Source of the DNA: a virus
Virus record (IMG/VR): IMGVR_UViG_3300044511_000233
Coordinates: 1-64,000 of that record
DNA: 64,000 nt
Reading direction: 5' to 3' (one strand)
Shown one piece after another: positions 1 to 64,000 of the stretch (positions within the stretch are counted from its first letter, which is position 1; the number at the start of each line of letters is the position of its first letter). The notes beneath the pieces are model-generated. The model made no database searches. It was given only the letters and a program-made list of their open reading frames with translations, and was not told where the DNA came from. The position numbers were made by a program, and so were the translations under genes.

Positions 1-285
1 TGAAGGCATTTGAATGCGAAGAGGGGTCTTACCGTCAGTATTGGATTTCAAATGGAAGAAAAACTGGAGCATCTGACGCGCATAAATCTCGATGTCGTTC
101 CTGACATGGTCCTGAACCGCAGCAAGCCGCTCAACAGTTTTCTCCTTAGCGATTCTATCAGCTCGATCCTGAACAGCATCAAGAATTAGCTGTTTAGCGG
201 CAATAGCCACTGTGGCAGGGTTTGATGAGCTATCAAAACGACCTGCCCTACGGTCAGTTGGACCAACTTTTATGACAATCTTCAT
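1..285 (-). CDS. Partial structural (neck/tail-completion region) protein, runs off the left edge
   Basis: ATG at 285 overlaps the HNH stop (TAATG). The frame MKIVIKVGPTDRRAG... stays open to base 1. It lies downstream of the head-closure genes. Confidence 0.55.
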   Translation of the reverse strand, partial: MKIVIKVGPTDRRAGRFDSSSNPATVAIAAKQLILDAVQDRADRIAKEKTVERLAAVQDHVRNDIEIYARQMLQFFFHLKSNTDGKTPLRIQMPS

Positions 286-935
286 TAGGCTACCCGCGCA
301 AATTCACCATGATATTTGAGACGAGCTTCACAAACCTTAACATGAGCTTCTTCTGGCGTATCAAATAAGCCAAGATACACTCTCTTCCTGTTCACAGTAA
401 TATACGTCTGATATTTACCAGATAATTTATGAAGACTAACACCCTTAAAACCAGTTGTACTAGATGTAGATAGTTTAAGATTATACCCATTCTGTAAGCG
501 CGTTGCTGGTCGCAAATTTTCCCATTTACTATTACCTACATCTCCATCCTTATGATCTATCTCATCATGGGGCCATGCTCCTTCCATTATAAAATACGCT
601 AATCGGTGTTCGCTATATCTCTTAGCATAAATCTTAATATACCTATAACCGTCAGGTTTATTCACACAGCCCGCACGTTTTCCGGCCCACTGGGAGTTCC
701 AACGATTACATTCCCACTCTCTATCACGCTCCTTATCAGTCCAAATCAGGTCAGGAGTTCTCTCACGCCAATAGAACTCTCCAGTTTCTGGATTATAATC
801 CAGCAATCGTCTAACAATATCGACTGTCAGTTCAAAAACTACACAACCTGAAACAGCTTTATTTACCCGTGCAAAACCCATCAATGCCTCCTGTCTAAGA
901 GGCTGTAAAATAACAAATCTACGTTTTATGCCCAA
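285..935 (-). CDS. HNH homing endonuclease with C-terminal AP2-like domain
   Basis: LDYNPETGEFYW N-terminus, IDHKDGDVGNSKWENLR HNH motif, GFKGV...YLGLFDTPEEA. True start may be 881 or later. Confidence 0.9.
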   Translation of the reverse strand: MGIKRRFVILQPLRQEALMGFARVNKAVSGCVVFELTVDIVRRLLDYNPETGEFYWRERTPDLIWTDKERDREWECNRWNSQWAGKRAGCVNKPDGYRYIKIYAKRYSEHRLAYFIMEGAWPHDEIDHKDGDVGNSKWENLRPATRLQNGYNLKLSTSSTTGFKGVSLHKLSGKYQTYITVNRKRVYLGLFDTPEEAHVKVCEARLKYHGEFARVA

Positions 936-938
936 ACA

Positions 939-955
939 AGTCTCTATCAGAGACT
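939..955. promoter_or_regulatory. Palindrome AGTCTCT-ATC-AGAGACT (copy of the recurring motif)
   Basis: Perfect 7-bp arms with a 3-nt spacer at a gene boundary. Confidence 0.65.
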
Positions 956-1484
956 ATTCTATTTCAACCATTAAAATCCCATAGACAATATATTTTCGTC
1001 GAACCATCCGACCGTCAATCAGATCATTCAATTGAACATCTGAACCTGTCAATACCCGCGACCTGTCCGTCCCAATATGAGTCTGACGATCAACTGACTC
1101 GCGCCCATAAATCTCGATCGCACACCAAATCAATCCTAGATCCTGTATTCCACTGCCTTTAGGTAGTCCCGTTACTAAATCGGTTGTCTGTGTCTCTCGT
1201 TTCCACGAAGCGTGCGTCGTAACAGGAAACATTTTGAGCACGCGCGTATGTAAGCTTCTATCATGTTCCGCGAGCAAGAAACGACGCCCTTGAGCATCGA
1301 CAACAACCATTCCTGGCTGCGCCAACTCTTCAGTGCGAACATGCAAGACAAGTCGAGTCTCGAGGAAATTAGAGAGCGCTGCAACACCCTCCTTAGCGAG
1401 CTGGATAGAGCCACGAAAACGGGGGCCGTTCTCAGCCTGGAGCCACTCATCAAATCGTGAAAATGAGCGCTGGAGAGTCCTCAC
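954..1484 (-). CDS. Putative head-closure/head-tail joining protein
   Basis: Position and size downstream of the adaptor gene. No diagnostic motif. Confidence 0.5.
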   Translation of the reverse strand: MRTLQRSFSRFDEWLQAENGPRFRGSIQLAKEGVAALSNFLETRLVLHVRTEELAQPGMVVVDAQGRRFLLAEHDRSLHTRVLKMFPVTTHASWKRETQTTDLVTGLPKGSGIQDLGLIWCAIEIYGRESVDRQTHIGTDRSRVLTGSDVQLNDLIDGRMVRRKYIVYGILMVEIE

Positions 1485-1486
1485 GA

Positions 1487-2203
1487 CTACCCCGTGATGA
1501 CGTCAGTGGGTGAAGTAAAGATCGCAAGAGGAACGTCAGCAAGCTGAGTATCAGTCGTCTGCGCAAGCAACGAAGCACGACGTGATGCGAGCTCTTCGGC
1601 AATTGCATCCCAGTCAGGACTCGTTCGGAAGCGCTGCCATGTCTTGCCGCCGTCGCCCACCGTCATCGGAGTTCTCAACCGTAATGATGGAATCACATCG
1701 ATAGCTGCGGTGACCCCAATCAGCAGGTTTGCTGACGCCTCTGTTAGTGTTCCGGACGAAAGAGCAGCAGCTAGCGCTGTCTGGGATATCTCATCCTCTA
1801 CCTGCAGAAACGCAGCGAAAAGGTCAATCTCGTCGTCGAGGAGCTCATCCGCGTTAAGACCAAGCAGGCTGCGCACATCATCAGCCGACACATTATGGTT
1901 CAAGATCGGCAGTACGCGGTAGAAAGTGCGCCAAGTATAGCCTTGTCCACCCGTCGTCCACGTCACAATAACCTGACGCTTCTCGAACCGCTTGCCAACG
2001 CCGATCGTTTGCTGACCCGCGGAGATTGGAATCGTGACGCCAGTGTCGATTGACCCCGTCGTGATCAGCGTTGGTCCCGAGATCAACGTCCCATCATGGG
2101 CATAGAGCGACCAGTAGACCGAATTTGCGTCTGGAACCAAAGAACCGAGAGGGCCGACAAAATCGACCCTCAACGAAACTGCGGTGTTGACGAAGGTGTC
2201 CAC
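1487..2203 (-). CDS. Putative head-tail adaptor protein
   Basis: Synteny after the MCP. C-terminal half has an adaptor-like 'SADDVRSLLGLNADEL.DDEI' pattern. Confidence 0.55.
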   Translation of the reverse strand: MDTFVNTAVSLRVDFVGPLGSLVPDANSVYWSLYAHDGTLISGPTLITTGSIDTGVTIPISAGQQTIGVGKRFEKRQVIVTWTTGGQGYTWRTFYRVLPILNHNVSADDVRSLLGLNADELLDDEIDLFAAFLQVEDEISQTALAAALSSGTLTEASANLLIGVTAAIDVIPSLRLRTPMTVGDGGKTWQRFRTSPDWDAIAEELASRRASLLAQTTDTQLADVPLAIFTSPTDVITG

Positions 2204-2213
2204 AAAGGACCTC

Positions 2214-2582
2214 TTACGCGGCAGGCTTCACGATTGGCGTGCCTCTGGAAGCAACGGGCGCGGGCGGCACGGGCGGCGCGGGCGGTGCGGGCGGTGCGGG
2301 CGGTGCTTTCTTCCCAAACGTTGTCAGGAACGACTCGCGCGCGAGGTCCAGATCGAAGTCGCTCTCAGCGTAATACTTCAACCACTCAGCGTCAGTCGAT
2401 TCGTCGCTCAACTCGGCAACGATACGAACCTGTCCGATCGCGATCCGATGCGCCACGAAATTGGTGCGATGGACAACCGTATAACCCTCATGACGGATCG
2501 TCGGGTTGCGACGATCATGATCGACGAGCTGATAAGCTCCATGCGTCTCGACCAAAAGCATTGGACCAATCCTCCACATCAA
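2214..2582 (-). CDS. Hypothetical virion-associated protein with Pro-rich tail
   Basis: APP/VPP repeats encoded by a 9-bp tandem repeat. Confidence 0.6.
   Translation of the reverse strand: MMWRIGPMLLVETHGAYQLVDHDRRNPTIRHEGYTVVHRTNFVAHRIAIGQVRIVAELSDESTDAEWLKYYAESDFDLDLARESFLTTFGKKAPPAPPAPPAPPVPPAPVASRGTPIVKPAA
2260..2306. repeat. 9-bp tandem repeat (RCGGGCGGY)x5
   Basis: Read directly from the sequence. Encodes APPAPPAPPVPPAP. Confidence 0.9.
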
Positions 2583-2585
2583 GGG

Positions 2586-3152
2586 TCAGGCAGCTCGTGC
2601 GAACTCGCCGTGATATTTGAGACGAGCCTCACAGACTTTGACATACGCCTCTTCAGGGGTATCAAAAACTCCTAGATGATATTGAACACTGTGAACCGTA
2701 ATTCTCGCGATCCACTTCTGTCTCTGTATATGGAAATGAACACCCTTATAGCGGCGTCCTCGAAAGGTTCTTCTGTTCCATGCATTCTCGGACTTGGTTG
2801 CCTTCCGTAGATTTCCCCACCTATTATTCAAAGAATCGGTATCCCTATGGTCGATGTCTTTATCAGGCCATACACCCCTCTTCATGGCCCAAATGACTCG
2901 GCTAGACTTATAAAGTCGCTTGCCTAAGCGAATACAGTGAAACTGATACCCATCCTTAGGATCGGTATGAACGCTACCGGCTTCTTTCCCTGCAAACAGA
3001 GTGTTCCATCGCTTCATTAGTCGCGCGGGAGAATACTTACCTTCCGCAAAATGAGACTCGTTCCTCAGCCGCCAGAACAGCTTTCCTGTATCCTCTTCAT
3101 ATCGAAGAAATTCACGAAGCTCTTCAGGAGTATGAGACTCTCTCATTAACAA
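2586..3152 (-). CDS. HNH homing endonuclease (HNH-AP2)
   Basis: IDHRDTDSLNNRWGNLR motif. C-terminus nearly identical to that of 285..935. Confidence 0.9.
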   Translation of the reverse strand: MLMRESHTPEELREFLRYEEDTGKLFWRLRNESHFAEGKYSPARLMKRWNTLFAGKEAGSVHTDPKDGYQFHCIRLGKRLYKSSRVIWAMKRGVWPDKDIDHRDTDSLNNRWGNLRKATKSENAWNRRTFRGRRYKGVHFHIQRQKWIARITVHSVQYHLGVFDTPEEAYVKVCEARLKYHGEFARAA

Positions 3153-3203
3153 CCTCGAGTTCAGTCAGGTGAGGTAAACCCCACCCGACTGAATATCGTA
3201 AAA

Positions 3204-4394
3204 TTACGCACCAAAGTTGAAGATCGAACGCGTGTCGTCGAACACGAGGCGAGGACCCGAAGTCTCCGTCCGCACATAGGTCACCGACTGATTGAGCACC
3301 GACTGCTCGGACTCATTGATCAGCGACCCAGCCTCGACGAGCTGCTCCAACGTCTCGCCCTTGATGAAGCCGACGAGCTGGTTCGCCGGAGCCGTCGAGG
3401 AGAGGGCGAAGTTCACCTGACCCTGAAGGATCGGCACGCCGCCGATCTGGAAGCCCGAACGCGCAAGGTTCTCAGCCGCGGTGCGGTCGCCGCCATTGGC
3501 GATCGGCAGCGCGAACAGGAGCAACCACTGCAGGTAAGCGTCCCAATTTCCAACAAGAGTATCTACCGGGGTTCCTGCCTGAGCACGCGCCACGAGCCAC
3601 GCCAGCAGATGCTTATAGCTCAGGGTGCCATTCGTCGCCGTGCCGACTGCACCACCGTTATAGCTCGACTGATTGATCACGCCGGCCGCTGCCGCCACAC
3701 CGTCGCCATTGATGAGCAGGTCCGTCGCGGCGCCGACCTTCGAGCGCTCGAGCTCGCGGTTGAGGCGGTTGGCGTAGGGCGTCAGCAGATCGAGGCGAGC
3801 GCGGCGCGAGAACTCGTAGGAGGTCTTGTAGCCACCGCCGATCTTCCAAATCTTGACGCTCTTCTCGGTCGTGCGGATCGACTTGACCGGAATGTTCGTC
3901 AGCTCGGGGATGACCGACGCGCCCTTGTAGTCACCCGCGGCGTCATCGACGAGCGTCGTGATCATTTCAACGCCGCTGATCGTGCGCGTGGAAGCAACGA
4001 GAGCATCAATGCGCTCGAACTGATCCTGACGATACTTCCACTGGACGAGATCATCGATGACCGGCGGGAAAAGTGCGCGGGTGCCAGGGAACGTCTGGAA
4101 CGTGTCCGAGGCTAACTCGAGAGTGATGCCGGCGTCGAAATCATCCTTGACCGGCAGGCCGAGATACATCAGCGAGGCTTCGTAGCCGTTCAGGCCAGTG
4201 AAATCCGCTTTGCGATTGGACATCGTCGGGTCAATGGCAAGGCGCAGATAATCGCGCAAGCCGAGGCCGTAGCTCTTTGCGGTCTCGACAAGCTTCGTGC
4301 CCGCTTCCTTCGAAGCAGAAGGGGACTCGCTACGGAGCCCCGCAAGCAGCGTCTCGGGGGCGACGCGCTGGATGGTAGAAATCGATCGAAACAT
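3204..4394 (-). CDS. Major capsid protein
   Basis: 396 aa with strongly biased codons, after the scaffold and decoration genes. Has an HK97-like 'K.GGGYKTSYE' segment and a downstream hairpin at about 3160-3193. Confidence 0.85.
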   Translation of the reverse strand: MFRSISTIQRVAPETLLAGLRSESPSASKEAGTKLVETAKSYGLGLRDYLRLAIDPTMSNRKADFTGLNGYEASLMYLGLPVKDDFDAGITLELASDTFQTFPGTRALFPPVIDDLVQWKYRQDQFERIDALVASTRTISGVEMITTLVDDAAGDYKGASVIPELTNIPVKSIRTTEKSVKIWKIGGGYKTSYEFSRRARLDLLTPYANRLNRELERSKVGAATDLLINGDGVAAAAGVINQSSYNGGAVGTATNGTLSYKHLLAWLVARAQAGTPVDTLVGNWDAYLQWLLLFALPIANGGDRTAAENLARSGFQIGGVPILQGQVNFALSSTAPANQLVGFIKGETLEQLVEAGSLINESEQSVLNQSVTYVRTETSGPRLVFDDTRSIFNFGA

Positions 4395-4436
4395 TTGCGT
4401 CTCCTGAGACGAGATGGGGTGGCCGAAGAGCGAGGA

Positions 4437-4856
4437 TTACTTCTTCAGCACAACGACATGCGTCGTGCCGATGACTTCGATGACAAGATTGTCGGTCGGG
4501 TCAGGGGTGGGGGTCGCCGTCACCAAACGCTGCGTGACGCCGCCCGTAGCAGCGCCCGAACCAACAGCGGTGTCACCGACAACGATGGTCGCACCCGCAC
4601 CGATCGGTAGCTTCATAATGCCGCTGACCGAAACAGAGCCGACCACCTGCGAAGCCGAGCGCACCTCAACCGTTTCAAGCCGGCCAAGGATCGGGTCTTG
4701 CGCGCCAGCGAGCTTCACCTTATTGGGCGCAGTAGCGTCGAGCGTCACAGCCTTGCCGATGTCGGCCGTAGTGAGCGTCGTCGGCAAGTTGAACGCGATA
4801 TACGCATGGGACGGGATGATGTCGTAGTTTCGAACGACGTTATGGAAGGGGGTCAT
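4437..4856 (-). CDS. Capsid decoration/cement protein
   Basis: 139 aa, beta-rich, immediately upstream of the MCP. Confidence 0.7.
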   Translation of the reverse strand: MTPFHNVVRNYDIIPSHAYIAFNLPTTLTTADIGKAVTLDATAPNKVKLAGAQDPILGRLETVEVRSASQVVGSVSVSGIMKLPIGAGATIVVGDTAVGSGAATGGVTQRLVTATPTPDPTDNLVIEVIGTTHVVVLKK

Positions 4857-4883
4857 ATGGATCGATCCTTCTTAACCAGTGAA

Positions 4884-5984
4884 TTAGCGAGCGCTCTTGA
4901 AGGCACCCGAGGAGAATTGCCCCACCTTCTCGTTCCCTTCAGAACGATGCGCGGGATCCGTGTGAGAGGTGGGGAGCGAGAGCTTCACACCCTTCACCAA
5001 GGTGACGATGTCCTCGATCTTCTCCGGCGCGGAATCCGTGACACGGCCGCTGATCGTCAGAACGTGCTTGGCGATGTCTTTGAGCGCGTCGACCGCGCCG
5101 CTGAACGCGGACAGGCGCGTCACTTCGGCCTTGGACGTGATGAGCTCAGTGTCCTTCGCAGCGAGAGCGGAGACCGCTTCGTCGCGGGCCGCAACGGCGG
5201 CATCACGTTCGGTGATAAGAGTGTCGCGTTCCGACGTCAGAGCGATGTTCTTCGCCTTCTCATCGGTCAACTGCTGCACAAGTTCCTTCAGGTCCATGGA
5301 AGTTTTCTCCGACGTCAGATCAGCGGACGACAGCAAAAGAGTGAGCATGGAGGCCGCTGATCCATCCGCCGCGAGGCGGGCCTCCGAAGACTTCTGAATA
5401 CGAGCCCCTTTGATCCCGCCCTGACCAACCAGAGAAAGCTCAAACCATCGGTCGAGTTGACTGATCACCAGATGGTGACCGTTCTCACCCATGGTGTGGC
5501 CTTCCGGGTCAGTAGCGGACCAGATATTGTCGAAGGACGCGTTGGGGCCGAAGAAATCGAAACCACACGTGGAGCAGAGCGCTGCCTTGGGGAGTGTTGC
5601 GACAGAAACCTGATCGATGGTACCGTTCTCAATCAGGTTGATAATGTCTGCATGAGTCGAATCGACCCAGAACAACACACGAAGTTCGGAACCGACCACA
5701 TCGCCGAAAAAGGCTCGACCGAGCGGGAGCACTTGATCGTTGTGCATCGTCTGCAGAGGAAGACTCTCAGCATTGAGAGCATCCCGCATCTGCGTCATGA
5801 AATCGAGGGTATGAACCGCATCCTTATAGAGTGGGTGCCGTTTACGAACAGGCAGCGTGTTGAGCGCCGTGGCTTCGAAAACGACAACCTTCTCCGGGTC
5901 CGCACCTGCAGTTTGCAATCGCTGCCGGAGAAGATCAGTCAGGGGAACACGCTTCATTCGAAAAGGGTCCGTAGCGGGGATCAA
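4884..5984 (-). CDS. Prohead protease-scaffold fusion
   Basis: N-terminal protease-like part (LQTMHN, VSV, CSTCG, FELSLVGQG) and a C-terminal coiled coil. Confidence 0.7.
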   Translation of the reverse strand: MIPATDPFRMKRVPLTDLLRQRLQTAGADPEKVVVFEATALNTLPVRKRHPLYKDAVHTLDFMTQMRDALNAESLPLQTMHNDQVLPLGRAFFGDVVGSELRVLFWVDSTHADIINLIENGTIDQVSVATLPKAALCSTCGFDFFGPNASFDNIWSATDPEGHTMGENGHHLVISQLDRWFELSLVGQGGIKGARIQKSSEARLAADGSAASMLTLLLSSADLTSEKTSMDLKELVQQLTDEKAKNIALTSERDTLITERDAAVAARDEAVSALAAKDTELITSKAEVTRLSAFSGAVDALKDIAKHVLTISGRVTDSAPEKIEDIVTLVKGVKLSLPTSHTDPAHRSEGNEKVGQFSSGAFKSAR

Positions 5985-6099
5985 TTTCGAATGTGGAAAG
6001 AGATTAGATGAGGTTCAATCGAGTAAGTAAACTCGCAACGATAAGATGAAATATTAAAATCGCAACACTAATAGAACTGTAACTATCACATAATTAGCA

Positions 6100-6954
6100 T
6101 CAACTGATAAGAGCCTTCAGTGCAATCAGTTCAGAGCGCGTGAATAGCACCCCTGCTATTATCACCTCTTGATGATGACTATCACCGATGACAATCTGAT
6201 TGTCTACTGTCGTATAACTATCAGCCCCAATAGCTATAGAATTTACAACATCAGACTTTTGATTAATATTATTACCGGAATTGGCCCCCAAAAATATATT
6301 GTCATAACCTAGACGCAATGATTGTCCCACGTCAAATCCGACGCCCACATTGCGATCACCTAGATCGCTGACTCCAGAACCTCCAAAAGCTCCTGAACCC
6401 AAACCAACATTGGAATTTCCGATGCTACGGGACAGCGCTGCAGCAAAGCCAAGCATAACGTTATAATCACCATTACCGCTCTCAAAAGAGCGATATCCCA
6501 TGGCGCAATTGCCTATGCCTGATACACTATAGCGCCCAACACTATCCCCGACTCCTGTATTATTGCCTCCTTCAGGAATCATTGACCAGCCCAGACGACC
6601 AATTACGGTCGTCCCGGTGCCAGTAATCATATTTTTAAGAGATTCGCTGCCAATTCCGATACAATCAGACGCCGCCGTAGCATACCTTAATGTCTGATAA
6701 CCAATGGCGATACTATGCGATAAATTAAGTTGCTGAGACAATGCAAAATCACCAAAAGCAATATTGCCTCCTCCTTGCTCAACCGCACCCAACGCACTGA
6801 AACCAGCTCCAATATTTCCCCCACCAACGACCATATCTCTTCCAGCTTCGCCGAAAAAATAATTACGGTAGGGGCTACCACCGATCCGTATAACTACCCG
6901 ACCATCCATTCGAGCGACGTAGCATCCGTCACCGCCGATTGTGGCTTCACTCAT
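6100..6954 (-). CDS. Gly/Asn-rich beta-roll (YadA-head-like) fibre/adhesin protein
   Basis: Repeated N.A(I/V)G / SIAIG motifs with about 14-residue periodicity. Confidence 0.7.
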   Translation of the reverse strand: MSEATIGGDGCYVARMDGRVVIRIGGSPYRNYFFGEAGRDMVVGGGNIGAGFSALGAVEQGGGNIAFGDFALSQQLNLSHSIAIGYQTLRYATAASDCIGIGSESLKNMITGTGTTVIGRLGWSMIPEGGNNTGVGDSVGRYSVSGIGNCAMGYRSFESGNGDYNVMLGFAAALSRSIGNSNVGLGSGAFGGSGVSDLGDRNVGVGFDVGQSLRLGYDNIFLGANSGNNINQKSDVVNSIAIGADSYTTVDNQIVIGDSHHQEVIIAGVLFTRSELIALKALIS

Positions 6955-6969
6955 TTTCTCGCTACTCCA

Positions 6970-7716
6970 TTATCTACCAAGCGCGGCCAACAGCTCAGCC
7001 ATCTTGGTAGAAAACCGCCGACCTAGAATGATTTGCGAGGCTGTCGTTCGATGGAACAGATCACCGGGTTTCATGGTAAGATCATTCGCGGTGACGCGAC
7101 CAACGTTAGAAGGCAGCGTCATGTTAGTTTGGGCTGTCACCATCTCCGCCCAATACGGATAACCTGGGTCGTTAGGGTTAGGATCAAGAATAGGAAACAC
7201 TACCGGGAGAGTAGGGTCGCTCAGATCCCCTCGAACATCGGCAACAAACTGCGTGAACGCCGCAGGCCACGCATTTACCAATGCCAGGGATGATGTTTCA
7301 GTCGCTCCCTGATCAAATACTAGCCCCTTGAGTGAACCAGAGGATGCAGCCTCCTGTAATCTCGCAATCATCGATCCATAGAGAGTTGATCGACTAAGAT
7401 TACGCCCCCAATCGGCCATGCTGCTGGCGCCCTTTGCGCCAGGGACAAGGCCGACAGGTCTCCCTGGGCGCAGATTGAACATCTCATCCCCAAACGCTAG
7501 CCCGAAACCAACACCGGGCGAAACATCTGATGAAACTGCGTCAACCTGACCTATCTCAGAATCAATAGGCTCACTCGCATAAACCCATTTTCCGGCGTTG
7601 TTGTAATTCAGAATTTTTATGTAATTCGTAAGAACCGGCATTTCACTGAGTAGACCACGGCCGGATGGATTAGATTGACCTGCAATCCCATAAATGTCAG
7701 GGTAATACTGCATCAT
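6970..7716 (-). CDS. SGNH/SASA-family carbohydrate (sialate O-acetyl) esterase
   Basis: GQSN block I, QG.TE block III and C-terminal DxxH (DLFH). Confidence 0.85.
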   Translation of the reverse strand: MMQYYPDIYGIAGQSNPSGRGLLSEMPVLTNYIKILNYNNAGKWVYASEPIDSEIGQVDAVSSDVSPGVGFGLAFGDEMFNLRPGRPVGLVPGAKGASSMADWGRNLSRSTLYGSMIARLQEAASSGSLKGLVFDQGATETSSLALVNAWPAAFTQFVADVRGDLSDPTLPVVFPILDPNPNDPGYPYWAEMVTAQTNMTLPSNVGRVTANDLTMKPGDLFHRTTASQIILGRRFSTKMAELLAALGR

Positions 7717-7722
7717 TACCTC

Positions 7723-9960
7723 TCAAACAATCGACCGTAAGGTCACATGTCCCGTATCAATATTCACAGCGGGAAAAAACAACCTAAGATGGGTCAATCT
7801 ACTAATTGTCGGAATTTCAGCCTCGCCGTGCAGATATTGGATAATGCCATCCGAATTCTGCCGATATCTGATCGAGAAAAGAAAAGTTTTATTTGCATTC
7901 GTTTCAAGTGGATTAAGCACTTTGATAACACCACCTATCATCGAAGACGTCCCTGCTTTCTGCGTTCCCGAGAGAATGATCTTCGTATCGCCATAGTGGC
8001 TACCAGCATAGGATGGCGTTGGCGTGGAGGTCGCCGGAATGACCTGCCACGCATAATCATTGCTTGCGTTGAGATAGCCGACTCCGCCGTTATCCGACGC
8101 CTGCATATGCAATTGCGCCGCAGAGGCCGGCAGCATTTTGTGGATGGTGATTTCGTGCGATTTGTATCCGTTCGGCAGCGGTATGATGAGGTCCGCTTGC
8201 GACGCCGCACTAATGAAAGTCGATATCTCTGTCGGCGCGCCGATCACGTCGAACGCGGAGTAGCCATCGCAGACGATCGCGCCGCTTTGTCCTGGGAGCA
8301 AGTCGAACGTCGCGCGGCCGTCGATCAGCTCCGCCGAGCTCGGATCAATCGCGATGATCCCAGCCCCAATGTTCTTGACATAGATAACAAAATTTTCGCC
8401 CAATGTGGCCGCGGCGCCCAGCTCCATTGTCCATGAGCCGGAACAGCGGAACGTCGCGCCGATGTCGTCGGCGCCGACAGTGAATGCTGCGGTTTTGGTC
8501 GCGACGCTCGGGCGAATATTTCTGGCGACCTGCGCCTTTTCCGCCGTCGTGATCGTTTGCGCGGCATCGATCCGCACACGATTTCCGAGCGCAGCAAGCA
8601 TTGTGGTTGAAAAATTCGGATCATTGCCGAGGGCCGCCGCGATTTCGTTGAGAGTATCGAGCGCGGGGGGGGCAGCCGCGATCAGCGCGTCGACAGCCGC
8701 CTTGACGAAGGCCGTGCTGGCGAGCTGCGTCGTATTCGTGCCCGGTACCGCGGTCGGCGCCGTTGGAATACCGGCTAGAGCTAGATCACTCGCTAACTTG
8801 GAGCTCGTTACGTTAGCGTCAGTGATCTGCGTAGTAACCAATTGACCAGCTACATCACCAAACGCCGGCTGCGCAGCGACGGGGAGACCATCAATTCCAA
8901 TACTCGTCAGAAACTTTGTGGCAACCACCGCTAGGCTCTTAACACCCCCAAGTGTTGTAGAAGAGGGATTGGGCAGCCGCTCCGCAGGGAGCGTCCCACT
9001 GGAAATATTCCCTGCGTTCGTTGTATCAGTTGTCGCAGAAGCTACAAGACCTCCTATATCCGCCGCTACAAGAGTAACTGCTCCTGTCTTACCTGCAACC
9101 GACGTGACTTGATCGGTATTATCGATCTTGTCCCATGTCCCTCCATTGGAAACAATCCAATCTTGAAGCTTCCAATCAGACTCCCCATCAATGAGAGTAG
9201 TTCCAGCTACATTAACTTTATAGTAGTGACCCTTATTTGCTGCCGATGCCGCTGGTATCGCTGGAGTGTTGGTGTTGGCATTCCACGTTCCTTGATAGGC
9301 AAGAGAACCTAATACAGCAGCCGGTAATTGTGATGTTGGGATCTTACCCGCACTATCGAGAGTAGCCAGACCATTCGCCGCACCAGAGCCAAGATTGGTG
9401 CGCGCAGTAGGAATATCAGCTAGATCAGAAAGATTACTCGCTTTTTGCGCAGCTCCGGTGATACGGCTATCATCACCCGAGGCAACAGTTCCCGTCACTG
9501 TGCCTACGTTCTTGGTCGCCGCATCGCCTAGACCAAGATTCGTACGTGCGATCGGAATATTAACAAGATCAGAAAGGTTATTTGCAGCAACAACATCTCC
9601 TATGTTAGTGCCGTCAACCCCTTTCGCTGCTATCTTAATGAATTTTGTATTGTCGAAAGAGGCTGTAGACGTATGACCCGTAATACAGCTATAGGTTTCA
9701 CCTTGATAGGTAACAATGCTGATAGGGGGGATGCTACTATAAACAACTGACGAGGCCCATGCTGCAACAGACCCCCAAGCTACTGGACCTGTCGCGCCGG
9801 TAGGACCTGTCTCACCAGTCAACCCGGTATTGCCCTGAACACCTTGAATGCCCTGAACACCTTGAATGCCCTGAATGCCTTGAGGTCCCTGCGGACCTGT
9901 AGGGCCAGCAATAACCTCCACCTCAAGAACCGACCCAGAATCAAACAGTATATCAGTCAT
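7723..9960 (-). CDS. Fibre protein with N-terminal collagen-like repeat
   Basis: (GXY)n run [15 protein letters not shown]..., NLSDL..ARTNLG and [17 protein letters not shown] fibre motifs. Start MTDILF at 9960 overlaps the upstream stop. Confidence 0.85.
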
Positions 9961-10280
9961 GATGGTATACCTTGTTGAACTGGTATCCGACCCCCAAACA
10001 GTCGGGTGTAACCACCTGGGGCATTCGTCCACGCTATCTCGAACACATAAGTGCGAGCCTGAAGATTCCCGGTATCTGCTGCAGTAAGAAAAACATCAAA
10101 AATCCCGTTAGCAGCGTCCGCAATTACAATTTTCGAGTTGTCTGTTGTGATATCGAGCACCGATAGCTGATCTGCCTTGGGAGCAATCCTCATCACAAGA
10201 TCTTTTCCACTCAACGAATAAGGAATTATCCCGTTCTTGAGAATAAACCGCATACCCCAGGAGGAGTTATTGTAGATCAT
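9957..10280 (-). CDS. BppU-like fibre attachment/adaptor protein
   Basis: '[16 protein letters not shown]...YVFEI...RLFGGRI' pattern, directly before the fibre gene. Confidence 0.6.
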
Positions 10281-11764
10281 TGAATGCGCCGCGCTTTAGA
10301 TACAGACTTCGGTTGGTTAGCCTTTGTCTGCTTGGTCGTGTCAGGGCTTATCGACCTGCCTAACGGGTCCGAGTTCGGCGAAACATCCGCCGGATTTGGA
10401 GAAGTGGAAGAGGCAGGGGAATGAAAGCCAGTGCCGGTTAGAGGAGCAACGCCAGGAAGTGGCAAGCGGCCATACATCTCGAGCGTATATTCCTCGTCAG
10501 AAATGATCCCGTCAGAAAGATCCTGTCGAAGACGGTTGGCCTTCAGCAGACGCTGGGGTTCAAGCTCGGTGTCCGGTCGCAACTCAGCCGGTCGGAACTT
10601 CACAACGGCGAAACCCTGATACCCGCGCTGATGCAGACAGAAGCTGAGAACCTTCTCAAACATCTCAGCGATCGGCTCATTGAGCTCATCGGCATACATC
10701 GCGGCAAGCCGAGCTTCGACCGATGATGTGTTCACACCATTGGCGCCGCGGCCAAGAACCGTCGCCATCGTCTTCAGCGCCGCTTGGTTCTGAGCGTTCA
10801 AGGTCTCAATGATTGAAGTGACGTCGATCGCGGCGCCGGGGTTGCGATCGTTCAGGATTTTGAACTCAACCGAGTCCGAATGAATGATCGACTGGTCGGC
10901 GCTGAGTGACTCGATCGACGTGCGCAGCTCATTCATGCGCGCTTGGACGAATTCACGCAGCTTCGTCTGATCAGCGCGCACGTTTGCCGGCGCCGCCTTG
11001 ATCACTACCTCCTCGAGCAGCTTCGCCGTGATCCGCGGGAACCCTGTCTGCCGCATGATGCGGTAGAGGTCATTGATCACCTGCTGCCGTGCAGCGATCG
11101 TGTTGATCGACGCAACGAAGGTGCTGTCAGCGTAAAGTGTTGTCGGGTCGCGGCGATAGAACGATACAAAAAAGGCAGGGGTGTTAATCGCGACAGGATC
11201 GCCGGCTTGCTGTTGCTGCAGCGGGGTATATGTGCCGGATTTGGTTTCTTTCCAGCGGATTGACCCAAAATCGATGTTGCGCAGCGAGTCAGGATTCTGA
11301 GACTTATCATAAACCAGTTCGCACGCAATGCCGCCGCGTAGCAGAATCATATAGCGAAGGTCTGCCGCAAGCTGATAGAGCGACTGCTTGAGCTGAAATC
11401 CTTGCGTATAATCGACTTGCCTCGTCAGGCGCGTAATGATCGATTGAACGTCTTTAGAAGCCTCTGGATCAATAAACCCATCCGCGTCAACTGCCCAGGC
11501 AATGATCTCCGTATTCGCGAGAGTCAGATAACCGTTAACAGCCGACGAAACGTCCGGATCCGACCGGAACATCTGCTTGAGCAGCGTGCGAGTATCGCTC
11601 TGCTGACGCAGCGTGAAAATATCGTTGAGGTGATCATTGAACGCAGGTAGCGCCAGAGGTCGCTGCGTCTGCTGCGGATTAAATGTCGGCGTGAAAAGAG
11701 AGCCGTCGTTCGGCGTTTTCTTCTTCGGGGCAATAATGTTGAGAAGGCCGTCGAGGAGAGCCAC
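10277..11764 (-). CDS. Portal protein
   Basis: 495 aa, directly after the terminase. Confidence 0.8.
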   Translation of the reverse strand: MALLDGLLNIIAPKKKTPNDGSLFTPTFNPQQTQRPLALPAFNDHLNDIFTLRQQSDTRTLLKQMFRSDPDVSSAVNGYLTLANTEIIAWAVDADGFIDPEASKDVQSIITRLTRQVDYTQGFQLKQSLYQLAADLRYMILLRGGIACELVYDKSQNPDSLRNIDFGSIRWKETKSGTYTPLQQQQAGDPVAINTPAFFVSFYRRDPTTLYADSTFVASINTIAARQQVINDLYRIMRQTGFPRITAKLLEEVVIKAAPANVRADQTKLREFVQARMNELRTSIESLSADQSIIHSDSVEFKILNDRNPGAAIDVTSIIETLNAQNQAALKTMATVLGRGANGVNTSSVEARLAAMYADELNEPIAEMFEKVLSFCLHQRGYQGFAVVKFRPAELRPDTELEPQRLLKANRLRQDLSDGIISDEEYTLEMYGRLPLPGVAPLTGTGFHSPASSTSPNPADVSPNSDPLGRSISPDTTKQTKANQPKSVSKARRIQ

Positions 11765-11772
11765 AGAAACCC

Positions 11773-13527
11773 TTAGAGGCGAGAGTGTGGGAACGACCCG
11801 TAGGTGATCTTGTTCAAAGAACTTGGGGACAAGGAGGGTTGTTTAGAAGAGGAGGCAGGAAGCACGAAACATTGGGTACGTTTTTCAGCGTCATGATTAA
11901 GGAAGTCTGTTTCCACCGATTTTCTGGCAATGGAAAGATAAGTTAAAGCGTGGAAGAAGTGATCCTCACCCCGGAGCTTATTCCACGTAGCAGGCGTATC
12001 AGGATTCTCGACACGCACCATGTCGCGAAGATGGGTAATAATCAGTGGGGCCAAGTTGCCATAGCCGTTCAACACAAGTTTTGAACGACGTATAAGAGCA
12101 ACCGCATCGTCGATACCTTTTGTTCGGTGACAATTCCAATGTGAGGGTGACTCCTCGATATCGAATACCTCCTTGATAGTCGGTGAGTTCGGCGCCGTGG
12201 CATAATGCACAGGCATGATCACGTTGTTAGATACGTCACGAATTTGCTCGGAGAGGTTAGTGTCGGGATATCGATCGATGCACCCCGCCACGATGTTGTG
12301 CTTGGATAAAAGCTCGGTGATGAAGGACAGGAGTTTGTTAGAAGGGATCTGCCTGAAGAAGATTGTGGTCTCGAACGTGGCCAGGATGACATGGCATGTA
12401 ATGCCCACGTCGATGCCGAGGAGGCAAGGAACGTCGGAGGAGATCGTGGGCGGAGCCGGGCTCTGCATCGCCGCTCGAATCTCCGCCTCCGTCAAGCGCG
12501 CGCCGCCGGTGTCGTCGGACTGGCCGAGGACGGTGTTGCGAAAACCCTTTAGGTTGTCGAGCCGGGCGTAATTCGAGAGCTGCTTCAGGATATAAGGAAC
12601 AGTGATTGAGGAGACAGATGTGGGCCGCACGCGATAACCGCGGGTGGGGCGCCCCGGATGGCGTGCCACCCACTCACGGAGAGCGGGATCAGTGAGGTCG
12701 AGAGGCTTGGAACACTTCTCGCATCTCCAACGGGCATTGTCGTGGTCAATCGCAAAGATCTGATCCTGCGAGAGCGTCGAGAGATCCTCGACGTCGTTTT
12801 TGAGGCCGGGGAGTGCGACGAAACGTGGCTCGAAGGTTGGTATCTGGTGATGATTGCAGCTCGGACACTTGTAGAGATACTCGAACTGGTCAGAGTTCGT
12901 GTAGAGGGCATCGATCCCGTAGCCTGTGTATGTCGGTGTCGAGAACGCCTGAGTGATCTTGTAACTGGAACCCTGAAGTCGCGACTGAAACAGCGCGATC
13001 ATCTCCTGGTCGGAGAGATCCAACTCGTCGTGCATCAGAATATCTGCTGAGATAGATGTCGCATCGCCCTCAGTATTCCCGGTCATAAAACCAAATGACT
13101 GATCAATTTGATATATAGACTTTTGCCTGACAGGTTTATCTACTGTTGGGGGGTTAAAGATAAGTTCATTATCAACCAACGGGCGTACTCGCGTCTGAGA
13201 GAAGCGATCTCGCATAACATCCGTCGGCATTGTATAAATACCTGTCACGGCGGGTGTACGTCGCAGAAATGCGAGATATTTTCTGATTTGAATCTCAGAC
13301 AGACCAACCTGTGAAAGCTTCTCGCAGCACAAGTTCGGGTGATTGTCGTTGATAATTTGAATCTGAAACTCATAGCCTTTGAATGAGAAGGGTTTCTTTT
13401 TAAGATGAGTATTAACCATGAGCCACTCGCTCATAGGCATATTTAATTGATCTGACCCAAATCTCTGCTCAAGAGTTGCAATGAAACTGGAGAGATGAGT
13501 GTCACGCGACATTGGCAAACTCACCAT
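11773..13527 (-). CDS. terL: Terminase large subunit (lambda GpA-like)
   Basis: KLSQVGLSE Walker A-like, DELD Walker B, STPT, YKCPSC Zn finger, GIDVG nuclease motif, DHFFHA. Confidence 0.9.
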   Translation of the reverse strand: MVSLPMSRDTHLSSFIATLEQRFGSDQLNMPMSEWLMVNTHLKKKPFSFKGYEFQIQIINDNHPNLCCEKLSQVGLSEIQIRKYLAFLRRTPAVTGIYTMPTDVMRDRFSQTRVRPLVDNELIFNPPTVDKPVRQKSIYQIDQSFGFMTGNTEGDATSISADILMHDELDLSDQEMIALFQSRLQGSSYKITQAFSTPTYTGYGIDALYTNSDQFEYLYKCPSCNHHQIPTFEPRFVALPGLKNDVEDLSTLSQDQIFAIDHDNARWRCEKCSKPLDLTDPALREWVARHPGRPTRGYRVRPTSVSSITVPYILKQLSNYARLDNLKGFRNTVLGQSDDTGGARLTEAEIRAAMQSPAPPTISSDVPCLLGIDVGITCHVILATFETTIFFRQIPSNKLLSFITELLSKHNIVAGCIDRYPDTNLSEQIRDVSNNVIMPVHYATAPNSPTIKEVFDIEESPSHWNCHRTKGIDDAVALIRRSKLVLNGYGNLAPLIITHLRDMVRVENPDTPATWNKLRGEDHFFHALTYLSIARKSVETDFLNHDAEKRTQCFVLPASSSKQPSLSPSSLNKITYGSFPHSRL

Positions 13528-14053
13528 AGTGGGATTGAGCTGCCTGTTTTCGAGCGGCTGTCGCTTCCTCTAAAGTATCATAGTATCCAACTATAACCTC
13601 TTTCCTGTTCTGATGAACCCTTACTCTATATTTGCGCATCTTCTTATGCCATGATACCCCTGTAACTCCTGTCGTATTATCTGATCGAATCCCCTGATTA
13701 ATAATGTTTTGAGACCGGGTTGCTGGTCGAAGGTTATTCCATTCATTACTTGATGAGTGACGATTCTTATGATCAATATCTTCAGTAGGCCATGATTTAG
13801 TCATTAGGACATGAGCAATAACATGCACATAAAAACTCATAACTTTATCGCCGATCGTCACTCGCGCATGACGATAGCCTTTTCCGGTAATACTACGAAT
13901 TTCTTTGCCAGAGTATTTTGAGTTGAACGTCCTCCAACCTCGATCGCTATTAAAGTGCTCTCGAGGCCTAACTTTCCAGGTCAGGCCCCCTGTCTCAGGA
14001 TCATAATCAAAACACTCATGGAGATACTCAGGGGTCGGCTGCTCTTTTTGCAT
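13502..14053 (-). CDS. HNH homing endonuclease (HNH-AP2)
   Basis: FDYDPETG, IDHKNR..NEWNNLR, NTTGVTGV. Confidence 0.88.
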   Translation of the reverse strand: MQKEQPTPEYLHECFDYDPETGGLTWKVRPREHFNSDRGWRTFNSKYSGKEIRSITGKGYRHARVTIGDKVMSFYVHVIAHVLMTKSWPTEDIDHKNRHSSSNEWNNLRPATRSQNIINQGIRSDNTTGVTGVSWHKKMRKYRVRVHQNRKEVIVGYYDTLEEATAARKQAAQSHYGEFANVA

Positions 14054-14191
14054 CTGACCAAGATAATGACGTTCGTCACAAATTGAATCATCGAGAGCGA
14101 GTCTCTGGGAGAGAAAATTTTTCTGTGGTTGCGCGCGCAGCACCGCATCGCCATCCTTACTGACTCGCCAAAGTCAAGCCCAGGGGCACAC

Positions 14192-14692
14192 GTGGCTCAT
14201 TTTCCTCTACTTCCTGAGAACTTCGAAACACGAATGACGGCCATTATGCTGGCCGCCGAGGCGGAAGGGGGAAGTAAGACGTGGCTTGCTGAAGAGGGCT
14301 GTCCGTATCGTGACGGGGAGAAGAAGCTCTTACTGAAGCTGCTATCGGACAAGGAAGGAGCTGAGGTTGAGGTTCAGAACATCTTCCAAGGTGAGAGTGT
14401 AAGCAGCGATCTGGATCGCTTTGATATATTGCTTAGTGAAATTGAAAATACTATTTCAGAAATGAAGATGCTGGAGATCGCGGTTCGCGCAGATGACGAC
14501 GCTGCTGCTCGCGTCCAGGTGATCAAAGCCAAAACAGTCTTGCTGGAGAAGTGGGTATCTCTCAAAGCGGACGTCTATTCAATGCAGGAAATGGCGCGAT
14601 TTCAGAGCGTGGTTCTCGAGATGATTGAGAGCATGCTCGATAGCGATCAGCGTGCCGAGCTGATTAAACGCCTCAAGGTAGTAGGCAGGTAG
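14192..14692 (+). CDS. Helical hypothetical protein, possible terminase small subunit
   Basis: GTG start after GGGG. Coiled-coil rich and divergent from terL. Function inferred from position only. Confidence 0.4.
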   Translation: MAHFPLLPENFETRMTAIMLAAEAEGGSKTWLAEEGCPYRDGEKKLLLKLLSDKEGAEVEVQNIFQGESVSSDLDRFDILLSEIENTISEMKMLEIAVRADDDAAARVQVIKAKTVLLEKWVSLKADVYSMQEMARFQSVVLEMIESMLDSDQRAELIKRLKVVGR

Positions 14693-14715
14693 GCAAATAA
14701 GCAAGAAGGTGGCTA

Positions 14716-17190
14716 ATGGTTTTCGCAGTTGAGGCTCCCCGCTATTGGGAACGCGGGTTGAGCGTGATTCCGGTGCTGGGTAAGCGGCCAGTTCAGAAAG
14801 AGTGGGCAAAGTGGGCTCTTGAGCTGCCTTCGGTTGAAGAGCGAGAACAGTGGCTGCAGACGTTTAGTGAGAAGAAGTATGGAATAGGGCTCGTCTGTGG
14901 TCCTCAAAGCGGCATATGCGCGGTCGATATCGACAGCGATGAAGATCGTGTGATCGGCGCCGTCGAGCGTGTTCTGCCACGGTCGGGATGGGAGCGCGTC
15001 GGCAAGAAGGGCAAAGTGTTGATCTATAAGTTCCGTGATCCACGGAACTTTACTGTGAAGGGAGTCGATGGGAAGGGCATCATCGACGTTTTGTCGTTGA
15101 AGCGACAGTTCATCTTGCCCCCATCGATCCATCCCGACACTGGTAAGCCGTATTGGGCTAATCGAGACCTACTCGAGATGCTTGATGGGGCTGAGGGGGA
15201 GTTGGCGGACCTTCCGAATGGGCTTGATCTGGTTCTGAAAGCTGCTCTGAAGGATGTTGGTATTGAGACATCGTCAACGTCGGGCAGGGTGGTTGTCACC
15301 AATTACGTTAGTTCTGGGAATCGCGACAACACGTTGTTGCGGATATGTGGTCTCTATTCGAAGGAGATTGTCGACGGAAACTGGACGTTTTTACAGCAAG
15401 TGGAGCGGCTGGAAGGTTGGGTCGAGGGTTTTGTTGAGAAGATTTGGGGTGATGAGCTGACAATTGGTCATGCTGTTGAGCGACTTGTCTATTGTCTTCG
15501 GCGGGACGTCTTTGAGCACGGAAAAACGCTGCCGGTGGGGTGGGACGAAGGATTGAGTGATGAGGCCAGAGAGGCGTTTGGGCTCGGAGAGTTCGATGAC
15601 AGTCGGCGCCGGTGGTCTTTCAAAGAGATTCTGGATTGGTTCAACGGCGAAGTGGCGGCCGGGGGGGGCGTCGATGTAAATGATGAGAGTCAGATGATGA
15701 CTCTCGTCGATAAGGCCCTGGTTAAAATCGCCGGTAATACGGATCTGGTGTCGACCGAAGAAGACAGGTTGCTGAAGGTCATATCGGATACCGCACGAGG
15801 CGCATTTCGGCTTGTTTCTCTTCGAAAGCGTGTGAAAGAGCTGCGACGGGGGATTGTTGTTGGTGAAACCCATGCCGAGGTTGCCGAAGCTATCCTGAAA
15901 CTGATTGAGGAGAACGGTGAAGTCCGGTTTTGTAACGGAAAATTCTGGCAGTGGGTGGGGTCGCACTGGCTTAGTCTAAACGATAGCGATCTCTTGAATC
16001 TGATAATAATGAACTCGAAGGGAATGCAGTCAGCAAAAAAGAACAGTGACTATAATGGCGTGTTGCGCACGATGCAGGCGACTCGAACAACAGAGCTCAT
16101 TCGAGTTACGATCAAGGGCGTCAATTTCGTCAATGGGTTTCTTGATGAAGATCTAGTGCTTCGGGCTCATGATCGGGACTACGGATGCACCTATTGCTTG
16201 AATTATGCCTATGAACCAGGGTTAGCGAGTGAGTGTTTGCTATGGCAGAACATGCTTCGCGACTTTTGGGGAGAGGATGAGGACTATCAAGACAAAATTC
16301 AGGCGCTTCGAGAGGCAATGGCTGCGACGATTTTCGGGGTCGCGACACGCTACCAACGTGCATTCATCTTCAAAGGCGTTGCTGGGGCTGGTAAAACCAG
16401 AATATTGCATCTGATGCGAGCGTTGATGCCCCCTGGAACCAGTAGTGCAGTTCCACCGGAGAAGTTTGCTGAGAAATTTGAGAGCACCGAGCTCGCTGGT
16501 AAGCTTTTGAACATGGCGGGAGAGCTCTCGAAGCAGAAAATCCCCGGCAAACACTTCAAAACTATTATTGAGGGTGGTGAGCTGCAGGGTCAATTCAAAA
16601 ATAAACCTGTTTTCAGCTATACACCCCTCTGTGCTCACTGGTTTGGATCAAATCACTGGCCGAAGGTGGACGATCCGGACGGAGGATGGCTCCGTAGGTG
16701 GCTCTTTTTCAGGTTTGATCGACCATTGCCGCCGGAGAAAAGGATTGAAAATGTTGAAGAGATGATCCTTGGGCAAGAGCGTGAAGCCATTATGGCTTGG
16801 GCGGTTCAAGGAATTGTGAGTTTGAAGCTTAATCGAGAATATCGTTTATCGAAATCTCATTACGAATGCATCGAGGAGATGAATAGGAACGGTGACTCTG
16901 TGGGTTTTTGGTGGGGCCATTTTGTGGAGTCCGGGCGACTCAGGTACGGAATGGCCCAACATACGCAGGTTACCCCGAAATTCACTTCAGTAGATCATCT
17001 CTTCCGCGCATATCGGCTCTTTTGCTCCAGCACGGCAGGTGCCTCGCATGTGGGGCTTCAGACCTTCATCGAGCGCATGGTGGAAGTAGGGGTGAAGAAG
17101 GGATTCTCACCGATACGTCAGGAAGGTGGGGGGATTACCGCGTTCTTGTTTCTCACACTGTGTGCGGAAACCCCGGTGGCGTCTCCATAA
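14716..17190 (+). CDS. Bifunctional Prim-Pol primase / D5-type SF3 helicase
   Basis: GLSVIPV..KRP, GIGLVCG, DID, PPSIHPDTGKPY, Walker A GVAGAGKT, GWLRRW. Confidence 0.92.
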   Translation: MVFAVEAPRYWERGLSVIPVLGKRPVQKEWAKWALELPSVEEREQWLQTFSEKKYGIGLVCGPQSGICAVDIDSDEDRVIGAVERVLPRSGWERVGKKGKVLIYKFRDPRNFTVKGVDGKGIIDVLSLKRQFILPPSIHPDTGKPYWANRDLLEMLDGAEGELADLPNGLDLVLKAALKDVGIETSSTSGRVVVTNYVSSGNRDNTLLRICGLYSKEIVDGNWTFLQQVERLEGWVEGFVEKIWGDELTIGHAVERLVYCLRRDVFEHGKTLPVGWDEGLSDEAREAFGLGEFDDSRRRWSFKEILDWFNGEVAAGGGVDVNDESQMMTLVDKALVKIAGNTDLVSTEEDRLLKVISDTARGAFRLVSLRKRVKELRRGIVVGETHAEVAEAILKLIEENGEVRFCNGKFWQWVGSHWLSLNDSDLLNLIIMNSKGMQSAKKNSDYNGVLRTMQATRTTELIRVTIKGVNFVNGFLDEDLVLRAHDRDYGCTYCLNYAYEPGLASECLLWQNMLRDFWGEDEDYQDKIQALREAMAATIFGVATRYQRAFIFKGVAGAGKTRILHLMRALMPPGTSSAVPPEKFAEKFESTELAGKLLNMAGELSKQKIPGKHFKTIIEGGELQGQFKNKPVFSYTPLCAHWFGSNHWPKVDDPDGGWLRRWLFFRFDRPLPPEKRIENVEEMILGQEREAIMAWAVQGIVSLKLNREYRLSKSHYECIEEMNRNGDSVGFWWGHFVESGRLRYGMAQHTQVTPKFTSVDHLFRAYRLFCSSTAGASHVGLQTFIERMVEVGVKKGFSPIRQEGGGITAFLFLTLCAETPVASP

Positions 17191-17655
17191 GTCAGTGGGA
17201 CTGGCTTGAAGTGCTCGCAGGATTGAAGGCCTGGGAGAATGACTAAATCTGCTTAGTTAAGATGGAGGGTTAAATGGAGAGTAACAGCTCAGCACGTAAT
17301 CCAGATCAACAGTTCCAGATCGGAGATTCCGTGCTTTATGTTCCTGAGGGTGTTTATGCGACGATTGATGGATATATTTGGATGCAGACTATAGGACAAG
17401 TTCCTAAAATTGCTGCTTATAAGTTATCTATTGGTATTTCGGTTCCAGAAAATAGCATTATTCACAAAGAGTCACGTAGTATTTAATTTCCATCTTCTAA
17501 ACTGCGACTGTTTATTATCGATGGCCCTGGGGTCTGAAAAATAGGCTTATTAAAGGGTCGTGCCCTAAGCGTGAACTTTAATGAATTGATGTAGAGTATT
17601 TGTGTCAGTGGGACTGGTTCGAAGTGCTTGCAGAGTTGAAGACCTGGGAGAATGA
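17191..17655 (+). repeat. 52-bp imperfect direct repeat (17191-17242 and 17604-17655) flanking a small ORF
   Basis: 46 of 52 positions identical by direct alignment. Confidence 0.9.
17274..17486 (+). CDS. Small AT-rich hypothetical protein (moron-like)
   Basis: GGAGGG RBS; lies between the direct repeats. Confidence 0.65.
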   Translation: MESNSSARNPDQQFQIGDSVLYVPEGVYATIDGYIWMQTIGQVPKIAAYKLSIGISVPENSIIHKESRSI

Positions 17656-17835
17656 TCAGATGAATGATTCCACTTTCGGCCCTGAAATCAAGCCTCCGGA
17701 AGGATGGGAATAAACAATTCGGGCCGAGACCCTGATTAGGTGAGGGTGAGTGTTTCTGCTTCCTATCAGGAACGAGGCCGAGAGCCCTGATTAGTTGAGA
17801 ATGTACGTTTGTGTTGGGGGCTGTGGGCGTGGTTG

Positions 17836-17864
17836 AGGCCGTCTCTGGTAGAGACGGCCTTTTG
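17836..17864 (+). terminator. Hairpin AGGCCGTCTCT-GGT-AGAGACGGCCT followed by TTT
   Basis: 11-bp perfect stem containing the recurring palindrome. Confidence 0.7.
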
Positions 17865-18174
17865 CTATCTAGGCGCCCTGTGCTGGCGCCGTATGTTGAT
17901 CGTGTTGGTTCACTCAACATGGAGCATAAAGAAATGAGAGGGATTACCTCAACAATACAAGTACTAGCATCTGAAAACTCAAAATTTTAGCTAGTATAGA
18001 TGTGGCAGGGCGGTTCCTCCCAGCCCTCTTTTCCCCTATATTTTCATATACTTATCCCCTCTCAACATCATTCTGACTTCTACCTTATCCCTCATTACTT
18101 TTAGTCCCATCGGTCACAAGCCGACACCAGCCCTCACTAGGCCGGAACGTCACTCCCTTGCCCACTGGCGAACA

Positions 18175-19687
18175 TTGCCAGTTGGCAAACAACACGAAAG
18201 AGAAACCAATGTCCGCTACTTACTCCAAAGGGCTTAAAGCCAACTCCCTACAAGCTGCTAAAACGTGGCAGTCGGCGAAGACGCAGGCTTACGTTGCGTT
18301 CACCTTGCAGGCTCTTGACGGCCTGAATTGGGGCGAAGGAAAGGGCCAGCAACAGGCCGCAATTCAGAACGCCATTCGCATGGTGATGTTTGATGCCGGC
18401 GTCAATCCGACCGATCGGAGCCGGGTCAGTTCAACCGCCGTGCGTCTCGCCGCTAAGGTGAGCAAGCATTACCAGCAGCACAAACTAATCACTGCGGCAA
18501 AGGATGCATCCTCAATCGAGGAAGCGACCGAAGCCCTTACGTCTTTCTTGTCCGGGCTCGGCGTCAAAGCCGCCTATCAATTCGAGGCTTGGGCGAAGTC
18601 CGCCGACGCAATGGCGCTGTCCAAGGCCGCATCCAAGGCGGCGCTGGCCGACAAGGTTGGCGGAGTGGCAAAGGCCGCCACTCCCGCCCAGGATGACGCC
18701 AAGAGCGAGGAACCCGCCACCAGCGAGGAACCCAACACGATTGCCGTCATCGATACGTCGGAGAAGGCGCTTGCCGCCATCCTGCCGGCCGTCGCTCGGC
18801 TCAACAATCGCGATCTGAAGCGGCTTGAGGCGGCTATTGCCGCCCGCCGCGAGAGCCTTACGGCTGCGGCGCAGACGAAGCGTGCGGCCAAGGCTGTGGA
18901 CGTGGACGCTGAAATTAAGAAAGCGGCCTAACACAATCAGGCGGGCGGGCGCCGAGAGCGCCCGCCTCAGCCTCAGCCTCAGCCTCACGCCCGCACACGT
19001 TCCGCTCCGCGATGCACGGGGGAAGTGTGTCCTTTGAAGGAGATTGCCAGATGGCAAACCAGAACCGGCGCTCCCATCGCGCTCTGGCGGTGGCCCACAG
19101 CCCGCGCGAAAACGCCACATTCGCCTTGTCCGCGCTGCTCGTCGCGCTGCTCGCCCTGTGGCCCGTCGCCATCCTGCTCAGGCTGGCGGTGCGGCTGTGA
19201 GCGGGCGCGTGTTGCGCGATCTGCGCGACCCTGGGGTCGAAGACGGGGATTTCGTTCCTTTCACCAACTTCGGCTTCAGCGTGATGGTGAGCGCCGCCGT
19301 GCGCCATCAGGAACATATGGCGGCGCTGCGCAAGCAGGCGCATGCGCCGGCCGGTTATGGCTTTGAACGCGCCGACGCGGGGGCGATCGAGCATATCCCG
19401 CTCCCTCACTCTCCCACAAGCGTCAAGCCACGGTCAAAATGGAAAAAGCAGCCCTGGCGGCGTCGCCGCTGGGCGCAGGACGGTTATAAATAGGCGTGAG
19501 CCGCTCGGCGTCGTCGGGCGGCTTATGCGCATAGAGCCCGCTGGCTCTTTCACGCCCACACCCCCGCCCATACGCTCAACCCCCATTCCAGAGCCTGCTC
19601 TGGCTCAAGCACGTGCGTCCCGGCGGGGGTGTGGGCGCGATTTCGACAGGCGCAGTGTCTCGATCGCGGGACATTGCCAGTTGGCAA
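18175..19687. promoter_or_regulatory. Three copies of palindrome TTGCCA-N2-TGGCAA (18175, 19044, 19674)
   Basis: Each copy lies at or just before a start codon (18209, 19051, 19706). Confidence 0.75.
18209..18931 (+). CDS. Ala/Lys-rich pre-early hypothetical protein
   Basis: ATG after GAAAGAGA, biased codons, GC hairpin after the stop. Confidence 0.75.
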   Translation: MSATYSKGLKANSLQAAKTWQSAKTQAYVAFTLQALDGLNWGEGKGQQQAAIQNAIRMVMFDAGVNPTDRSRVSSTAVRLAAKVSKHYQQHKLITAAKDASSIEEATEALTSFLSGLGVKAAYQFEAWAKSADAMALSKAASKAALADKVGGVAKAATPAQDDAKSEEPATSEEPNTIAVIDTSEKALAAILPAVARLNNRDLKRLEAAIAARRESLTAAAQTKRAAKAVDVDAEIKKAA

Positions 19688-20124
19688 ACAGAAAGGGCTC
19701 CTCCCATGCGCTACGGCGCTCACCCTCACTTCACCCGCCCAGAGGACGACCAACACGCCCTAGGGGCGCTCCTGGCCCGTCTGGAGGCCGAACGGGAACA
19801 GGAGCGGCTGCGTCGGCAGCGCCGGTTAGAGCTCGTCCGCGTCGACGAGAGCCTGTGGCGGTGTGCTGGACTTGGTTCTGGAATTCAGAGCCGAGGAGGG
19901 ACCCGATGAAGATCGGCGACACGGTTCGCATTCACCCCGCGTGCGACGCCTTCATGCAGGGCATGACGCATGGCGTGATCAAGCACATCGGCAAGAAATG
20001 GATCACGGTGACGTGGACGCTAAATTGCGGCGTCAAACGACAGTTTCGCCGTTGGCATCTCATGGACATGGACGGCAACCCGTTCGAGGAGTGGCCAGAA
20101 GAACGGCCAGGGCGGGGAAAATAA
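19051..20124 (+). other. Four small pre-early CDS: 19051-19200 (membrane peptide), 19197-19493, 19706-19909, 19906-20124
   Basis: RBS GAAGGAG and GAGGAGG; GTGA/ATGA coupled overlaps. Confidence 0.6.
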
Positions 20125-20213
20125 GTGTAGCGCTTACCGAGCGCTTTGTTCGCGTTTTGTGCCAGTTGTGGTGGGTAGAAAGTGGCGCCCGGTGCGCGCG
20201 AGGGTAGGTCAGG

Positions 20214-20386
20214 AATATAGTGAAATCACTATATTGTTACCATTTGGGGTATTTAGTAGTCCTCTTTTTTCTTGACATTGGCCTCTAAAGAAAAAAATAA
20301 ACTCTAATAGAGATGTAATAAAAATAAGAAATAGGGTGTCGAGTTGGGGTTTGGGTTTGGCCTACCGTATGGTAACAATGGTAACC
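20214..20386. other. Candidate replication origin
   Basis: 10-bp inverted repeat AATATAGTGA-AA-TCACTATATT, inverted ATTGTTACCAT/ATGGTAACAAT pair plus a tandem ATGGTAAC, all flanking a very AT-rich tract. Confidence 0.5.
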
Positions 20387-20413
20387 AACAAGGTCCAAGA
20401 AGAGGAAAATATT

Positions 20414-20809
20414 TTGACCAAACTCTCCCATTCACCTAATGTAATTCATCTTATTGAGCAGAAGCACGGGGTGGATTACCTTTCATTGCCTCATCTATTT
20501 CTCTACTTAGAAGTTCTGCCTATTACTTTATATGATGAACTGATTAAGGTTGCCCAACGGTTTCAGGTGTTATCAAGTGTCCAACAGGGGGATGTAGCCC
20601 CACAACTACCGTTATTCTGTCTACATCCCGAAAGGCTCCCTCTATCATGGCGTGCCATTGATTGGGGGGTCACTCAGTTTGGTTGTGAGCAGCTTCCTAA
20701 GAAGTTCGGAAGTAAGGAAGTGGCCTACCATCTCCACGCGGTCATTCTCTCGTTCCAGACGTTGATAAAAGAGCGTCAAAGCAAGTTTGAAGCTGATTGG
20801 CGCTCATAA
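20414..20809 (+). CDS. Hypothetical protein
   Basis: Open frame with a TTG start after AGAGGA (start uncertain). Confidence 0.5.
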   Translation: MTKLSHSPNVIHLIEQKHGVDYLSLPHLFLYLEVLPITLYDELIKVAQRFQVLSSVQQGDVAPQLPLFCLHPERLPLSWRAIDWGVTQFGCEQLPKKFGSKEVAYHLHAVILSFQTLIKERQSKFEADWRS

Positions 20810-20939
20810 CTCGCCCACAGCCTGAACCACCAACACAACCACACATCGCCATCCGATCAAGGTTCTCGCTTAGGGCCTCATCTTTAACAGAACCCGTCGT
20901 CTTTAACAGGGTCACGTCCCATTTGGCCTAGGTTTCAAA

Positions 20940-21380
20940 ATGTCGATCCGGTCGATTTTCTACGTCGTCGTCGCAAGCCGGTGGGCCAACCTGATCGAGA
21001 ACCCTGTAGGTTTCCCATATCAACCGCCCAAGGACAACTGCTGGTTGTGGAAGGGTTATATGGCTCCTGGGGGCCGCCCGCGCGCCAAGTTATTGGGGCA
21101 GCAAGTTAACCCCCGTCGCATCCTCTACGAGCTTCATACGGGTAAAAATCCTCATCTTCGAATGACGTGTGGGTGTTCAAACTGTATCAACCCGTTACAC
21201 GCGAAGGATCACAGTGAAGTAGAGGAAAGGGTCCCTATTTTTACAGTTTCAAACATCAATTGGGACCTTACTTTCAAAGGTATGCCGGACATCGACTTCG
21301 ACAACATCACGGCTGAGGAACTCGCCGAGCAAACCGGCGCGCCCCTCGAAGCGGCTCAGAAATACCTCGACGAGAGGTAA
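20940..21380 (+). CDS. HNH-like protein (CWLW...CxxxxCINPxH type), catalytic His apparently replaced
   Basis: DNCWLWKG, RRILYE, LRMTCGCSNCINPLH. Confidence 0.7.
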   Translation: MSIRSIFYVVVASRWANLIENPVGFPYQPPKDNCWLWKGYMAPGGRPRAKLLGQQVNPRRILYELHTGKNPHLRMTCGCSNCINPLHAKDHSEVEERVPIFTVSNINWDLTFKGMPDIDFDNITAEELAEQTGAPLEAAQKYLDER

Positions 21381-21673
21381 CACACTCTTACCCGCTTAAT
21401 CCTCTGTGCCCCACTAGAGCAGGTCACATGATTATCTGGGCAACGTAGGAGGCAATCATGCGCTCGACCAATTAGCTAATAGATATCGGCATCAATGACA
21501 GTATTTTGAATGAGGGCTTCGTCACAATCGTGGCGAAGCCTTTTCACATCCCGCCCCCAGCCACACGCATTTCCTCGCACCAGAAAAAGCACTGGAGCGA
21601 GGAAGTGCGTCCCGCTCACGGCAACGAGCAACGAGCAAAGATTGCTCACGATCACAAACTAGGAGAAACTAAC

Positions 21674-22054
21674 ATGTCTTGTAAAAGTTACGTCATCGAC
21701 GCTATCAAACAATTCATCAACGATCCCCCGGACTCGCCTGTTCAGCGCGGCTATCTCCACGCGTTGATCGCGGTCGCCAAAGAGGCGCTCGAACTCGACC
21801 CCAACGATCCAGTGATCCTGGAAGCGAACGAGCTTCTCAAACCGCAGCCGAAGCTCTCGGCCTACCGTGTCTCGTTTCAGAGAGATTCCTTCGACCCGCG
21901 TCGTGAACAGGGCATCGCCATTACCCGTGAATACGGCGTCAACGATGCCCTCTTTATCATTCCAGATGATGCAACGACCCCTGTCGACATCCTTCACAAA
22001 GTCCACGACTACACCCTGGACTGGGCGCATCCAATCGATGGCCGACAGTCCTGA
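21674..22054 (+). CDS. Hypothetical protein
   Basis: AGGAGA RBS before ATG at 21674. Confidence 0.65.
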   Translation: MSCKSYVIDAIKQFINDPPDSPVQRGYLHALIAVAKEALELDPNDPVILEANELLKPQPKLSAYRVSFQRDSFDPRREQGIAITREYGVNDALFIIPDDATTPVDILHKVHDYTLDWAHPIDGRQS

Positions 22055-22096
22055 CCTCGAAGCGGTCCTAGACCGCTGGCACAACGCGATCCTGCA

Positions 22097-22130
22097 AAAG
22101 CGCCGTCTCTCCAGACGGCGCTTTCTTTTT
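22097..22130 (+). terminator. Intrinsic terminator
   Basis: AAAGCGCCGTCT-CTCC-AGACGGCGCTTT followed by CTTTTT. Confidence 0.8.
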
Positions 22131-22817
22131 GAGCCCTACGAGCATGGTGAACTTTATGATGAAGAGTTTTTATCGTGTCGAAATCATCTTCGAGAGCGAA
22201 CAGGCGACCTCACCGCAGGAAGCGTTCCGACAGGTTCTCGCTTGGATTAACAACAATCCCAGCGACGTCAGCGCCTTCGTCTATAAGCTTGATGATTTCG
22301 GAAACTCTACAGACGAGCCACAATCTGTGATGTTGGGCGACCCGCCCACAGCCTGAACCACCAACACAACCACACATCGCCATCCGATCAAGGTTCTCGC
22401 TTAGGGCCATAAACATGACCAAAGAAGTTTCATGGAAGTCTCCGACCCTCGTCAAGGGACAGTTCATGTTCAAGAACCTTGGTGGTTACACCCTACAGGT
22501 GGAGCATTTGGATCGCACCATTGATCCGTATCTTGCACTAGTGATCTCGCCTCTCAGCACCGTCATTTACAGTGGTCTACATCCCACGCTCGCAAGCGCT
22601 CGTGAGAGGTGTGAGCGGACCGTCAGTAAAGGAGCTTAACCTATGACCTACTACATCCTCATCGCCCGCAACATAATCGACGACACGATGATCGTCCTCT
22701 GCCATTGGCACCACGAGTCAATCGACAAGATGTGGGAAACCTACGATGACAGAAATCTGTCGGAGCGCCTGCTCGCGAAGGTGTGATCCGCTTCCAACCT
22801 AAAGGAACCCAACAATC

Positions 22818-23207
22818 ATGATCATCTTCCAACATCGTATCTATCGCTCAGACCTCCAGAACAACCCGAGCGTCTATTATGTGTTCGGTGATAACCTTCA
22901 GCGCGAGGGCCTGGGAGGTCAAGCGGCCCACATGCGCGGCGAGCCAAATGCAGTTGGCATCGCCACGAAACGAATGCCTTCATGTGAAGAGGAGGCTTTC
23001 TTTTCCGACCAGCCGGGGGAGATGTCCGACGTCAGTGTCGACCTCATGCATCTCAAACTGCATCTGACCGCCGGTCACACTTTAATAGTTCCGTCTGACG
23101 GCCTTGGAACTGGTCTTTCAGAACTTCCAACGCGATCTCCGAAGATTCACGCTCTGATCAAGGACTTCTTCAAGAACGAGTTGGGTGTTGTGGTGCCATG
23201 GAAATGA
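22818..23207 (+). CDS. Conserved phage protein, macro-domain-like (FGDN...GGQA...GLGTG)
   Basis: Motifs YVFGDN, GLGGQA, NAVGIATK, DGLGTGL. The fold assignment is inference. Confidence 0.55.
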   Translation: MIIFQHRIYRSDLQNNPSVYYVFGDNLQREGLGGQAAHMRGEPNAVGIATKRMPSCEEEAFFSDQPGEMSDVSVDLMHLKLHLTAGHTLIVPSDGLGTGLSELPTRSPKIHALIKDFFKNELGVVVPWK

Positions 23208-23592
23208 CAACGCAGCCCCGTCCCCAACCCCAAAAGCGTCCGATCTTCATCCTCGAAGACTTCTCGACTGATGATCTCCACACTCTCGACGATTGCGACG
23301 AGGCGGAGCACATCCTCGACGAGCAGATCGCGACGATCACGCACCAGTTTGAGGACCCCACTCGTCTTCTCGACGAGCATTGGGCCTATAACGCCAAGCT
23401 GGCTTTGACACTCAAGAAGGTTGGACTGCGCATCACACAGCGCCGCCGATCACAACTGAGACGCGAAGCCAAAGAATCTCGGGACGCCCAGTTCATCGAT
23501 CTGACGCACAAGCTCTATCCTGAGATCGCGAAAGAAATCCGCACCAAACTCACAGCCTGAGCCTCGCCCTCAGCCACACGCACTATCGCTTC

Positions 23593-23657
23593 CACAACTC
23601 ACCGCGTCACTCCACGCGGTGAGTTTCTTTTTGTGCTCAAGCGTCACGCTCACAGCC
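23593..23657 (+). terminator. Terminator with conserved flanking box, copy 1
   Basis: AACTCACCGCGT-CACTCC-ACGCGGTGAGTT followed by TCTTTTT and GCGTCACGCTCACAGCC. Confidence 0.85.
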
Positions 23658-24029
23658 CAACCCTGTTGGCCCACGCCGGGCAACATCTGCCGCATGGACC
23701 GGCATCTCATCTCGGACGACCCGTCCGTCCATTGCGCTCCGGGCCTGCACGTCGGCAGTTGGGGTTACGTCAAAGACTACGCGTCCTCTTCAAGCGACCA
23801 GATCATCACCGTCGCCTTCTGGCCTGAGCACGTCGTTGCCGTTCCGCTCGATCTCACGACGAAAATCCGCGTGCAAGAATACGAGTCTCTATCAGTGTTG
23901 GACAGAGAGGCGGTTGATGTTTTCATCCGCAACAATGAAAACATAGTGGCGACGGATCGTATCGATCCAAATTCCACTGAGGATGAAATCGACGAAGGTG
24001 TCGACGACGATCCTTACTACTATGGATGA
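23658..24029 (+). pseudogene. rIIB: RIIB-like C-terminal fragment
   Basis: DDPSVHCAPGLHVGSWGY...PEHVVAVP...KIRVQEY matches the rIIB C-terminal signature. N-terminus and rIIA are absent. Confidence 0.7.
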
Positions 24030-24037
24030 TCCCACTC

Positions 24038-24436
24038 ATGGCATTCACGAAGGTCTCCCGAGAGCAGCATCGCGCTGCCCTTATCACTGAAATCCGCTAC
24101 GCTATCGTCAAGAACCCGAAGAAGGACGATGACGCGCCCACGTTCACGGGCCGGCTGAAGATCCCGGTCAGCATCGTCTCTCTTCTTGGTTGGTCGAACG
24201 ATGCTTCTCTCGACGTCGCGGTCGGCGATGGCGACGACGCGGGTTGGTTTTCCATCAACCCGGCGCCGGAAGGCGAGAAGCATCGTGCGAGGTTCAAGAC
24301 CCAGAAGAACGGCGTCGGCGTCTATTCTTCGTCAGCAATCGTTCCGACCGGCACCGCGGCCCAGGTGAAGACCTATGCCCCCGAGGCGCGCTTGGACGAA
24401 GCGTCCAAGACGCTCTTCGTCAAGCTCGCGGCCTAG
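24038..24436 (+). CDS. Hypothetical protein, possible AbrB-like DNA-binding fold
   Basis: GRLKIPVSIVSLLGW pattern; strongly biased codons. Confidence 0.5.
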   Translation: MAFTKVSREQHRAALITEIRYAIVKNPKKDDDAPTFTGRLKIPVSIVSLLGWSNDASLDVAVGDGDDAGWFSINPAPEGEKHRARFKTQKNGVGVYSSSAIVPTGTAAQVKTYAPEARLDEASKTLFVKLAA

Positions 24437-24463
24437 ACCCGCCCACCCTCTAGGCCGTTTGAG

Positions 24464-24504
24464 AGGCCCACGACGCCGTCCAGAGCCGCGTCGTGGGCCT
24501 TTTT
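24464..24504 (+). terminator. Intrinsic terminator
   Basis: AGGCCCACGACGC...GCGTCGTGGGCCT followed by TTTT. Confidence 0.85.
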
Positions 24505-24533
24505 ATATCTACCTCACTTCAGGAGTCCTACGC

Positions 24534-27500
24534 ATGTCTCTCAATGATCGTTCGATCGAACATCGTATCGTTGACTACCTCGTCGACGTGCTCGGCAATC
24601 CCAAGGAGATTGAGACCGGGCCTCTCATCGCTCTTGTGAGTGATGCGATCGGCGACGCTTCCGAGGAGAAGCGTCTCGAATTTTTGAACAGATTGGAAAG
24701 CGAAGCTGTGTCGCATGTCCACGAGGCGTTGCATGCAACTTACATGGCGGCGGATGTCGTTGATCGGCATGTCGTCAACGCGAAAGCTGTTGTCGTCGAT
24801 CCTGCTTTGAAGGAGATCGCTGATCGCGCCAGTGAAGCACTCGGTGAACTCTATCAGGCGATTGGAGCAAAGCTCTAATCTACTCAATCACGCCCACAGC
24901 CTCACGCTCCCCCACAACTCGCCTCGATCCACATCAAGGTGAGTTTCTTTTTGTGCCCAAGCGTCACGCTCACAGCCTGAACAAAGGACTGACACCTATG
25001 AACATCTTCGACATGAAGCGCAGTCGCATCTATTGGCCCTACGCCAGCCGCGTCCGTCAGTCGCGCTACACCGGCGAGATGCTGCGCATGATCCGCAAGC
25101 ATGGACAGGAGCGTGAGTGTGAGCGGCGCCGGGCGCGAGATGGAGCACTGCTATGAGCACACGGTCTGACATCATCGTTCACTGCACCGACAATAAGTGG
25201 CGTCGTGTTTATTGCCACTGGGACGGCTACCTGGAGCACAATGGTCGCATCCTCTTCGACCATTACACAGACCGTGTTCTTGCAACGGATCTCGTCATGC
25301 CGGGGGATATGTCGTCGCTCGGCGCTAAAGGCGGCAAGCGAACCAAATGGTCAGATACTGAAGGTCCGTATTACACGCGGTTCACTGAAGGACCTCATCA
25401 ATATGAGATGTTGCCTCAGTTTAAAGGCATCACGCTCTATTACGCCGGTCGTCAGGATCAGACGGTGGAGCAGAACGGACGCCTGGAAAAACTCACGGGT
25501 AAGGCCCTTATCGACGCTCACAAACCAATCGTTGGCGACTCACTCTTCGATGTCTGGCCCCCTGAAGATACGTGGACAGAATACACTTACGTCTTTGCTG
25601 ATCATCATGACGGGCGCGGGTTCACATGGTGGGTCGGAGACCCTGACGAGGGTTCGCAGACACTCGTTGATCTCGGCGAGGCCCTGCAAGGCAAACGCAC
25701 CATCCGCTCGAACATCAAGATGTTCGGCGGCATCGTGCTTGGCAAGCACGGATCAGTCGATCCGACGCTCGATACGCGCGACGAGGCAAATCGATGAAAC
25801 TCCGCTTCAACCCCTTCCATAAAGTCGACTGCCGCTACGGTGCTCCGCACGGCAGACACGGCAACGCGATCGAAGACGCCCCGCATCCCCTCGACAAGCT
25901 CGTCGTCACGCACTGCGGTGGAGACGGGTTTTACGACAAAGGCGGAGCCTACTGGGGCCACTCCAAAGTCTACGCCGTCCATACCAGGGACGGGTCCTAC
26001 TGCACCTACGTCGGCGCCATCTCTCACAAGCAGGCGCTGCAGTTCGTTGAGGAGGCTTCCGATGCGCACGTTCGGTGAGATCGACCTCGTTCTCGACGGC
26101 GACACTGTAACGATCGCGTTCGATCGCGATGCGGATTGGTGGACGGACACTCCTGTTGACGCCAAACACGCTGACTTCATTCAGACCAAGGTCAACGCCG
26201 AGTTCGAGGGCGCGGGATACATGCGCCTCATGGATGGTTCTATGAGGAGGACACGATGCCGAAGTTTGCTGTGAACATTGAAGAGACTTGTTCCTATAAG
26301 GTCGTCGTCGAGGCTTCTGATATAAACGAAGCTAAGGGGTTAGCGCTTGACACGTTGATCAATGCTCCCGACCTGTCGGTGTTCTTTGTCGCGTGCAGTG
26401 ATCGTGAGATCCTCAACGTCAAGGAGATTACCAATGGCTGAATACAAATCACCCAACGGAGCCTACATCAAGGGCACGCTCGAAACACTCTCCGGCGTCG
26501 CGCTGATCAACGGCATCGACGAGAGCGGTGAGCCCGAACACTGCGGCGAGACCGAAATTTATTGGGACGAGCAGAAGACTGTCGAACGCGACGGTAAGCC
26601 CGTCTACGTCGACACTGAGGGTTCCGAGTGGACCTTCGATCAGCTTACGAAGGTGGAAGATGATTAACGGCTTCATTATTGCCGCCCTCGCGCTCCCCAA
26701 CGACAAAAAACGTGAGCTCGCCTGGAAATTGCTCGACAACCTCGGCATCAGCGTCCTTGTCGCGCTCGACGTTGAAGACCTGATTGAAGACCGCAGCGAC
26801 GCTGATCTACCTCCGGTTCCGAGAGAACTCCTGCTCCAAGCAATGCGCAACGTCGCAGAAGGCGACTGGAGCGACCAATCGACTGCCGCGAAGGAAGCCG
26901 TCGAGCGCGAGATCGAGAGGTTGACCAATGGCTAAGATCGAACTCGTCTGTCCCACCCGCGGCGCCGCGGACATGGTGCGCGATGCTGCCGCGCGTTGGA
27001 ATGCGGAGACCCAAGAATGGGAACGCTCGTCGATCTATGACGTGATGACGTGCGACTCCTGCGGTGAGGAGACTTACGAGTGCGGTGAGGTCGATCTCGA
27101 TACGCTGCCGAATGAAGACTCGCACGACTGGATCGTGCTCGCGAACGCGGCCGAGAAGACACCCAATGACAAGCGCACGCTGACGCAGAAATACCTCATC
27201 TGGAAGGCCCACGAGGAAGGGTATGACTTGTCGGACGAAGCCGTCGAGTTGGAGGATTGTGAATGAAATTCGCTCTTGAAATCGATTGCAACAATGCAGC
27301 CTTCGATGATGATGTCAGCGAAGTGGTCGACATCCTAAACCATTTTGCGATCAAACTTGCTTCGGAACGTCCACCGATCGGCGCCCGCATTTTTCTACGT
27401 GACATCAACGGCAATCGGGTTGGGTTTGCTCAATTCATCGAGGACACCAATGCTTGTTGAGACCCACGGCTCCATCACGCTCCTACGCCCCGAGTGTGAG

Positions 27501-29660
27501 CTTGACGACGACTTTATCAAGACTCAGCTCTCGCCCGACAACTGGCAGCATTTCGGCGGCGCCATCGCCGTTGAACCCCGCTGCGTCCCTGCAATTCTTG
27601 AGGGCCTTATCGAGTATGGGTGCGATTACGAGCATGCGTAGAGCGTTCCTCAACAACCTTCCGGCGCATCTAATCGCGACGCCGTGTCAATACGACCCTG
27701 ACACGCTCTTCATTCACAACCGGAATCGGAATGACCTCCCGGAGGGGATCATTCACTTTACCCCCGATAATTGCATCGACGATTACACGCCGCTGCTTGC
27801 TCCATACATCCCGACCGCACCCGCAGCCTCAGATAGCGTGTCGTCGAGGTTCAGAAACGCGAGAAAACTATGACACTCGACCAAGCAAGAGACAATTTCA
27901 GAGATGACCCATGCCCAGCTACTGCGCAAGAATATCTTGAAAGGGCTACTTCTTATTGGGTGGACGGCATCATCTCTTGTGAAACGCGCGACAATGTTAT
28001 CAGTGAGACCGCGCCCTATCGAACGACGAAGGGTTATTCTTACGCTGAAGTCGAAGCCGCGATGTGTGCTTGGGAACACGTCGACAGCAATACCACCACC
28101 GCGGCCCTTGAGCTGAAAGATTCCTATGCGCCTGTTCGAGCGCGGTTTGATGGATGGCGTCAAGCTAACGGCACTGGCGCGATGCGTGAGGCTTGCATCA
28201 GGCTCGCGCCATGGATCGAGCATGTGTGGCTCGCATCTCGCGATAACTACACCATGTGTTTTGATTGGGACTTCGTCCCGTATCTCCTGGGCCTCGTAAC
28301 GTGGCCCGATGATGGAACGTGGCCGATCCATCCATCAGTGGAATTCACCGCGAAGCTGGTCAATTTTCGCTTCGGCAACGCTGGCCTGAAGGGCTGAGCT
28401 GATGGACCAGCCAGCAACGGTGACCAGGGTTGCCGTCACCTACGAGCAGCTTGGCACCTTCGACCGTGACGGGCGTCAGACCTCACGTCATGTCGGTCCT
28501 TGCAAACTGACGTGGTTCTCGCCGCCTCACACCGGCGTCTTTTTCCTTATCAATGTCGAGCCTTTCGTGCCTGAAAAGGAGCCTTCCAAATGAAGATCTG
28601 GATTCTCTTATCCTGTATCCCGAAGGACCACTATCCGTGCTTCCCACAAATTTTCCTTGACGAGGACGTTGCAGAGGACGCGGCCGAGCGCGCGATCCTC
28701 GATGAGTGGTGGGTGTGGATGGGCCCGGATGAAGTGCCGCCGCTCGACTATGCAGAGACGAAACGGCGTGCCCGTCCAGTGGTCGATTGGCGTAAAGCGC
28801 AACGTCTAATTATCGAGACTGACGACGAGATGCGCTACGGTGCGTGGGAGATTACGGCGCATGGCATCTAGCACTCCTGACCACTGTCTTGCATGCGCCG
28901 CCTGCGGGCGGCTTTTTCATGCCGAGGACCTCGACGCGAAACCTAATCCTGAGGACAAGCTTCCAGGGGAAACTGATGAGGAAGCTGCCGAGCGAGGCGT
29001 CAATTTCGAACGGCTTGAATGTCAGGAGTGTTACGGTCCGAACTTCAGCGAGATGTGAGAGGTTTCCATGTTTTCCCTCAAGACGTCGAAGGGCTGCGCT
29101 TGGCGCGCCTTTTATCTTTACTGGAATAATGTCCTGATACTTTACCTTGGGATTGACCCGACTTTCCAAACGAGTAGAGCCCGCGTTTTTGGCGCAGTTG
29201 CCGGTCGCAAAAGTTGCGTCGGCGGGCGAACCGCTATGTGGGGATTCTCATTCCTAACGTGGCGCAGTCGTTATTGGTGGCGACTTGATGGGAGGCGCAA
29301 ATGACCGTGTTTGATCCGAAGACTGCGACTCATGCTGAGTGCGAACTGCACATTATCTGCCAGTTCGCCACCGTGGCTCTCGAGAAGGGCTTCACTATCT
29401 CCGTTTGCGACGGCGAGGATTGGACGCTTGTGCGTTCCCGCGACCTCTCCGTGATTATGGGCGCGCTGCGGACGACGGATGAGGACTGGTTGGCGGTTCG
29501 TGACCCCACCCTCAAGGGAAAAAGGGTAGGTGTTGTCCAGTGTGTTTATGGCAATGAGCCATGGGTGGTGATTGCTGATTACAGTGACAATGAAGCAATG
29601 CGCGAGCTGATCCAACCTGCTGAAATTGCGGCGAAGCAGATTGAGGAAGCCAGATCATGA
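24534..29660 (+). other. Translationally coupled array of about 20 small early hypothetical CDS (e.g. 24534-24878, 25153-25797, 25794-26078, 26928-27266, 27870-28397, 29301-29660)
   Basis: Head-to-tail ORFs with ATGA overlaps and RBSs. No recognisable families. Confidence 0.7.
24913..24977 (+). terminator. Terminator with conserved flanking box, copy 2
   Basis: AACTCGCCTCGAT-CCAC-ATCAAGGTGAGTT followed by TCTTTTT and GCGTCACGCTCACAGCC. Confidence 0.8.
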
Positions 29661-29863
29661 TGGAAATGAAACCTCTTAACAGTTCGAACCTCAAGGCTGT
29701 TGGGTTCGATGACGGCACGCTCATCATCGAGTTCACCAACAACACGAAATACTCCTACAAAAACGTGCCGCGCCACGTTTACGACGAGCTTCTGGCTGCG
29801 CCGTCTCACGGCAAGTTCTTCCATGCCCATATCCGCAACGTTTATGAGGTGACGAAGCTGTGA
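29657..29863 (+). CDS. KTSC domain protein
   Basis: SSNLKAVGFD..LIIEF...Y.Y.NVP..VY..L..APS.GKFF...IR. Confidence 0.9.
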   Translation: MMEMKPLNSSNLKAVGFDDGTLIIEFTNNTKYSYKNVPRHVYDELLAAPSHGKFFHAHIRNVYEVTKL

Positions 29864-30533
29864 CCACCTACCACGTCGTGTGGGAGATCGACATCGAGGG
29901 CGACGATCCCCGCGAAGCTGCGATCAAAGCGCGCGAAGCTCAACAGCACCCCCGGCCCGGATATTGGGTCGGGGTTTTTGATGTGACCGATGAGAACGGC
30001 AACACCGTTCGTGTTGATTTGGATGAGGAGCCTGTCAGCGATGGAGCATGATTATACCAAGGTTGTCGTGCAGCCTGACATTCCGATTGAAGATATGACT
30101 CAGCTCGAGGAACTGGTTCTGCAGTATGTGTTTGAGAATGCTAAAGACGGTGATGGCAGATATTTCTACAGCTCCGTTGCTCCAACTGAGCAGGTCGCGG
30201 TCCTTCGTGAGGACCTGGAACTGTCTCTTGGCGAATCGCAGAACGCGGTCAATCTTCTTACACAGGTTGTGAGTAAGGCTCTTGCAAATCAGTCTGATGA
30301 ATGGGTTGAGCTCGATCTGAATAACGACCTCCCCGACTCTTACCTCTATATCCTTCAGCAGATCGTCGCGCGTTCCAAGACCCTCAAATACATCACGCTC
30401 CAGATCGCTTTCACCTGCGATAAGATGCGGCCAGGGTCGATCGGCGGCGCCGCTTATGTGGTCCTGCCGACTGAAATTGTGTCGATGAGCACGTTCAATT
30501 TCGCCGACACAGTGTTGATTGAGAGGGGTCTTC

Positions 30534-31214
30534 ATGCTCAACATAATTAAAGCGCTTCTCTCCAAAACTACGGAGAACGGCTGCACTGAAGCAGAGGCGT
30601 TCGCGGCGCTTCTTAAGGCTCGTCAGCTTATGGATGCGCATAACATTTCCCTTTCTGATCTGCAGGATGAACCGCTGATCGAGCAGCGGCAACGCATCCG
30701 CAACACGCACAAGATCAAGATTGGACTCGCGACTGCAATTTCGAGGTTCTGCGAATGCAGAGCGTGGAAATCTGCGGTCAACACGTCATCGTCCGATATC
30801 GTGTTCTTCGGTTATCCGCAGGATGTGCAACTCGCCGATTGGATGCTCGAGACACTTTCGAAGTTCATTGAACGACAGCGCGACGAATATCTCTCGACCC
30901 TCTCAACTCGGGACGATCGTAGGTATCACAAGAACGGGTTCGAGGTTGCGGCTGTGAACCGCCTTTCGGAACGACTCAAAGAGCTTGCTCCGAAACCCCC
31001 GGTCGTGTCGCCTAGCGACGGCAAGTCACTTATTGTGACGAAGCAAGCTCTTATTACCGAGGAGCTTTCGAAGAAAGGCGTTCGTTTCTCTCAATCACGA
31101 TCACGTCGGGTTAATTGCTCACGTGATGCAATAGATGCAGGGCGCGCTGCCGGAGACTCGGCAACGATTGCGAGACCGATCGATGCTTCGTTCAGTCAGA
31201 AGCTGCTGAGATGA
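30534..31214 (+). CDS. DUF2786-family protein
   Basis: IKALLSKT..NGCTEAEA.AA..KA..LM..HNIS. Confidence 0.8.
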   Translation: MLNIIKALLSKTTENGCTEAEAFAALLKARQLMDAHNISLSDLQDEPLIEQRQRIRNTHKIKIGLATAISRFCECRAWKSAVNTSSSDIVFFGYPQDVQLADWMLETLSKFIERQRDEYLSTLSTRDDRRYHKNGFEVAAVNRLSERLKELAPKPPVVSPSDGKSLIVTKQALITEELSKKGVRFSQSRSRRVNCSRDAIDAGRAAGDSATIARPIDASFSQKLLR

Positions 31215-31408
31215 TGTATCCAGGCAAGCTCTACAAATGGACCAAGGCGGCTCAAGAACGCGCCTTGGAACTCGACGTGAAAGGACACTCACGTCAGAAG
31301 ATAGCTGAAATCATCAACCATGAATTTCCTCAGCCAGTCGCCCTGACTGAGGACGCTGTCACCGCCAAGATTTGGCGTATGCGCAATGTTAGGATGGAGG
31401 TTTTGTGA
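31211..31408 (+). CDS. GcrA-like N-terminal HTH protein
   Basis: WT......L...G.S..KIA......T.DAV..KI.RM resembles the GcrA DNA-binding domain. Confidence 0.65.
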   Translation: MMYPGKLYKWTKAAQERALELDVKGHSRQKIAEIINHEFPQPVALTEDAVTAKIWRMRNVRMEVL

Positions 31409-31788
31409 TGGAATACCGTAAAGGTGACGTGCTTCTCGTGCGGGTAGTGGCTACGTATGATCACGACGGTCTCAAGTCGGACATCATGGCTCACCCTCCG
31501 GGTGAGGAGTGGAACTCACGAGCTGTCAAGCTCGCGAACATCGTCGGCGTCGAGCGATTGAAGTTCGAACCGGGCGAGACTGCGGTCTATGACAACGAAC
31601 CCTGCGTCGTCAGGTTCGTTGACGCTGAGACGAACAAAGCATGGATCTCGTCAAAAGCTCTTGCAGTTGATGATCTTGTGGTTCCGGTTTCGACGTTGAC
31701 CCGGCCGGCGCCGGGTGAAAAGGAGCCGAACACCCCTTCAGCAGTTTACGAAGAGGTCTTCTGACCTCTCAACGTCACTCACAGTAAG

Positions 31789-31817
31789 AGCCCGTCTCTC
31801 ACAGAGACGGGCTTTTT
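31789..31817 (+). terminator. Terminator AGCCCGTCTCT-CAC-AGAGACGGGCT followed by TTTT
   Basis: 11-bp stem containing the recurring palindrome. Confidence 0.85.
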
Positions 31818-31840
31818 CATTTTCATCTCGAGGCCGCATC

Positions 31841-32158
31841 ATGGCTACTGTCAAGGAACTGAACGACGCATTTCGCACAAGGTTCGACCGCAATCTTGGA
31901 CGGGTTGTGTTGACACGGGGTGTTTCCGCGTGGGGGATCACACAAGAGCTATGTCGAAGAGTTCGGGGGTTTTCTGATTTTACACCGGAAAATGACCCGA
32001 ACGGCGAACACGACTTCGGAGCGTTCGAGGTAGGCAAGCAGCGTTTCTTCTGGAAGATCGACTACTACGACGAGAACATGGAATATGGCTCCAAAGATCC
32101 GTCCGATCCGTCGAAGACGATGAGGGTTCTTACGATCATGTTGGCAGAGGAGTATTGA
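31841..32158 (+). CDS. DUF3768-family protein
   Basis: LNDAFR, NDPNGEHDFG, FWKIDYYD, RVLTIMLAEEY. Confidence 0.9.
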   Translation: MATVKELNDAFRTRFDRNLGRVVLTRGVSAWGITQELCRRVRGFSDFTPENDPNGEHDFGAFEVGKQRFFWKIDYYDENMEYGSKDPSDPSKTMRVLTIMLAEEY

Positions 32159-32914
32159 TGCTGCTGATGCTTCTGATCCTGCTCTCGATCGTGCTCGAGG
32201 CAATCCTTCAGCTCGTTGTCTACGTTATTCTCCTCATCATCGGCTTCTTCGCTTTGTGGGGCATCTCGGATCTCACGGCAAGAACCTGTCGTAGCGTCTA
32301 CGACTACATCAAAAGGAAGTGCTCATGATTATCCAGAATATCGACCTTGTCGCGGCTCCTGCCGTCACGATCGCTGCGGGTCTCGTCGCCCTGATCGGCC
32401 GGCAGACGATCGTGAACGATATGCTGAACAAATTCGAGGCGAGGCGCCGCCCGGAGTTTAGGATTGTGATGCAACACATCGTCGTTCCTTACACTGGAGG
32501 TTTTGTCCAGGCGGTCCGTCCTCGTTTCACTATTCGGGAGCCAGTGTCTTATTGGACGCGACTTTGGAACGCGGTGCTTGCTCGATGATCAATGCCGTTA
32601 TCTTCGACGTCTACGGCACCCTCGCTAACACAAGCCATCTCGAACAGACATCGACGAATTGGGGTGGGCGGCACGCACAATCTACACATGATCCACAAGG
32701 ATCTAATCAGGGATTAACGTTATGTCTGTAACACATCTTGTAATCCACATGCTTTCCGCACTGATTGGCTCGCTCGTGGGGTTAGCACTAATGATGTTTA
32801 TGTATGAGAAAGGTTTCGATTGGTGTTATGACCATTGGCTTGATTTTCGTGCATGGACGAAAAAGAAGTTCTCTCGCTAATTAACCGGCTGACGCAACAT
32901 CCGTGGAGGGAGCC

Positions 32915-33373
32915 ATGGCAACTCATCAGAAGCCTAGGGTTGGATGTGCGATTATTTTGAAGGACAGCGGAGATCGGGTTCTTTTGGGGCGTCGTGCCAA
33001 AGAGCCATACTTCGGAGCGTGGGTATTGCCGGGTGGCGGCGTGGACCCATTCGAATCATATAGCGATACAGCTGTTCGCGAGGCGAAGGAGGAGCTTGGC
33101 GTCGACATCAAGGTTGAAGGACTTTTTGACGTGGTGGAGATCATCAATCCGCCATCCGAGCACCGGATTGTTATCTACGTCAACTGTCGCCAACTATCGG
33201 GCAGTATCCGGCCATCTTCCGATATTTCGGAGGCGAGATATTTCGACAAAAGTGAAGCTTGGGCCATCGTGCGTAATGGGTTGACCACGCCGACCGTGCG
33301 ATCAATATTGTGCTCCATATTTGACTTCGATGGTGGCTCGCAAAAGGCTGGGACGCTTCGGGCCGCCAGTTAG
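32915..33373 (+). CDS. NUDIX hydrolase (moron)
   Basis: Nudix box GGGVDPFESYSDTAVREAKEELG, with its own AT-rich upstream region. Confidence 0.92.
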   Translation: MATHQKPRVGCAIILKDSGDRVLLGRRAKEPYFGAWVLPGGGVDPFESYSDTAVREAKEELGVDIKVEGLFDVVEIINPPSEHRIVIYVNCRQLSGSIRPSSDISEARYFDKSEAWAIVRNGLTTPTVRSILCSIFDFDGGSQKAGTLRAAS

Positions 33374-34268
33374 AGTCCGTTTGAGAATGTCGTTCAATGA
33401 GCGATCCTTCGCAAGATGAGGCCGCCCATTGCGACGTGGATCATGGCTTTTGAGACGTCGATGCGCTTTTCATAGTCTCGCACGAGGCGCCGCCAGCGGG
33501 TCATCCAGCCGAAGGTTCGCTCGACGACCCAGCGTCGCGGCAGAACCTTGAAGCCCGGATCGGCGTCGATCCTTCGCACGATCTCTACGACGAACTCCTT
33601 GAACGCCGCCTTGTCCATGAGTTTTCTGCGATCATAGGCGCCGTCGGCGAAGAGATGTTTGACCCATGGCCAGCGCTTGCGGATGGCGTCGAGAATATGC
33701 TGCGCGCCCGCGGAGTCGGAAACATCCGCTGTCGTCAGATTGACCATGAGCAGCCGTCCGTCCGTATCCACTGCAATGTGGCGCTTGCGCCCTTTGATTT
33801 TCTTGCCGGCGTCGTAACCCCGCGCTCGCGCCGCCGGGGCTTTGACCGATTGGCTGTCGATGACGCCAGCCGAGGGGCTCGCCTCGCGGCCGGCGCGTTC
33901 CCGGTCAATCATCAGCGCCACGTCGTGGATGGTCTCGAACAGAAAGCGGCGCATGAAGCGGCGAAACCACCAGTAGACGGTTTGCCAGGGCGGGAAATCC
34001 TTGGGCAGCATACGCCAGCCACAGCCGGCGCGGGCGATGTAGCGGATGGCGTTCAAAACCTCGCGTGGGTCGACCGAGGGCCTGCGCCCTTTGCGCGCCG
34101 GCGAGGGCAGGAACGGCTCAACCCGCTCCCACTCCTCATCGGTCAAATCCGTCGGGTAACGTTTGGTTTTCTTCTCAATGGCGGCCATCTTGGCGCGATT
34201 CGCTCGGGTCCACATCCCGAGCTTGAATCACGACCCTCACTCCGTCGCAACCATTCTCAAACGGTCAC
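33373..34268 (-). mobile_element. IS5-family insertion sequence (IS1031-like), 896 bp
   Basis: 17-bp terminal IRs GAGTCCGTTTGAGAATG / GTGACCGTTTGAGAATG (2 mismatches) flanked by a TA duplication. Confidence 0.92.
33394..34215 (-). CDS. IS5 transposase
   Basis: YPTDLTDEEW, WRMLPKDFPPWQTVY, IDSQSVK, DGAY, RWVVERTFGW. Confidence 0.97.
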   Translation of the reverse strand: MWTRANRAKMAAIEKKTKRYPTDLTDEEWERVEPFLPSPARKGRRPSVDPREVLNAIRYIARAGCGWRMLPKDFPPWQTVYWWFRRFMRRFLFETIHDVALMIDRERAGREASPSAGVIDSQSVKAPAARARGYDAGKKIKGRKRHIAVDTDGRLLMVNLTTADVSDSAGAQHILDAIRKRWPWVKHLFADGAYDRRKLMDKAAFKEFVVEIVRRIDADPGFKVLPRRWVVERTFGWMTRWRRLVRDYEKRIDVSKAMIHVAMGGLILRRIAH

Positions 34269-34383
34269 TAAGATCAGAACTGTTGCTTCAACCCGCCGTG
34301 GTGTTCGACGACCGCGACCGGTCGGTTACCATGTGGCGATCGGAAGGCATTCGATGTTTGCAGGTGGCCCCGGGGAACTTTTG

Positions 34384-34950
34384 ATGAGCACACTATCAGA
34401 CTGGACCAACGTGATTGAGCAGATTTCTGCAAAGAATGAGGCTGAGCGCCGCAAGCGCGTCTATGCATTTCGAAGACAGACGGATGAGAAGGATTTTTCG
34501 AAGGAGAGCGACGAAGACCTGCTCGAGCTGTTCGTTCGTGCGACAAATGGGGTAGGTTGTTTTCATATTGACGAGCGCAATGTGTGGGAGATCGCTCACG
34601 GAAAGATTCGTGACGAGTTGATGCGGCGGCTGCGTAAGAAGATTGTCTGTGTAGTTATGGGCAACGACTATCCCGATGCCGTTTTTGAAGATCCGACCGA
34701 TGCTGAAGCTTATTGCGTTAAGGAGCGTGCGGCGAGTATCGAGCACCTGCGGCAGCAATACGGATCACAATACTTAGATACCAATTGTGCAACTTGCCAA
34801 GTTTGCGCTTCACCAAGGGTAGGGGGCACTATAATAGGGTTCCCTGCACATGGCTCGCGTAAACGAAGCATGGATAGTGTGGTAGGGAGTTATATATGGA
34901 CAAGGAGTTTCTTGAGATCCTCGCCGACGTCAGTGAGGATCTTGCAATAG
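34384..34950 (+). CDS. Hypothetical protein (C-terminus possibly read-through into an insert)
   Basis: ATG at 34384 is coupled to the pseudogene stop. Confidence 0.5.
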   Translation: MSTLSDWTNVIEQISAKNEAERRKRVYAFRRQTDEKDFSKESDEDLLELFVRATNGVGCFHIDERNVWEIAHGKIRDELMRRLRKKIVCVVMGNDYPDAVFEDPTDAEAYCVKERAASIEHLRQQYGSQYLDTNCATCQVCASPRVGGTIIGFPAHGSRKRSMDSVVGSYIWTRSFLRSSPTSVRILQ

Positions 34951-35105
34951 AAATCCTCTCGGAGTTTACGGAGGACGATTATCGACATTTACGAAAATCA
35001 TGTGACAGGCTTGGGCGGGCGGCAGACTTACTGACGCGTGAAACGTTTGACGTGCCGTTCACTGTCCTGGAGGTATTAAGGCTCTTTCGAAAGGCGGCAA
35101 ACTAA
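34896..35105 (+). CDS. Small hypothetical protein
   Basis: GGGAG RBS; TATAAT upstream at about 34829. Confidence 0.6.
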   Translation: MDKEFLEILADVSEDLAIEILSEFTEDDYRHLRKSCDRLGRAADLLTRETFDVPFTVLEVLRLFRKAAN

Positions 35106-35149
35106 GTCATTGACTCCGTCATACGCACTTGATTAGCTCATTCTGATCA

Positions 35150-35512
35150 ATGCTGATTGATTGGGTGATAGGTATGACGAGTATAAGATTAGTTAGACTG
35201 TCGAAAATATATCATAAGCTGGGGGTTAGTAGAAAGGTAGTATATTATTGGGCCAGACATGGGTTGTTGCCTGGGGCCATTAATCACAACGGGGTTTGGT
35301 TGATGAATCTCGATGTGTTTAATGACTGGGTCTCACAGCAGACTCAACCTATTGAGGTAACCCCATGCTCTTTCAACGTAAGGACAGCCCATTCTGGCAT
35401 ACGAAACTCTCGAACGGAAAGCGGGTCTCGACCGGCATCCCCTGCAGTCGATCTCTTCGAGAAAGAGCTCTGCAGGCTGCAGCAGAAAAAGAACGAGAGC
35501 TGCAAGAGCTGA
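35150..35512 (+). CDS. xis: Excisionase-like HTH (MerR/HTH_17) protein
   Basis: KLGVSRKVVYYWARHGLLPG; overlaps the 5' end of int. Confidence 0.7.
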   Translation: MLIDWVIGMTSIRLVRLSKIYHKLGVSRKVVYYWARHGLLPGAINHNGVWLMNLDVFNDWVSQQTQPIEVTPCSFNVRTAHSGIRNSRTESGSRPASPAVDLFEKELCRLQQKKNESCKS

Positions 35513-36429
35513 TACAGGCGGCTAGGAGCCTGACGCTCAAACAGGCGACTACGTTATTTCTTCGCGACTCGGCAGATACGCTCAAAGCGTCGACGCTACA
35601 CCATTACGCGAAGAAATTGGCGGTCATCATTGATGTGATGAATTCGCCGACGATCGCCGAGATCAATCTCGAGTGGTTGAAGGGGTTTGTGCGTGAACGA
35701 CGCCGGCAGACGTCGGACATCCAGATCCGGCGCGAGATCACAGCCCTGTCTTCGCTCATGGAATATGCGATTGATCGGGAATTGGAGGGGGCGCCGGAGG
35801 TGAACCCTTGCCGGCTGTTCCGGAAGAAAGGGTTGAAGAAGCCCGTCAAGAAACCGCGGTGGTTGACGGTCGCACAGGTTCGGGCGCTGCTCCATGCGGC
35901 AGCGAGGCTGCCATCGATTATCTCACGGCGGTTTTGGGTCGCTTTCATCACGCTTGTCCTCGAGACCGGCCTTCGCCATGAGGAGGCGCTTGGGCTGCTG
36001 TGGGATGAAGTCGATCTCAGCCGGCGGGTGATCTTCCTGCCGGCTGATCGTGAGAAGGCTGGCCGCGGTCGGATCGTGCCTCTCTCCGACACAGCGATGG
36101 ACACACTCTTGCACGTTCCTCGAGACCCGCGCATCAATTACGTCTTCGTTAATCCGAAGACGCGGACCCGCTATAACTCGATCGGGAAGGGATGGGTTCA
36201 ATTGCGTATTAAGGCTGGGGTTCCTCATGCGAGAATTCATGATTTGCGTCATACGTTTGCGTCCTGGACCCGTCAGTCCGGAATGTCGCGCGAGGATCGA
36301 AAAGACGTCCTCGGGCACCTTGATGACACGACCCACGGAGGATACGCCAATGCGTCAATCGAGTCTCTGGTAGAGACTGTGAACAAGCACAGCCCAAGCA
36401 CATTGCTCTCACAGGAGCAGGAGTTGTAA
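35365..36429 (+). CDS. int: Tyrosine integrase
   Basis: ETGLR, K, HDLRH, LGH and Y catalytic residues. Confidence 0.96.
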   Translation: MLFQRKDSPFWHTKLSNGKRVSTGIPCSRSLRERALQAAAEKERELQELIQAARSLTLKQATTLFLRDSADTLKASTLHHYAKKLAVIIDVMNSPTIAEINLEWLKGFVRERRRQTSDIQIRREITALSSLMEYAIDRELEGAPEVNPCRLFRKKGLKKPVKKPRWLTVAQVRALLHAAARLPSIISRRFWVAFITLVLETGLRHEEALGLLWDEVDLSRRVIFLPADREKAGRGRIVPLSDTAMDTLLHVPRDPRINYVFVNPKTRTRYNSIGKGWVQLRIKAGVPHARIHDLRHTFASWTRQSGMSREDRKDVLGHLDDTTHGGYANASIESLVETVNKHSPSTLLSQEQEL

Positions 36430-36465
36430 GGTAGCTCACCGATGAAGAGTGAGGGAATTCAAAGA

Positions 36466-36504
36466 CGGGGTATGGCGCAGTCTGGTAGCGCGGAAGTTTT
36501 GGGT
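36466..36504 (+). other. attP core: 5' half of tRNA-Pro(UGG)
   Basis: CGGGGTA TG GCGC AGTCTGGTA GCGC G GAAGT TTTGGGT: 5' acceptor strand, D arm, 5' anticodon stem and loop (TGG). The 3' half is absent. Lies 37 bp after int. Confidence 0.85.
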
Positions 36505-36631
36505 TTTTCTGAACCTGCAACTCTAACCTCCTGAAATCTCACTTCCAACCTCATCGGCATCTTGGACTTTGTGGGTCCTGTGTGGGTGTTTTGTTCCACA
36601 CAGTTCCTGCACACACGCCGCGGGCCAGTCG

Positions 36632-37081
36632 ATGTCGCTTCACTTCGATGAAATTAAACGTCTCCTCATTGAGGAGAGTCTATCTCAATCTGAGATCGTA
36701 AAACGCTACTCTCACACGCTGTCGGCATGGCAGGTAAAGCGGCTTATTCAAGAAGCGTATGAGGACGTCAAAAAGACGCGTCCTGAGTTTCAGATGCGTC
36801 GCGCCCCCAGCGGTTTCAAACCCCTGGGTGCTACGAAAACGTTGAGTCAGATGCACCTAGCTATAGGTGTTAGGCTCAACAATCATCGGCGAGTTGAGAT
36901 GGATATGCAGCCGATGGAGTATTGCTCAAAGTTTAATTTTTCCAACCATATTAGGTTGAGAAAAATGGAGACTGGGCAATACGATTTCTCCTTATCTGAG
37001 ATGCAACGGATCTCGGAAATTGTTGGCATTCCAATGGAGGAGCTGGTGACACCATTTATCAGAAACGCATATGCTTGTTGA
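36632..37081 (+). CDS. XRE-type HTH regulator (repressor candidate)
   Basis: IGVRLNNHR...LRKMETGQYDFSLSEMQRISEIVG; adjacent to attP. Confidence 0.7.
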   Translation: MSLHFDEIKRLLIEESLSQSEIVKRYSHTLSAWQVKRLIQEAYEDVKKTRPEFQMRRAPSGFKPLGATKTLSQMHLAIGVRLNNHRRVEMDMQPMEYCSKFNFSNHIRLRKMETGQYDFSLSEMQRISEIVGIPMEELVTPFIRNAYAC

Positions 37082-37838
37082 TCTTCGAGAGCTGTGGAAA
37101 GCTCTGAAGATATATTCATCTCTGACAGAAACAGATCAAAAGATGGCGGACCTTCGGGGCCGCCTTTTTATTATGTCAGACATGAAGTCGCTCCCCCCTG
37201 TCGTTCGTAAGGGGTTGAAGCTATTTATCGAGAAGGAGACTCAACGCTATGAGCGCGCCAAACGACTTGCAAACGATCGCTGAATAAATGGAACGCTTTG
37301 GCCTGCACATTGATGGGGATCTTCTGTTCCTGCATCAGCAGGATGAGGCTCGGTGTTTGACACCGGGCCTCGCCGGGCTCCCCAGCCCCTACTCGAGCCC
37401 GAAACGCGCTCGATGTCCGCACCGGATCGAGCCCAAGGCTGGGGAGGTGGGCCACGCCCCCAGTCCCTTCGACCCTGTTCCTGATGGGGGTGCCTATTGG
37501 GTAAGGGGCGACGTGCGCCGAGCGGCGCAGCTCTGTGCCCCGACGCAGGGGACCGGAGTCATTCGCCCGCTTTGGGCTTGGAGTGTCAAAGATCTGCTAT
37601 CGGAGCTCCATCTAACCAATATCGCACCGCTGATCCTCACCGCTTATGAGGGGTCGCATCTGCGCTCGATCGCGCGGCTGCTCGAGCTCCCCCGTGTTCG
37701 AACGCTCATTTTCTGTGGGGACCTGCAGCCGGCGGGGGCCGAGGCTGCGTCTATCCCTGAGATTGAGGGAGATCCCCGTGCGGCGGGCGCCGCGGTGTTG
37801 TGGGATTTCGTGCAACGCACAGTCGAAGAGGCTCGGAA

Positions 37839-38357
37839 GTGAACCGTATATCAATCGAACATCTTCGGGAACGCCTAGATTATGATCCTGAAACAGGGGT
37901 ATTGAGGTGGAAGATTTACCGCAGTCCTAAATACCCAGCAGGATCTGTCGCTAATGGGTATTTAAGAAAACGAGATAATCAGTATGTTTTTAATATAAAT
38001 GATACTACGATTCTGGGTAAGGAGTTATGTTTTGCTGTATTTTACGGTAAATGGCCGTGTAGACGTGTAATTCAAAAGGATGGCGATCCTTGTAATTTTA
38101 AGATTATAAATCTTATGGAGGAGACAGTTCGGGATTGGGAGGCGCGGCAGAGACGTCCTGTAGGTAAAAGTGGATACAGGGGGGTCACTAAACAACCTAA
38201 CGGAAAGTATCGTGTATATGTTTGCAAAGGGTCAAAACTTATTTATGGGGGTTGTTATTCGATAGCAGAGAAAGCCGCACAGGTTTATGACGAGCTTGCG
38301 ATTAAATATTTGGGGTCATCTGCTATAACTAATCGTAGTCTTGGATTGCTGAAATGA
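37839..38357 (+). CDS. Degenerate HNH-AP2 protein
   Basis: LDYDPETG, VIQKDGDPCN (His to Gln), SGYRGV...EKAAQVYD.LA AP2 domain. Confidence 0.8.
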   Translation: MNRISIEHLRERLDYDPETGVLRWKIYRSPKYPAGSVANGYLRKRDNQYVFNINDTTILGKELCFAVFYGKWPCRRVIQKDGDPCNFKIINLMEETVRDWEARQRRPVGKSGYRGVTKQPNGKYRVYVCKGSKLIYGGCYSIAEKAAQVYDELAIKYLGSSAITNRSLGLLK

Positions 38358-39730
38358 CATTTCAACTTCGACAGGATCAGATCGAGGACCTCGCTTACTT
38401 CCTGCAGAACCCCAGAGCGCTTTTTCTATCGGAACCCGGAACTGGAAAGACCCCGCCGGTGTGCGTTCTTCAGCGCCATCTTTGGAATGAGTATCAGACT
38501 GGCACTGTTTGGGTGATGCCAGACAAGCTGCTGGGGAAGAACCGGGATGAGGCGCTAAAGTTTGGCCTTTGGGATAAAGGCGATGTGATTATCGTTGAGA
38601 AAGAGGCCGATATACGCCCCCCGGCGAGGCTTTTTCTTATGACCGCCGCGCGGTTTCGGCTGTCGTGGCAGAAGCTGCCGGATTATGTCACCGCTCTTCA
38701 TATTGATGAGTATCATAAACTGTTTGGGGGGGTGACGTCAGCTCAGACTGCTGCCATGAATCAGTTTATGTGGACTCACGGCAAGTATTTTCTGCCGATG
38801 ACTGGCACGCTTTACAACGGCAAACCGGACACTTGCTATTCGGCGCTCGCGATTATCGAACCTCGCTATTACGGGAACTATGATCAATTCAAGGCATTTC
38901 ATCATGTGATCGATATGTGGACCGGGAAGGTTATCGATTACGACAACCTTGATCACCTGCGCAAACTTCTCGATCGCCACTCACGACGTCGGCTCTGGGC
39001 GGATGTTCATGGTGAGGCTGAGATCGTTATCCACAAGGAAGTGGTTGATATGGAGCCGCAACAGCGCGAGCTCTACGACACGTTGAAAGACGAGGCTATT
39101 CTAGAGTTAGAGAAATTCTTTGTCGATGGAACCCTACCTGGGGTAGCGTTTACGCGCTGTCGGCAGATTATGGAACACCCGAACTCCTTTCCGGATCTTA
39201 CCAACCCTAAACAGACGGTCGATCTTATTCCAGGAAAGCGTCCTGGGAAGCTCGACTTGATCGATCTTCACTTGGAAGATCATGCGGTCAATAAAGCCCC
39301 GTTGGTCATCTTCGCGTCACTGCTGAAGCAGCAGGACCAGCTACTTGAACTAACCAAAACCTATAACTTGAGGTTCGATATCCTCAACGGTGAGGTGAAC
39401 CATAAGGATGCCTATGCGATGAGCAAGGCATTTGAGAGAGGTGATCTCGATGGAATAATTGCGAGCCCTATCGTGGCTGATATGGGCCACAACTGGCAGT
39501 TCTCGGCAAATAAAGAGGTCTCGCACGCAATATACGCTTCGTTAGATTTCCGTGACAGTTCATTTGTGCAGTCGTATATGCGCTTCATGCGCGAGAAGCG
39601 CAGAAGTGCTCTCAGACTCACTGTTATGAAATACCGGGATTCGCTCGACTTTCGGATCGCTACTCTCATCAATAAGAAGTCTCGCGACGCTAACAAGGTT
39701 GATCCGACACGTAAAATTCTGGATTTGTAG
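38354..39730 (+). CDS. SNF2-like SF2 helicase
   Basis: EPGTGKT, DEYH, MTGT, QSYMR. Confidence 0.9.
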   Translation: MTFQLRQDQIEDLAYFLQNPRALFLSEPGTGKTPPVCVLQRHLWNEYQTGTVWVMPDKLLGKNRDEALKFGLWDKGDVIIVEKEADIRPPARLFLMTAARFRLSWQKLPDYVTALHIDEYHKLFGGVTSAQTAAMNQFMWTHGKYFLPMTGTLYNGKPDTCYSALAIIEPRYYGNYDQFKAFHHVIDMWTGKVIDYDNLDHLRKLLDRHSRRRLWADVHGEAEIVIHKEVVDMEPQQRELYDTLKDEAILELEKFFVDGTLPGVAFTRCRQIMEHPNSFPDLTNPKQTVDLIPGKRPGKLDLIDLHLEDHAVNKAPLVIFASLLKQQDQLLELTKTYNLRFDILNGEVNHKDAYAMSKAFERGDLDGIIASPIVADMGHNWQFSANKEVSHAIYASLDFRDSSFVQSYMRFMREKRRSALRLTVMKYRDSLDFRIATLINKKSRDANKVDPTRKILDL

Positions 39731-39755
39731 TCGTCTCTACTAGAGACTACTTCAA

Positions 39756-39786
39756 GAGGGCTGGGGCAACACCTCGGCCCTTTTTA
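39756..39786 (+). terminator. Intrinsic terminator
   Basis: GAGGGCTGGGG...CCTCGGCCCT followed by TTTT. The palindrome copy at 39733-39747 lies just upstream. Confidence 0.7.
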
Positions 39787-39827
39787 TATTGAATTGCGTC
39801 TACTTCTGACAAAACTGGAGACTATCA

Positions 39828-40493
39828 ATGGTTGATGCTGTGACCGCCGCGATCGAAGCCGCTCGCGCGCAAGCTGCCAATGTTCCCGCGCCCATCGTCG
39901 CTCACGCCCCTCCGGCGCCCGTCATCGTCGGCTCCGGCCGCGTGAAGTCGCTCGCCGACGCGGTCGAGACCTACGTCGAACGTCCGGACCTGTTCATCAA
40001 AGTCGATGAATACGGGATGGAGGTCGGCGAGACGAAGCTGATCGGCGAAATCGAGGGCGTCCTCAATCTCGCCGATCTGAAGTTTCCCGACGTCTGCCGT
40101 TACACGACCGCGGGTCAGCACACTTACCTGCGCACTTACGACGGCGTTCGCGAGGTTCGCACCGGCAAGGCGTGGTCTATCGCGCTGGACGAGGCGAAGC
40201 GGATCGATCCGAAGGCCGACACTTACCCGGCCGTCGAATACATGATCGTCGTGACCAAACCGATCGTGAACGGGATGAACAAGACGGCTGAGGTCGCGAT
40301 CGGCCAGCGTGTGGGCAACACGACCTCCCGCACCGGCTTCGACCCGGTGATGAAGGCTGTGAAGGAAGCGGCCAAGCTTTACGGCGTCGACGCTGTCGTG
40401 AACGTAAAGTTGATCCATGAACCGCGTAAGAAGGGCTCCAACAATTGGGGCGTCATCAAGCTCGAGGTCCTCGGCCCTGTCGTGGCTGCGTAA
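39828..40493 (+). CDS. Putative single-stranded DNA-binding protein
   Basis: Strong RBS, highly biased codons, between helicase and exonuclease/polymerase. Called from position only. Confidence 0.5.
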   Translation: MVDAVTAAIEAARAQAANVPAPIVAHAPPAPVIVGSGRVKSLADAVETYVERPDLFIKVDEYGMEVGETKLIGEIEGVLNLADLKFPDVCRYTTAGQHTYLRTYDGVREVRTGKAWSIALDEAKRIDPKADTYPAVEYMIVVTKPIVNGMNKTAEVAIGQRVGNTTSRTGFDPVMKAVKEAAKLYGVDAVVNVKLIHEPRKKGSNNWGVIKLEVLGPVVAA

Positions 40494-40498
40494 TTGAT

Positions 40499-40531
40499 GA
40501 AGGCTCTGTCCAACGGACAGAGCCTTCTTCC
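40499..40531 (+). terminator. Hairpin GAAGGCTCTGTCC-AAC-GGACAGAGCCTTC
   Basis: 13-bp perfect stem after the putative ssb. Confidence 0.7.
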
Positions 40532-40919
40532 GTTTTACGGAGCCCGTAAATGCCCGACGTTCTTTTCGCCTTTGTCTACACCTTCGCTGCTATCGGCGCC
40601 GTCCAGTCCGCTCTGTGGATCAGAGAACCCCTTCGCTGGATGTTCTTTGTCAACCGTGACGGTCGGTCGGGTCGAGCTGAGAAGCATGTGCTCGACGACT
40701 CGGAGGACTGAACATGTGGTTTCCTGTTCATATCCATATTCCCGACGCGGCTCTGCCGATCTTGCCACTCGAGGCGGCGCTCGCAATCCTGATCTGGTGG
40801 GTGATTTCGGACATTGGACTTCCGGAGCGTGAGAAGGGGAAAGAGCTGCCTTACGTGATCCTGGGCTACGTCGCGGTCTCGATCTTCATTGGAGCGGCGT
40901 CCCTCCATAGGTGGGCTCA

Positions 40920-41681
40920 GTGAGGATTGTCGACGCGCACAATTATATAAGCCGCGTTTTCGAAAAAGATCTATCAGGACGCGCTCCTCGCAACATCATC
41001 AATGACATGCTCACCCATCGCGGAGAGCCTGTCATTTGGGTCTGGGACTCTCCTGGCGCGAAGGCAACTCGGCAACGCATCCTGCCTTGCTACAAGTCGA
41101 AGCGACTACCGCCTCCTGAAAATATTTGGCCGATCATCTCTCTGATCAAAGAGTCTCTGCAGCACACACCTGTGTTGCAGATTGAGGTGCCACGCTTCGA
41201 AGCCGACGACGTTATTGCGACCCTCGTTCGTAAGTTTCCGCACGAGAAGAAGTTCATCGTGTCGAATGACGCTGACCTACGTCAGCTCCTCGTCGTGCCT
41301 AATACCGAGATCGAAGCGAAGGAGCCCGCATTCGCGGTGCAGCCTCAGCACATTCGTTTGTTCAAGACGTGCGTTGGCGATCCATCGGACAACATTGGCG
41401 GCGTGCCGGGGTTTGGAAGGAAGACGTGGACTGACGTTAACAAAGTGCTCTTAGCCAAAATGCTCGACGACTTCTTTGCGGGAAACGATCCGCAATGGGA
41501 GCAACTCGGCATTCCGAAGCGCTGCATCAACTGGATCAAGGACAATCGCACTGCACTGCGCGAGGTGTGGACAGTTGTTGGTCTATGGGATGTCCCACAC
41601 GACTTGATCAATCGACACACGATCGTGGGCAAACGAGACCCTCTGAAGGTCCAACAGCTACTGGAGCCTTACTACTTATGA
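40920..41681 (+). CDS. 5'-3' exonuclease/flap endonuclease
   Basis: YK..R, FEADDVI, SNDADL.QL, VGDPSDNIGGVPGFG. Confidence 0.92.
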   Translation: MRIVDAHNYISRVFEKDLSGRAPRNIINDMLTHRGEPVIWVWDSPGAKATRQRILPCYKSKRLPPPENIWPIISLIKESLQHTPVLQIEVPRFEADDVIATLVRKFPHEKKFIVSNDADLRQLLVVPNTEIEAKEPAFAVQPQHIRLFKTCVGDPSDNIGGVPGFGRKTWTDVNKVLLAKMLDDFFAGNDPQWEQLGIPKRCINWIKDNRTALREVWTVVGLWDVPHDLINRHTIVGKRDPLKVQQLLEPYYL

Positions 41682-41995
41682 GTTCGAACGAAGAAGAGTG
41701 GCGTGTTCTGGAGGATATTCCAAACTATGAAGTGTCCTCACATGGACGTGTGCGTCACGTTAAACATCAGCGTATCCGGAAGCCGGGTCGGACTATTTCT
41801 GGCCTATTGAACATGACTTTTTCGTTGTGTGGGTTTCCTAAGACCTTCGTTCTCGCTCCTATCATCTGTGCTACTTTTCATCGGCCAAAACCGCATAAGA
41901 ATGCGATCGTGCGTTATCGAGACGGGGACGGTGACAATTTGAATTTTCGGAATTTGTATTGGGGAAGGAGGGGGCATGCTGATCGATGCCCGTAA
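41678..41995 (+). CDS. NUMOD4 / degenerate HNH protein
   Basis: EEWR...NYEVSSHGRVR; VRYRDGD..N...NL. Confidence 0.8.
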   Translation: MSSNEEEWRVLEDIPNYEVSSHGRVRHVKHQRIRKPGRTISGLLNMTFSLCGFPKTFVLAPIICATFHRPKPHKNAIVRYRDGDGDNLNFRNLYWGRRGHADRCP

Positions 41996-44627
41996 TTGGG
42001 ACGAACAGGCTTCCCTGCTGAATGAGCATATCGCAAAAGCCGATTTCATCGGTCTGGATTGTGAGACTCACGACGACAATCGGCACGAAGGTCTCAATCA
42101 GCTTTGCGGTTATGATGCGAAGACGAGGAAAAAGAGCAAAACTAAAAAGCTCGTTTTCGACATGCGTCGAACCGAATTATGCGGAGTCTCACTCTACACG
42201 GAGAGCATGTCGGAGCCCGTCTATATCAACGTCGGTCACGCCGATGTTGAGAACAGAGTCACGCATGACCAGTTTCGAGCCCTTCTGCCGGTCAAACGAC
42301 AGGGTGCCTATTGGGTGGCGCACAACGCTCCGTTCGAGACTACAGTATTTCGATCAACCCTTGGTCACGATCTCGTCAAGGACGGTATCATCTGCACGAT
42401 GCAGATGTGTGTATCTGCTTATGGACCTCAGCAGTACGATCACACAAAGTGGGTGACGTGCGGTGTGGGTGCGATCGAGACACTGATCCCCCAGCTCGTC
42501 GATCTGTCGCTGACTGAGTTCGATCCCGAAACCGGGAAGATGTCGAACAAGCTCGAAGAGTTCATCGGGAAGATTACCTCGAAAGAGAGCGACGCCGCAC
42601 ACTCCTACAACGGGCTAATCAACGCGATCTCTTATGGATATGGCTTGAAGCAGGCCGTGAAGTCGCATTTTGGCGTCCATATGACGACGTTCGAGGAGTG
42701 CCTGGGTGGCAAGGCCCATATGGGCCAGCTCACCGGCGCCGAGACCGCCGCTTACGGCGGTGATGACGCGTTCTGGGCGCTAAGATTGTTCCGCCATCTG
42801 CTCACGATGATGGATGCGGAGACGCTCAAGTGTTTCTTTGAGCAAGAGAATCCAATGATCGGCACCTACGCCGACATCTGGGCCGGCGGCATGCGTGTCG
42901 ACTTCGACGCGATCGAGCGACGTGTTGTCGTCGAGCGGGAAGAGGCGGCGAAGATCCTGCAGCGGCTTCGCGCCGCCGTGCGGGCGCTGCTGCCGTTCCC
43001 CGTGGCGCCCAACGAAGCGCTCGGGAAGCGGGATGAGTGGTATCAGAAGAACCACGCCAAATATCGGACCAACATCACGAAGTGGGCCGAGCTCGATGAC
43101 GCTTCGACACCGTTCGAGGAGCTATCTCGAGCTGCCGGATCTGTGTCACACAACTGGATGAAGGAGGAGGGCAAGGTCAAATCGATGGGGCCGAACTTCT
43201 CTCATTACATGCCGATCAGAACGCTGATGTATGACCTGATCGGCGCCAAGCCGATCATCTATCAAGGTAAGACCCAGAGCGACGGCGAGACGCGCGGTCA
43301 GTTGCGTGACAAGCTGACTGACAAGAATGCGATTGAGATCATTGATTGCATTAACGCCCTTTCGGGCGTTGATCAGCGGATGAAACTATTCATCGCGCCC
43401 TATCGTCTGCTTACTGATCCGGAAACAAATCGGCTCTATCCGGTGGTCACCTCCATGTTGGCTACGCGCCGTATGGCTGCGAGAGACCCCAACCCAATGC
43501 AGCTCGCTAAGCGTGGCGAGTCGACTTATGTCCGGGGCTTTTTTCTTCCGGATGAAGAAGATCATGTGATGGTGTCGATCGACTGGTCGGCGATTGAGCT
43601 CGTGGAGATAGGCGAGTTTTCGGGCGATCCGAAATTCATTGAAGCCTTTAGTCAAATCCCCCATCAGGACCTTCATTCGGGCGCTGCGGCGTCGATCTTG
43701 GAAGTCGAATGCCCTGGTCTGACGGTTGAGGCCTTTAAGGGCTTGAGACAGGTGAAGGTGTGGGACGAATTCGCAAACCAATATGGGTTGAATGATGTCA
43801 ACCGACTGGCAACGAACTTGAAGGGTGAAGCTCTCTCAATCGACAAGGCCTATAAGTATTGGCGCACAGAGGTTGGGAAGGGAGCGAACTTCAATTATTG
43901 GTATAGTGGATTTCTTACGACGATTGGTGAGCGACTAGGCTGGGGGTCGGAGACTACCCAGGCCGCAACAGAGAAATACGCCAACCACTTTGCTGCTGCT
44001 GAGCAGTGGCGTCGCGATACGATCGCACGAATTAAACAAGACGGATTTATCCGTCTGCCTGATGGCCATTGCTATACCAAGTATGAAGCGACTGAGCAGT
44101 GGTTCCTCGAGTGGCTTGCTAAATTCGGCGCCGACACTCCCAATGATCAGTTGAGAAACTATCACTCGATCATTCGCAAGATTGGTCAGCGTATCGCTCG
44201 CCGCGCCGGCAATCAGACGGTGAATGCCTTCATTCAAGGAACCTGCGCGACGATCGCGAAACGGTCTATTCGACGAGTCGATACGAAGATCAAGCAAGAC
44301 GGGTTCCAAGCACGTTTCATGATCCCGGTCCATGACGAATTGATCTGGTCTGTTCATCGTAAGGAAGTCGCGGACTTCATTCCGATGGCTCGTGGCGTCA
44401 TGATTGATCACCCAGACATCTTCCAGAAATGCAAACTCGACGCGTCTCCTTCGGTTGGACTCACGTTCGAACCGTGGAATGAGAACAAGGCGCCGACAGG
44501 TCAAGTCGAACTGTTCGAGTTGCCGAAACAGATTGTTGGCGAGGAGTGGGCCGACAAGCGTGCTGATTCTAACAAGACCCGAGAGGTGATCGATTGGCTC
44601 TTCGAGCAGAGGAAGAAAGCAGCTTGA
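41976..44627 (+). CDS. polA: Family A DNA polymerase with 3'-5' exonuclease
   Basis: DCET, AHNAPFE, motif A DWSAIE, motif B K...F...Y, motif C VHDE. Confidence 0.95.
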   Translation: MLIDARNWDEQASLLNEHIAKADFIGLDCETHDDNRHEGLNQLCGYDAKTRKKSKTKKLVFDMRRTELCGVSLYTESMSEPVYINVGHADVENRVTHDQFRALLPVKRQGAYWVAHNAPFETTVFRSTLGHDLVKDGIICTMQMCVSAYGPQQYDHTKWVTCGVGAIETLIPQLVDLSLTEFDPETGKMSNKLEEFIGKITSKESDAAHSYNGLINAISYGYGLKQAVKSHFGVHMTTFEECLGGKAHMGQLTGAETAAYGGDDAFWALRLFRHLLTMMDAETLKCFFEQENPMIGTYADIWAGGMRVDFDAIERRVVVEREEAAKILQRLRAAVRALLPFPVAPNEALGKRDEWYQKNHAKYRTNITKWAELDDASTPFEELSRAAGSVSHNWMKEEGKVKSMGPNFSHYMPIRTLMYDLIGAKPIIYQGKTQSDGETRGQLRDKLTDKNAIEIIDCINALSGVDQRMKLFIAPYRLLTDPETNRLYPVVTSMLATRRMAARDPNPMQLAKRGESTYVRGFFLPDEEDHVMVSIDWSAIELVEIGEFSGDPKFIEAFSQIPHQDLHSGAAASILEVECPGLTVEAFKGLRQVKVWDEFANQYGLNDVNRLATNLKGEALSIDKAYKYWRTEVGKGANFNYWYSGFLTTIGERLGWGSETTQAATEKYANHFAAAEQWRRDTIARIKQDGFIRLPDGHCYTKYEATEQWFLEWLAKFGADTPNDQLRNYHSIIRKIGQRIARRAGNQTVNAFIQGTCATIAKRSIRRVDTKIKQDGFQARFMIPVHDELIWSVHRKEVADFIPMARGVMIDHPDIFQKCKLDASPSVGLTFEPWNENKAPTGQVELFELPKQIVGEEWADKRADSNKTREVIDWLFEQRKKAA

Positions 44628-45030
44628 CTCAAGAACAGGTTGCTCATTTAGCGAATACCGTAATTTCTATTCTAGGCCCGACCGCAACTGACGCGAACGT
44701 CATTCTCCTTCTCACATCTACACTGATGACGTTTCTGAACTCACTTCCCCCAGATCGTCAGACAGCGTTCATCATATCGATTAATCGCAACCTGAACACG
44801 AAGCCAGTTTTCGATCCGAACTGTTGCTCCTCTTGCACAGATGGGAATGAGATCGTCGACACTCTTATCGACAAGCTAGCTCATATTCCGGAAACCGTTG
44901 CTCTTCGAACGCTCGCGCATCTCCTCCGCGGTCTTCTTAACTCTACCAGAGACGATGATCTGGCCGGGGACATTGAAGAGGAATTGGCGGAGATTTTATT
45001 TCCGACACCGAGTCCAGAGGAGATCCGACA

Positions 45031-45435
45031 TTGAATGAAGTTCCAAACGCATCTGAGTATGACCGCGCGGGTATGGCGTGGGCGCTGATTGAACACGTCT
45101 GTCACGGCGCCGCTGCTCGTAATGGGTGGTGGACCGATCTCAAGACGGGTGAGTCTCTGATCGGTAAGCGCAACGTCGGTGAGATGCTGTGCTTGATTCA
45201 CAGCGAGGTCAGCGAAGCTCTCGAGGGGCACCGCAAGAACAAAATGGATGACCATCTTCCGCATCGAAAATCAATGGAGGTCGAGCTCGCTGATGCGATT
45301 ATTCGTATCGCTGACCTCGGCGCTGCTCTTGGATTGGATGTCGGCTCGGCGCTCGCAGAGAAGCTGCTCTACAACGATCAGCGACTGGACCACAAGCGCG
45401 AGGCTCGCCTTGCCGATGGGGGCAAGCAGTTCTGA
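45031..45435 (+). CDS. MazG-like nucleotide pyrophosphohydrolase
   Basis: LIHSEVSEALEGHRK...EVELADAIIRI.DL. Confidence 0.88.
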   Translation: MNEVPNASEYDRAGMAWALIEHVCHGAAARNGWWTDLKTGESLIGKRNVGEMLCLIHSEVSEALEGHRKNKMDDHLPHRKSMEVELADAIIRIADLGAALGLDVGSALAEKLLYNDQRLDHKREARLADGGKQF

Positions 45436-46514
45436 TGCTCAGCAACCCTATCTATAAACGAGATGCGAGCGGCCGTGTGCGCATTTGGCAGTATGAAGTC
45501 CAAGGCCCATGCTGGCGCACGCTGTCAGGCCTCCCAGGGGGTGAACTTCTTACCACTGGCTGGACGACCTGCAAGCCGAAATCCCAGGACACTGCCGAAG
45601 AGCAGGCCCTTTTCGAGGCGCAGGCCGAGGAGAAGAAGAAGCTCGATCGCGATTACCGATCGACGATCGACGACGTCGATCGGCCTCGCGACAGTGTCGT
45701 CAAGCCGATGCTCGCGCACAAGTTCGAAGGGTGGGTTGCTGGGTGGAAGAATATCTACTGCCAGCCCAAACTCGATGGCATTCGCTGTATCGCAACGGCG
45801 AACGGGCTGTGGAGCCGGCAAGGGAAGCCGATCGTCTCCTGTCGCCATATTGAGCAGTCGTTGGCGCCGCTGTTCCAGCGGTGCCCGACGCTGATCCTCG
45901 ATGGCGAGCTCTATAACCACGAGCTCAAGGACGACTTCAACACGATTACCTCAGTCGTGAAGAAATTGAAGCCGTCTGAGGAGGACTTCGAAAAGGCTCG
46001 ATCACTGATCCAGTATCATGTCTATGACATGCCATCGCGCGATGGCATGTTCGGCGAGCGTCTCGAACAGATTAGGTCGTTCAATCTTGACCCCAATAGT
46101 CCCCTCAGAGAGGTGCATACACTCCATTGCGCGACTGAGCGGCTGCTCAACGATCATTACGAGTGGTGTCTGCAGGATGGATTCGAGGGTCAGATCATTC
46201 GCCTGAACGGCGCCTACGAACAGAAGCGATCGAAGCTGCTGTTGAAGAGGAAAGAGTTCCTCGACGAGGAATTTGACGTGATCCGCGTCGAGGAGGGGCA
46301 GGGCAACTGGGCGGGATACGCCAAGCGCGCCGTGCTGCGTTTGAAGGATGGCCGCGAGTTCGGCGCCGGCATTCGTGGGACCCAGGGTTTCTGCTTGCAG
46401 CTCCTGCACAGCCCGACGCCGTCGAGCGCCACCGTGCGCTACTTCGCGCTCACGCCTGATGGCATGCCGCGATTTCCAGTCGTCACAGCGTTTCATGAAG
46501 GGACGAGGTTGTGA
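45435..46514 (+). CDS. lig: ATP-dependent DNA ligase
   Basis: QPKLDGIR, LDGELY, GFEG, KRS..LLK.K, PRFP. Confidence 0.93.
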   Translation: MLSNPIYKRDASGRVRIWQYEVQGPCWRTLSGLPGGELLTTGWTTCKPKSQDTAEEQALFEAQAEEKKKLDRDYRSTIDDVDRPRDSVVKPMLAHKFEGWVAGWKNIYCQPKLDGIRCIATANGLWSRQGKPIVSCRHIEQSLAPLFQRCPTLILDGELYNHELKDDFNTITSVVKKLKPSEEDFEKARSLIQYHVYDMPSRDGMFGERLEQIRSFNLDPNSPLREVHTLHCATERLLNDHYEWCLQDGFEGQIIRLNGAYEQKRSKLLLKRKEFLDEEFDVIRVEEGQGNWAGYAKRAVLRLKDGREFGAGIRGTQGFCLQLLHSPTPSSATVRYFALTPDGMPRFPVVTAFHEGTRL

Positions 46515-46870
46515 CGATCTACATCGCGAGCAAGACCTATCACGCTCCACTGTGGAGAGATCTGAGAACACAAGGCATCCCCATCATTTCAACTTGGATC
46601 GACGAAGCTGGAGATGAGGAATCGTCCTCATTTGAGGACCTTTGGCGTCGGTGCATTGATGAGGCGTCCAGCGCGCAGTTCACGATTGTGTATCGTGCTT
46701 CTGGGGATGTTTTGAAGGGGGCGCTGATCGAGGTTGGAGCAGCGCTTGCATCAGGACGTCAGGTGATTGCGGTTGGGTGTGAGGGTTTCACATTCACACA
46801 TCACAAACAGGTTCAACACGCTGCATCGATGCAGGAAGCTCTCAAAATATGTGAAGGAGAGAAACTATGA
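46511..46870 (+). CDS. Nucleoside 2'-deoxyribosyltransferase-like protein
   Basis: TIYIAS...STWID...GALIEVGAALA.G. Confidence 0.75.
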   Translation: MTIYIASKTYHAPLWRDLRTQGIPIISTWIDEAGDEESSSFEDLWRRCIDEASSAQFTIVYRASGDVLKGALIEVGAALASGRQVIAVGCEGFTFTHHKQVQHAASMQEALKICEGEKL

Positions 46871-47096
46871 AAGTCCTACTGGTTTGGGAAGAAGTTCCCG
46901 AGAACACCAAATTTTATGTGCTTGAAGGCGAGATTGCTGATCTCGCTCTTAAATGCGCAGGCCAGTATGTCAACACGGTCGAGGAGACCGACGAGATTGA
47001 GCAGTTGAGCGAGGCGATTGGTGGTCATCCCTCGTTCGGCATCGACGAGCCGATCGAGGGTCCGTTCGATAAGGTGGTTGTTGCAGGGTTCATAAT

Positions 47097-47600
47097 GTGA
47101 TGGCGAATCCTCAAATCACCATGACTGTCGGAGCTCCAGGCTCCGGCAAAACGACCTATGCTCGATCGCTAGATCCAACCGAATGGGTCATCATTTCGCT
47201 CGACGATATTCGAGCGTCGCTCTTTGGGTCCAAGCAAGTTTACTGGAAACACGTTGGGGAAAATCCCTGGATGCGTGATCTGATTCACACAGTTCAGAGA
47301 GGGATGCTGAGATCGGCGCTCAAACTCGAAAAGAACGTCGTGCTTGCGAACACTCACACCAATCCTGAGTCATGCCATGACGTCATAGACATACTCGTCA
47401 CTCACAGGATCGAGCCCAAGATTGTCGTCTTTGATGTTCCTTGGGAAACACTCGTAGCTCGTGAACAAGTGCGCACCGCGGAAGATGCGGTCGGCCAAAC
47501 GTTCCTTCGACAATCATATGAGCAACAATGGGCACCCAATGCGTGGTGGAGGTCAATGCCGAATGTGGAATTTAACCACCAAGCAGAAACTCGCGCTTAA
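47097..47600 (+). CDS. Polynucleotide kinase-like P-loop (AAA_33)
   Basis: VGAPGSGKTTYA, ISLDDIR. Confidence 0.85.
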   Translation: MMANPQITMTVGAPGSGKTTYARSLDPTEWVIISLDDIRASLFGSKQVYWKHVGENPWMRDLIHTVQRGMLRSALKLEKNVVLANTHTNPESCHDVIDILVTHRIEPKIVVFDVPWETLVAREQVRTAEDAVGQTFLRQSYEQQWAPNAWWRSMPNVEFNHQAETRA

Positions 47601-47795
47601 AGCGGTCGATGACCACATCAACGGTTATCGACCGCTCACGATCCAAGGTCAGTATTTCGGAGCGGTGAAGGCTCACCGTTTTCACCTCGACGATACGGAT
47701 CTCACACATCAAGTCCGAGCGTTGATGAAGCAGGGCTACGTTCGGTGGCGCAACAAACAGCTAGCTTTTACTGAGAAGGGGAATGAGGCTCTAGG

Positions 47796-48728
47796 ATGAC
47801 CACTATCTCTGCACAAAGTGTTCTCGCGTCCAAGCACGCGATCACCGGCGACCGGATCGACACGCTGCTGTTGCGCTATCCGCGCTGCATTCACTCCGAG
47901 TTTATGACGCATCGCATGTTCAGTCGGAACGCAGCGTCGTCGCGCGCGATTCCTGTCGAGAAGCTGATACAAGATGTGCTCGACGACCCGTTCGTGCCGC
48001 TGCATTGGGGCAAGAACCAGAAGGGGATGCAGGCGAACGAGGAGTGCAATGAGGAGGTTCGAGTCGATGACCGTCCAGGTTATGAGCCACTTCCGCGTCA
48101 GCTAGCTTGGCTGCTTGCTCGTGATCAAGCAGTTGAAGTGGCGCGGGCTTTTGCCGAGGCCGGCTATCACAAGCAGATCGTGAACCGGCTGCTTGAGCCG
48201 TGGATGCACATCACCGTCGTCTGCACCTCGACTAATTGGTCGAACTTCCTGGCGCTGCGCGATCATCCCGACGCCGAGCCGCACATTCAGATGCTTGCGC
48301 GCGAGGTTCGAAAGGCGCTTGAGGGCGCTGAGGTGCGGCTATTGGCGCCGGGTGAGTGGCATTTGCCGTTTGTGATTGACGAAGACCGCGGGAGGGCGTG
48401 GAAGCACACCTACCAGAGTGGAGTTCCTCCCGAAGGGAGGAAGTCGGAGGAGGTGAGACAGAGCCTGATCAAGCTCTCTGTTGCTCGCTGCGCCAGTACC
48501 TCGTATCGAACCGTCGATGGCTTCGACATGACGTTGGAGCGTGCTATCGAGCTTCACGACAAGCTGCTCAACAGTAACCCGATGCACGCCTCGCCGTTCG
48601 AGCATCAGGTTCAGGCGGACGAAGTCCTCGGAGATGAGGGTTGGGGGTGTTACGTGCATCCCGAGCAGCACGGCAACTTCACCGGCTTCCGTCAGTATCG
48701 AAAGATGCTTCCGGGAGAGTGCCGATGA
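47796..48728 (+). CDS. thyX: Flavin-dependent thymidylate synthase
   Basis: HSEFMTHRMFSRNAASSRAIP, HKQIVNRLLEP, HASPFEH. Confidence 0.9.
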   Translation: MTTISAQSVLASKHAITGDRIDTLLLRYPRCIHSEFMTHRMFSRNAASSRAIPVEKLIQDVLDDPFVPLHWGKNQKGMQANEECNEEVRVDDRPGYEPLPRQLAWLLARDQAVEVARAFAEAGYHKQIVNRLLEPWMHITVVCTSTNWSNFLALRDHPDAEPHIQMLAREVRKALEGAEVRLLAPGEWHLPFVIDEDRGRAWKHTYQSGVPPEGRKSEEVRQSLIKLSVARCASTSYRTVDGFDMTLERAIELHDKLLNSNPMHASPFEHQVQADEVLGDEGWGCYVHPEQHGNFTGFRQYRKMLPGECR

Positions 48729-48994
48729 TTCATGGCATCCCCGCAGACCGCGCTGCGCTTCTTCGCAATCCTACAATCGAAGGTGCGATGAAGTTCTGGA
48801 ACCGTCAACTGCTCGGAAACCCTGTTGAGCAAGAGACTGCGCTTGCGGGTCTGTATAAGGCACGCCTGCAGTGGAAGGGTTAAACGAAGCAAATGATCAA
48901 AGAGAGCAAGAAGTGGCTCGCGGATCACGGCTATGGGCCGGTTCCGCATGTTGATCCTAACGCACCCATGGCTCAACCTCTTCGAAAGCAGTGA
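48725..48994 (+). pseudogene. Small gene with an in-frame TAA at 48881
   Basis: The frame continues TKQMIKESKKWLADHGY... to TGA at 48994, next to the following start. Confidence 0.55.
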
Positions 48995-48997
48995 CCA

Positions 48998-49456
48998 GTG
49001 AACTCTTGGGACCTCCGCTTCCTCCGGCTCGCCAAAGAGATTTCGACGTGGTCGAAAGACCCATCAACGCGAGTTGGCGCCGTCATCACGAACAACCGGA
49101 ACCAAATCCTCTCACTCGGTTTCAACGGGTTCCCGAGGGGGGTCAATGACGATGATCGTCTCAACGATCGGGACACGAAACTCAAGATGGTTGTTCATGC
49201 GGAAGCCAATGCGCTCTTGAATGCATCGTGCTCTCTGCGTGACTCGGTCGCTTACATCTATCCGTTCATGCCGTGTTCGAATTGCGCCGGACTCCTGATC
49301 CAGGCCGGCGTCAAGCGCGTCGTGTCGATCATGAACGATAACCCGCGGTGGCAGGAGAGCTTTAAGCTGACGCGGCGGATGTTCGTTGAAACCGACGTCG
49401 AGCTGATCCTCTATGACGCCGACTCTATCAGAGATTTGATTCAGATGAGTGCGTAG
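48998..49456 (+). CDS. dCMP deaminase
   Basis: SKDPSTRVGA, GFNGFPRG, HAE, PCxxC. Confidence 0.95.
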   Translation: MNSWDLRFLRLAKEISTWSKDPSTRVGAVITNNRNQILSLGFNGFPRGVNDDDRLNDRDTKLKMVVHAEANALLNASCSLRDSVAYIYPFMPCSNCAGLLIQAGVKRVVSIMNDNPRWQESFKLTRRMFVETDVELILYDADSIRDLIQMSA

Positions 49457-49474
49457 CTGTGTCATCGTGCCCGA

Positions 49475-49906
49475 ATGAAAAATTCGGGCAAGCCCTCAGA
49501 GCAAATATTTGAGGACTATTTTGCGTCGCTCGGCAAGCGAGCCTATCTGCATCGCCTTGTCGACGCCGCAGAGGTTAGGGGCCGCACTGGAAAGATTGGG
49601 CAGGTGCGCTCGGCGCCTGCGGACTACATCGTTACGTGTGATGGTCAGACCTTCTATGCGGAAGTGAAGTCGACCATTCACAAGACGCGCTTCGCCTTCT
49701 CCCTCTTACGAACCTCACAAACGGCTGCGGCAAAACAAGTGCTCGCGGCTGGGGGAGATTACTTTGTCTACATACACTCCATAGTGAGGAACGAATGGTT
49801 CAGGGTGCCATACAAGAGCTTGAAGTCGTTGCAGCCGGAGGCTTCATCGATCAAGTGGTGCGACCTCAGTTGGTCGCAGACGAAGGTCGGTATTTTACCG
49901 ACGTGA
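49475..49906 (+). CDS. RecU-like Holliday junction resolvase (PD-(D/E)XK)
   Basis: G..SE..FE, PADY, EVKS, Q. Confidence 0.75.
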   Translation: MKNSGKPSEQIFEDYFASLGKRAYLHRLVDAAEVRGRTGKIGQVRSAPADYIVTCDGQTFYAEVKSTIHKTRFAFSLLRTSQTAAAKQVLAAGGDYFVYIHSIVRNEWFRVPYKSLKSLQPEASSIKWCDLSWSQTKVGILPT

Positions 49907-50433
49907 TGGTTGATCTTGAGACGACGGGAACGGACCCCTCTCACAACCATATTGTTCAGCTCGCCGCTGTTCGTTTCAATATTGAAACGAAGGAGATCGA
50001 TGCGAAGGAGATGTTCGATCGTTGTCTCCTACCCGTTGGCAGTTCCCGTTTTTGGGATGAATCCACGAGAACATGGTGGAGTCAGCAGAAGGCTGGCGTT
50101 CTAGACGACATCCTTTTCCGTGGAGAAGATCCGAAAACGGTGCTGCTCGCCTTCACGAACTTCCTAGCTCGCACACGCTCGCCCAGGCCGGTGAGGTTGT
50201 GGGCGAAGCCGATCAGTTTCGAATGGCCGTTCCTGCAGAGTTACATGCGCGAATACGGTGTCGAGATGCCAATCCCATATTGGAATTGTGAAGACCTCAA
50301 CAGCTTTATCGATGGACGCAGTCGCGTCTATCGCAGCCGAAAGGACTTTTGGGCTGACATTCCATTCGAGGGTGATCAGCATAACGCCCTTCATGATTGC
50401 ATCCACCAAATTAAGGGAGCGTTTGCGGCGTGA
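49795..50433 (+). CDS. DEDDh 3'-5' exonuclease
   Basis: MVDLETTG, T.TWW..Q, HNALHD. True start is downstream of 49795. Confidence 0.88.
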   Translation: MVQGAIQELEVVAAGGFIDQVVRPQLVADEGRYFTDVMVDLETTGTDPSHNHIVQLAAVRFNIETKEIDAKEMFDRCLLPVGSSRFWDESTRTWWSQQKAGVLDDILFRGEDPKTVLLAFTNFLARTRSPRPVRLWAKPISFEWPFLQSYMREYGVEMPIPYWNCEDLNSFIDGRSRVYRSRKDFWADIPFEGDQHNALHDCIHQIKGAFAA

Positions 50434-50610
50434 CGGCGCGCATGTCCGTTCCTTGCCCCGAACGGCCTGAGCTCGCAGCACTTATCGAGCGCACCAAGCA
50501 ACTCTGGGGCACGCTCAGCGCCCCAGAGAAGGCCGAGCTCATTCAAGCTCAACGTCGCTCATGGGTGATTGGGGAGATGCTCCTCGAGCACCCAGAAATG
50601 ACGCGAGAAT

Positions 50611-51048
50611 ATGCGGAGTGGATTCTTGATCAAGTTACGACTTAGCACTGCACTCGTCGCTCTTTTTGTCGCGACGTCACCTGCTTCAGCCAACTTGCAC
50701 CCTTTTAATTGGCAGTGGATGTTCCGCGGCCCTGAAGCGAGACAGCCTTATAAGACCGCTGTTACGATCACGCGGGCGTCCTGGTATGGCGGAGGCGAAC
50801 GCCTGAGCCGACATAGCGCCAACGGCGAGCGCTTCAGTCCGAATGGACTGACGGCTGCACATCGCAGCCTGCCTTTCGGAACGCGACTTCGTGTCTCCTA
50901 CAACGGACGATCAGTCGTCGTGCGTGTCACGGATCGCGGCCCCGCAAAACGTACTGGACGGTCGTTGGATCTATCTCGCCGCGCCGCGGCGCAGATCGGT
51001 CTGATCGGCGCCGGCGTAGGCGTGGTGCAGATGGAGGTGCTTCGTTGA
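50611..51048 (+). CDS. rlpA: RlpA-like DPBB lytic transglycosylase with signal peptide
   Basis: ASWYG, ANGE, TAAHRSLPFGT, DRGP, LDLS; hydrophobic N-terminus. Confidence 0.9.
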   Translation: MRSGFLIKLRLSTALVALFVATSPASANLHPFNWQWMFRGPEARQPYKTAVTITRASWYGGGERLSRHSANGERFSPNGLTAAHRSLPFGTRLRVSYNGRSVVVRVTDRGPAKRTGRSLDLSRRAAAQIGLIGAGVGVVQMEVLR

Positions 51049-51992
51049 CCTTCAAATTGCTTGGAGACACACATCTTGGTCGAGAATTTATCCGGAATGT
51101 CCCCCTGTCCCGTCGCGGAGAGCGCGAGCGGCTTGTCTGGGCCGATTTCAAAGCCCAACTCGATCCTTCAGGTTATTCTCAGCACATCATGCTCGGAGAT
51201 CTCTTCGATCATTCCCGAGTATCATTTGAAACCATCGTGCGCGCGGCCCGTATCTACCGACAAACAGCTTCCGCAAGTCCAGACTGTCGATTCTTTATTC
51301 TAGCTGGTAACCACGACCTGTCTCGCGATCTTGAAGCGGTCTCGGCGTTCGAAGTTTTTGAGCTGCTTGTTGCTTCGATGAAGAACATCGTGGTTGTGAG
51401 GGAACCTCTCGTCGTCGATGACATGCTGCTCGTTGGATGGCACCCGACGAAGTCTGCAGCAGAGCTGGTTTCGTCGGTCACGCAAACCAGCCTGACATAT
51501 TACTTCGGTCACAATGACGTCGACGCACGGTCAGACCCATTCAACCTGATCCCCACCAAGGAGTTGGCGGCGCTGGGCGTCACTCACGCCTACACAGGGC
51601 ACGATCACACACCGCGGCAGTTCTCCAGAGATGGCGTCGAAGTCATTCTGCCGGGGTCTCTGCAGCCGTATTCGCACGGGGAAGACCCCTGCGGCTATTT
51701 CTACGTCACCGTTTCGCTCGACGAGGTCACGCAAACCCCTGAACTCTTCAAAGACAAATGCGTTCGAATCCGGCTGAAGCCAGGGGAGATCTTCGATCTG
51801 CAGCTTGATTGTCTGCAGCTTCAGGTCGAACGGGCTGAGCAAACAGATCAGAGCGAAGATCTTGATGTGTCGCTCGGCGATTTTAATCTCCAGAAGATTT
51901 TTGATGATGTCGTCGAGGAGTTTTCACTCCCTGCGACTGTTGCCGAGCCTTTGAGAGAGAAATGGGCAACGACTTTCCGCTCCGAGGGTTGA
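51045..51992 (+). CDS. sbcD: Mre11/SbcD-like nuclease
   Basis: DTHLG, GDLFD, GNHD, GHDH. Confidence 0.88.
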   Translation: MTFKLLGDTHLGREFIRNVPLSRRGERERLVWADFKAQLDPSGYSQHIMLGDLFDHSRVSFETIVRAARIYRQTASASPDCRFFILAGNHDLSRDLEAVSAFEVFELLVASMKNIVVVREPLVVDDMLLVGWHPTKSAAELVSSVTQTSLTYYFGHNDVDARSDPFNLIPTKELAALGVTHAYTGHDHTPRQFSRDGVEVILPGSLQPYSHGEDPCGYFYVTVSLDEVTQTPELFKDKCVRIRLKPGEIFDLQLDCLQLQVERAEQTDQSEDLDVSLGDFNLQKIFDDVVEEFSLPATVAEPLREKWATTFRSEG

Positions 51993-52199
51993 GACTGATC
52001 CGTTCTAAAGTAGTCCTAGACTACGCCGAGTTCCAACTTCTGGAATACCTTATCGAACGTGCGGAGCAGAGGAATTATTGGGATTCGCTACTACGGGCCC
52101 GAGCGCATGATCACGTTGATCTGATGCTTCAGAACATCATCATGAAGACGCGATGGGCGGGGCTTGAGGAAGCACTGAAGAGGTTGAAGGAAGAGGTCG

Positions 52200-54194
52200 A
52201 TGCTGAAGAGCCTGTTGTATAGTGTCACTTTTCCGGCTACTGGACGCTCCCTAACGGGAGCGTTTGAGTTTGAGAAGGGCACTTACGCTATCACCGGAGT
52301 CAATGAGTCAGGCAAGTCATTCTGCATCGAGATGATCAGGTTCTGCCTTTTTGGCTCGGCGGCGCTTCGAGGGAAGGCCGACGATTATAAAGGCCTCACA
52401 GCGACCCTTAGCCTCGCGCTCAAAAACACCGATTACACAATCACACGCACCCTCACGTCAGCTAAGATTGAGAGTGAGGGCGCCACGCTCGCGGTGGGTG
52501 TGAGGCCCACAAATTCAAAAATCCTCTCGATCTTGGGTTTTGATCTCAACGTTTTCGATGTCGCGTGCTGCGCTAACCAAGCTGACATTACACGGTTCGG
52601 GGACCTTGGTTCGGCGGAACGTAAGCGCCTCGTCGATGATGTGATCGGGCTCAGCAAAATTGACACGATCGTCAAATGGGCGTCGGAGCAGCGACTGCTC
52701 CTCGGCCGGGAGGTCGAGGTGCTCGAGCGCGGGCTAGTCGAGCCGATCGTGCCGACGAAACTCGACAACTATGCACCGGCTGACGATTTGCAGCGACACG
52801 TCGTCTCGCTTCGTGAGCAGAAGTCAGAGTTTGACCGGCTCGTCGGGTGGTTGGTGCATGACCGCGTGGCGCCGATCGAACCGGCGGCGCCTGCGGTCGA
52901 GATGACCGAGGAGCAGCTCGAGGCCGAACTGGCGGCGATCGACGCCGCGGCGGCCGAGCGCCGGCACATCGAGCGTCTACCGATTGTCGACTTCGACGTC
53001 GCTGCGGTGCGTGCTGATTGGGAGGCATACGACCGCTATTTGGAACGTGAGCGGTTCGAGAGGACCCATCCGCTACCGTCACTGACACGCGAAGAGCTCC
53101 TTGCTCAGGAGCAGCAGGCCGAGCAATGGAGCCGATTGCAGGACCTGCGCGAGCAACACACGCGCGCGCTCGAATCTCTTGAAGTCGATTGCCCGAGCTG
53201 CGGCCACCATTTCCACCTTGATCATGCCAAGATTGCTGAACTGGAGGCGATGATCGCCGAGATTGGCGCCGTGTTCGAACCCGCGTCAACATATCTTGAA
53301 CGGCAAGCTGCAGCGCGTGAGCTTGAAGATTGGAACAATCCCGCGACGCTTACTGATTGGGAGCGCGTCAAGGACACCCCGCCCGCTGAACGCCCGCCCG
53401 TGGCCCGTGAGCGTCTCAAGGACGCCGTGGAGGGCATTACGCCCGCCGAACGCGAGCGACGACTCAGCGAGCTCCCGCAGGGCCGCGATAGGGGCATTGT
53501 CGCGGGCGAGCTCCAGAGCCTGCGCGAGTGGCGCGTCCGCTGCGATCGATACGTGACGGACCTAGAGCAATTTCAGGCATGGAAATTGGAACACAACATT
53601 AAGGGGGTCCGTGCCGCGGAGCTCGCCCCCCTTATCGGGACGCTGCCGGACATCGAGCGCCGCCTGAACGAGGCCCGGATCTACGAGCAGCAGCTCCTCG
53701 CCATCCATAAAGCAAAAGCGGACTATGACGCGCGCACCGCGGAGGTCGCCGGCAAGAAGACTGAGGTCGAAGCTTGGAAGACCGCCGGCGCCGTCCTCGC
53801 CGAGGTGCGGACGCGTGTGAAAACCTATCTCGTTCCCAGCCTCTCCAAAGTGGCGAGCCATCTGCTTTCGCAGATGACGGGGGGTCAGCGATCATCGATC
53901 ATGGTCGATGAGAACTTCGAGATCATGGTCGACGGGCAGCGGCTCGACACACTGTCTGGATCTGGGAAAGCGTGCGCCAATCTAGCGCTGCGCATTGGGC
54001 TCGGGCAGGTGCTGACGAACAACGTCTTGTCGCTCTTCATCGGCGACGAGATTGACGCGTCAATGGATGAAGATCGTGCGGCATCGACACAAGACTCTCT
54101 AGGGAGTCTGACGCAATCGATCTCCCAAATCATTCTGGTTACTCATAAGATTCCTCAAGCCGACAAGGTAATTCGCCTGATGGCTGGAGGATAA
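52200..54194 (+). CDS. sbcC: Rad50/SbcC-like ATPase
   Basis: GVNESGKS, CPSC zinc hook, LSGSG, GDE, VTH. Confidence 0.9.
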   Translation: MLKSLLYSVTFPATGRSLTGAFEFEKGTYAITGVNESGKSFCIEMIRFCLFGSAALRGKADDYKGLTATLSLALKNTDYTITRTLTSAKIESEGATLAVGVRPTNSKILSILGFDLNVFDVACCANQADITRFGDLGSAERKRLVDDVIGLSKIDTIVKWASEQRLLLGREVEVLERGLVEPIVPTKLDNYAPADDLQRHVVSLREQKSEFDRLVGWLVHDRVAPIEPAAPAVEMTEEQLEAELAAIDAAAAERRHIERLPIVDFDVAAVRADWEAYDRYLERERFERTHPLPSLTREELLAQEQQAEQWSRLQDLREQHTRALESLEVDCPSCGHHFHLDHAKIAELEAMIAEIGAVFEPASTYLERQAAARELEDWNNPATLTDWERVKDTPPAERPPVARERLKDAVEGITPAERERRLSELPQGRDRGIVAGELQSLREWRVRCDRYVTDLEQFQAWKLEHNIKGVRAAELAPLIGTLPDIERRLNEARIYEQQLLAIHKAKADYDARTAEVAGKKTEVEAWKTAGAVLAEVRTRVKTYLVPSLSKVASHLLSQMTGGQRSSIMVDENFEIMVDGQRLDTLSGSGKACANLALRIGLGQVLTNNVLSLFIGDEIDASMDEDRAASTQDSLGSLTQSISQIILVTHKIPQADKVIRLMAGG

Positions 54195-54197
54195 GTT

Positions 54198-54599
54198 GTG
54201 AATGACGAGCTACTGCGGCAGGAGCTGAAGAGGCATAGTTATAACGTTTCAAAAACAGCCAGGGTTCTTGGGATCGATTACTTTGATCTAGTGAAACGAC
54301 TTCACCCATCGAACGAGTCGATGCGCCAACTCACCATTCCGAAAGGAGGGTATCCCGAGGACATCACGACGCTTGGGAAGCCTGGGATGGAAAGTTATGT
54401 CATCGCGGTGAAGAAGATCACCTACAATTGGCCCGTCCAGTTCATGAATGCGATCCATAACGCTCGTCGAAAATACGACGACGGCACTCATGAGATGTGT
54501 CAAGAAACTCGTTCTGATGGGTGGATCGTTCTGTATCTCATCCCGCGCAAGCACCCCGACAAGAACCGTCAACCCTACTTCTTCAGGCGGGGGGTGTGA
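54198..54599 (+). CDS. Hypothetical protein with N-terminal Fis-like HTH
   Basis: LKRHSYNVSKTARVLGI. Confidence 0.55.
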   Translation: MNDELLRQELKRHSYNVSKTARVLGIDYFDLVKRLHPSNESMRQLTIPKGGYPEDITTLGKPGMESYVIAVKKITYNWPVQFMNAIHNARRKYDDGTHEMCQETRSDGWIVLYLIPRKHPDKNRQPYFFRRGV

Positions 54600-54823
54600 T
54601 GCAGAAGAGACGTCACTCTATTTGGGAAGCCCTGCTGAACACAATATCGGGGTTTTTGGTCTCGTTCTTCCTATCGCTTGCTGTGCTTCCGCTGTTCGGG
54701 TTCCCTGCGTCGGCTGGACAAGCTTTCAGCATCACTATGATCTTCACCGTTGTTTCGATCGTGAGGTCATACTTCTGGCGCCGCCTGTTCAACTGGCTGC
54801 ATGTGACGGGGAGGTTGTCATGA
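54599..54823 (+). CDS. Small two-TM membrane protein
   Basis: MQ..RHS..EA..N...RSY..RRLFN pattern. Confidence 0.75.
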   Translation: MQKRRHSIWEALLNTISGFLVSFFLSLAVLPLFGFPASAGQAFSITMIFTVVSIVRSYFWRRLFNWLHVTGRLS

Positions 54824-55233
54824 GCGCTCTTCGTTTCAACAAGGGAAAGTTCTTGATGTCGCTCGTGCCGACGTCGCTGCTCCGCTACACTGCTGCAGGA
54901 CTGACCTACGGCGCCATCAAGTATAACAAAGACAATTGGCGCACGGGGTTCGAATATCGATCCTTGCTCGACTCTCTCAAGCGCCACCTTTCGGACTTCG
55001 AAGACGGCAAGGACTTCGACGAGGAGAGCGGCCTTCCTTCACTGGCGCTGATCGCCACCAACCTTGCGTTTCTGATCGAACATTGGGACAAGGGGCTGGG
55101 GAATGATGATCGAGTGATCGTCGGAGAGGGGAGAGTCCTGGAGTTCAAAACGCCGAAGTTGGACTCGAAAGATCTAACGGCGGAAGAGCTTCAGAAGCTG
55201 TTGGAAGAGGGGACCGTCGTCCATGACCGCTGA
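54820..55233 (+). CDS. DUF5664 dATP/dGTP diphosphohydrolase domain protein
   Basis: R.N.GK..MSLVP, YGAIKY..DNW, SL.RH, D.ESGLP.LA. Confidence 0.85.
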   Translation: MSALRFNKGKFLMSLVPTSLLRYTAAGLTYGAIKYNKDNWRTGFEYRSLLDSLKRHLSDFEDGKDFDEESGLPSLALIATNLAFLIEHWDKGLGNDDRVIVGEGRVLEFKTPKLDSKDLTAEELQKLLEEGTVVHDR

Positions 55234-55575
55234 GGAAGAACTCATCACGAAGGTTGCACTTGCGATAAGCGGATCGGGCGTCGTGTCTCCTGCATCACTG
55301 CGGAAGGCGCGCGCCGCCGTTGATGTTGCTCGCCCTATTATCGAGCGAGAGATACTGGAGAAGATGGGAACAAGCGCTACAGTTAGCGTGAAACACTCTC
55401 CAAGGGCACAACCTCTCCCCGAGGTGCCTTAAAGCTACATCGGATGGCCTGCAGCATACGCAGACCCTCCTTTTTCAAGTCCTCATTCTGAACTGTGTCC
55501 AGCGTCTTAACCAATGACGCGTAGGCCATTGCGCGCGCGGCTACCTGATCCTCGATCGCTAGAGGGTCGAGACCT

Positions 55576-55821
55576 TCACTCTCCGTCTCGTCGCTCACGG
55601 GCTTTTCTCCAGATCTCAATCCAAACCTGGATGGTCTTGGACATCACGAAGACCCCCGCCAGCCACGGGCCGAGCAGCACGGGGATGTCGTGCGTTTCCT
55701 GTAACCATTTGACCCACCACGGAGCTGAGCCGACAGCCCCAGCCGCGGCGAGCGCGATCTTGTCGCTGATCGTTGGAAACAGGTCGTTCAGGGCCTGCAA
55801 ATGATGCTGCGGAGTCGACAT
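55576..55821 (-). CDS. Putative holin
   Basis: 81 aa with two hydrophobic segments and a charged C-terminus, in the lysis cassette. Confidence 0.6.
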   Translation of the reverse strand: MSTPQHHLQALNDLFPTISDKIALAAAGAVGSAPWWVKWLQETHDIPVLLGPWLAGVFVMSKTIQVWIEIWRKARERRDGE

Positions 55822-56138
55822 TAGAATATCTCCCACCACGCTTTGGTTTTGGGCTCAGGCGCCGCAAGCCGCTCGTCACGATCCTGACGCCAGTCGACAA
55901 GAGCCTTCTGACGACCGGCGCAGTCGACAAGGTATGCCCGATCGCGGCTCCAGAGCCTCTCCGCCTCGCCCGCGCTCACGGCGCGGCCCGGAAGCACGCC
56001 TGGACGACGACACGGCTCCTCCAGAGGAGCCGGCGGGGGCGAGAGCGTGGGTGGGGCGCTAACGTACTTTGTTGAGCCGGCGCATCCCGTCAGCGTCAAA
56101 ACAAGCGCGAGCATCGTTGCGGTGCGAGTCAGCGTCAT
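55821..56138 (-). CDS. o-spanin (Rz1-like lipoprotein)
   Basis: Lipobox LTGC, Pro-rich, overlaps the i-spanin. Confidence 0.85.
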   Translation of the reverse strand: MTLTRTATMLALVLTLTGCAGSTKYVSAPPTLSPPPAPLEEPCRRPGVLPGRAVSAGEAERLWSRDRAYLVDCAGRQKALVDWRQDRDERLAAPEPKTKAWWEIF

Positions 56139-56430
56139 TTTCGGCAAGCCTCTTCTCAACGTCAGTCTTCTCGGCGCGCAGCGTCTTGATGGTGCGATCC
56201 GCCTGAATACGAGCAGCCTCGAGCGCGTCGAGCTGCCGTTCCTGTTCCGCCGCCGCGGCGGCAGTGATCTGCTGCTCACGCGCGTTGTAAGTCTCGCGCC
56301 ATTTGGCGGAGGTCGAGAGGTGCGCCCAAAGAGCCCCGATGCTGAGGCCGATGATGAGGGCGCCAATCCAGGTGGTGGCAAACTCGAAGACCTTGGACGC
56401 GATCGTCTTCAGGATCAGGACATAGCTCAC
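56059..56430 (-). CDS. i-spanin (Rz-like)
   Basis: N-terminal TM followed by a coiled coil. Confidence 0.8.
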   Translation of the reverse strand: MSYVLILKTIASKVFEFATTWIGALIIGLSIGALWAHLSTSAKWRETYNAREQQITAAAAAEQERQLDALEAARIQADRTIKTLRAEKTDVEKRLAENDADSHRNDARACFDADGMRRLNKVR

Positions 56431-57458
56431 TGTGGCAGATCCCCATTTTGCGCCTTCTTGACGCGTTCATCGATGATCGTGTGGATCGCGTTCCAGCCGT
56501 AGTAGAGGGTCACGAGGAACACGACGGCGGCGAGCGCGCCGAGGATGATGATCCAGTGCGACGCAAACCACTCGGCGATGTCTGATAGGGCCGAGACGCT
56601 GTCCTTAGCCTGTGAGACGGCGTCAGCCGTTTCTGAGATGCTTTGCGCGGTAGTCTGAACCTGATCCAGCGTGCCTTGCGGATCGGACACTACCGTGCCA
56701 GCCGTGCCGGCGCCGGTGACGGCGCCAGTGACAACGACCTTCTTGAGCATTGACGCCGCTTCCGCCGTCTTCGAGCCCATGGCGAGCAGATCTTTATTGG
56801 TCAGCTCCTCGAGGGGTTTCGCCTCGGCGGAACGGTCGTGCATGACGGCGGATTTGAAGTGCGCCATCGGGAATGCGGGACCGGGGTCGCTCTTGCGCGT
56901 CGGCGCAATGTCCTCGTGCCCGACGATATTCTCCTCGGCGATGTTATAGGTGTGCTGGATCGCGCGAGAGACCTCGATCAGAGCATCGAGCTGCTCCTGC
57001 GGATACTCCTGCCAGTGCGTCGTTGACGGCCACAGCTTCTGCCGACCTTCGACGGCTTCCTTCTTTGGACACTCACGCGACTTCGCGACCTCGAAATAGA
57101 ACTTGCCATCTCCCTTCTTGACGAGCGGTCCGGCGTTGACAAGCTCGATGCCGATCATGAAGCCGTTGCACATTTGGCGCCCGCGCCAGGATGATGGTCC
57201 GGCGTGCCAACACACGGCGCTCAGGGGCGCGAGCTGGTAGACGGTCCCGTCCCGATCGATGACAAGATGCGCGGAGGCCTTTGCGGAGCCGGTTGTCAGA
57301 GTGGAGATAGCGCTCTCGGCGTTTAGAGAGGCTGTATAATGGATGGTGAGGCCTATAGGTGTTTTGAGAACACGCCCTGAAGACAACTTTTTCGTCGGCC
57401 GTTGGTCGACCTTCTCACCATTGTGATACAGGAGATGGTTCTTGATCGAGAAGGTCAT
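56427..57458 (-). CDS. Endolysin, Amidase_2 with C-terminal TM segment
   Basis: IHYTA, SAH, WHAG, IGIE, GHEDIAP.RK.DPG; WIIILGALAAVVFLVTLYYGW. Confidence 0.93.
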   Translation of the reverse strand: MTFSIKNHLLYHNGEKVDQRPTKKLSSGRVLKTPIGLTIHYTASLNAESAISTLTTGSAKASAHLVIDRDGTVYQLAPLSAVCWHAGPSSWRGRQMCNGFMIGIELVNAGPLVKKGDGKFYFEVAKSRECPKKEAVEGRQKLWPSTTHWQEYPQEQLDALIEVSRAIQHTYNIAEENIVGHEDIAPTRKSDPGPAFPMAHFKSAVMHDRSAEAKPLEELTNKDLLAMGSKTAEAASMLKKVVVTGAVTGAGTAGTVVSDPQGTLDQVQTTAQSISETADAVSQAKDSVSALSDIAEWFASHWIIILGALAAVVFLVTLYYGWNAIHTIIDERVKKAQNGDLPQ

Positions 57459-57460
57459 AA

Positions 57461-58009
57461 TTAACTCCGTGCGAACTCGCCGAAATGCCTCTGCGCTGCC
57501 TCGGCGTATTTTGCTGAGGCAAGTTCTGCAGAAGTAAACGTGCCAAGATAGATAGGCTTACCCAGAACGGTAATGCGGGCGATGTAGTTCCCAGATGTTA
57601 CCTGTCGGACACCCTTGACCCCGAGCTCATTATCGCAACGGGCGGTCATATTCGCCTTGTTTTGGGAATGAGTAGCCTTGCGAATATTGTCCCACTTATT
57701 ATTGTTCCGGGTAAGGTCTCGATGATCAATTTTGTCTGAGGGCCATAACCCTGTCATCCAGAACCATGCGAGTATGTGGGCTTTATAAGAACGTTCAAAA
57801 ATTTCTATCTGGACATACCCTTCATTGTTAAGCGAACCTGCTTGGGTTCCAGCCCAGCAAAAGTTCCATTGCCGACAGGTTCGTTCAGCAGGACGTTTTT
57901 CCGTATTACGGAAAAGGTCAGGTGTCCGAACACGCCAAGTGAACACACCTGTTTCAGGGTCGTAATCCAGCAGCCGTTTGAGAAGCTCTTGGGTGAGTTC
58001 GCGCTTCAT
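57461..58009 (-). CDS. HNH homing endonuclease (HNH-AP2)
   Basis: LLDYDPETG, IDHRDL..NNNKWDNIR, HFGEFAR. Confidence 0.9.
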   Translation of the reverse strand: MKRELTQELLKRLLDYDPETGVFTWRVRTPDLFRNTEKRPAERTCRQWNFCWAGTQAGSLNNEGYVQIEIFERSYKAHILAWFWMTGLWPSDKIDHRDLTRNNNKWDNIRKATHSQNKANMTARCDNELGVKGVRQVTSGNYIARITVLGKPIYLGTFTSAELASAKYAEAAQRHFGEFARS

Positions 58010-58185
58010 TTGCGTTCCCCCACAACCTGTGCAGGGGGCGCGTCTCCATAAATTTCGACGTAGGCCGCTCGGATTTGCTGCAACAGCCAATCGCTGGACG
58101 ACGTCTTCTTCAGACGCGCAAGAGCCGCCAGCTTCAGGCGGTCTTCCAAGGTCCCGTAAGATGCGATCAAAACGCTGCGAGCCAT
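58006..58185 (-). CDS. 59-aa ribbon-helix-helix-like regulator (not in the ORF track)
   Basis: MARSVLIASYGTLEDRLKLAALARLKKTSSSDWLLQQIRAAY...; stop overlaps the HNH ATG (ATGA). Confidence 0.65.
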   Translation of the reverse strand: MARSVLIASYGTLEDRLKLAALARLKKTSSSDWLLQQIRAAYVEIYGDAPPAQVVGERK

Positions 58186-58205
58186 GCCAAACCATATGGT
58201 TTGGC
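58186..58205. promoter_or_regulatory. Perfect 20-bp palindrome GCCAAACCATATGGTTTGGC
   Basis: Abuts the start codon of the RHH-like gene. Confidence 0.8.
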
Positions 58206-58227
58206 GTGCTAGTAAGGTTTAGTAGGG

Positions 58228-59688
58228 CTACAACTCTGAGCTCGCTTCAAGCAATGTCGTGGACGTCAAACCGCCCAACGCAGGTTGACCTGCAATCAGA
58301 CCGGAGAATCCCCCCAGCGATGTTTGAAAACTATTGACCGTCGTAGTGTCTCCCGTTTTACTCAGTGCAGCAGCAGCAGGGAATGATGTTCCGATCAAAA
58401 ACTCGTTCGTCCCATTTAAGGATGTAACGATTAGCGCCAAAGTAGGGGAGGCTCTTTTGACGCTTAGTCGCCCGGCAACTCTCACTTGGGTGGTTGATGT
58501 GACAATGCCAGACAGGCCTTGCAGAGGGACCCTCTCATAATAGTGCAGACAATCAGCAAGGATATGGGAGTAGCTACAATATTCAAAGGGTGTTGCAATC
58601 GAACCGATCTCACACTGCAGACTGCTGAACTTGGCGGTGATATTACCCGGAGCACCAACTTTCATTAGATATAACTGGAACGAACACCCATTAATGAGGT
58701 TGGCTGTATTCGCTGATGGGATTATAACCGTTACTTTCCCGGCACTACTGGGAGGAGTGAATGCAATTGTCGCGGCCGTTGTGGTATAATCATTTGAATC
58801 TACCCCAGAATTAGTCAGTAGAATTAGCTGCCCAGATATGGTTCCGGCACTAGGCACTGCCTCAAGATCAAACGAGACGGCGATAGATTGTCCTGCAGCA
58901 TGTCGAACCGCATTACTGGAAAGCCGTTGCTCTAAAATAAGATTACCATTTACAGCTACAGCCGTCGCCTGAAGTTGGATCGCTTTTGGGGAACGAAACC
59001 CTATCGGCGATGCTACTTGAGAAACTGACATCGAAGCGACGCTTGTCGACAGTCTCCATCGATCCGTAAGATATTTAGGTGTCCCTGCCACTACGGTCGT
59101 CGCTGTTCCTCGTTGCCACACATCGAGAGAACCGTTGATGAAGAGGTTCCTTCCTGAGTAACCAGGAGAGCTAAGGCCGAATGGATGATCAACGACGCCG
59201 GTCGTCTTGTCGATCTGGATTGTGTCCAGCAGAGACCCATCAACGGCGCCCGAGGCGCCGACAGCGATCGAAGGAACGCCTCCAGATATTTTGATCTTCA
59301 GACGGGCCGTTGAGTCGTCGATCGTGCGACTAAGATCCGGATCTGTGTCTGTTCCCTGATTAAGCAAGTCCTGGATCGCCTTCGCCACCGAGCCCTGAGC
59401 AGGGATCGACATGCGGATGATCGCGTAGGCGACGCCGGTTTGAGCTGTTGCCGTCCATGGCCGCGCCAGTTTCAGATGCGTGGCATCCGTCACTTCGACG
59501 ATCGGAATCGCGTCGATGCCGTCGACGATAAAAAGGTCGCCACGGCCGGCGACGTATTCTGAAACGAGTGTGTTGGGGTTTGTGGTGACGAGCTGCGTCC
59601 CGGCGACTGTAACGTCGCGAGAACCATTGGCGATCGTCGCCGCGCCTTGTGTCCAATCTGGGAGACCGCGGCCTGAAACGATCGGCAT
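58228..59688 (-). CDS. Tail fibre / receptor-binding protein
   Basis: RNLFINGSLDVWQRG, DRW, ATPFE..C..YY fibre motifs. Confidence 0.85.
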   Translation of the reverse strand: MPIVSGRGLPDWTQGAATIANGSRDVTVAGTQLVTTNPNTLVSEYVAGRGDLFIVDGIDAIPIVEVTDATHLKLARPWTATAQTGVAYAIIRMSIPAQGSVAKAIQDLLNQGTDTDPDLSRTIDDSTARLKIKISGGVPSIAVGASGAVDGSLLDTIQIDKTTGVVDHPFGLSSPGYSGRNLFINGSLDVWQRGTATTVVAGTPKYLTDRWRLSTSVASMSVSQVASPIGFRSPKAIQLQATAVAVNGNLILEQRLSSNAVRHAAGQSIAVSFDLEAVPSAGTISGQLILLTNSGVDSNDYTTTAATIAFTPPSSAGKVTVIIPSANTANLINGCSFQLYLMKVGAPGNITAKFSSLQCEIGSIATPFEYCSYSHILADCLHYYERVPLQGLSGIVTSTTQVRVAGRLSVKRASPTLALIVTSLNGTNEFLIGTSFPAAAALSKTGDTTTVNSFQTSLGGFSGLIAGQPALGGLTSTTLLEASSEL

Positions 59689-59692
59689 TTCT

Positions 59693-60380
59693 CTACCTCA
59701 ATGCTTTCTCGGAAGTTGCATTGCGGATATGGTGCTTGCTCGCTTGACGATCAACCTCGATCTGCGCAAGCACCGCGTTGGCGCGAGCCGCGTTCTGAAT
59801 AATCAGCGCCTTCAGTTCACCCACGGTGATCCCGCGCATTGCAGCCTCAGCAACAAGAGTAGGGTGATTGCCTTTGCGCTTCGCCCACTTTAGCTTCTCG
59901 CTATAAAGCACCTGCAACAACGGGGCATATTGCGCATCGAGCTGAGTAAGCGCATTCTGCCGCAATGGCTCGAGATCAATTTTGGATGATAGCTTCAAGA
60001 GTGAAATCCTTCTTGATGTAGCCCGAGCACTCGATCTCGAACCGATACGACCCCTCGGTCTGCGGAGTGAACTCTAGTGTTGTGGAGGCATCCATAGTGC
60101 CCTGTGCCACGCCGTTGATTGAGATAAGACTCCCATCAGGCACGCCGGCAATAATGGACTCGACGTTAACTGTAAGCGCAGGAGGAATAACAAGGCCCAT
60201 AGGGACACGCTGACGAATAGTCAGATCAGGAAGAACCTCAATCTCATTAATAGGAATGGTCTCATTAGTTAGAATAAAGTTGGTGATACCCTCTTGTTCG
60301 AGAAACTCTTGATACGTTGGGGGAGCAACATTGATAATATGCTGTACCTGATACGTTGCCGGATCATAAAACACGAACAT
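59693..60380 (-). other. Two small tail-associated CDS (59693-59998, 59976-60380)
   Basis: Coupled ORFs within the tail operon. Confidence 0.6.
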
Positions 60381-60391
60381 TATCTTCCCCT

Positions 60392-62086
60392 TTATCGTTG
60401 AAGAACTGCATATGCAATATCCCAATTTAGTGTAGCACCTCCCGTTCCTGCGCTTGGGTATTCTACTGCAAGAATAACGTGAGTGGTTGTAGTTCCAACG
60501 GAAAAACATACTCCAACAGGATTGATAGTATCCCCTGCCAAATAAGAGTATTTTGCGCGAGCATCCCCTCCTGCCGTGGGTCGCACACAATAAAGGACTT
60601 GAGGGGGTCTCGTAAACGTTTTACCAAATGGAATGTACTTTACGTAACGATAATAGGCGGTTGAACCGAATATCCTAACGCTCCAACCGCTCCAACCGGA
60701 AAATACATTATACGTAGCAACTACAGTAGCTGCACCGACACCCTCAAATGCCCAACTCCCGTCAAGAGAGGCCACCCCAGTCATATAAACTCCATTATAC
60801 TTATCAGAAAATCCATCAAAAGCTATACCCGTAAGAGGAGCAGATGTTATATCGTATCCAGGTCGAGAGACCTTAAAGGTCGTAGAAGATACAGCTACAC
60901 GTTGAACCATTTTTTCGGATCCCCTAGACTAAAGACTGACGAAATAAACTATAATGAATTGTAATATTACCCATTGTTAACGTTGAGGTTGGATATTGCA
61001 AACCAACAGTTCCATTCGGATATCGAGTATCAAGATCAGGAGTTGGTCCTGCCCACTCTATTCGAAATGTTATATAGATATAAGTCGCATCAATAAGTAT
61101 ACGAGGAACTGGGACACCCGCGGCATTTTTTAACACACTAATATTAGCGAGCGGAACAAATCCTAACCCATGTGCGATAGTGGTTTGATACAGTGCCCAC
61201 CCATTTACATATAATGAAGCTCCATAGATCTCATCTGTATAACGATAGCTCGGAACTCCGTTTGTCCAATTGAGAACCTTCACTACAGCCCCTGGTTCAG
61301 CATAACTTATTAAGCTCAAAAGAACTGGGGTCATACTTCCTTGCAGGATGGGTTGGGTATTAATCCTATCAGTATCAACTAAATAGTCATCAAAATTCAT
61401 TGACGATGAAACATCTTTTGTCGCCTTTGTCACCCATAACCCTGTGCTGGAACCCTTCTTTCCAAGAATTACCCGAGCGACCATTAGAATGCCCTCACGC
61501 CATACACGATGTATCTTACAGTTGCTGTCAGTTGTGTATAGAGGTATAGAGAGGTTGTTGCGATATTGACTTGAAATAGGGGCATTGTAGCTTCCGTCTG
61601 AACATACGCAAAATTTATATAATCAGTATAGCTAGCTCCATTAGGTGGAGTCCTTGCCCGATAACGATAAAAATACCCAAGAGGGGTCATTCCTCCCTCG
61701 TACAACAGATCATCAAGAACCCCCGCAATTCTATAAAAGGTCCCAGGAGACCCCCCATATGTAGAAATACTCGTTGTACCAAATCCCATAGCAGCGATAG
61801 CGGAGCTTGTCTGATACAGCTCCCACCTCGATTCTCCGTTACGTAAAATGAAAATTTCAACAAAAGGAATATACCCAGAGCCAAGAGCAGCAAAAGGTAT
61901 CGTTACGGAACTACCGGATAGATTAACCACGCCAGTTAAATAAAGAGGGAGCATGGAGGGCCAATCTGAATTAAACACCATCCTCTCATTATCGACAGGA
62001 TTTGACGCAACATCATATCCCGGCTCACTCACACGAAGCCCGTAATGTCCATCAGGAAACTTGCCGAGTAGAACCCTCTGCATCAC
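60392..62086 (-). other. Three tandem paralog-like tail-tip proteins (60392-60910, 60924-61484, 61484-62086)
   Basis: Shared N-terminal RV..G....GL.VS.PGYD(V/I) module. Confidence 0.7.
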
Positions 62087-64000
62087 TTAATCCGAGATTG
62101 TGAGAGTTGCGTTCGTGAAATTGATCACGAACTTATTATCGGCCGATTTCGCGATGCCGGCAGTGACCGTTCCCAGGTCAGCAACGATCGCCGACAGCTC
62201 ATTGACATCTAATGCTTGAGCTGTGATCGAACCGTCAAGAACAAGATCACCATGGATGCCTACTGAAGCAAGACCCCCATGAGTCCCGACCGCAAAAACA
62301 GGTTTACGAGCAACCGGATTTAGAGAGTCATAGGCCGGGATCACGGAGAATGTATTAGCCTGCACAACAAAATCGGACGTAACTCCGCCCGGAGAGCTGA
62401 ACTGATTAAGCCCGAAGCCCGCGATCACTTGATAGGGTGGGTCAACTCCAGGAGCCTGCTGGGTCTGAATCTGAACATACCATGTTCCCTCGATAGTCTG
62501 CTTAATGGCGTCAATGTCGACGGAGATTGTTTGAGTGATAATACCGGCTAGTTGCCCCATCTGCGCAGTGACGTAAGTCTTATACTCAGCAAACGCTCGA
62601 CTTGAATCGAGGATACTCTTTTGAGTTTCCACAACACCAGCTAGAGCCTGTTCTGCTTTCTTCACAGCACCGGCAGTATCAATTCGATTGATGAGGTCGG
62701 TAAGCTCAGTCTCATCTCGGAAAATTGGAGTCGAAAGATCCTGAGAAAGATTGTCAAACGAGATAGTGTGAGGGTCTAGCCCAAAACCCTTGCCACTGAA
62801 CTCACTAGAGTAGCTGATAGTTTTATCAAAAGTGTCGTAGAAGCCTACTCTTACATAAAGTGTCTCGCCATCCTTAATAGGAGTCCGGCACGTTACATTA
62901 GGCCCGTCATAAATCAGGTTAGCGCTATCGGGCGTGAACCCACTCGCGGGTGATGCATGCACTTTAGCCCCGGCCCAGTCTCTAACGAGCGTAGGTTTAA
63001 TCCAGGTAATATCGAGAAGAAATAGATGAGCATCAAGAGAAAGAGTCCCAGGGGGGGAGGGGGGTGGATTCGATACGATGAGAGCAACCGGATCAGACAT
63101 ACTGTCGGTTGCGTCAACAGCCCGAATTTCCACTCTAAACGCTCGTGAAGCTGCTCCCCCAAAATCAAACTTGTTCGATTCAAAATCGTAAGTAAATTGA
63201 AGTTCCTTAGTATCAAACTGGCGCTTAATATCACCCGTGCCCTGATCGACAACTCTGACGTGATAATGATCAAAGTATGTGTCTAGGGAAGCGTCCCACG
63301 CGAAATGGGGGGACAACGTGTCAAATTCAGTCGGCGAAGCCCCGTCAATGAGGTGAAGGTTCGTTGCAGGTTGAACCTCTCGTATATCCCCACTCACCAT
63401 ATGCTCAATAGAAACAGGTAAACTCTCTCGACCAGTAAGTGAAACCGCCACAACGGTTAGAATGTATTCACCAAGCTGCACATTATCGATGCGGAAGAAG
63501 GTGTCACGAACTTCTCCTACATTGATCGGAGCTCCCCCGTTGAGTTGCGAATAAATCCGATAGAAACGAAATAATGGCGTCGTGGTTGCTACCCACGACA
63601 ACTCCAAAGAGTGTTGCCCAGGTGCAGGGGTGCGAGCTCGAACTGTAAGACCAGATATGGGATTGATCTGCTGCGTTACATTCCCCGAACTTGACGTCGG
63701 TGGAGGAATATATACGCCATCTACAAAAGCCCATTTGTTTCGATTGACCTCGAGAGCTGACACAAGGATATTGTCAGGATCGCCGTCCGCTTCATCAATG
63801 GCTGTGATGCGGTAAGCTTTTGGAACTCCGACTGTATCCAGACACTCGATCGAGAATACGGCTTGGTCAGGTAGATCAACCCCGGTGAGCGGTGTTTGAA
63901 GGTTCAGCACGGTGGTGCTGCCCGACCCTGTAATCAATGGAACAGAGACAGGCACTCCCGACTTGGTCGTAATTGATAGAACGTAATTGAACCCGGCCTC
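62087..64000 (-). CDS. Central tail fibre / TipJ-like host-specificity protein (partial)
   Basis: YRI.AI.E, FN3-like repeats, coiled coil, C-terminal GSITA..L.V..LSAI.ADLG.VTAG. The frame continues beyond the window. Confidence 0.88.
   Translation of the reverse strand, partial: EAGFNYVLSITTKSGVPVSVPLITGSGSTTVLNLQTPLTGVDLPDQAVFSIECLDTVGVPKAYRITAIDEADGDPDNILVSALEVNRNKWAFVDGVYIPPPTSSSGNVTQQINPISGLTVRARTPAPGQHSLELSWVATTTPLFRFYRIYSQLNGGAPINVGEVRDTFFRIDNVQLGEYILTVVAVSLTGRESLPVSIEHMVSGDIREVQPATNLHLIDGASPTEFDTLSPHFAWDASLDTYFDHYHVRVVDQGTGDIKRQFDTKELQFTYDFESNKFDFGGAASRAFRVEIRAVDATDSMSDPVALIVSNPPPSPPGTLSLDAHLFLLDITWIKPTLVRDWAGAKVHASPASGFTPDSANLIYDGPNVTCRTPIKDGETLYVRVGFYDTFDKTISYSSEFSGKGFGLDPHTISFDNLSQDLSTPIFRDETELTDLINRIDTAGAVKKAEQALAGVVETQKSILDSSRAFAEYKTYVTAQMGQLAGIITQTISVDIDAIKQTIEGTWYVQIQTQQAPGVDPPYQVIAGFGLNQFSSPGGVTSDFVVQANTFSVIPAYDSLNPVARKPVFAVGTHGGLASVGIHGDLVLDGSITAQALDVNELSAIVADLGTVTAGIAKSADNKFVINFTNATLTISD

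What the first reader, a model, noticed from the sequence alone, without database searches (positions are those of the whole stretch)
36403..36504. attP carries the 5' half of tRNA-Pro(UGG), so the prophage may have to supply the promoter of a host tRNA
Seen: 37 bp after int is a 39-nt stretch matching tRNA nt 1-38 that stops exactly at the anticodon loop, with phage genes on both sides. Known: most tRNA-targeting integrases duplicate the 3' end so that the host promoter still drives the repaired tRNA. Inference: crossover anywhere in this core would leave the intact tRNA downstream of int, under phage control. A candidate promoter TTGCTC-N18-TAAGGT (36403-36432) sits in the 3' end of int, just after a GTCTCT-N3-AGAGAC palindrome (36363). 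This could tie supply of a probably essential tRNA to phage regulation and penalise decay of the prophage end.
Basis: partly seen in the sequence, partly recalled or inferred. Interest (0 to 1): 0.85.

Follow-up and report, generated by a model that had tools for sequence, protein, structure and literature searches.

The report
Front-half tRNA-Pro phage attachment site
A complete 78.6-kb temperate phage of lake Methylocystis-type bacteria carries the first 38 bases of the host proline tRNA gene next to its integrase. Relatives already integrated in bacterial genomes show the phage repairs the gene from the front and cuts it off from its own promoter, which is a rare arrangement but one already described.

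Summary
Window 36466-36504 is nt 1-38 of tRNA-Pro(UGG). It lies 36 nt after a tyrosine integrase, inside a circularly assembled free phage genome. In a Methylocystis genome (G374), a 23.75-kb deleted relative of this phage lies between a displaced 5' fragment, which keeps the native promoter, and the only intact tRNA-Pro(UGG) gene, which sits 37 nt after a 63%-identical int. Both host flanks are contiguous in relatives with an empty site. A second genome (G532) shows the same layout.

Two things link the phage to this genus. Lake-metagenome contigs that co-occur with the phage carry a matching empty tRNA site (1 mismatch), and the phage carries an IS that is also found in the genus.

The lysogen's tRNA must therefore be transcribed from phage DNA. 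The specific promoter proposed (TTGCTC-N18-TAAGGT) is unproven. It does not exceed chance under two promoter models. However, the tract shows no synonymous change against G374 (0/10 codons versus 52% elsewhere), and a TAnnnT sits at the int stop codon in three further related elements.

This is a new member of a known, uncommon kind (reversed target orientation, Zhao & Williams 2002). This scan has already found the same kind on other DNA.

The parts
35150..35512 (+). Putative excisionase-like HTH ORF. It overlaps the int start by 148 nt.
   Evidence: PF12728 HTH_17 at 26.2 bits, just under the cut-off of 27. phrog_66 excisionase/regulator, E 5.7e-4. The assignment is weak.
35365..36429 (+). 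Tyrosine integrase, 354 aa
   Evidence: PF00589 at 85.1 bits against a cut-off of 27.1. phrog_1 integrase, E 6e-53. R204, K231, H292, R295, H318 and Y327 are invariant in an 18-member alignment. The closest genome-encoded relatives are 63% (G374), 48%, 47% and 42% identical.
36363..36377 (.). Palindrome or hairpin inside the int 3' region
   Evidence: GTCTCT-GGT-AGAGAC. G374 and L125 have different sequences at the same codons that also pair (alignment). G713 has none. Function unknown.
36397..36432 (+). The last 10 int codons plus the stop codon, containing the candidate promoter TTGCTC-N18-TAAGGT (36403-36432)
   Evidence: Identical in G374. 0 of 10 identical-residue codons differ synonymously, against 108 of 209 gene-wide. 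A TAnnnT hexamer lies at the same column in L125 and G713. It is not significant by consensus scan or by host-derived PWM.
36430..36465 (+). 36-nt spacer between the int stop codon and tRNA position 1
   Evidence: Poorly conserved apart from a (A/T)TCAA(A/C)G motif just before the tRNA. No terminator was predicted on the + strand.
36466..36504 (+). tRNA-Pro(UGG) nt 1-38, the identity block of attP
   Evidence: Joined to the 3' half of a host gene, it is called as a normal tRNA-Pro(tgg).
36498..36504 (.). Anticodon loop TTTGGGT, the inferred strand-exchange segment
   Evidence: Element/host identity ends at loop position 38 in the window and G521, at position 39 in G374, and 3 nt later in G532. 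The position of the crossover is inferred, not shown.
36578..36603 (.). Conserved inverted repeat CTGTGTGG-N10-CCACACAG in the right arm
   Evidence: It is also present after the displaced fragment in G374. No U-tract follows it, so it is not a canonical terminator.
36632..37081 (+). First right-arm gene. In a lysogen it would lie downstream of the native tRNA promoter.
   Evidence: Only sub-threshold HTH_3 (E 0.033). Homologues occupy the same place and direction after attL or attP in G374 (52%), L125 (35%) and G713 (36%).

Best explanation
Window 36466-36504 is the core of the attP site of a temperate, roughly 78.6-kb Seuss/JWF-like siphophage. The phage integrates into the single tRNA-Pro(UGG) gene of Methylocystis-type (Beijerinckiaceae) bacteria with reversed polarity. 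The adjacent tyrosine integrase recombines attP with the tRNA gene, most likely within the 7-nt anticodon loop. After integration, the host promoter and host nt 1-38 are left as a dead fragment at attL, pointing into the prophage's right arm. The working tRNA at attR is a chimera of phage nt 1-38 and host nt 39-76, and it sits 36 nt downstream of int. Its transcription must therefore start in phage DNA. That start is either a promoter overlapping the last int codons and stop codon (36403-32; my estimate is about 40%), or read-through of int transcripts followed by RNase P processing (about 35%), or both. What is shown: the sequence anatomy, the integrated topology in relatives, the single-copy status of the tRNA, and the host link. 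What is inferred: the crossover position, integration by this particular phage, and the source of tRNA transcription.
For: (1) The record is the free circular form, and contigs span attP without a break in lake metagenomes.
(2) G374 is Methylocystis sp. ATCC 49242, judged by the source name and contig length of P0005. It has a 63%-identical int, then 37 nt, then an intact tRNA-Pro(UGG), then two tRNA-Arg genes. 23,750 bp upstream lies a copy of the first 39-40 nt only, preceded by host DNA and followed by homologues of window 36505 onward.
(3) Both host flanks are contiguous around an uninterrupted tRNA-Pro in many relatives, for example G453.
(4) The island is a deleted relative of this phage. 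It keeps homologues of window 36.5-41.7 kb and 20.9-36.4 kb, in prophage order.
(5) G532 has a 42%-identical int ending 5 nt before the intact tRNA, with the 5' fragment on another contig.
(6) L125, a 73-kb viral contig with a 47%-identical int and the same flanking genes, has the 5' half only.
(7) G374 has one tRNA-Pro(UGG) plus GGG and CGG isoacceptors.
(8) Host link: metagenome contigs carry the intact tRNA with 1 mismatch and a G810-like upstream flank. The phage's IS5-family element has copies in 26 of 78 genomes of that genus, with ends 100% identical in G810.
(9) The chimeric tRNA is called as a normal tRNA.
(10) Evidence that these elements carry a promoter: G532's sequence upstream of the tRNA is 77% identical, in register, to the native promoter region (score 62 against a null maximum of 31). 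G521's island has a native-type promoter scoring 11 bits. The window tract shows no synonymous change.
Against: No attL/attR junction of this exact phage was seen. The four metagenomes laid show only attP and empty attB contigs, and only 1 of 78 genomes of the genus carries a related int. No exact 39/39 host match was found; the best is 38/39. The proposed promoter is at chance level under both promoter models. Its -35 is not kept in L125 or G713, which have CTTCTC. No RNA data were available.
Confidence: 0.85

Rival explanations
1. The topology is as above, but there is no dedicated promoter. In the lysogen, the tRNA is made only by read-through of xis/int transcripts, and RNase P releases it from the int mRNA 3' end. 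The conserved tract at the int stop codon would then serve another purpose.
For: No terminator is predicted between int and the tRNA. In G532 the int ORF ends 5 nt before the tRNA, so co-transcription there is almost unavoidable. The candidate promoter scores at chance level.
Against: A sole tRNA-Pro(UGG) needs steady expression, whereas int is usually weakly expressed in lysogens (general knowledge). G532 and G521 carry recognisable promoters upstream of the restored tRNA. There is no synonymous change over the last 10 int codons.
Confidence: 0.35
2. The invariant 36-nt tract (36397-36432) is a binding site for recombination proteins (an Int arm-type, Xis or host-factor site of the P arm) rather than a promoter. 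This is compatible with either source of tRNA transcription.
For: attP arms normally extend 100-200 bp from the core (general knowledge). The tract contains a tandem CAGGAG-CAGGAG. The Int N-terminus is conserved in the way an arm-binding domain would be.
Against: No repeated copy of the motif is conserved in the arms. The only repeat, CTCTCACA at 36709, is absent from G374. The same column holds a TAnnnT in diverged elements.
Confidence: 0.2
3. The half tRNA is a relic, picked up by imprecise excision or left from an ancestor. This phage no longer integrates there, or no longer integrates at all.
For: No integrated copy of this exact phage was found. The phage has a full replication module and lytic-type relatives.
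Against: int is intact with all catalytic residues. The half tRNA sits at the same place in three related elements, and it is exactly the island boundary in G374. A roughly 78-kb full-length prophage of the same lineage exists in G713.
Confidence: 0.05

Closest known systems
Integrative elements with reversed target-gene orientation, i.e. a displaced 5' tDNA fragment (Zhao & Williams 2002, J Bacteriol 184:859). This is cited as the rare 5'-distal case in PMC6563490, and the configuration is accepted by the Islander algorithm (PMC4383910).
   Same: The element carries the 5' rather than the 3' part of the tRNA gene. Integration displaces the 5' fragment upstream and regenerates the gene at the other junction. 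The element has to provide the expression signals.
   Different: Here the element is a complete, free 78.6-kb tailed-phage genome with its own DNA polymerase. int is co-directional with the restored tRNA and lies immediately upstream of it. I could not read the 2002 paper (it is not held), so a detailed comparison rests on its title and on statements in papers that cite it.
Conventional anticodon-loop tRNA-targeting phage integrases (Williams 2002 classification; examples recalled from memory: P22, HP1)
   Same: A tyrosine integrase whose identity block ends at the anticodon loop. The anticodon stem provides dyad symmetry in attB.
   Different: The identity block runs from the loop to the 5' end instead of the 3' end, so the host promoter is lost from the functional copy.
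Caulobacter phage Seuss, Achromobacter phage JWF, and Pseudoalteromonas phage KB12-38 (roughly 80-kb siphoviruses)
   Same: The large terminase is 42-44% identical over 90% of its length and the genome size is similar.
   Different: I did not check whether those phages have an int/attP module. This lineage does have one, and it occurs as prophages (G374 remnant, G713 full length).
Rhizobium phage 16-3, which integrates into a tRNA-Pro gene (recalled from memory, not checked here)
   Same: An alphaproteobacterial temperate phage that uses a proline tRNA gene as attB.
   Different: As I recall, 16-3 overlaps the 3' end of a tRNA-Pro(CGG) gene, which is the conventional polarity.

Membership tests
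Tyrosine recombinase / phage integrase (PF00589) | Catalytic-domain profile match above the curated cut-off | tested here: met
   85.1 bits against a cut-off of 27.1; phrog_1 E 6e-53
Tyrosine recombinase / phage integrase (PF00589) | Catalytic residues R-K-H-R-H/W-Y | tested here: met
   R204, K231, H292, R295, H318 and Y327 are invariant in alignment A1
tRNA-gene-targeting integrative element, anticodon-loop sublocation | The attP/attB identity block is bounded by the anticodon loop | tested here: met
   Identity ends at loop position 38-39 in the window, G374 and G521, and 3 nt later in G532
tRNA-gene-targeting integrative element, anticodon-loop sublocation | The identity block covers the 3' part of the gene (conventional polarity) | tested here: not met
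   The block is nt 1-38, and no 3' half exists in the record
Reversed-orientation tDNA element (5' fragment type) | The element-borne copy is the 5' portion of the tRNA gene | tested here: met
Reversed-orientation tDNA element (5' fragment type) | In the integrated state, the 5' fragment lies upstream with the native promoter and the intact gene lies at the far junction | tested here: met
   Shown for relatives G374 and G532. Not observed for this exact phage.
Reversed-orientation tDNA element (5' fragment type) | The element supplies a promoter for the restored gene | tested here: inconclusive
   The candidate is at chance level in two models. There is indirect support from synonymous-site and positional conservation. 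Promoters are clear in G532 and G521. A transcript 5'-end map is needed.

The most novel reading that the evidence does not exclude
Integration swaps promoters in both directions, and this is used for regulation. The strong native tRNA-Pro promoter left at attL reads through the dead 5' fragment into the first right-arm gene (36632-37081), a weak HTH protein kept in that position in all four relatives, so that gene would be expressed only when the phage is integrated. At the same time, the essential single-copy tRNA depends on a promoter written into the last int codons, and the int mRNA gains an RNase P-cleavable 3' end only in the lysogen. The result would be a recombination-operated lysogeny switch together with an 'addiction' of the host to the int-proximal prophage end. 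That addiction would explain why the decayed G374 remnant keeps an intact int.
Probability: 0.15. Interest if true: 0.65.

Novelty: new member of a known kind. Interest (0 to 1): 0.3.

Why it matters
This is a clean case, verified in natural integrants, of the rare mirror-image way of using a tRNA gene as a landing site. A free phage genome, an empty host site from the same lake samples, and a decayed integrated relative can all be laid side by side.

It shows that a host's only tRNA-Pro(UGG) gene can become dependent on prophage DNA for transcription. That dependence could stabilise prophage remnants.

It also gives a concrete experimental system, because Methylocystis sp. ATCC 49242 is cultivable. 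There one could map where such a tRNA is transcribed from.

Finally, it assigns a large, otherwise lytic-looking phage lineage to methanotroph hosts and shows that the lineage is temperate.

Tried and rejected
- The single genome-contig scan with the integrase found only relatives about 30% identical.
- The metagenome scan with the alignment used generic catalytic motifs and returned only distant integrases.
- Viral-contig scans for the 39-mer, for the 30-nt int-end tract, and for a degenerate int C-terminus pattern found nothing beyond L125.
- Rfam shows no tRNA or other family at the site, and nothing downstream of int in G713 or G514.
- The E. coli-type promoter scan found none in the window, L125 or G374. 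A PWM built from 28 native tRNA-Pro promoters scores the candidate at about 0 bits.
- No RNA holder was listed among the sequencing runs.
- The contigs laid from four lake runs showed no hybrid attL/attR junction of this phage.
- Arm-type repeats were sought; none is conserved.
- The right-arm hairpin is not a canonical terminator.
- The att core of the G713 prophage could not be resolved. There is only a weak 19-nt similarity, and the target is not a tRNA.
- Zhao & Williams 2002 and Williams 2002 are not held in the library, and three literature searches for further bacterial examples returned nothing usable.
I re-ran it deriving them from the files.
- No complex or structure prediction was needed.

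Full report
**Observation**

Window 36466-36504 reads as positions 1-38 of a bacterial tRNA-Pro(UGG), 39 nt long because of a 20a insertion. It contains the acceptor 5' strand CGGGGTA, a GCGC/GCGC D stem, the anticodon-stem 5' strand GAAGT, and the loop TTTGGGT. The tRNA likeness stops at loop position 38. ARAGORN finds no tRNA in the window or in the whole 78,750-bp record, and Rfam finds none either, as expected for half a gene.

The integrase ORF is 35365-36429 (PF00589, 85 bits). The spacer is therefore 36 nt.

**What the record is**

The record is an IMG/VR virus contig. Its first 126 bases recur at 78600-78725, and the remaining 25 bases are a 20/25 variant of bases 127-151. It is therefore a circular or terminally redundant free genome of about 78.6 kb, not a prophage cut out of a chromosome.

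It encodes a major head protein, portal, large terminase and tail fibres. It also encodes its own primase, helicase, DNA polymerase, ligase and an SbcC-like protein. The terminase is 42-44% identical to those of Caulobacter phage Seuss and Achromobacter phage JWF.

**Integrated relatives**

A protein search found integrase relatives named from Methylocystis, Beijerinckia and Rhodoblastus.

*G374.* Genome G374 has a contig length equal to that of the Methylocystis sp. ATCC 49242 record. In it, a 63%-identical int is followed after 37 nt by a complete tRNA-Pro(UGG) and then by two tRNA-Arg genes. A second copy of the first 39-40 nt only lies 23,750 bp upstream on the same strand. It is preceded by host DNA and followed by a homologue of window 36505 onward.

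Both outer flanks are contiguous around an uninterrupted tRNA-Pro gene in many related genomes, for example G453. G374 therefore carries a true insertion.

The inserted DNA is a deleted relative of the window phage. After the fragment come homologues of window 36.5-41.7 kb (the helicase is 73% identical). Next come homologues of 20.9-36.4 kb, ending with int. The structural genes and most replication genes are missing. This is exactly the gene order expected if a phage like this one recombined at the 39-nt core.

*G532.* This genome repeats the layout. A 42%-identical int has an ORF that stops 5 nt before the intact tRNA, and the 5' fragment lies on another contig.

*L125.* This 73-kb viral contig has a 47%-identical int and the same neighbouring genes. 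It carries the 5' half only, which is the attP form.

*G713.* This genome holds a roughly 78-kb full-length prophage of the same lineage, but at a site that is not a tRNA.

*G521.* An unrelated 46-kb island uses the same tRNA gene with the same reversed polarity.

*G663.* A 38%-identical int lies against the 3' end of a tRNA-Gly gene, which is the usual polarity.

**Host**

Four lake-water metagenomes hold the phage with an unbroken attP. They also hold separate, more abundant contigs that match only 36464-36504 with one mismatch. Their loose ends are a host-type upstream flank on one side and the tRNA 3' half (ACTTCAGGTCGCAGG...) on the other. These contigs are an empty attB.

The upstream flank resembles that of genome G810, which is in the same genus as G374. 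The tRNA of G810 differs from the phage copy only at D-loop position 16.

An independent link comes from the IS5-family element in the phage (33370-34271). It has copies in 26 of 78 genomes of that genus. Its ends are 100% identical at six contig ends of G810.

No hybrid attL/attR junction of this exact phage was seen.

**Crossover position**

Identity between element and host ends at loop position 38 (window, G521), position 39 (G374), or 3 nt further on (G532). This holds across two integrase lineages. The pattern fits strand exchange in the 7-nt anticodon loop, with the anticodon stem serving as the symmetric core in attB. This is an inference.

The phage 5' half joined to a host 3' half is called as a normal tRNA-Pro(tgg), with the same T6·G67 wobble pair as the host gene.

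**Consequence for tRNA expression**

G374 has exactly one tRNA-Pro(UGG) gene, plus GGG and CGG isoacceptors. The intact copy is the one behind int, 23.7 kb from its native promoter. Its transcription must therefore begin in element DNA.

**Is TTGCTC-N18-TAAGGT that promoter?**

Evidence against:
- The E. coli-type consensus scan finds nothing in the window, G374 or L125.
- Native tRNA-Pro promoters in this family are clear: TTGnnn-N17 with TGn-TAGCnn in 23 of 33 loci. A PWM built from them scores the candidate at about 0 bits, and 1.7 such sites are expected per 150 nt.
- The -35 hexamer is CTTCTC in L125 and G713.

Evidence for:
- Between the window and G374, 108 of 209 codons with identical residues differ synonymously. 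None of the last 10 codons does (P is about 6e-4 at that rate). The identity runs on through the stop codon and then collapses in the spacer.
- A TAnnnT hexamer sits at the same alignment column over the stop codon in the window and G374 (TAAGGT), L125 (TAGAGT) and G713 (TATATA, within TATATAAT).
- Related and unrelated elements at this site do carry promoters. In G532, positions -112 to -41 upstream of the tRNA, inside the int ORF, are 77% identical and in register with the native promoter region. This includes TTGCCG-N17-TATAAA (score 62 against a null maximum of 31). G521's island has a native-type promoter scoring 11 bits.

I therefore regard an embedded promoter as plausible (about 40%) and int read-through with RNase P processing as the main alternative (about 35%). 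The invariant tract could instead, or also, be a recombination-protein binding site.

**Comparison with what is known**

Mobile elements normally recombine with the 3'-distal part of tRNA genes. Use of the 5'-distal part is described as considerably less frequent, with Zhao & Williams 2002 as the bacterial reference (PMC6563490). The Islander pipeline explicitly accepts a 5' fragment upstream of the tDNA (PMC4383910). I could not read the 2002 paper itself.

Earlier follow-ups in this scan reached the same classification for half-tRNA attP sites on other DNA.

The present case is a well-supported new member of that kind. It is not a new mechanism.

**What remains open**

Three questions need transcript 5'-end mapping in the cultivable G374-type strain, together with an integration assay:
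- whether the promoter lies in the int stop-codon region;
- whether the native promoter left at attL drives the conserved first right-arm gene (36632-37081, which has only a sub-threshold HTH_3 match);
- whether dependence of an essential tRNA on the int-proximal end helps prophage remnants persist.

Noticed in passing
window 33370-34271: A complete IS5-family insertion sequence sits inside the phage genome: 20-nt inverted ends, and a DDE_Tnp_1/DUF4096 transposase at 33394-34215 on the minus strand. Copies occur in 26 of 78 genomes of the host genus. The ends are 100% identical at six contig ends of G810, which serves as a host marker.
   Followed up: partly
window 1-126 and record 78600-78750: The record's ends overlap by 126 identical bases. 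The last 25 bases are a 20/25 variant of bases 127-151. This indicates a circular assembly with strain microdiversity at the junction.
   Followed up: yes
window 36363-36377; same codons in G374 (L006) and L125: A short hairpin or palindrome in the int 3' coding region is kept at the same place with different, still complementary, sequences in three elements. It is absent in G713. Function unknown.
   Followed up: partly
window 36578-36603; L008 about 13585-13610 (minus strand): The inverted repeat CTGTGTGG-N10-CCACACAG, with GTTTTGTTCC in its loop, is conserved in the right arm of attP and after the displaced fragment in G374. It is not a canonical terminator and may be a protein-binding site.
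   Followed up: partly
L208 (G532:C144), about 110-40 nt upstream of tRNA-Pro: The C-terminal extension of this element's int ORF is homologous, in register, to the host's native tRNA-Pro promoter region at attL (71 nt, 77% identical). The element appears to have copied the promoter along with the gene's front half.
   Followed up: yes
L216/L217 (G521:C3:7278019-7324268): A 46-kb island with an unrelated integrase (30% identical, placed next to the displaced fragment and pointing toward it) uses the same tRNA-Pro(UGG) gene with the same reversed polarity. It carries a strong native-type promoter (TTGCCT-N17-TAGAAG) before the restored tRNA.
   Followed up: partly
L042/L126/L226/L227 (G713:C2, about 2788194-2866430): A roughly 78-kb full-length prophage of the same phage lineage (int 48% and DNA polymerase 57% identical) is integrated at a non-tRNA site. 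TATATAAT lies immediately after the int stop codon. Its att core was not resolved.
   Followed up: partly
L044 (G663:C63): A 38%-identical integrase lies against the 3' end of a tRNA-Gly(CCC) gene on the opposite strand, which is the conventional polarity. Both polarities therefore occur among moderately related integrases.
   Followed up: no
window 35150-35512 versus 35365: The putative xis-like ORF overlaps the int start by 148 nt in another frame. Either the overlap is unusually long or the ORF call is too long.
   Followed up: no
L214 (IMGVR_UViG_2770939601_000001): A provirus record begins just downstream of an intact tRNA-Pro(UGG) that keeps its native upstream flank. The same gene may therefore also be used with conventional 3' polarity by another element.
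   Followed up: no
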